Source of the DNA: Promethearchaeota archaeon
Lineage (GTDB): Archaea > Asgardarchaeota > Lokiarchaeia > Sigyniarchaeales > SOKP01
Length of the DNA stretch: 28,626 bases
NCBI GenBank assembly: GCA_008080735.1
Contig: SHMW01000055.1
Coordinates: 1 to 28,626, forward strand
Direction: 5' to 3'
Within the stretch, counting starts at the first letter, position 1. The number at the start of each line of letters is the position of its first letter. Of the stretch, positions 1-28,626 are shown one piece after another. Under the pieces are notes generated by a model, which saw only the letters and a program-made list of their open reading frames with translations, ran no database searches and was not told the DNA's origin. Both the position numbers and the translations under genes were made by a program.

Positions 1-123
1 CTATGTGCTTATCTTGTAAAAAAAGATATAGTTACATAAAATAGATTAAACTAATATATTTTTATAAAACAATTATTGTTTGTAAAATTTCGTAATAAAA
101 ATTCAAATCCTCATTATTTTAAT

Positions 124-1224
124 TTAAAACATGGGATAGGAACCTAAGATTTTGTACCAGATAACATTTTTTTCCATCATTTTTATTACTCTCTGGATTT
201 TCGGACCTTCCTTATCCCCTTCGAAATCCATTAAAAAGATGTATTCCCATCGACCTTTTCTGCGTGGTCTCGATTCTATTTTTAATAAATTTATCTCTGC
301 CTTCGCAAATAGTTCCAATACATTGTAGAGTGCCCCTGGGATGTGTTTAGTAACATAAACGATGGATGTCTTGATTTTCCCTTCTCTTACTTTATTCTCT
401 TTATCAGCTACAATTAGAAATCTGGTATAATTGGAAGGATTATCTTCTATATTTGAGCTTAATAACTTAAGGCCGTGAACCTTAGAGGCAAAATCCGTTC
501 CTATTGCTCCGATTTTTGTATCATTTTTTTCTTTAATGATTTTGACCGCTTCTGCTGTAGAATTCACATTAATCAACTTAGAGTTCGGGAGGTTTGCTTT
601 TAACCAGGATCGTGTCTGAGCAAACGCTTGAGGATGAGAATAGATTTTTTGAATCTTGGAAAGTTCTGCATTCTCTACTCCAATTAAATTTTGTTTAATT
701 CTAAGCTCGATTTCGCCAAAGATCATCAATTCTTTTTCAATGAGTAGATCAAGCGTTTCTCTGACGGTACCTTGTAGACTATTTTCAATCGGGATAACAC
801 CATAATCCAGCACGTTTTTTTCAATATTTTCGAATATCTCTATGATATTTTTACTGGGAATGAATTTGGAACCCGATTTTGGGAAAAATTCGAGTGCAGC
901 TTGATGGGTGAAGGTACCTTCAGGACCTAAGAAACCAATCTTATCTATCCTTCCTTGGATGCGTTTGGAAGCACTCATAATCTCTTTCCAAATCGCTCTA
1001 ATGCTTTCTGCGGGCAAGATTTCAGACTTCTCAATAACTTTTTGGATAACCTCTTCTTCCCGTTTCGGTTGATATGTGTCTAAATCAAGCTCCTTTTTAA
1101 TTTTACCGATACCTTTTACAACTTTTCCTCTTTTATTGAGAAACTCAACAATCTTAAGGTCTATCTCGTTAATCTCTTTCCTTAAACTTTCAAGTTCTTT
1201 TTTATTATCATCTTGATCCATCAT
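124..1224 (-). CDS. pheA: Bifunctional chorismate mutase / prephenate dehydratase (P-protein)
   Basis: N-terminal AroQ CM domain (LRKEINEIDLKIVEFLNKR...REEEV); PDT motifs GPEGTFT, PIENS, SHPQAFAQ, NYTRF; ACT domain with LLKIESRP. Confidence 0.95.
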   Translation of the reverse strand: MMDQDDNKKELESLRKEINEIDLKIVEFLNKRGKVVKGIGKIKKELDLDTYQPKREEEVIQKVIEKSEILPAESIRAIWKEIMSASKRIQGRIDKIGFLGPEGTFTHQAALEFFPKSGSKFIPSKNIIEIFENIEKNVLDYGVIPIENSLQGTVRETLDLLIEKELMIFGEIELRIKQNLIGVENAELSKIQKIYSHPQAFAQTRSWLKANLPNSKLINVNSTAEAVKIIKEKNDTKIGAIGTDFASKVHGLKLLSSNIEDNPSNYTRFLIVADKENKVREGKIKTSIVYVTKHIPGALYNVLELFAKAEINLLKIESRPRRKGRWEYIFLMDFEGDKEGPKIQRVIKMMEKNVIWYKILGSYPMF

Positions 1225-1275
1225 TATTCAGAAAAATTTTAAAATTTGTTGGTATCGATATTATTATTGCTATAT

Positions 1276-2961
1276 TCAAATTCCATCAATAAAATGCTGT
1301 AAATTAATCTCCAGCGCTGCGACCGGAAATTCTAATTTGAATTTATTAAGAACTTCTGGATGTATCTCTCCGATTTCTCCAATTTTCTTATTCCCAATCA
1401 TTATGGTTCCACATCGACCTTCGATATAAGTTGGGTTATTATTCGGCATAATTTCGTAATTTTCAGTATAACCGAGTGCGGTGATAATAAAATCGATGGT
1501 TGATCGTATCTCGGTAAAATCCGCATTTTCGTGATAAGTTGCTGCTGCCAGATGGAGCCTCCTATTAGCTCCCGTCTCCTCAGTTTCATCCAACTGGATG
1601 ATATCTCCCACTTCGAAGATTTTAATTGGTTTTTCTTCAGATCGATTATAACCAATGGTTTCCATTAATTTATGTAATAAGGTGGTTCTGGTCGTATTAT
1701 ATTCCTTCGAAACCGGGTTTTTTATTTGGACCATCTCAGCCTCCTTCTTCTTTTGATTCATAAACTCATAATGACGCGTTTTATTGGTAAGAATGAAGTT
1801 AAGCACTTCCAAATATCCTGCGCCGATCATAATTTTTCTAATTTCATTCGCAAAATTCTGAATGGGATGATATTCTCCTATGCCCCCTTCTCTTACGGTT
1901 TTTGGCAAATTCAAATATCCGTACCCGATAGCACAATCTTCTGTGAAATCAACGGGATGCATGATATCTCCCCGAAATGCGGGTACCCAAACATCCAAGG
2001 CTCCTTTCTTCTTGGATTTCTTCGCATCCATTCGGACTTTTTCGAAACATTTAATCATCTCATCCTGACTCAAATCTAACCCAATATAATCGTTTACATA
2101 ATCGATTGATACTTCCCATTGTTTGGGGTCGAGATTAGGAGTTATTATATCTTTTCCTCCCTGATAATTTACCTCAACGGTCTCTATTTTTGCACCCATA
2201 TCTGCTAAAGTAGTGGAAAGGATATTTAATGCTAAATTAATTGCTTCAAAGTCTGTTCCTGTAATATCTAAGAATAAATTCTCCGTCTCATCTGTCACCG
2301 TGGTAATGACACCATTTATTATTGGAGGGAATGAGAGTACTTGGTCTTTTTTATCAAATATAATTGGATACACGTCTTTCCCTTCAAGGATATGAGCATA
2401 TTCTATTCCTTTTTCATGGACCAGAAGGATCTCTTCCAAATTCATCGGATATCCATCCCCATGGAGAGGTACGAAACTTAAGGATTCAGGATCGACGGCA
2501 GTATATCGGAATGGTGGTTCTATCTTATCAAGATCGTGTACTCCTATTGCGACCTTTTTTCTATCACGTCCAACAGCCCAATGAAGTTGCTCTTGAATAT
2601 TCATAAGTGTTGCGACCTCATCATCATCTAAAAATACTTCTCGTATGACACCCGCAACGATATATGGTCTCACTCGCTTAACTTCGGGATTGACACTTAG
2701 ATTAATTCCGCTAGAGTTCATCTCATAGGCGGGAACGCCTGTCTCAATTTCATAATATCCTTTTAACGCCCGGGCGATACCTTCCGGACTTGCGAAATCA
2801 GGCCGATTTGGATTATATTCTACCTTAATGGTCTGTTCTTCTTCATTCACATCTTCTAAATCAAGACTAATCCACTGCAAATCATATTCTAAATCCTTAA
2901 TATCCAATTCTTTCCCAACTAATTTTTCTAAGCGCTCGATCTTTAACTCTAATGTCGGCAT
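1276..2961 (-). CDS. pheT: Phenylalanine--tRNA ligase beta subunit, archaeal/eukaryotic type
   Basis: PNRPD, RKKVAIGVHDL, SFPPIING, FRGDIMHPVD motifs; GGAGG SD upstream; follows pheS after 18 nt. Confidence 0.96.
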   Translation of the reverse strand: MPTLELKIERLEKLVGKELDIKDLEYDLQWISLDLEDVNEEEQTIKVEYNPNRPDFASPEGIARALKGYYEIETGVPAYEMNSSGINLSVNPEVKRVRPYIVAGVIREVFLDDDEVATLMNIQEQLHWAVGRDRKKVAIGVHDLDKIEPPFRYTAVDPESLSFVPLHGDGYPMNLEEILLVHEKGIEYAHILEGKDVYPIIFDKKDQVLSFPPIINGVITTVTDETENLFLDITGTDFEAINLALNILSTTLADMGAKIETVEVNYQGGKDIITPNLDPKQWEVSIDYVNDYIGLDLSQDEMIKCFEKVRMDAKKSKKKGALDVWVPAFRGDIMHPVDFTEDCAIGYGYLNLPKTVREGGIGEYHPIQNFANEIRKIMIGAGYLEVLNFILTNKTRHYEFMNQKKKEAEMVQIKNPVSKEYNTTRTTLLHKLMETIGYNRSEEKPIKIFEVGDIIQLDETEETGANRRLHLAAATYHENADFTEIRSTIDFIITALGYTENYEIMPNNNPTYIEGRCGTIMIGNKKIGEIGEIHPEVLNKFKLEFPVAALEINLQHFIDGI

Positions 2962-2979
2962 TTTGATTTTATTCCTCCG

Positions 2980-4521
2980 TTATTTATATGATTCCTCTCT
3001 GAGCCATTTTATTGGATTTATATATAGATCTCGAATATCTTTCCTTTCGAATTTCAGCATAGCTAAACGCTCTAAACCCAAGCCCCACGCTAAGACTCTT
3101 GTTGGGTTTTTAACTCCCCATGGATATGTAACCTCAGGTCTAAAGATTCCCGATCCTCCCATTTCGAGCCATTCGCCTAATTTATCATAATACACTGCGA
3201 TTTCCATGCTGGGTTCTGTATAAGGAAAAAACCCAGGTCGCGTAATAATTTTTTCAAATCCCATTTTCTTATAGAATTCAGAAATAATTCCAATCAAATC
3301 GCAGAGATTTACATTCTCATCAATGACAATTCCTTCAATCTGAGTAAATTCTGCTAGATGGGATTTATCTACTTTTTCATTTCGAAAAACTCTATCAATG
3401 GAAAAAACTTTCACAGGCATATTATCATTATCTTTATGAAATTTCGCTAACCTTCTTATCGTGGTCGCGGTAGTATGAGTCCTTAACAGCGTTTGTTTTG
3501 CCACGTCCTTATCCCACTCATATCCCCAGCCAGTGGAACCAGAATCTCCGCCGTTTTCGTGCGTGGCTTTTACTGCCTGTACGCGTTCCTTTTCGGGTAA
3601 ATCTGCTTCTTTCGGATTCTCAAGATAGAATGTATCATGTAATTCCCGTGCTGGGTGGTCCTGGGGTTGAAATAAAGCATCAAAATTGAAAAATGCACTT
3701 TCAATTATCGGTCCTCGAATCTCTGTAAATCCCATAGACAAAAAGATTTCGCGAATTTCATTAATCATATTTATAACGGGATGGATTTTTCCCCCTTTCA
3801 AGAGCGGACCTTGTTTCGTGACATCGAATGGTTTTAACTCATAATCCTTCCAGCTACCAGATGTAATCATATCCGAGGTTAGCTTACTAATTCGATGCAG
3901 CTCCTCGATATCAGAGAGTTTTGTATTCTTTCCCTTTTCTGTAAGGAAAATTATTCTCTGAGTCTTTTTTTCCTTCTTGATCAGTTGTCGTTTATTTAGT
4001 AGATCTACATATTTTTTTTCATTTTTAGAAAGATTTGAATAATTAAGGTTAGTCTTATCGCGAAAGATTTTTAGAAACGCCTCTAATTCTGTTTCCGGAA
4101 ATTCCTCTTCGATAAGAAAGATCTTATTCTCTCCAGTAGCTTTGCTCTGAGCGATCCATCTATTTTTTTTCATATAGGATATTCCAATATAGAATAGCTT
4201 CTTATCAAAATCGGAGATCTCCAAGAACTCTTGTAAACTTATTTCCTTAACTTCTTTTTTTAATAATTGTTCAAGAAGTTGTCTTTCTGGAAGCCCCTTT
4301 TGTAAATAGGATTTTCCTTCTTCATTCAAACTTATCTGAAAAATTTCTTGTTCTTCAAAATCCGCCAGATCATGCTTTTTTAATTCATTAATAGCGGACA
4401 TCAACACTATATAATCTAATCCAAGTTTTTCGGAAAATTCTGTGGCGAGAACTTCATCCGATGTTTCCTTTTTAAGAGCCTTAAATACTTCAATCGTCTG
4501 TTTTTCCAGTTTAATAGTCAT
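2980..4521 (-). CDS. pheS: Phenylalanine--tRNA ligase alpha subunit, archaeal long form
   Basis: FFNFDALFQPQDHPARE, LRTHTT, FRNE, FFPYTEPS, GSGIFRPE, WGLGLERLAM; N-terminal extension typical of archaeal/eukaryotic PheRS-alpha. Confidence 0.97.
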   Translation of the reverse strand: MTIKLEKQTIEVFKALKKETSDEVLATEFSEKLGLDYIVLMSAINELKKHDLADFEEQEIFQISLNEEGKSYLQKGLPERQLLEQLLKKEVKEISLQEFLEISDFDKKLFYIGISYMKKNRWIAQSKATGENKIFLIEEEFPETELEAFLKIFRDKTNLNYSNLSKNEKKYVDLLNKRQLIKKEKKTQRIIFLTEKGKNTKLSDIEELHRISKLTSDMITSGSWKDYELKPFDVTKQGPLLKGGKIHPVINMINEIREIFLSMGFTEIRGPIIESAFFNFDALFQPQDHPARELHDTFYLENPKEADLPEKERVQAVKATHENGGDSGSTGWGYEWDKDVAKQTLLRTHTTATTIRRLAKFHKDNDNMPVKVFSIDRVFRNEKVDKSHLAEFTQIEGIVIDENVNLCDLIGIISEFYKKMGFEKIITRPGFFPYTEPSMEIAVYYDKLGEWLEMGGSGIFRPEVTYPWGVKNPTRVLAWGLGLERLAMLKFERKDIRDLYINPIKWLREESYK

Positions 4522-4547
4522 TTTTAGAAATCTAACACAGTTAAATC

Positions 4548-4583
4548 TATATATAATTTCTCTAAATTATTAATCTATATAAA
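4548..4583 (-). promoter_or_regulatory. Two TATA-like boxes proximal to pheS
   Basis: Minus strand TTTATATA (4583-4576, preceded by CCAAAAA) and TTATATATA (4556-4548, about 27 nt before the pheS ATG); AT-rich context weakens the call. Confidence 0.4.
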
Positions 4584-4696
4584 TTTTTGGATTTAAGTGG
4601 CTCTATCTTTAAGCAGAACGTATTTAGAATGATCTATCATCAATTTGGGGGACTTTTAACTGTACATAATGAAAAAGATCTAATTAATTCGAGTAG

Positions 4697-4754
4697 AAAA
4701 AATTTCCGTAGCCAAGGGAACGTTAATAAATCGAAATTTTAGTATTCCCTTGGC
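4697..4754 (-). terminator. Candidate attenuator hairpin plus U-tract in the pheS leader
   Basis: Perfect 10-bp inverted repeat GCCAAGGGAA (4754-4745) / TTCCCTTGGC (4720-4711) with a 24-nt loop containing the leader stop codon; U6 at 4702-4697. Confidence 0.55.
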
Positions 4755-4831
4755 AAAATAAAGAATTTAAAGAATCCAAAAAATGAATTTGGCAGAACTT
4801 GACTTTCTGAAAATTTGTTATCCAAAACCAT
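4739..4831 (-). CDS. Putative Phe-rich leader peptide MVLDNKFSESQVLPNSFFGFFKFFILPREY (30 aa; 35 aa if started at in-frame ATG 4846)
   Basis: Hand translation; TTT TTT GGA TTC TTT AAA TTC TTT at 4783-4760 (6 Phe in 8 codons); same strand as and upstream of pheS-pheT-pheA; overlaps hairpin arm; TATA-like box about 30 nt upstream. Confidence 0.6.
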   Translation of the reverse strand: MVLDNKFSESQVLPNSFFGFFKFFILPREY

Positions 4832-4857
4832 TTTTAGTTCATTCATTTCAAAATCAT

Positions 4858-4866
4858 GTATAAAAG
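4858..4866 (-). promoter_or_regulatory. TATA-like box for the leader transcript
   Basis: CTTTTATAC on minus strand; archaeal spacing would put the TSS a few nt before ATG 4831 (near-leaderless initiation). Confidence 0.4.
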
Positions 4867-5001
4867 TTAAAGGTTTGTTAAAAATTTTGGTGAAATGAAT
4901 CTAATTATTCGATTTTGACCCTATAGGACTAATTTTCTAATCTTACTGGAATCACCCACAGAACTAAAGGGTTTAAATAATATTCAAGAATTTGGTGTAT
5001 A

Positions 5002-5442
5002 TTATTTTATATCTTTTCTTATAGTTGTGGAGCTTATCTTTTCATTTTTCTCATTTTTGATGATTGGAATAACTACTATTACCAAAGGAGGAAATCCTTT
5101 TTCTCTCCTTTTTTCATTTATCTTGAGGGCGGTAGAATACGTTTCTTGGCTCACGACTAATCCTTGATATTTTTCTTCCTTGATTGGTGGTCCATATGGT
5201 TCATTGAGCTCGACAATTTTTACGCGATCGAGGTCAGCGAATGATGATATGAATTTTTCGATATTGTTTTTTCTTGTTTCATAACCCTCGAGCTTTTGAG
5301 AATATTTTTTATTCTTTAGTAAGTCCTCTGTTGCCAACCCAATTACGATTTTTTCTGACACTTTTAAAGCAGTTTTGATGAGCAACCTATGTCCTTCATG
5401 TAAATGATCAAAAGTTCCGCCCAGTCCAACCAAGTCAAACAT
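5002..5442 (-). CDS. coaD: Phosphopantetheine adenylyltransferase, archaeal/eukaryotic type
   Basis: GGTFDHLHEGH (HxGH), VVSQET, KISSTTIR; ATG 5442 preferred over GTG 5454, which lies in an AGTGA SD-like motif. Confidence 0.9.
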   Translation of the reverse strand: MFDLVGLGGTFDHLHEGHRLLIKTALKVSEKIVIGLATEDLLKNKKYSQKLEGYETRKNNIEKFISSFADLDRVKIVELNEPYGPPIKEEKYQGLVVSQETYSTALKINEKRREKGFPPLVIVVIPIIKNEKNEKISSTTIRKDIK

Positions 5443-5509
5443 AAAAATTATCACTAATTTAATTGAAATAAGAAAAATTAATTTTCTCTAATTAAAGACC
5501 ATTAAAAAA

Positions 5510-5932
5510 TTAGGAGTTTTTCAAGCTTACCTTTTCTTGTTCAGTGGGAACTGTGGGGCGTTTTAATTTCACAGAATAAATCTTAGTAATTATCATATTC
5601 CCATCGCATTTCTCACATTGCCCATCTATTTTGTAGACATAATCTCCATCTTCATAGTGTCGAACTTGAGTAAGCTCACAATTGCTACATTTTAGGATGG
5701 TGAGCGTTTGTTTAAACGGATCTTCCTCTTTTTGAGGAAATTGGAGTATAGTGGTGGCAACACAAACAAGTGTGAAGCCCATAAAGAAATTGGTTATTTG
5801 ATCGGGACCAATCCCAGCATAAATGATCACCACTCCAAGTATGAGCAACGCGACTACGACTATATGTTTTACGATTTTCTTCCAAGAGATATCTTTTTCT
5901 AAAACATCCTCGTCCTTTTCTTCTTCAATCAT
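5510..5932 (-). CDS. Small membrane protein, 2 TM helices plus C-terminal zinc ribbon
   Basis: Hydrophobic segments IVVVALLILGVVIIYAGI and FFMGFTLVCVATTIL; CSNC...CEKC pair. Confidence 0.75.
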   Translation of the reverse strand: MIEEEKDEDVLEKDISWKKIVKHIVVVALLILGVVIIYAGIGPDQITNFFMGFTLVCVATTILQFPQKEEDPFKQTLTILKCSNCELTQVRHYEDGDYVYKIDGQCEKCDGNMIITKIYSVKLKRPTVPTEQEKVSLKNS

Positions 5933-6053
5933 GCTGATATTTGAATCCTTTACGCTTTTTCTATAATAGAAAAAAATATATGATTAAATAAATTTACTTA
6001 TTATAAAAATATCAAATTCGTTATTTATACGCGAAAAGGGTAAATCAAACAAT

Positions 6054-7205
6054 ATGACTATACTATTAATGCTTTTAGGAACCACACAGCAGACGGATCC
6101 ATGGTCAATTATCTTCAATATACTCTTCTTTGGTCTGATCTTCATTTCCATGTTCTACGGACAAAAGATCCAAGCGTGGAAGGCAAGTAAGGATATTGAG
6201 GGGGCATTAGAAAAATTGAAAAATTGGAGAGATGAGTCTACGCAAACACTTTTCTCTAATTTTAAAGATTTTGCGAAAGATAAAGAAACAGACAAAGATC
6301 TGAAGCTCAAACTGGAGGATTTTATGACATTTATCACTATATCTCCTGTAGACCTTGATCCCTACGGGATTGTTCCCAAATTTGACCATATCATCGATGT
6401 ACGTGATAATCGATATGAGGAGGAGGTTGCGAAATTGGCTCCGAAAGCAGATGAAACGAAGCGACAAAACTTAGAAAATCTTCTGGAAGCTACTATGGCA
6501 GTTGATTATGTATATAGGTTAGTTAAACACTATTTAATACTCGGAAAAAAATCTAAATCCGCCTTATTATTAATGCAGATTGCGATGCAGCTCACCTTAA
6601 TTATGGCTATGGCAAAATCGTATTATAACGCTGTGAGGGCATTTTCGGAGGGAAGTCCGATCGGAGATGCCCTAGGGCCGATGGTGGTAGGAAGTCTTGT
6701 CCGAGATATTAATGGCCCCAATGAAGTTGAAGCGGTGGATATAGCGAAACACACAATTTATCAAGAGTTCGATTTTGAAGGGAGGACAGTGTTTGTAGTT
6801 CGAGCAAAGGGCCCCGGAGGAACTGTAGGGAAACCGGGAACCGCGATTAAAAAACTTATCGAACAGCATGGCGACAGTGTGTCAAGAATAATTATGATTG
6901 ACGCGGGACTGAAATTGGAAGGTGAAAAGAGCGGTTCTATAGCGATTGGTGTTGGAGCAGCTATTGGAGGGATTGGAGTTGAGAAGTTTTATATAGAGGA
7001 ATCCTCCACTGGTAAAACCGTTCCTATTGATGCTCTGATCTGCAAAGAATCTTTGGAAGATGCCATAACTACTATGAATCGATCGATTACTCGGTCTGTT
7101 CCAGAATTTGTCAATAAGATTAAAGACTCAATAAGAGAGCGGACAGAAGAAGGCTCTAAGGTTATTGTTGCGGGAATCGGTAATACAATTGGTATTGGAA
7201 TCTAA
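6054..7205 (+). CDS. DUF1512-family archaeal membrane protein
   Basis: N-terminal TM, PVDLDPYGIV, PIGDALGP, AKGPGGTVGKPG, IDAGLKLEGE, GVGAAIGGIGVEK, C-terminal GIGNTIGIG recognised as DUF1512 features. Confidence 0.8.
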   Translation: MTILLMLLGTTQQTDPWSIIFNILFFGLIFISMFYGQKIQAWKASKDIEGALEKLKNWRDESTQTLFSNFKDFAKDKETDKDLKLKLEDFMTFITISPVDLDPYGIVPKFDHIIDVRDNRYEEEVAKLAPKADETKRQNLENLLEATMAVDYVYRLVKHYLILGKKSKSALLLMQIAMQLTLIMAMAKSYYNAVRAFSEGSPIGDALGPMVVGSLVRDINGPNEVEAVDIAKHTIYQEFDFEGRTVFVVRAKGPGGTVGKPGTAIKKLIEQHGDSVSRIIMIDAGLKLEGEKSGSIAIGVGAAIGGIGVEKFYIEESSTGKTVPIDALICKESLEDAITTMNRSITRSVPEFVNKIKDSIRERTEEGSKVIVAGIGNTIGIGI

Positions 7206-7423
7206 TCTTATTTTTTTGTTCTCATTCCTTTAATAGGGGAAATTATAGGTTTATAGATAAATTCATTTTAAATCTAATTGATTTAAGTGAAATTTTATAA
7301 TTATGTTGAGTTCTGGTCAGCATTAGTGGTAGCTAAATAGACTTTGAGATCCTTTTTTTACTATTGATGCTTAATAATAATATTAAACTAGTTGATCTGA
7401 ATTAAAATAGATGGTGAACTAAA

Positions 7424-7825
7424 ATTAAATTTGCAACTGAAGAATGGGCAAAAGCCTATTGTAAAGCAATAAATGAAAACCCCGATTATGCCGAAGCCGC
7501 TTCGTGGTGGGAAGGCGATTTTGTATTCATTATAGAACCAAGCGGTAATCTAGACCATGAAATCCATATGTTTGTAGGATTATTCCATGGAGAGTGCACC
7601 GGGGCGAGAATTCTCGCGGAGGGAGAAGAGAGTGATGCGGAATTTATCTTCTCAGGACCATATGACAATTGGTTAAAGGTTCTTAAAAAAGAGCTTGACC
7701 CAATTCAAGGTCTCATGAGTGGTAAATTTAAATTAAAGGGTAATATGGCAAAAGTAATGCGTGCAACCAAAGCCGCGCAAGAATTGGTCAATAGTACCAC
7801 AGTAATTGATACAGAATTTTATTAA
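7424..7825 (+). CDS. SCP2 sterol/lipid-binding domain protein; N-terminus extended to a probable ATT start
   Basis: The frame of the 7568 ORF is open back to an in-frame TGA at 7415 and reads IKFATEEWAKAYCKAINENPDYAEAASWWEGDF...; C-terminal LDPIQGLMSGKFKLKGNM SCP2 signature; GGTGA SD at 7413-7417. Confidence 0.8.
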   Translation: MKFATEEWAKAYCKAINENPDYAEAASWWEGDFVFIIEPSGNLDHEIHMFVGLFHGECTGARILAEGEESDAEFIFSGPYDNWLKVLKKELDPIQGLMSGKFKLKGNMAKVMRATKAAQELVNSTTVIDTEFY

Positions 7826-7882
7826 TCAATATCATTTTTCATTTTTTTTATTTATCAATAACTAATTCTTTCAAATTTCTTT

Positions 7883-8689
7883 ATGATGATATCAACCACT
7901 TCAGAACTCTCAATTTTAAAAGAAAAACAGGTATTTTTCTTTGATCTGGATGGCACCGTGTATTTAGGGAATAAGGTGTTTGATGGTGTGCTTGAATTAA
8001 TTCATTTATTAGAAAAAAGAGAGGATATTCAATTTTTTTTCCTTTCGAATAATTCCAGTCGATCTACTTCCGACTATCTTACAAAATTAGATAAATATGG
8101 GCTGAGTGTTGATGAGAATCATATTATTTTGTCGCAACATCCGACCATTGACTATCTCAAAAAAGAAGGCTTTAAGAAGCTCTTTCTTATGGGAACTACC
8201 TCATTGAAAAAAGAATTCGAAAAGAAAGGATTCCAGCTAACAGAGGAAGAGCCCGAGATTTTAGTTTTGGGCTTCGATCAAGAATTGACTTATGAGCGAC
8301 TGGTGCGAGCGTCTTATTTTCTTCAAGACGGAATTCCCTATATCGCCACCCATTTAGATAATCGCTGTCCCACAGAAAAGGGCTATATTCCAGATGCGGG
8401 GGGCATTGCTGCCCTTCTCAATAAGACTGTGGATCGTATGCCTCGTGTATTTGGCAAACCAAATAAGGAAATGTTGTTATTTAAGCTGAATAATTTACAG
8501 ATCTCACCGGATAAAGCAGTGATGTTCGGAGATCGCCTTTATACAGATATAAAAATGGGATTAAATGCCGAAGTTACGACTTGTTGTGTTCTATCTGGAG
8601 AAAGCAGCCTTAATATGATAAAAAAGAGTGAGAGTCAACCTGATCTCATCATTGAAGGAATCTGGAAGGTGCGAGATGTATTGCAGTAA
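7883..8689 (+). CDS. HAD-superfamily hydrolase, subfamily IIA (NagD-like)
   Basis: FDLDGTVY, LSNNS, GKP, GDRLYTDI, VLSGE motifs. Confidence 0.92.
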   Translation: MMISTTSELSILKEKQVFFFDLDGTVYLGNKVFDGVLELIHLLEKREDIQFFFLSNNSSRSTSDYLTKLDKYGLSVDENHIILSQHPTIDYLKKEGFKKLFLMGTTSLKKEFEKKGFQLTEEEPEILVLGFDQELTYERLVRASYFLQDGIPYIATHLDNRCPTEKGYIPDAGGIAALLNKTVDRMPRVFGKPNKEMLLFKLNNLQISPDKAVMFGDRLYTDIKMGLNAEVTTCCVLSGESSLNMIKKSESQPDLIIEGIWKVRDVLQ

Positions 8690-8940
8690 GTTAATTTGCT
8701 ACACTGGGATAGAAAAACTACATTCGTAAATCGAATCGAGTGTGATTTTTTGGTAGTTTTGTTTCAAATTCGCCAGAAAATGTGATATATAGTCTATATA
8801 AACGATAATTTTTATTTTTTAAGCAAAATTAATAAATATAAATTATAATTTTAACAGAATGCGAATATATAATAATTTGAGATATATATTCATTTTAAAT
8901 TGTAATTCAATTTCACATAATTAAAAGGTTAGAAGTAGAG

Positions 8941-11676
8941 ATGGCAACTACAGAAAATGAAAAATTTGTATATGGTTTTTCTGAAGGAAAGAAAGAATTG
9001 AAAAGCCTCTTGGGAGGAAAAGGTGCGAATCTGGCGGAAATGACGAATATGGGCCTGAACATTCCTCCAGGATTTGTTATTACCACCGAAGCATGTTTGA
9101 ATTATTTCGATTATCCCAAAGAGACAATGGAGAAATTACGTCCTATTGTATTAGATTATCTCAAAAAATTGGAAGAGCAAACGGGCAAGAAATTTGGAGA
9201 TATAAGTAATCCGCTCTTGGTGAGTGTCCGTTCTGGAGCTCCTATGTCCATGCCAGGAATGATGGATACTGTATTAAACCTCGGATTAAACGATGAGAGT
9301 GTTCAAGGCTTAGCAAGACAAACAGATAATCCTCGTTTTTCCTACGATTCTTATCGGCGCTTTATCCAAATGTTTGGAGATGTAGTGATGGGGATCAGTG
9401 ATGAGAAATTTGAGAGGATTTTAAATCAATATAAACGTGAAAAGGGAAGAAACGCGAAAGACACTGATTTAGATGTAAAAGATCTCCAAAAAGTAATTGC
9501 TGATTATAAAGCATTGTATGAAAAAGAAATCGGTACTCCCTTCCCTCAAGATCCATTTGATCAACTCTTTTTAGCCATCGAGGCAGTCTTTAAATCATGG
9601 AATAATAAACGAGCGATTACCTATAGAAAAATCAATAATATTCCTAATTTTGGAACTGCGGTAAATATTCAAACTATGGTATTCGGGAATAAAGGATGGG
9701 ATTCGGCTACGGGTGTCGCATTTTCACGCGATCCTTCAACGGGAGAAAAAATGCGATTCGGAGAATATTTAAAGAATGCGCAAGGAGAGGATGTTGTTGC
9801 GGGAATTCGAACCCCGAAGAAAATCGAAGATATGAGTGAAGACTTTCCAGAGGTCTATAACGAATTAATGAATACCCTCGAGAAATTAGAGCGCCACTAC
9901 AGGGATATGCAGGATATCGAATTTACAATCGAGGATGGCGAACTGTTTATATTACAAACTCGAGATGGTAAGAGAACCCCCTCAGCTGCGGTGAAAATTG
10001 CTGTTGATATGGTCAAGGAAGGACTCATTTCAAAAGAAGAGGCGATAATGAGCGTAGATGCGAAAAAGATCTCAAAATTGTTATTCAAAAGTATTGATGA
10101 AAATGCCATCGTTCATGTACTTGCTCACGGTATTAACGCCTCTCCTGGAGCTGTGTCGGGTATTACGATATTTGATGCGGATACAGCAGAAGAAATGGCC
10201 AATGAAAGCGAGAAAGATATAATTTTAGTACGTCCTCAAACCAAACCCGAAGATGTTCATGGTTTATATGCCTCTTCCGGTGTGTTGACTCAATTTGGAG
10301 GGAAAACCTCTCATGCTGCGGTCGTGGCGAGGGGAATGGGTAAGCCGGCAGTAGTAGGGGTTCAAGACATTGAAATTGATACCGAGGACAGAGAGTTTAG
10401 AGTCGGTGAGACGGTGGTAAAAGAAGGCGACTACGTCACTATTGACGGAACCACGGGTAGAGTTATCGAAGGTAGAGTACCTTTAATAGAACCCGAAATT
10501 AAGGGAGAGTTTCTTGAATTACTTGAAATAGCGGATGAGATTAGGAAGATTGGGGTACGTGCGAATGCTGATACACCTTTGGATGCAGAAAAAGCTTTGG
10601 ATTTTGGCGCAGAAGGAATAGGATTGACACGAACAGAACATATGTTTATGGCCCAAGAACGATTACCGGTCGTTCAGAGGATGATATTAGCCCGAACAAA
10701 AGAAGAGAGGAAAGATGCCTTAGACAAAATATTACCAATGCAAAAAGGGGATTTTTATGATATCTTTAAAAAAATGAAGGGTAAACCAGTGACCATTCGA
10801 CTATTGGACCCACCATTACATGAATTCTTACCTTCACTCTCAGAAGTACTCTTGGAGACGCAAGAACTCAAAATGACGAATTCTCTTTCCAAATCACTAC
10901 TCAACACTAGTCCCTTAGATCAAGAATTAAAGGAAAAAGATAAATATATCACGTTAATTCGCTCTCTTTCCGAAGAAAATCCTATGATGGGCTTACGAGG
11001 TTGCCGTTTGGGTATAGTTTGGCCGGAAATAAACGAGATGCAAGTTAGGGCAATATTTCAAGCAGCTTGCGAATTAAAACAAGAAGGAATCGATGTAAAG
11101 CCCGAGGTTATGATCCCGTTAATTGGTATGATTTCAGAGCTTAAATTGGTAAAAAACCAACTGGTAAACGTCGCTCAAGAGACCATTGATAGTTATGATG
11201 TTGATTTAGAATACAATTTTGGAACTATGATCGAAATCCCTCGAGCCGCCCTTACTGCAGATGAAATTGCCGAAGAAGCCGAATTCTTTAGTTTTGGGAC
11301 TAATGATCTCACACAAATGACATATGGATTCTCTCGAGATGATGCGGAAAGTAAATTCCTACCGATTTACTTGAATAAAGAAATCATAAAGGAAAATCCC
11401 TTTGAGATCTTGGACCAAAAAGGAGTCGGAGAATTAATGAAAATTGCGATTGAAAAAGGGAGAAAAACAAGACCAAACCTCAAGTGTGGTATTTGTGGTG
11501 AGCATGGTGGAGAGCCTCAATCCATACACTTTGCGAATGCAATCGGTTTGGATTATGTGTCATGTTCCCCATACAGGATTCCTGTAGCTCGCATCGCCGC
11601 AGCTCAAGCTGCAATTGAAGAGAAAAACGTAAAGGAAGGAAAAAGAGGAAAGATTTCTGTAGAGGTCTCTGAATAA
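8941..11676 (+). CDS. ppdK: Pyruvate, phosphate dikinase
   Basis: LGGKGANLAEM, SVRSGA.SMPGMMDT, GGKTSHAAVVARG (phospho-His), FSFGTNDLTQ, CGEHGG. Confidence 0.98.
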   Translation: MATTENEKFVYGFSEGKKELKSLLGGKGANLAEMTNMGLNIPPGFVITTEACLNYFDYPKETMEKLRPIVLDYLKKLEEQTGKKFGDISNPLLVSVRSGAPMSMPGMMDTVLNLGLNDESVQGLARQTDNPRFSYDSYRRFIQMFGDVVMGISDEKFERILNQYKREKGRNAKDTDLDVKDLQKVIADYKALYEKEIGTPFPQDPFDQLFLAIEAVFKSWNNKRAITYRKINNIPNFGTAVNIQTMVFGNKGWDSATGVAFSRDPSTGEKMRFGEYLKNAQGEDVVAGIRTPKKIEDMSEDFPEVYNELMNTLEKLERHYRDMQDIEFTIEDGELFILQTRDGKRTPSAAVKIAVDMVKEGLISKEEAIMSVDAKKISKLLFKSIDENAIVHVLAHGINASPGAVSGITIFDADTAEEMANESEKDIILVRPQTKPEDVHGLYASSGVLTQFGGKTSHAAVVARGMGKPAVVGVQDIEIDTEDREFRVGETVVKEGDYVTIDGTTGRVIEGRVPLIEPEIKGEFLELLEIADEIRKIGVRANADTPLDAEKALDFGAEGIGLTRTEHMFMAQERLPVVQRMILARTKEERKDALDKILPMQKGDFYDIFKKMKGKPVTIRLLDPPLHEFLPSLSEVLLETQELKMTNSLSKSLLNTSPLDQELKEKDKYITLIRSLSEENPMMGLRGCRLGIVWPEINEMQVRAIFQAACELKQEGIDVKPEVMIPLIGMISELKLVKNQLVNVAQETIDSYDVDLEYNFGTMIEIPRAALTADEIAEEAEFFSFGTNDLTQMTYGFSRDDAESKFLPIYLNKEIIKENPFEILDQKGVGELMKIAIEKGRKTRPNLKCGICGEHGGEPQSIHFANAIGLDYVSCSPYRIPVARIAAAQAAIEEKNVKEGKRGKISVEVSE

Positions 11677-11947
11677 TTAATTACTTTCCCCTTTAATTTT
11701 TAACATAAATTAGTTTTTGTATTTTGTTAAATTCCAAATTCTATGGTAAAAATCCATTAATGATTCATTTTCCAATAATAACCGTAATTCTTAACAATTG
11801 TATAATATAATTTATAATTATTATTTTTTCATTTTCAAACCTATTCACACCAATTTTATATATGTTTCTCTTTCCATTTTCTAAATTCATAAAGATTTTA
11901 TCAATTACAACATTACAAAACCCATAGTTATTCGGAGTTTTTATATC

Positions 11948-13048
11948 ATGTCATTATCTTTAGATGAAAAAATTGAATTACTTAAAGAAGTGGGAGAGGA
12001 GATCATCGAATTGGATGATCTACGCGAAATGTTGCGATGGAAGGAAGAGCATAATAAAGAAATTATCGCATATGACGGTTTTGAACCTTCGGGGAATATT
12101 CATATTGCCCAGGGGCTACTAAGAGCGATTAACGTGAATAAACTTACCAAGGCTGGGGTTAAGTTCAAATTCCTAGTGGCCGATTGGCATGCTGCCGCAA
12201 ATCAAAAATTCGGTGGAGATCTTGAGGTCATCAAAAAAGTCGGAGATTTTTTCATTGAAGTTTGGAAAGTGTGTGATATGGATTTAAGCCAAGTCGAATT
12301 TATCTATGCTTCCGAATTAGTTAAAAATTCCGAATACTGGGAATTGGTCTTAAAAATCGCGATAAATAATACATTAAATCGAATCATAAGATGTACCCAA
12401 ATTATGGGAAGAGAGGAGTCTGAAGCGTTATCAGCATCGCAAATCCTCTATCCCTTGATGCAAGCTGCGGATATTTTTTACCTTGATGCTGACATTTGTC
12501 AATTAGGATTAGATCAAAGAAGAGTTAATATGCTCGCAAGAGAAGTTGCGAGTGTACTAAATCGACCAAAACCGGTGGCAATTCATCACCATATGCTTAT
12601 GGGTTTACTTTCACCTCCCGATTCAGAGGCTGAGGGGGTTGATCGAGTAATAAAACTAAAGATGTCAAAATCCAATCCCGATTCTGCGATCTTTATGTTG
12701 GATAGTGCGAAAGATGTTAAGAGGAAGATAAATAAGGCCTATTGTCCACCCGAACAAGCATCAGATAATCCAGTCTTAGAATATTGTAAATATATCATTT
12801 TTGAATTAGTGGATAATTTTTATGTGGAACGACCAGTAAAATACGGTGGCGATGTAGAATATTCCTCTTATCAAGAACTAGAAGAAGCTTATGTACAAGG
12901 AGATCTGAGTCCGCCTGATTTAAAGCCTGCGGTTTCCAAATATATTAATCAATTTCTAGAGCCCGTCAGAAAACATTTCGAGACTAATGATAAAGCCAAA
13001 AAACTATATCAATTTGTTCAAAAAGAATACAAGAAGTATCATCAATAA
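11948..13048 (+). CDS. tyrS: Tyrosine--tRNA ligase, archaeal type
   Basis: YDGFEPSG, HIAQ (HIGH-like), YPLMQAADI, GLDQR, KMSKS. Confidence 0.95.
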   Translation: MSLSLDEKIELLKEVGEEIIELDDLREMLRWKEEHNKEIIAYDGFEPSGNIHIAQGLLRAINVNKLTKAGVKFKFLVADWHAAANQKFGGDLEVIKKVGDFFIEVWKVCDMDLSQVEFIYASELVKNSEYWELVLKIAINNTLNRIIRCTQIMGREESEALSASQILYPLMQAADIFYLDADICQLGLDQRRVNMLAREVASVLNRPKPVAIHHHMLMGLLSPPDSEAEGVDRVIKLKMSKSNPDSAIFMLDSAKDVKRKINKAYCPPEQASDNPVLEYCKYIIFELVDNFYVERPVKYGGDVEYSSYQELEEAYVQGDLSPPDLKPAVSKYINQFLEPVRKHFETNDKAKKLYQFVQKEYKKYHQ

Positions 13049-13080
13049 GTATTAATTCAATACAATGAGGTGTTCCAACC

Positions 13081-13725
13081 TTGACGAAGTATAAAATGCT
13101 TGCGATAGGAGATCCTCATATTCCAAGGCGAGCTAAACAAATTCCCGAATCTATTATGGATAAGATAAGTGAATTAAGCTCGTCCCGCATGTTTGATTAT
13201 ACTTTTTTTACAGGAGATTTGATAGATTATCCAGAATTTCTTGAATTCCTCGCTTCAAATACAAAAAAAGAAATATTTACTGTTATGGGAAATATGGATT
13301 ATTATGCGGGAAACAGAGATGCCCCGCTGTTTGAACACCTTACACTTAAATTGAATGACACCAACGAATCTCTATTGAAGATTAGCATAACGCACGGAGA
13401 TCAAATTCAACAGAGGGGCAATCATCACCAACTTGAAGAAGTGGCAAGGGAAAACGGATCCCACATATTAATATCAGGACATACTCACCAAGAAGAGGTC
13501 TTCCTTACTAAAAAAGGAACTTTATTAGTCAATCCTGGAAGCGTGACAGGAGCGTGGTCGTTCATTGCCAGTGGAATACCCTCCTTTATCATTTTATCCA
13601 TCAATACCGAAAATAAAGATATTAAAACTACACTCTTCCAACTAGATCAAAAGAAGAGAAAGATAAATCAAAAAAACTTCTATTTTATCTTCCAAAGTAA
13701 TCAGATTAAAGAGAAATATCGCTGA
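13081..13725 (+). CDS. Vps29/YfcE-family metallophosphoesterase
   Basis: GDPHIP, TGD, GNMD, THG, ILISGHTH, NPGS motifs; TTG start with GAGGTG SD. Confidence 0.88.
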   Translation: MTKYKMLAIGDPHIPRRAKQIPESIMDKISELSSSRMFDYTFFTGDLIDYPEFLEFLASNTKKEIFTVMGNMDYYAGNRDAPLFEHLTLKLNDTNESLLKISITHGDQIQQRGNHHQLEEVARENGSHILISGHTHQEEVFLTKKGTLLVNPGSVTGAWSFIASGIPSFIILSINTENKDIKTTLFQLDQKKRKINQKNFYFIFQSNQIKEKYR

Positions 13726-13824
13726 TATGTGGAAGATCGAAAATTTTCTTTATTGATTTTCGACAAAGTTTTGATCATTTGGTAAAAAATATATTCCTTG
13801 TTGATTTATATACGTTGAGTTAGT

Positions 13825-14952
13825 ATGTCGAATATTCATTTTAATGAAGAAAAAGGATCAGAATTAAAATTATTTACTCCGGGACCTGTCTATATTCCCG
13901 AGAGGATTCTGGAAGAATTAGCAAAACCCAACGACACACATCGCTCTCAACCTTATGAAGAGATGCACAAAAAGGTAAAAGAAGGACTTCAAGAACTATT
14001 ATATACAGATAATGAATGTCTTATATTTACCTCAAGTGCGACCGGCGTTATGGAAGCGTGTGTGAGGAACCTCATAAAGAAAGATGAAAAAGGGCTATTT
14101 TTATCCATTGGAGCATTTGGCGACCGATGGCATAATATTGGAGAAAAAAACGGAAAAAATGCTGTAAAACGAGGAGTTGAATGGGGTAAAGCTCTTAAAC
14201 CCGAATTAATCAAAGAATTCCTCGAAGAGGATGATTATGCGGTAATATGCCTACAAGCGAACGAAACATCAACTGGAGTGTATAATCCAATCGATGAAAT
14301 TATCCCAATTATCAAAGATTCCGGCGCTTTAGTGTGCGTTGATGCTACTTCTTCGATGGCAGGTGTAAAAACCGAGATCGATAAACTTGGTATTGACGTC
14401 TGTTTGGCATCCGTTCAGAAATGTTTTGCGCTCCCACCCGGACTCGCATTGGCATCTATATCTGAAGATGCATTTGAAAAAGCAAAAGATGTTGAAAATC
14501 GAGGCCATTACTTTGATTTTGTATATTTTCAAAAAAAAAGTGCCGCGAACCAAACACCTACAACCCCGCCAATTCCACAAATAAGAGCCCTAACTTCGCA
14601 ATTAGACTACATCCTTAACCAAGAAGGTTTAGAAGAACGATTTACACGTCACACGCAATTGGGGAAGAGAACAAGGATATGGGCGCGAGATATGAATCTT
14701 GAAATGTTCTCGGAAAGTGGATATGAATCAAATACGGTATCTACGATGAAAAATTCCTTGAATTTGGATTATGCAAAAATGGTTAAACAAATGCTTTCAA
14801 AAGGGTATCGAATTGTAAATGGATACGGATCCCTTGCAAATGAGACCTTTCGAATTGGTCATATGGGAGAAATTTCGATAAAAGAATTAGAAAAAATGCT
14901 TGAGATTCTCACGGACATAATTTCCGGGTTGCGATTAGATAAATTAGATTAA
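13825..14952 (+). CDS. Class V PLP aminotransferase (serine/alanine-glyoxylate or phosphoserine aminotransferase-like)
   Basis: FTPGP, HRS, NETSTGV, VDATSS, SVQKCFALPPGL (PLP Lys), FRIGHMG. Confidence 0.9.
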   Translation: MSNIHFNEEKGSELKLFTPGPVYIPERILEELAKPNDTHRSQPYEEMHKKVKEGLQELLYTDNECLIFTSSATGVMEACVRNLIKKDEKGLFLSIGAFGDRWHNIGEKNGKNAVKRGVEWGKALKPELIKEFLEEDDYAVICLQANETSTGVYNPIDEIIPIIKDSGALVCVDATSSMAGVKTEIDKLGIDVCLASVQKCFALPPGLALASISEDAFEKAKDVENRGHYFDFVYFQKKSAANQTPTTPPIPQIRALTSQLDYILNQEGLEERFTRHTQLGKRTRIWARDMNLEMFSESGYESNTVSTMKNSLNLDYAKMVKQMLSKGYRIVNGYGSLANETFRIGHMGEISIKELEKMLEILTDIISGLRLDKLD

Positions 14953-14987
14953 ATAGTCAAAAATTTTATTTACTAATAATTTTTTAC

Positions 14988-15129
14988 CATTTTTCACACA
15001 GAAAGCCATTTTCTTTAGGGAATGGATGAATGTGTGTGAAAATCATTAAACTTAAGTAGTTATATCCTTTTTATCCAATCTAAGGTAATAAATTCATTAT
15101 GGAATATCGATTAGGGGCTGGTATTTCAA
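14988..15129 (+). mobile_element. Internally deleted non-autonomous IS200/IS605-family relic (PATE/MITE-like)
   Basis: TTAC at 14984-14987; AAAG at 15002-15005 at the foot of hairpin CCATTTTC-TTTA-GGGAATGG; outer IR TTTTCACACA/TGTGTGAAAA; micro-ORF start MEYRL at 15099; right-end-like TTAGGGGCTGGTATTTCAA ending at 15129. Confidence 0.65.
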
Positions 15130-15174
15130 CTTAAAATAGTTATCGATAAGGAAAAAAATAGATATATTGGGTTT

Positions 15175-15579
15175 TTAATCTAATACTAGAATTTTTGGTA
15201 ATTTAAGTAAAAGCCCTAAGTTGTATCCTGTAGTACCTTTTGAGAATCGCAATTTTCTATCTCCAAATTGATTTTTCTTCAATACCATATGAAGGACAGA
15301 ATTTTCTCCATTAGAGAAATACATGAGATCTTCCGGTGCCGCTTTGATCTCTAAATCACATTCATCTAATCTACCCCGCGATAATTCAAACTCTCCATCT
15401 TTTCCCACCAAGTTTAACCAAAAATAATAATCCTCGGAAATTTGGAGCCCCATATTAATTCTGGCATCAAAATCGTTTAAAAGGGTTTCATATTTTTTCA
15501 TCCCTTTTTTTTCCTTAATTATACTTTCAATTACCGCATTAAACGTTTCATATAGGTTTTGTTTTTCATTTTCTTTCAT
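15175..15579 (-). CDS. Hypothetical protein, probable divergent SCP2-like fold
   Basis: Pattern ...FWLNLVGKDGEFELSRGRLDECDLEIKAAPEDLMYFSNGENSV resembles the SCP2 core; ATG 15579 has GGTGG upstream (the track starts at 15639). Confidence 0.55.
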   Translation of the reverse strand: MKENEKQNLYETFNAVIESIIKEKKGMKKYETLLNDFDARINMGLQISEDYYFWLNLVGKDGEFELSRGRLDECDLEIKAAPEDLMYFSNGENSVLHMVLKKNQFGDRKLRFSKGTTGYNLGLLLKLPKILVLD

Positions 15580-15908
15580 ATTCAATTCGACCACCATAGA
15601 AGACGTGCTTGTGCTCTTGCTTTTTCCACATTTATGCACGTTTACAATAATTTCATTTAATTTTAAATTGCTTAAGAAGATTTACCTTAAACTCATATAT
15701 TAATCTTTAACCCTTTACTGAACAAGCATTTTATCAACCCAGATTTTTCGAATGTCATCAATAATCTCATTTATTCTTTTTTGAAGAAACCAATGCATTT
15801 CAAAAAAATAAGTAGAAAACATATAAATAACTAATTTATTATTTTAACAAATACCTCTACAAAAACTTCTTCAATTTGATCTAAAATTAGTCATTTAAGT
15901 ACGGAATT

Positions 15909-17642
15909 ATGAGTATTTCATCTAAAGAAAAGGATGCCCTAAAAAATCTCCAAATTGAGATCGGAGGAAATATTCCCCACGTTGATGAACTAAAATCTTA
16001 TACTATCGGTTATCAAACCAAAAATAATAATGTATCTGGGTTGTGTTTATTTTCTTGTGGATTAGATACAATTCCTAAAGAGATAGAGCAGTTAGATCAA
16101 TTAGAAACACTTTATTTACGGGGAAATAACGTCATAGACTTTTCCGAAATCACCTGCACATTAAACTTATTGAAATCCATAGATATTAGCGAAAATCGAC
16201 TGCACTATATCCCAGATACGATCATCTCTCTCGATGCTTTAGAGGAATTACATATTGAAACTAATAATTTAAAACACCTTCCCGAAAATATTGGAAAACT
16301 CAGAAACCTTGAATATCTAGATATTAGCGGCAACAAATTAACAGAGCTCCCAGAGTCGATTAGCAATTTGGATAAATTAAAGTTTTTAGATTTGAGTAAT
16401 AATGAAATAAATAAATTACCGCGCTCTATTGGTGCTTTACATTCACTTCAGTTTCTTTATCTTGGAAATAATAACTTAAGAACGCTTCCAGAATCAATTG
16501 GATTTTTAAAGTCGTTAAAACGACTCAATATTCGCAAAAATCTCCTTAATCAGTTACCCAAATCTTTCGGTTCTCTCACATCATTGACATCGTGCTTTTT
16601 AAAAGGCAATAATTTAAAGACTCTTCCTGAATCGATTGGTGGTTTAACTAGCCTAAAATATTTAGGAATAAATTCTAATAATTTAGAAGCCATTCCAGAC
16701 TCTATTGGGTTATTGGATAAATTGGAAAATTTGAGCTTAGGCAATAATGAGCTCACATCTATACCCAAAACGATAGGAAAGCTAAAATCGTTACTTCGCT
16801 TCGACATTCAAAACAACGGAATCAAATCTCTTCCGGCTACATTAGGAGAGTTGAAATTATTAAATTACTTTTGGGCAAATAATAATGCTATAGAGGTATT
16901 GCCCTCCTCCATTGGTAATTTAAAATATCTTTCTTCATTAGATTTAAAACAAAATCAACTAAAAGAGTTGCCCGAAAGTATTGGTAAACTGAGTTCCCTT
17001 TTTGAACTCGATTTATATGATAATAAATTAGAACATCTTCCAAACTCTATCGGTCAACTTGATAATTTGGAGATATTAGATCTTAGTAGTAATAAGTTAT
17101 TAGATCTTCCCGAAACAATTTGTCAATTAAAATCCCTCAAAGAATTAGATTTGTCAACGAATAAAATTAGAACAATCCCTCATTGTATCGGAAAGTTATT
17201 TGACTTAAAGAACTTAATCTTGGGATTCAATAAGCTTAAAGAAATTCCCGAATCTATAGGAAAACTAGAAGAGCTAGAGACTCTTGACTTGGGTAAAAAC
17301 CTTCTTAAAAGCGTTCCAGACTCAATTGGAAATCTCGCTGCTTTAAAATTCTTATATCTGTATTATAATAATCTTAAAAAGATGCCAGATTCAATTAATT
17401 CTTTGACGGAATTAGAATATATCAACCTAAGTAATAATGAGATTGAAAGTCTTCCAGAATCCTTAGAATCTCTAAAAAAGGTCGAATACTTTCTTATTAA
17501 ATCCAATAAATTAACTCACCTCTCAGAATCAGTTAAGGAAATGGAGGCCTTGAAGCATTTAGATGTAGAAAGGAATAATATTCGAGAAGAACCAAAATTT
17601 TTTAGTGAATTAAGAGAGCAAGGAGTAAAGATAATTAAATAA
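15909..17642 (+). CDS. Leucine-rich repeat protein (about 22-23 repeats of 23 aa)
   Basis: Regular LxxLxLxxNxLxxLPxSIGxL repeats across almost the whole protein; no signal peptide or TM seen. Confidence 0.95.
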   Translation: MSISSKEKDALKNLQIEIGGNIPHVDELKSYTIGYQTKNNNVSGLCLFSCGLDTIPKEIEQLDQLETLYLRGNNVIDFSEITCTLNLLKSIDISENRLHYIPDTIISLDALEELHIETNNLKHLPENIGKLRNLEYLDISGNKLTELPESISNLDKLKFLDLSNNEINKLPRSIGALHSLQFLYLGNNNLRTLPESIGFLKSLKRLNIRKNLLNQLPKSFGSLTSLTSCFLKGNNLKTLPESIGGLTSLKYLGINSNNLEAIPDSIGLLDKLENLSLGNNELTSIPKTIGKLKSLLRFDIQNNGIKSLPATLGELKLLNYFWANNNAIEVLPSSIGNLKYLSSLDLKQNQLKELPESIGKLSSLFELDLYDNKLEHLPNSIGQLDNLEILDLSSNKLLDLPETICQLKSLKELDLSTNKIRTIPHCIGKLFDLKNLILGFNKLKEIPESIGKLEELETLDLGKNLLKSVPDSIGNLAALKFLYLYYNNLKKMPDSINSLTELEYINLSNNEIESLPESLESLKKVEYFLIKSNKLTHLSESVKEMEALKHLDVERNNIREEPKFFSELREQGVKIIK

Positions 17643-17689
17643 ACCCTTTTTATAATTGATTAGAAAATTTCGCACTTTCAATTTATACT

Positions 17690-18952
17690 TTACAGAGAAT
17701 ACTTTTGTCTTTTATATGTCTTATTAGTGAAGATATATACTTTATCGACCCCTTGGGTTTCAGGAATGTCGTTTACTTTCATTTTAACAGTGATATTATT
17801 CTTTTTAGTTCCACGTGGAGTTATATCAACTATTTTTCCTTTATATTTAAGGACATTTTTTGGTTGATGAATATAGGTGTCTGACCTTTTTCCCATAATA
17901 ACAACATCAGAGTTTATTCCAATATACCCATTATCTAAAAGAATGGTTGCCATCTGATTATTGGAATTATAGTCAATAATTTTTCCCACTCTAATATATC
18001 TGTAATGTGAAAGATTGTATGGATAATTATGTTGGTGATCTTCCTCTGTTGGGCGTTTAAAGTAGAATCCAGGAGTAAATCCTCTGTTATATACTTTCTT
18101 GAGTTCGGTTACCCACCAACCCACTTTTTTATCTGTGAAAGTACCATCATAATACGCCTCAATTGCTTCTCTATAGGTTTTGGCGACTATTTCTACATAA
18201 TGGGGGTGGCGCATTCGCCCTTCGATTTTAAATGCATCGATGTTCGCTTCAATTAAATCCGGGATGTAAGCGATTGTACAAAGATCTCTGGAATTCATAA
18301 ATCTTACACCATCATAAATATATTCATTATTATCCATATCTTTTACCGACCATCTCCTTCGGCAAGGTTGAATGCAGTTGCCACGATTAGCTGATTTTTC
18401 TGGACTTCCGCATATATCTTGAGAAAAATAGCAACGGCCACTCACCGAAGTGCACATCGCCCCATGGATGAATGTTTCGATTTCTGCAGATATTAAATTT
18501 CTTTTAATTTCCTTAATCTTCTCTAAGGATAGTTCCCGTGCCAATATAATTCGTTCTGCCCCCAATTTCTCATAAAATCGTGCTGAAAGGGAATTTGACA
18601 CGTTACATTGGGTTGAGACATGAAATGGAATGCTCACTCGTTTTGCAATTTCCATTGCCCCTAGATCATGAACAATCACAGCATCGATACCCGCTTCTTT
18701 CGCCGATTCAATTAAATTTTGGATTTCAGCTAATTCATCATCATAGAGGAGGATATTTGTTGTGAGATATGTTTTTATGTCCTTCTCTCTGCAATAATCA
18801 ACAATCTCCCACATATCTTTAATATTAATGTTTTCGGACCGCATTCGCATGTTATATTTCTGAATACCAAAATAGAATGAATCGGCATAATCGGCTGCCG
18901 CCTTAATAGCCTTGAAATTTTTCGCTGGAGCAAGTAGTTCTACTTTATTCAT
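17690..18952 (-). CDS. U32 peptidase-family Fe-S protein (TrhP/RlhA-like RNA hydroxylase)
   Basis: ELLAPA, HVSTQ, ILARELS, HGAMC-x6-C...NRGNCIQPCR four-Cys cluster, FKIEGRM, C-terminal beta-rich domain. Confidence 0.9.
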   Translation of the reverse strand: MNKVELLAPAKNFKAIKAAADYADSFYFGIQKYNMRMRSENINIKDMWEIVDYCREKDIKTYLTTNILLYDDELAEIQNLIESAKEAGIDAVIVHDLGAMEIAKRVSIPFHVSTQCNVSNSLSARFYEKLGAERIILARELSLEKIKEIKRNLISAEIETFIHGAMCTSVSGRCYFSQDICGSPEKSANRGNCIQPCRRRWSVKDMDNNEYIYDGVRFMNSRDLCTIAYIPDLIEANIDAFKIEGRMRHPHYVEIVAKTYREAIEAYYDGTFTDKKVGWWVTELKKVYNRGFTPGFYFKRPTEEDHQHNYPYNLSHYRYIRVGKIIDYNSNNQMATILLDNGYIGINSDVVIMGKRSDTYIHQPKNVLKYKGKIVDITPRGTKKNNITVKMKVNDIPETQGVDKVYIFTNKTYKRQKYSL

Positions 18953-19201
18953 ATCAAAACAAATTTTTTAAGGTTTTCTCTCGCTTATATTGCTTTAAAT
19001 ATTAGATCTTCAATTTAAAAATAAAATTGCTAGAAAAGAATTGTTATATAACATAATCGTATATTTCAAATAAATTTTAAAATCTCAAGCAATCTTATTC
19101 CATTCTCGTTCCTGGTCAAGAGCCAAACCACATCTCATATCCATCTAGATTAATAATAACTAACTAAGATGCAATCATTTTAATTCCATAAAACGTTTTG
19201 A

Positions 19202-19224
19202 TAAATACCATTTAGTGGTATTTA
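19202..19224. promoter_or_regulatory. Palindromic candidate operator
   Basis: TAAATACCA-tttag-TGGTATTTA, perfect 9-bp arms, 60 nt upstream of the 19285 ATG in a divergent intergenic region. Confidence 0.35.
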
Positions 19225-19284
19225 AACATACGATTTTAATTGGATATTTTACCTTTAATTTATTAAATTTATTTAATACTAACG

Positions 19285-20361
19285 ATGAACAATAGAAATC
19301 AGAGAATTATTTTCTTATTCTTAGTTATAGTTGGAATTATAATTAGAACTTGGGCATTGTTTTTCTATTATTGGCAAAGTGTTTCAAGTCCTATTGGCTT
19401 ACAATCATTTGGAGATGTCTATCACAACTTTTATGATATAGATTCTGTGTTTACAGGGGAATGGATTTGGTCTTCAGTTGATTTAGCATACCCTCCTCTT
19501 TCCATATATTTTTTAGTTTTGTTGCGCTTAGCGTCTTTTAACGATTTATACATCTTTTTTTTCTATAGCTTTTTAATAGAAATTTTAATAACTGGGATAT
19601 TTTATATGGTTTTAAAACGCTTTATGATATCAAAATATCAAATAATTTTTGGTTTTTTTTTAATTAATCCTTTCTATTTTATGAGTTTCACTTTTCGAGG
19701 ACCTTTAAGTGGATATCATTTGACTGACAATTTTTTCTGCATTTTTCTTTTACTAGCGCTATATTTTTACCCCAGAAAGAATAAAACTCTGTTCTATATT
19801 TTTTCTGGTCTTGCCATAAGTGCGAAATGGTACACTATACCCTTTTTATTTCTAGTTTTCATAAAATATGTTAGAGAAAAAGATTGGAAGGAGATGAAAC
19901 AATTTATAATCTATAGTGGGATTCCTATTTTTATCTTTTTGATAAGTCCATTTTTATATTTGCCGAATTATTTAGATCTTTATTTCGGTTGGCTCTCGGG
20001 TCATGCTTATTCCGCAGTAATTCCCTTTCATTTTCGAATAATTCCATTTGCAATTTTGATACTGATTGGATGTTATAAGGTGAAAGATTTTGACCTCTTG
20101 GATATAACAGCATATTCCATTGTAATTATGGTATCAATACTGTGGTGGTCACGGTTATATGTTCGCTATTTAGCTCCGCTAATATATTATGGTCATATTA
20201 TCAGACATAAAGAGATATATACCTTTAAAATAAAGATCTCAGAAGAAGTATGGAAATTAAAGATTGGCAATCACGTTCTAACCTATATTATTTCCTGTAT
20301 TGCAACTATATTTCTAATAATTATATCATTATTTGATTATTCATATTGGGGTCTAATCTAA
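19285..20361 (+). CDS. Polytopic membrane protein, probable GT-C fold glycosyltransferase (GT87/DUF2029-like)
   Basis: Many TM segments; GD in first loop followed by AYPPLS; GLAISAKWY motif. Confidence 0.65.
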   Translation: MNNRNQRIIFLFLVIVGIIIRTWALFFYYWQSVSSPIGLQSFGDVYHNFYDIDSVFTGEWIWSSVDLAYPPLSIYFLVLLRLASFNDLYIFFFYSFLIEILITGIFYMVLKRFMISKYQIIFGFFLINPFYFMSFTFRGPLSGYHLTDNFFCIFLLLALYFYPRKNKTLFYIFSGLAISAKWYTIPFLFLVFIKYVREKDWKEMKQFIIYSGIPIFIFLISPFLYLPNYLDLYFGWLSGHAYSAVIPFHFRIIPFAILILIGCYKVKDFDLLDITAYSIVIMVSILWWSRLYVRYLAPLIYYGHIIRHKEIYTFKIKISEEVWKLKIGNHVLTYIISCIATIFLIIISLFDYSYWGLI

Positions 20362-20473
20362 TTATTTAAAGGGTTTCCAACATCATTTTTTTTTTCTAAG
20401 ATCGAAATGTAATTGAATTGAAATTTCAATAATACTTAATCATAATATATTCAAAATTTAACAGTTGATACCA

Positions 20474-20947
20474 ATGAAAGATTACCCAAATCGAATCTCG
20501 AAGGATGATTACTTTATGCTGATTGCCGAGGTCGTATCTAAAAGATCGACATGTATTAAACGACATGTTGGTGCAGTTTTAGTCAAAGATTCTCATATCA
20601 TATCCACTGGGTATAATGGAGCGCCTTCGGGATTTAACCATTGTACCGAAGAAACGTGTGTTAGAAAAAATCTCAAAAGTGGGGAACGACCAGAACTATG
20701 TAGAGGTGTTCACGCGGAAATAAATTGTATAATTCAAGCCGCCCTTCATGGTACCTCTATTAAAGGAGAAACCACTTTATACTCAACCACATTTCCTTGT
20801 ATGAATTGTTTAAAGTTGCTTATCAATTCGGGTATCCACAGGTTAGTCTATAAAGAAGGATATGCGATGGAAAACAAGGTTAAAGAGGATTTACTAAAAG
20901 AATCTAAATTAATTATTCTAAAACATGATAAAAACAATAAAATCTAA
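20474..20947 (+). CDS. dCMP deaminase (cytidine/deoxycytidylate deaminase family)
   Basis: [27 protein letters not shown]; ATG 20474 preferred over TTG 20465. Confidence 0.92.
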
Positions 20948-21003
20948 TAATTTTGCATTACTAACTTTTCTAAATAATTAATATACTCGGATTACTGATT
21001 AGA

Positions 21004-22425
21004 TTGAATGAAGCGAACAGCGATTTAATAGTGATGAAATTTGGTGGCTCATGTTTTAAAGATGTTGAATCCCTTTCCCAAACCACCTCGATTGTAAAAG
21101 ATTATTTGGAAAGTGCCAAATTAATTGTCGTTACTTCGGCATTTAAAGGCATTACCGACAAATTAATCGATTTTTATGATAAATCTTGTAGTGATGGGGA
21201 TGAATGTAAAGTCATCATCAATGAGATCGAAGATTTCCATCTCAAATTTATTAATAAGAATATCGATAAAAAAAAACCAGATTATCAAGAAACTCTCGAT
21301 TTTTTAGACACAAATATAAATGAACTAACTCAATTGGGAAGGGTTGTTCGTTTATTACGACCAAGCTTAGACATTCAAGACCTTATTATGTCTTATGGAG
21401 AGAAACTTAGCACTTATATTGTTTCGAAATATCTCAATTCTATCGGACTCAAAGCTAAATTTATCTCTTCAGATGAAATTATCCTGACTGACGATAATTT
21501 TGGCAGAGCGTTACCTTTATTAGACGAAACAGAAGAATTGGTACAAGAGCGAGTCACTCCACTGATCAAATCAAATAACTGCGATCTTGTATGTGTGACA
21601 GGCTTTTATGGTTCTACAAAAGATAAAAAGATTACTACGCTCGGTCGAGGTGGGACCGATTTAACTGCCGCTATCATGGCATACAGTCTTACTCCAAATT
21701 TCAAAAGCAAAGTGATTTATTGGAAAGATGTCCAAGGTTTTCTGGACGCAGATCCAAGGATTTCTAATAAAGCATCTCTATTGAAATATATCTCCTATCT
21801 GGAAGCAAAAGAACTCGCATTTTTTGGCTCCAAGGTCCTCCATCCATTATGCTTAGATGTAAATGAGAAACGAAATATCCCTTCTGAAATTCGACCATTT
21901 AATGATCCCAAAGCTGCTGAATATACCACCATAACAAAAGAAGCTCAAAAAGGAGATAAAATTATAAAAGCTATCACCTCGATTGAGAGAATATCCATGG
22001 TGACTATCGAAAGTGGCACGATGATCTCTCTTCCCGGAACCGCAGCAAAATTGTTTAATCTCCTTGGGGATAATAATATCAATATTAAGTTTATCTCACA
22101 GAGTTCCTCAGAAAATAACATTACTTTTGGTATAGATTTAGAAGATTCTATGAGAGTAAGCTTTCTACTTAGAAACTCTGACTGGTTTGGAAAACAATGG
22201 TTTAGTATAAAAATAGATAATGACATTTCACTTATCGCCGTAATTGGAGCTGGAATGCTTCATACTCCAGGTATAGCTGGCAAAGTTTTCACCACCCTCG
22301 GAAATAATGATATTAACGTGAGAGCAATCGCACAAGGATCCTCAGAGCTTAATATCACTATAATCGTACAACGCAAAGATTGTAAAGATGCTGTAAATGT
22401 ATTATACGATGCATTTATAGATTAA
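21004..22425 (+). CDS. lysC: Aspartate kinase with two ACT domains
   Basis: VMKFGGS, SYGEKLS, TTLGRGGTD, ADPR, ELAFFGSKVLHP, two ACT repeats (QSSSE, QGSSE). Confidence 0.93.
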   Translation: MNEANSDLIVMKFGGSCFKDVESLSQTTSIVKDYLESAKLIVVTSAFKGITDKLIDFYDKSCSDGDECKVIINEIEDFHLKFINKNIDKKKPDYQETLDFLDTNINELTQLGRVVRLLRPSLDIQDLIMSYGEKLSTYIVSKYLNSIGLKAKFISSDEIILTDDNFGRALPLLDETEELVQERVTPLIKSNNCDLVCVTGFYGSTKDKKITTLGRGGTDLTAAIMAYSLTPNFKSKVIYWKDVQGFLDADPRISNKASLLKYISYLEAKELAFFGSKVLHPLCLDVNEKRNIPSEIRPFNDPKAAEYTTITKEAQKGDKIIKAITSIERISMVTIESGTMISLPGTAAKLFNLLGDNNINIKFISQSSSENNITFGIDLEDSMRVSFLLRNSDWFGKQWFSIKIDNDISLIAVIGAGMLHTPGIAGKVFTTLGNNDINVRAIAQGSSELNITIIVQRKDCKDAVNVLYDAFID

Positions 22426-22455
22426 AAAAATAGAAGATAGGAAATCACGAACCAA

Positions 22456-23694
22456 TTATTCGAAAAACTTCTTAAATTTATTCTCTGCTATTAAAACTCG
22501 ATTTTCTTTCCTCTGTTCTTCAGATAAATTATTTTGTAGCGCCTCATTACATATTTTCTTCCCGATGTCAACCTTTGGATTATTTGCCCAATTAACATCA
22601 AGAAGCAAGCATAAATAATATACAGTGGATTGGATAAAGGCTACTAAATTTCCTATTAACTGTTCTCTGGGATTATTTAACGATAATTTCGCACATGGGA
22701 CTGCTTGATCAATCATTGCTTGGAATGTGGCATCTGCTTGGTAATTGACCACAGTCTGAGCTGTTTTCCCATCCACATAATCTATTGATGACTCAAGCTG
22801 GAAGTCAGAAATATCATCTTTCACCGTATAAATCACTGGCACCACAGCACCTTTAGTTCCGCCTAAAATATATTCCAACACGGAATGTTGACATAGAGGA
22901 GCCTCTTGATATGCTCCCATAAAACCCTTTCCCTCCTTTCCCGTACTTTCGGAGATTTCCTGGACAAATAATCCGATACTTCCTTCGAGATTTTTCGAAT
23001 ACGGCATCGAAAAGACTACTTTATATCCCTTTTGATATAAGTGATAAAGAAAGCTCGCAAATTCTATACTAGGGTTAGGATGAAAAGTCATAAATTCATC
23101 ATACCCCTCCTTTAACCCATCGAGAAACTGTTCAATATTAATTCCTGCCAAAAAGGCGGGAACAATGGCCACATTCGTAATTGAAGCGGCAAACCTTCCC
23201 GAAAGGTCCGGTACTTCCAGAATAGTAGCGCCAATCTTCTTCAAGAGGTCATTCATGGTCCCTCTGGAGGAGAGACCGAGAAACTGATACCCCTTCTTTA
23301 TATATGTCCCAATTGTAGAATTCACGTCTAAGGTCTCTCCGCTTCTAGAAATTGGGATGACCACAGAATTCTCGGGATCCGTATTTTTTAAACACTCATT
23401 CAATTCAACCGCACGAGAACTTGTAATCGGATAAATTGTTTTCTTAGCCAAATGGGATAATGCAGAAAGTGTTTGAATGGACCCACCCGTTCCTAAAATA
23501 ATTATATTTTTCACATCCGTATCTAAAAATCTTGATGATAGAGAACGTATTTCTTCTAAATCAATATATGATTCGGTGTCAATAAAAAACGGGTGTTGCC
23601 AATTTTTTTTATTTTGGTTAATAACTTTAATGTCCTCGGTAAGCGGCTCATCTTTTAATTTTGGATAATATTCAAGATTTATCTTTAAATTCAT
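22456..23694 (-). CDS. pgi: Divergent glucose-6-phosphate isomerase-family (SIS-domain) protein
   Basis: GTGGS, SRSGET, SGRF, QEISESTGK, QHS, PKVDIGKK correspond to PGI motifs; ATG 23694 follows a GGTGA SD (the track starts at 23706). Confidence 0.75.
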   Translation of the reverse strand: MNLKINLEYYPKLKDEPLTEDIKVINQNKKNWQHPFFIDTESYIDLEEIRSLSSRFLDTDVKNIIILGTGGSIQTLSALSHLAKKTIYPITSSRAVELNECLKNTDPENSVVIPISRSGETLDVNSTIGTYIKKGYQFLGLSSRGTMNDLLKKIGATILEVPDLSGRFAASITNVAIVPAFLAGINIEQFLDGLKEGYDEFMTFHPNPSIEFASFLYHLYQKGYKVVFSMPYSKNLEGSIGLFVQEISESTGKEGKGFMGAYQEAPLCQHSVLEYILGGTKGAVVPVIYTVKDDISDFQLESSIDYVDGKTAQTVVNYQADATFQAMIDQAVPCAKLSLNNPREQLIGNLVAFIQSTVYYLCLLLDVNWANNPKVDIGKKICNEALQNNLSEEQRKENRVLIAENKFKKFFE

Positions 23695-23878
23695 TTTATT
23701 CACCATTTCTCAATTATAGAACTATTGCTTTTTGAGATATAAATTCGGTTTTCTTTTTATTAGTTTTGGATTAAAAATTTTAAATATCGGATAAATCCAA
23801 AAAAAATACCAACAGATTAAAATTAGATAATTTTTATTAGATACTTACAATCGATAAATAAAATTTTTTTGTTGAAAA

Positions 23879-24241
23879 ATGACTGAAGATCAATTTCAGT
23901 ATCTATTACAGACGATTTTTGACAATATTGACGGAGTACGCTCAGCGGCGATAGTATCTCAAGAGGGTTTAATTGTGAGCTCCATCTTAGAGGAAGGAAT
24001 ATCGGAAATTAAATTAGCAGCGATGACCGCGGCGATACTTTCAGTATCCGAACGGGTTCTACATGAACTTAAATCGGGAATGCTTGATGTATGCATCTTA
24101 CAAGGAGATGATGGAAATTTTGTAGTTATGGACGCAGGAACAGATTTAATCATTGCTGTCTGCTTAAATATCGACGCACGGATGGATACGTGTTTCATTG
24201 AAATGCGAAAGGCAGCAGAACAACTCAAAAGTATATCTTAA
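23879..24241 (+). CDS. Roadblock/LC7 (LAMTOR2-like) domain protein
   Basis: GVRSAAIVSQEGLIVSS, KLAAMTAAILSVSER, ILQGDDG; 120-aa stand-alone domain. Confidence 0.9.
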   Translation: MTEDQFQYLLQTIFDNIDGVRSAAIVSQEGLIVSSILEEGISEIKLAAMTAAILSVSERVLHELKSGMLDVCILQGDDGNFVVMDAGTDLIIAVCLNIDARMDTCFIEMRKAAEQLKSIS

Positions 24242-24390
24242 CCCTCCTCTTTTTTCCCCTTTCCAATTATTTATTAATAATTTAATAAATCTAAAAATTC
24301 GCACTCTATTTCTTTTAAAATAGGAAATTATTTTTTATATTCATATACACGATTAAACTATAAAAAATACACATATTTTAAGTGATTTTT

Positions 24391-25701
24391 TTGGCAAAGG
24401 CAGCTGAAATGAATAGTGATGATGGTTTTAAGATGGGAGATCCATATTATTGTCCAGAGTGTGAGAGAAATCATATAAAAGGACAAATCTATAAGGATCA
24501 TTTGCAATACGCTCAGGTTCCAGATATTCAAGACGAGGAAAAAGCAGAAGAGATAGAAGCAGAAAAGGATGAGGATATCGAAGAGGAAGATCTTGAAGAT
24601 GAGGAAGATGAAGAATATGAGGATGATGATTTCGAGGAGGAATATGACGACGATTTTGATGGCGTTGATGAGGAAGAGGAAGAATATGAGGATGATGATA
24701 TAGATGATGATGATGATGATGATATAGAAGTATATGGATCCGATGAAAGAGGTGTTGAAGAATGCATTGAACAAGTGAAGGATCTTACTGGTGTGGGAGA
24801 AGCGACCCTGAGGAAGCTAATCAAGGCGGGCTTTAATAGTCTTGAATCGATTGCCTACACTCCACCGTCCATCATTCAAGAAGATAGTGGACTCGGAGAG
24901 AAAACGACCGCAAAATTGATTAAACAGGCAATGAAACGTTTAAACGTAGGTTTCAAATCTGCAGAAACGTTATGGGAGCATAGAAAAAACATTGCACGAA
25001 TTACCACGGGCAGTCAAGAACTCGATAACCTCTTAGCTGGGGGTGTCGAGACTGGTGCGATGATTGAATTTTTTGGAGAATTTCGCACGGGCAAAACCCA
25101 AATAATGCATCAATTATGTGTTAATGTCCAATTACCGAAAGAGAAAGGAGGGATAGAAGGTGCTGCATTATATATCGATACTGAAGGGACTTTCCGCCCG
25201 GAAAGAATAATTCAAATGGCAGAAGCGCTCGATTTGGATTATAATAAAGTGCTCAAGAATATTGTATTTGGACGGGCATACAACTCTGACCATCAGATCC
25301 TCTTAGCAAAAGAAGCTATTAACATCATAAAAGAGCGAAATATAAAATTGATTGTGATTGATTCTCTTATCGGCCATTTTAGAAGCGAATATATCGGACG
25401 AGGTACGCTCGCAACTCGTCAGCAAATATTAAACCAACATCTACACGACTTACTCCGTCTATGTGATATCTATCCAGATTTGGCAATTGTCGTGACCAAT
25501 CAAGTACAAGCAAAACCAGACGTGTTTTATGGGAACCCGCTTCAAGCCGCGGGAGGAAATATAATCGCACACGGTTCTACTATTCGAATCTATCTCAGAA
25601 AAGGGAAGGGAGAGCAGCGAGTTGCAAAAATTGTGGATGCGCCTCATTTACCAGAGGGTGAAGCAGTTTTTAGTATCACAGGAAACGGGATTTCAGATTA
25701 G
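24391..25701 (+). CDS. radA: DNA repair/recombination protein RadA with N-terminal zinc-finger and acidic extension
   Basis: HhH domain, GFKSA polymerisation motif, Walker [27 protein letters not shown]; start uncertain (GTG 24382, TTG 24391, ATG 24409). Confidence 0.95.
24598..24723 (+). repeat. In-frame acidic direct repeats and (GAT)7 tract within radA
   Basis: 33-nt repeat GATGAGGAAGA(T/G)GAAGAATATGAGGATGATGAT at 24598 and 24667 (1 mismatch); (GAT)7 at 24703-24723. Confidence 0.8.
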
Positions 25702-25847
25702 AATTTTCTGATTTTGACTCTTAATCATTCGATTTTTACTCAATTTATTAGAAACTCAAATTTATCCAAACTCAAGTAATTAGATAAATTAATTATTAGA
25801 AATTACTGATTTAAACAAAAAGAGAGAAAAAATAATAGTTAAAAAAA

Positions 25848-28625
25848 TTATTTAGATAGTTTTTCTAATTCCTTCGACTTTTTAGTGTATTCTTTGACAT
25901 AGTCTTGCATTTCATTCAAACCCAATTTGAAGATTTCGGAGGCTTTCTTTGATGCTTGTTTGTAATATTTCGACGCCGTTTCGTATTCTTCTTGTTTGGC
26001 CGCTTTTTGTGCTTGTCGCTCAAGGTCCATCATCTCTAATCTATGATCATCTATTTCCGTAATTCGGATTACATCTTGGATCTCTTCAAACATCTTTTTC
26101 ATGTCCCAATTATTGGCAATTATCCCCGCATCTTTATAGATATCGATGGCTTTTTCATAATTGTGGGCGCCTCGTTCTTTCTTGGCTTTTTTCAAGAGCT
26201 TCTTGATTTCCTTTTTCGCTTGTTTTTCATCTTCAATAACCGTTTCTCCAACTTTCGACTTCACTGGGGCAGAAATAATTTCTTCTCTTTCTTTCATGCT
26301 TGCGATATAGGCTTCCCGCTCTTCTGGTGTCATTTCTACCAATTGATTAACGATCCTAGCTTTTTCTTCTGCGGGCAATTCAGTAAACTCATTGATTCTC
26401 TTTTCAATCAATTTACGTTCTTCGGGAGTGATTGGTGTCTTTTCTAAACTTGAAATATCAATTGGAACCAATAATTCATTATCTCGAAGTTCTTTAATAC
26501 CCATAAAAATCTCTGCGATTCCCTTTTTAGTTTCCTGCATTGCTTGGTCTAATAGCTTGGATATGAAGAAAAACTTCCTATCCGACTCCTGCTTTATATC
26601 TTGGGCAATCTCTAATATCTCCCTACTTTCAGGTTTTTTCAATTTCTTCACATCCGAAAGCTCATATTCAAGTGTATGAGGGAGTATAATAGAGGTGTGG
26701 AAATTCTCATCAATTAAATGTCCCGCATCCCTAAATATATTTAATTGCCCCCGCCACTCTGGAAGAGCCTCGTTATATTTCTCTTCAAACGCGGCAATAA
26801 AATTTTTTAGATGCTGTCGTAGAATCAAAGAGGCTCGTTTTCCCAATACTAATGCCACACGAATATATTCTCCGTCCGCTAAGAGTAGCATTTTATCTCC
26901 GTATCTAATTTCATTTAATGCTTTTTGCGATTCAACTTCTTTTCCAAACGATGAGACGGCTGATATAAACCCGCTGATTAGATCTGGGTCTATCTTTTCG
27001 GAGCCAAATGAGCGGAAAAAGATGCATGTCCCGCTGCCTTTATATAACACGAGAAGATGCTCCATATTGACCGCATCCTCGAACATTGTCTTTACTTCTT
27101 TGAGCACTCTCTGCTTTTCGCGCTTCTTAGGGAGAACCACGCCACGATATACTCCTACCGATATTCCTACCGCAGCGAGCACCCCAATTCCAATAAAGAT
27201 ATAGGGTAATAAATCTTCTAAGTTGATTGCGGGTGCTGGATTAATTTGAATATCTGTTATATCTATAGATGATGTGGTGTAATTATAAGCCCCAATGAAC
27301 TCGATTTGAATAGACATATTTTTATCATTTATCCCAGGAGTAACACTAAAACTTATTTCCCCGATAGAATCGGATATTTTATTGAACTGATTTGAAGCGG
27401 TTCCATCAAAGCTGGGAGTAATAATAACTTGTGTATTCGGCAATCCGAGCCATTCAGTGTCGTTATAATATTCTAGCTTGAGTGTGATTGAGACCGCATT
27501 CCCAGCAGTTACTTCTGATGGTTGATCGACAACTGTGATATTGACTTGATATTTATTCCTGATTGTTAAATTAAAGAATATTGGTTCTACTTCGAAATTT
27601 TCTGCATCAACCGTAAGGTTCATACTATAAAAACCCGGTGATAAGTCTGAAGTACGGATATATCCTGTATATATTCCATCGCCACTTATTGGTTGAGTTG
27701 GATGATTTGTAAGAAATCCAAAAACACTAGGGTTATTCACATTCAAATAACCAATCGAAAAATTAGCTGTGGTTCCAACATTTACCGTATCATATTCAAT
27801 ATAATCAATGAATGTAATGTTAAATTCAATAAACAAATCACTTTCAATAAAGCAAGTGTAATTATTAGGTTCTTCTTGAGGGATTTGACCTCCAGCATCA
27901 GAGAAATATTGAAGATTAATTTGGGTCTCATTACCAATAAGATAAAAATCGAAATCATAAGTTGTCCAATTGTAGTTTGGTGAATAGGAAACATTAATCC
28001 TTAAATAATACCATCCGATCTCTAGGCTATTTACACTTATGTTCAGTTGATAATATCCGCCATCTTTTTCATATAAACTCCATTGGAAACCAACATCCCA
28101 TTCTAAACCGCTTGAACGATTATAAACAGTGATATCGCTCGTTGTTAATCCAATTACAGGTTTACCATTGTTGTCAGTATCATTTAGATAGAAATTTAAA
28201 GTTTGATTGTTTCCCGAAAATATACTGAGAGGATGAGAAAAGTTAGCACTTGTGATGACTGTCTGAGCTTTTATCACCGTGAAATTTAATCGAATTTCCT
28301 TTAATTCATAGCCAATAGCTGAGATATTAAAAAGGAAGGAATAGACTTCCTCTTGAACTTGAATTTCACTAGTGTCTAATTCCATTGTATAATTCCCGTT
28401 TCCATCATTGAACAGATGGTAGTCCAATCCTGTTGGTATTTCAATCCCAGACCAATTTATACTCGTAACAGGACTGTTTTCCGTATCGCTATAATTTAGT
28501 GTGTAGGAAGCATTATTTCCTCTAATTATAGTTCCAAGATTTTTATAAATACCAGGAGAAACAGTTGTAGTTATTTGTCGATGGAAGGTATATGTCGTAG
28601 ATGCCGAATCGTAATTGGGTTTAGA
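25848..28625 (-). CDS. Large single-pass membrane protein: Ig-like glycosylated ectodomain, TM, cytoplasmic longin-like domain, helical C-terminus (5'-truncated by window)
   Basis: Frame open from the window edge (SKPNYDSAST...) into the 28427 ORF; more than 20 N-x-S/T sequons before the TM (about 27213-27132); EHLLVLYKGSGTCIF...DPDLISGFISAVSSFGKE...FEEKY longin-type pattern. Confidence 0.85.
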   Translation of the reverse strand, partial: SKPNYDSASTTYTFHRQITTTVSPGIYKNLGTIIRGNNASYTLNYSDTENSPVTSINWSGIEIPTGLDYHLFNDGNGNYTMELDTSEIQVQEEVYSFLFNISAIGYELKEIRLNFTVIKAQTVITSANFSHPLSIFSGNNQTLNFYLNDTDNNGKPVIGLTTSDITVYNRSSGLEWDVGFQWSLYEKDGGYYQLNISVNSLEIGWYYLRINVSYSPNYNWTTYDFDFYLIGNETQINLQYFSDAGGQIPQEEPNNYTCFIESDLFIEFNITFIDYIEYDTVNVGTTANFSIGYLNVNNPSVFGFLTNHPTQPISGDGIYTGYIRTSDLSPGFYSMNLTVDAENFEVEPIFFNLTIRNKYQVNITVVDQPSEVTAGNAVSITLKLEYYNDTEWLGLPNTQVIITPSFDGTASNQFNKISDSIGEISFSVTPGINDKNMSIQIEFIGAYNYTTSSIDITDIQINPAPAINLEDLLPYIFIGIGVLAAVGISVGVYRGVVLPKKREKQRVLKEVKTMFEDAVNMEHLLVLYKGSGTCIFFRSFGSEKIDPDLISGFISAVSSFGKEVESQKALNEIRYGDKMLLLADGEYIRVALVLGKRASLILRQHLKNFIAAFEEKYNEALPEWRGQLNIFRDAGHLIDENFHTSIILPHTLEYELSDVKKLKKPESREILEIAQDIKQESDRKFFFISKLLDQAMQETKKGIAEIFMGIKELRDNELLVPIDISSLEKTPITPEERKLIEKRINEFTELPAEEKARIVNQLVEMTPEEREAYIASMKEREEIISAPVKSKVGETVIEDEKQAKKEIKKLLKKAKKERGAHNYEKAIDIYKDAGIIANNWDMKKMFEEIQDVIRITEIDDHRLEMMDLERQAQKAAKQEEYETASKYYKQASKKASEIFKLGLNEMQDYVKEYTKKSKELEKLSK

Positions 28626-28626
28626 T

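Follow-up and report, generated by a model that had tools for sequence, protein, structure and literature searches.

Gene organization around pheS

The window analysed here is a 28,626-nt stretch of an archaeal genome of 4.1 Mb and 34% GC, whose assembly is 93% complete with 7% contamination. Its closest relatives carry the labels Promethearchaeota/Promethearchaeia, which correspond to Lokiarchaeia, and its family, here termed f1, is probably Sigynarchaeaceae. The minus strand of the window carries coaD, a 480-nt gap, and then pheS, pheT and pheA (Table 1). A first-pass annotation had proposed a phenylalanine attenuator in this gap, in front of a pheS-pheT-pheA operon, and the profile matches confirmed the identities of the three genes, with pheT of the archaeal type. 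The gene coaD also lies upstream of pheS in other Asgard families, an ancient synteny. The gene pheA comes after pheT in 7/10 family f1 loci, an arrangement not seen at any of the Asgard loci retrieved from outside the family. The Phe leader described below is kept at one locus (L100) where pheA is not adjacent, and pheST is thus a sufficient target of the leader.

Typical Asgard content elsewhere in the window includes a 577-aa leucine-rich-repeat protein (15909-17642, plus strand), a roadblock-like protein (23879-24241, plus) and a large membrane-anchored protein truncated where the contig ends (25848-28625, minus). A RadA-like recombinase (24382-25701, minus) has a long acidic low-complexity N-terminal extension with a small Cys/His motif before it. 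The 271-nt gap upstream of a tyrS-like gene (11948-13048, plus) contains a weak TTG-started Tyr-containing ORF and no convincing leader.

Table 1. Features of the pheS locus in window coordinates
Feature	Position	Strand	Evidence or remark
pheA, chorismate mutase/prephenate dehydratase	124..1224	-	NF008865 over cut-off; N-terminal chorismate mutase matches
pheT, archaeal-type beta subunit	1276..2961	-	TIGR00471 over cut-off
pheS, phenylalanine--tRNA ligase alpha	2980..4521	-	NCBIfam NF003210/TIGR00468 over cut-off
Proximal pheS promoter, BRE + TTTATATA	4576..4590	-	Family consensus CGAAAG-A-TTTAAATA; downstream of leader
Putative transcription-factor site, two degenerate motif copies	4603..4646	-	Family consensus TTCTAATTCAAGAT; alignment; weak match in source genome
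U6 tract, candidate pause/termination site	4697..4702	-	8 nt past P2 3' arm
Hairpin P2	4704..4758	-	5' arm 4754-4745, 3' arm 4720-4711, 3-nt bulge 4710-4708, short lower stem
Leader ORF	4739..4846	-	30 aa from ATG 4831 or 35 aa from ATG 4846
Phe block	4760..4783	-	Phe in 6/8 codons in source genome
Helix P1, 3' strand	4772..4792 (core 4788-4779)	-	Directly before and overlapping first Phe codons
Helix P1, 5' strand	4823..4849	-	Contains both candidate leader starts; MFE fold of window and family duplexes
Distal promoter-like motif, A-rich BRE + TTTTTAAC	4877..4890	-	Family consensus AAAATTTTTTAG
coaD, upstream neighbour	5002..5454	-	NF001985

A Phe-rich leader frame is conserved upstream of pheS

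The short minus-strand ORF that the first-pass annotation had placed in the gap, with two candidate ATG codons, a TAA stop (4741-4739) and six Phe in eight codons, was correctly located. ATG 4831 occupies the family-modal start position, and ATG 4846 is the homologue of the 5'-proximal AUG of relatives. Taken alone, the Phe run is only moderately unusual for a genome of this base composition: among 6779 intergenic uORFs of the source genome, four reach 6 Phe in 8 codons.

We therefore give most weight to conservation. Among the pheS loci collected across family f1, 67 had enough upstream DNA, and the element was present in all of them (62 typical and five variant, the latter in genus g8), a count whose significance is overstated by the relatedness of the loci. 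The typical element lies 144-237 nt (mostly 207-237 nt) before the pheS ATG. Two other families, f2 and f19 (six loci), lacked it, as did 13 further Asgard loci; for f2, the cultured Prometheoarchaeum-type family, the search covered 14 genomes. The core pattern occurs once per genome in 18/27 family f1 genomes and in 0/19 sister-family genomes; a search of the source genome for further copies of the hairpin P2 gave chance matches only, one of them inside cysK, and the motif is single-copy. The presence of the element at 67/67 loci, together with the in-frame Phe excess and the stop avoidance described next, places it beyond chance. The pattern holds genus by genus, one g3 locus excepted, and the element persists where coaD is not the neighbour.

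The leader frame was analysed at 59 complete loci from ten genera. Over the 25 codons before the Pro codon that follows the Phe block, it contained two stops in 1475 codons, as against 107 and 143 in the other two frames, and it was open in 57/59 loci; a control stretch upstream of the start gave 89, 80 and 93 stops per 885 in the three frames. The N-terminal sequence itself is saturated, with a cross-genus identity of 34% (nt) and 9% (aa) over codons -25 to -14. A start codon stands exactly 26 codons before Pro, the position of ATG 4831, in 36/59 loci (ATG in 24, TTG in 12), and some start codon lies within the open frame in 57/59. Because the frame avoids stops despite this saturation, and ATG and TTG starts cluster, the leader is very probably translated.

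Clustered Phe codons with frame conservation and TTT/TTC exchange, which had been suggested as something to look for in relatives, were found in family f1. The in-frame Phe codons number 233 versus 128±7 in shuffles, with a mean of 3.9 per ten codons in the block. Codons -8, -7, -6, -4 and -3 encode Phe in 38, 34, 50, 44 and 59 of the 59 loci respectively, the last Phe being invariant, and TTT/TTC exchange is seen at codons -6 and -4. The Pro-Arg-Glu (PRE) ending is replaced by PGE, PSE, PRD or PR-stop where pairing allows, and tracks base pairing rather than the peptide. The stop is confined to codons +2 to +6, except that genus g8, which lacks PRE, has its stop just before the stem; in every case the stop position puts a terminating ribosome on the P2 5' arm. 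Such a pattern, in which length and Phe codons matter and the other residues do not, reads as the signature of a translated leader.

At 17 loci (e.g. L023, L030 and L056), there is also an in-frame 5'-proximal ATG at codon -34, followed three codons on by a stop in 13 of them. This ATG could begin a mini-ORF that precedes the start of the leader, or could merely reflect the pairing of P1; its homologue in the window, ATG 4846, is open.

Two conserved RNA helices flank the Phe codons

The perfect 10-bp hairpin with the stop codon in its loop, as first proposed, is present in the window. Two features had been overlooked, namely a lower stem of P2 beyond a 3-nt bulge and a second helix, P1, upstream of P2. 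In P2, pairs 1-6 are kept in 63/63 loci, although genus g8 has C-G, the swapped form, at pair 1, and pair 7 is G-C in 33, A-U in 14 and G-U in 13 of the 63. The bulge is mostly UGC, the lower-stem pair is kept in 62/63 loci, and the loop is free in length and sequence. The local fold has a z of -2.1. No compensatory change was seen at pairs 2-6 across the 63 loci, which suggests a sequence-specific recognition of P2.

P1 covaries across the family. Its strands form duplexes of -12.5 kcal/mol with their own partner, -8.1 kcal/mol across genera and -6.5 kcal/mol when shuffled; the own partner beat the cross-genus ones in 55/63 loci, with a peak at that offset only. Several pair types occur per position, in a pair table fitted to the predicted duplex. 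In the MFE fold of the window, either ATG would be sequestered by P1. Both helices are present in genus g8, but its Phe codons are fewer and its start codon is not constant.

The competing pairings proposed earlier are private to the source genome. The CCAAA/TTTGG stem exists in the window, but TTTGG is seen in only 1/63 loci, and the second GCCAA that could pair with the P2 3' arm is likewise there, with CCAA in only 4/63. Alternative duplexes (-7.0 and -6.1 kcal/mol) matched the shuffled value (-6.5 kcal/mol), the 1:3, 2:4 and 3' arm-versus-downstream duplexes all equalling shuffled controls, and no conserved 2:3 antiterminator was found. Masking of the pheS start by the P2 3' arm was rejected, as the arm has no conserved partner near the pheS ATG. 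The U6 tract past the hairpin was correctly noted but is conserved only in part, a U-run of at least five following P2 in 28/63 loci compared with 5/63 in a control window further on. An Rfam scan gave chance-level matches only (best E 0.68) and no Phe_leader match.

A probable second promoter between the leader and pheS

A TATA-like run does occur at 4865-4857, as the first-pass annotation had noted, but the conserved motif is the distal one of Table 1, further upstream. In 42/63 loci this motif (AAAATTTTTTAG) lies 135-141 nt upstream of the Pro codon, whatever the distance to the coaD stop, and recurs before the leuA leader and, in relatives, before ileS and tRNA genes. Because of this fixed distance from the leader and the same motif before the other genes, we read it as the leader's probable promoter, with a predicted transcription start at ~4853 instead of the 5' end near 4835 expected earlier. 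In one g3 genome (L011), an insertion-sequence-like end replaces the distal motif and the leader is kept.

The earlier reading had also missed a second, strongly conserved promoter between the leader and pheS. In 58/63 loci a textbook BRE-TATA element lies ~120 nt downstream of P2, its TATA 59-65 nt upstream of the pheS ATG, and pheS very probably has its own promoter there. The most that the leader could do, therefore, is to govern read-through into a separately promoted operon or to interfere with that operon. The TTCTAATTCAAGAT motif ends 33 nt before the proximal TATA in 24 of its 29 matches and may be a transcription-factor site. It scores weakly, and with low specificity, before aspartyl-tRNA synthetase-like and aspartokinase-like genes of the source genome (contigs C83 and C106).

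Cognate leaders precede other amino acid genes

A Trp leader (contig C74, L113) precedes trpB2 in the same genome and is the only uORF of the 6779 with 4 Trp in 8 codons; a Leu run precedes leuA (contig C4, L111) and an Ile run precedes cimA (contig C12, L112). Trp leaders recurred in 13/22 related loci and Ile leaders in 13/14, and U-rich tracts follow both kinds. The archaeal-type leuS of a relative (G015, L199) is preceded by a Leu/Val-rich leader ORF and by a hairpin with a U-rich loop. No cognate leader was evident at leuS, valS, cysS, metS, serS, proS, glyS, hisS, asnS or tyrS of the source genome, nor at five valS and four ileS loci of relatives. A PF00133 search of the source genome found valS, leuS, metS and cysS and no ileS, which is probably missing from this assembly. 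That four amino acids each match their own pathway (pheS, trpB2, leuA and cimA) is the strongest argument for sensing. Along the Trp leader, Trp codons and codons beginning with C take turns almost throughout, which creates UGGC repeats.

Position of the ribosome and the fate of the transcript

Conservation and the cognate companion leaders together make it very probable that the Phe-rich leader, wired to its hairpin, senses charged tRNA-Phe, and that this sensing affects the pheS-pheT-pheA operon is, in our judgement, highly likely. We examined the geometry by folding 63 loci with a 25-nt ribosome footprint forced unpaired, under assumed bacterial-like limits. When the A site held one of the Phe codons -8 to -4, the P2 core was predicted to stay closed (pairing 0.98-1.0); the value fell to 0.76 for codon -3 and to 0.03 for a ribosome at the stop, where the P2 3' arm was unpaired at 0.58 compared with 0.09 on the Phe codons. 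The earlier proposal that a ribosome at the stop melts the hairpin, and one on the Phe codons does not, thus holds in this footprint-constrained model, which predicts a two-state geometry rather than an output.

Our best reading, to which we give an even chance, is that the leader gauges charged tRNA-Phe and gates read-through from the distal promoter into pheS-pheT-pheA, in addition to the separate proximal promoter. Transcription would start near 4853, and a ribosome would translate the ~30-codon leader, a step strongly supported by conservation. When Phe-tRNA is scarce, the ribosome would wait on the Phe codons with P1 open and P2 folded, and the folded P2 would hide its pyrimidine-rich 3' arm while the polymerase passes the U-tract, so that transcription continues. 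When Phe-tRNA is plentiful, the ribosome would reach the stop, cover the 5' arm, free the 3' arm and the U-rich loop, and depart; P1 would close behind it and hinder reloading, and FttA/aCPSF1 or the U-tract would end the transcript. P2 would then serve to protect, opposite to what a terminator hairpin does in bacteria. This termination logic, in which P2 protects, the finishing ribosome exposes and the transcript ends when Phe is plentiful, is the one first proposed; it may be right or wrong with equal probability, and it is the most economical reading of the two-state geometry. FttA/aCPSF1 is encoded in the source genome (TIGR03675 over cut-off). The enzyme favours U-rich RNA lying no more than 36 nt from the growing 3' end, and a coupled ribosome has been hypothesized to compete with and exclude it (PMC11616081).

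Several observations weigh against this gating of read-through. The strong conserved downstream promoter could supply pheS without the leader; there is no conserved alternative pairing, the alternative duplexes being no better than shuffled controls; and the U-run varies among loci. In either state, FttA would have access to the ~110 nt of untranslated A/U-rich RNA from P2 to the proximal promoter; the footprint model rests on its assumed limits, genus g8 combines both helices with a reduced Phe block and an inconstant start, and the relatedness of the loci means that the counts overstate independence.

The same elements could be wired in the opposite sense, which we consider unlikely. P2 and the U-tract would terminate transcription when the ribosome waits on the Phe codons, and starvation would free the proximal promoter; with Phe plentiful, P2 would be melted and the polymerase would read through and occlude the proximal promoter, making a long, poorly translated RNA. 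Comparable transcription interference is known from yeast SRG1-SER3 and from long undecoded isoforms. The position of P2 directly before U-runs resembles an intrinsic terminator, P2 stays folded exactly while the ribosome is on the Phe codons, and a canonical promoter follows ~120 nt downstream in 58/63 loci; a stalled ribosome should moreover uncouple and so favour FttA, if the hypothesis in PMC11616081 applies. The bulged base and the long variable loop are, however, atypical of terminators, and the poor translation of the read-through RNA is assumed.

Rather less probable is a role in RNA stability or processing, with P1 shielding the 5' end and P2 blocking 5'-3' decay or marking a cleavage site, so that the long pheST-pheA RNA survives only while the ribosome is stalled. 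That P1 begins at the predicted 5' end, that no antiterminator fold exists and that beta-CASP nucleases are encoded would all suit such a role, but the enrichment of U-runs right after P2 points to an end-forming site.

A further alternative came from the tRNA genes. The tRNA-Phe(GAA) gene of the source genome (contig C77:3994-4097, minus strand, L114), which ARAGORN misses because of an intron in the D-arm, has the acceptor stem GCCAAGG/UCUUGGC. All five family f1 tRNA-Phe genes recovered begin with GCCAAGG, whereas sister families have other stems; the genes were recovered by a DNA search. Introns lie at varying positions in the relatives' tRNA-Phe genes. Contig C5 carries a separate cluster of atypical, AT-richer tRNA genes, unlike those of the host, and is possibly viral or a contaminant.

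Pairs 1-7 of P2 are identical to the family tRNA-Phe acceptor stem GCCAAGG/(U/C)CUUGGC, including the G-C/G-U variation at pair 7, and P2 might accordingly be an acceptor-stem mimic to which PheRS or a tRNA-processing enzyme binds. This would add autoregulation of the kind known from the E. coli thrS operator. The sister families, with their different stems, lack the motif (0/19 genomes), the constancy of pairs 2-6 would fit, and the rough post-hoc chance of the match is ~1%. Against this, the base after the stem is U (59/63) and not an A discriminator, P2 has no CCA end, T-loop or anticodon loop, and pair 7 does not track the tRNA of its own genome (the source genome, G000, and G061 differ). 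At P2 pair 1, genus g8 has the swapped base pair although G-C is retained in its tRNA; the match between the G015 leuS leader hairpin and tRNA-Leu does not extend past 4 bp; and archaeal PheRS relies mainly on the tRNA anticodon. Given the missing discriminator, CCA and anticodon loop, the untracked pair 7 and the departure of g8, we treat the acceptor-stem identity as a lead only, and mimicry as improbable.

Least credible is a non-regulatory small protein gene or a plain coaD terminator with Phe codons as a by-product of U-rich DNA. Such DNA does yield Phe codons, the PRE ending is conserved and coaD lies just upstream in many relatives, but the protein is unconserved (9% aa) apart from Phe, its ending varies where pairing allows, the Phe enrichment is frame-specific, the companion leaders match their own amino acids and the element persists without coaD as neighbour.

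Three other candidates were tested. A programmed frameshift into pheS was rejected: with a single locus excepted, the other frames run for only 0-49 codons before they close, and the distances to the ATG spread over the three residues modulo 3 (25/19/19). A T-box riboswitch had no Rfam match, and its UGG lies inside the stem and is followed by C, leaving no toehold for tRNA ACCA. An arrest-peptide sensor like tnaC or speFL is at odds with C-terminal residues that vary with pairing, stops spread over +2 to +6 and the lack of PRE in g8.

Relation to known leader-peptide systems

Leader-peptide attenuation is textbook bacterial regulation, and E. coli pheM-pheST and pheL-pheA are leader-peptide transcription attenuators (Rfam Phe_leader). 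The Asgard element shares with them a small, unannotated ORF that is rich in Phe and precedes the genes for the same enzymes, the proximity of the sensing codons to RNA helices, with P1 in place of the 1:2 pause hairpin, and a U-run after the last helix. It differs in its archaeal host and promoters, in a leader of ~30 aa with the Phe codons at the 3' end, in a spacer of 170-200 nt with a second promoter, and in lacking a conserved 2:3 antiterminator and an Rfam match. Its stop lies inside the last hairpin, so that a finished ribosome would melt that hairpin rather than permit it. Set beside a classical attenuator, the locus has the short ORF before cognate genes, its translation supported by conservation, and the run of cognate Phe codons; it has neither a mutually exclusive 2:3 antiterminator and 3:4 terminator nor a terminator forming at the stop, where P2 is melted in the model and a U-run of at least five follows in under half of the loci. 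With no antiterminator and a last hairpin that the finished ribosome would melt, the element should not be classed with the classical attenuators.

Its logic comes nearer to that of factor-dependent uORF attenuators such as Salmonella mgtL-mgtA and E. coli tnaC and speFL. In these, as would be the case here, the position of the uORF ribosome decides the access of a termination factor to naked RNA, with no terminator/antiterminator pair. In our proposal, however, the factor would be the nuclease FttA and not Rho, and sensing would rely on hungry codons and not on an arrest peptide, the C-terminal residues being variable. Reportedly, Xie and Reeve (2005) described in Methanothermobacter trpY a Met-Trp minigene of two codons overlapping the ribosome-binding site, said to be proposed for translational control of the repressor by sensing the cognate amino acid. 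It resembles the present leader as an archaeal mini-ORF with a cognate codon proposed as an amino acid sensor, but has two codons and no helices or termination. Premature termination by a uORF and Rho in Mycobacterium tuberculosis is cited in PMC13675443. Poly-Cys leaderless short ORFs of mycobacteria are the subject of bioRxiv 10.1101/834739. Such ORFs are likewise near-leaderless with cognate codons at the 3' end before cognate genes; they reportedly act on translation of the next gene, whereas the Asgard pheS ATG is ~215 nt away.

Our literature search, with subscription journals mostly outside its coverage, found no case of leader-peptide attenuation in Asgard or other archaea, and the passages checked were bacterial. 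The Asgard element is real and conserved, and very probably a gauge of Phe-tRNA. A bolder and rather doubtful extension is that family f1 evolved its own class of ribosome-read gauges, for Phe, Trp, Leu and Ile, working through the CPSF-like FttA, in which, at pheS, the upstream uORF transcript acts on the second promoter further downstream, and PheRS possibly reads a stem resembling tRNA-Phe. If true, this would be a mechanism between bacterial attenuation and eukaryotic uORF and transcription-interference control. The host lineage is the one closest to eukaryotes, so that the element bears on the origin of uORF control. A natural switch dependent on ribosome position would directly evidence that archaea put transcription-translation coupling to regulatory use, and a defined 200-nt element would make the hypothesis that ribosomes exclude FttA (PMC11616081) testable.

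Other arrangements occur upstream of pheS outside family f1. In family f19 (L085-L089 and L119), a conserved 5' region of ~70 nt, which contains no Phe run, comes after a distal-type TATA. In four other Asgard families (L125, L126, L129 and L130), a different short motif containing GATGCC is shared 100-130 nt before pheS.
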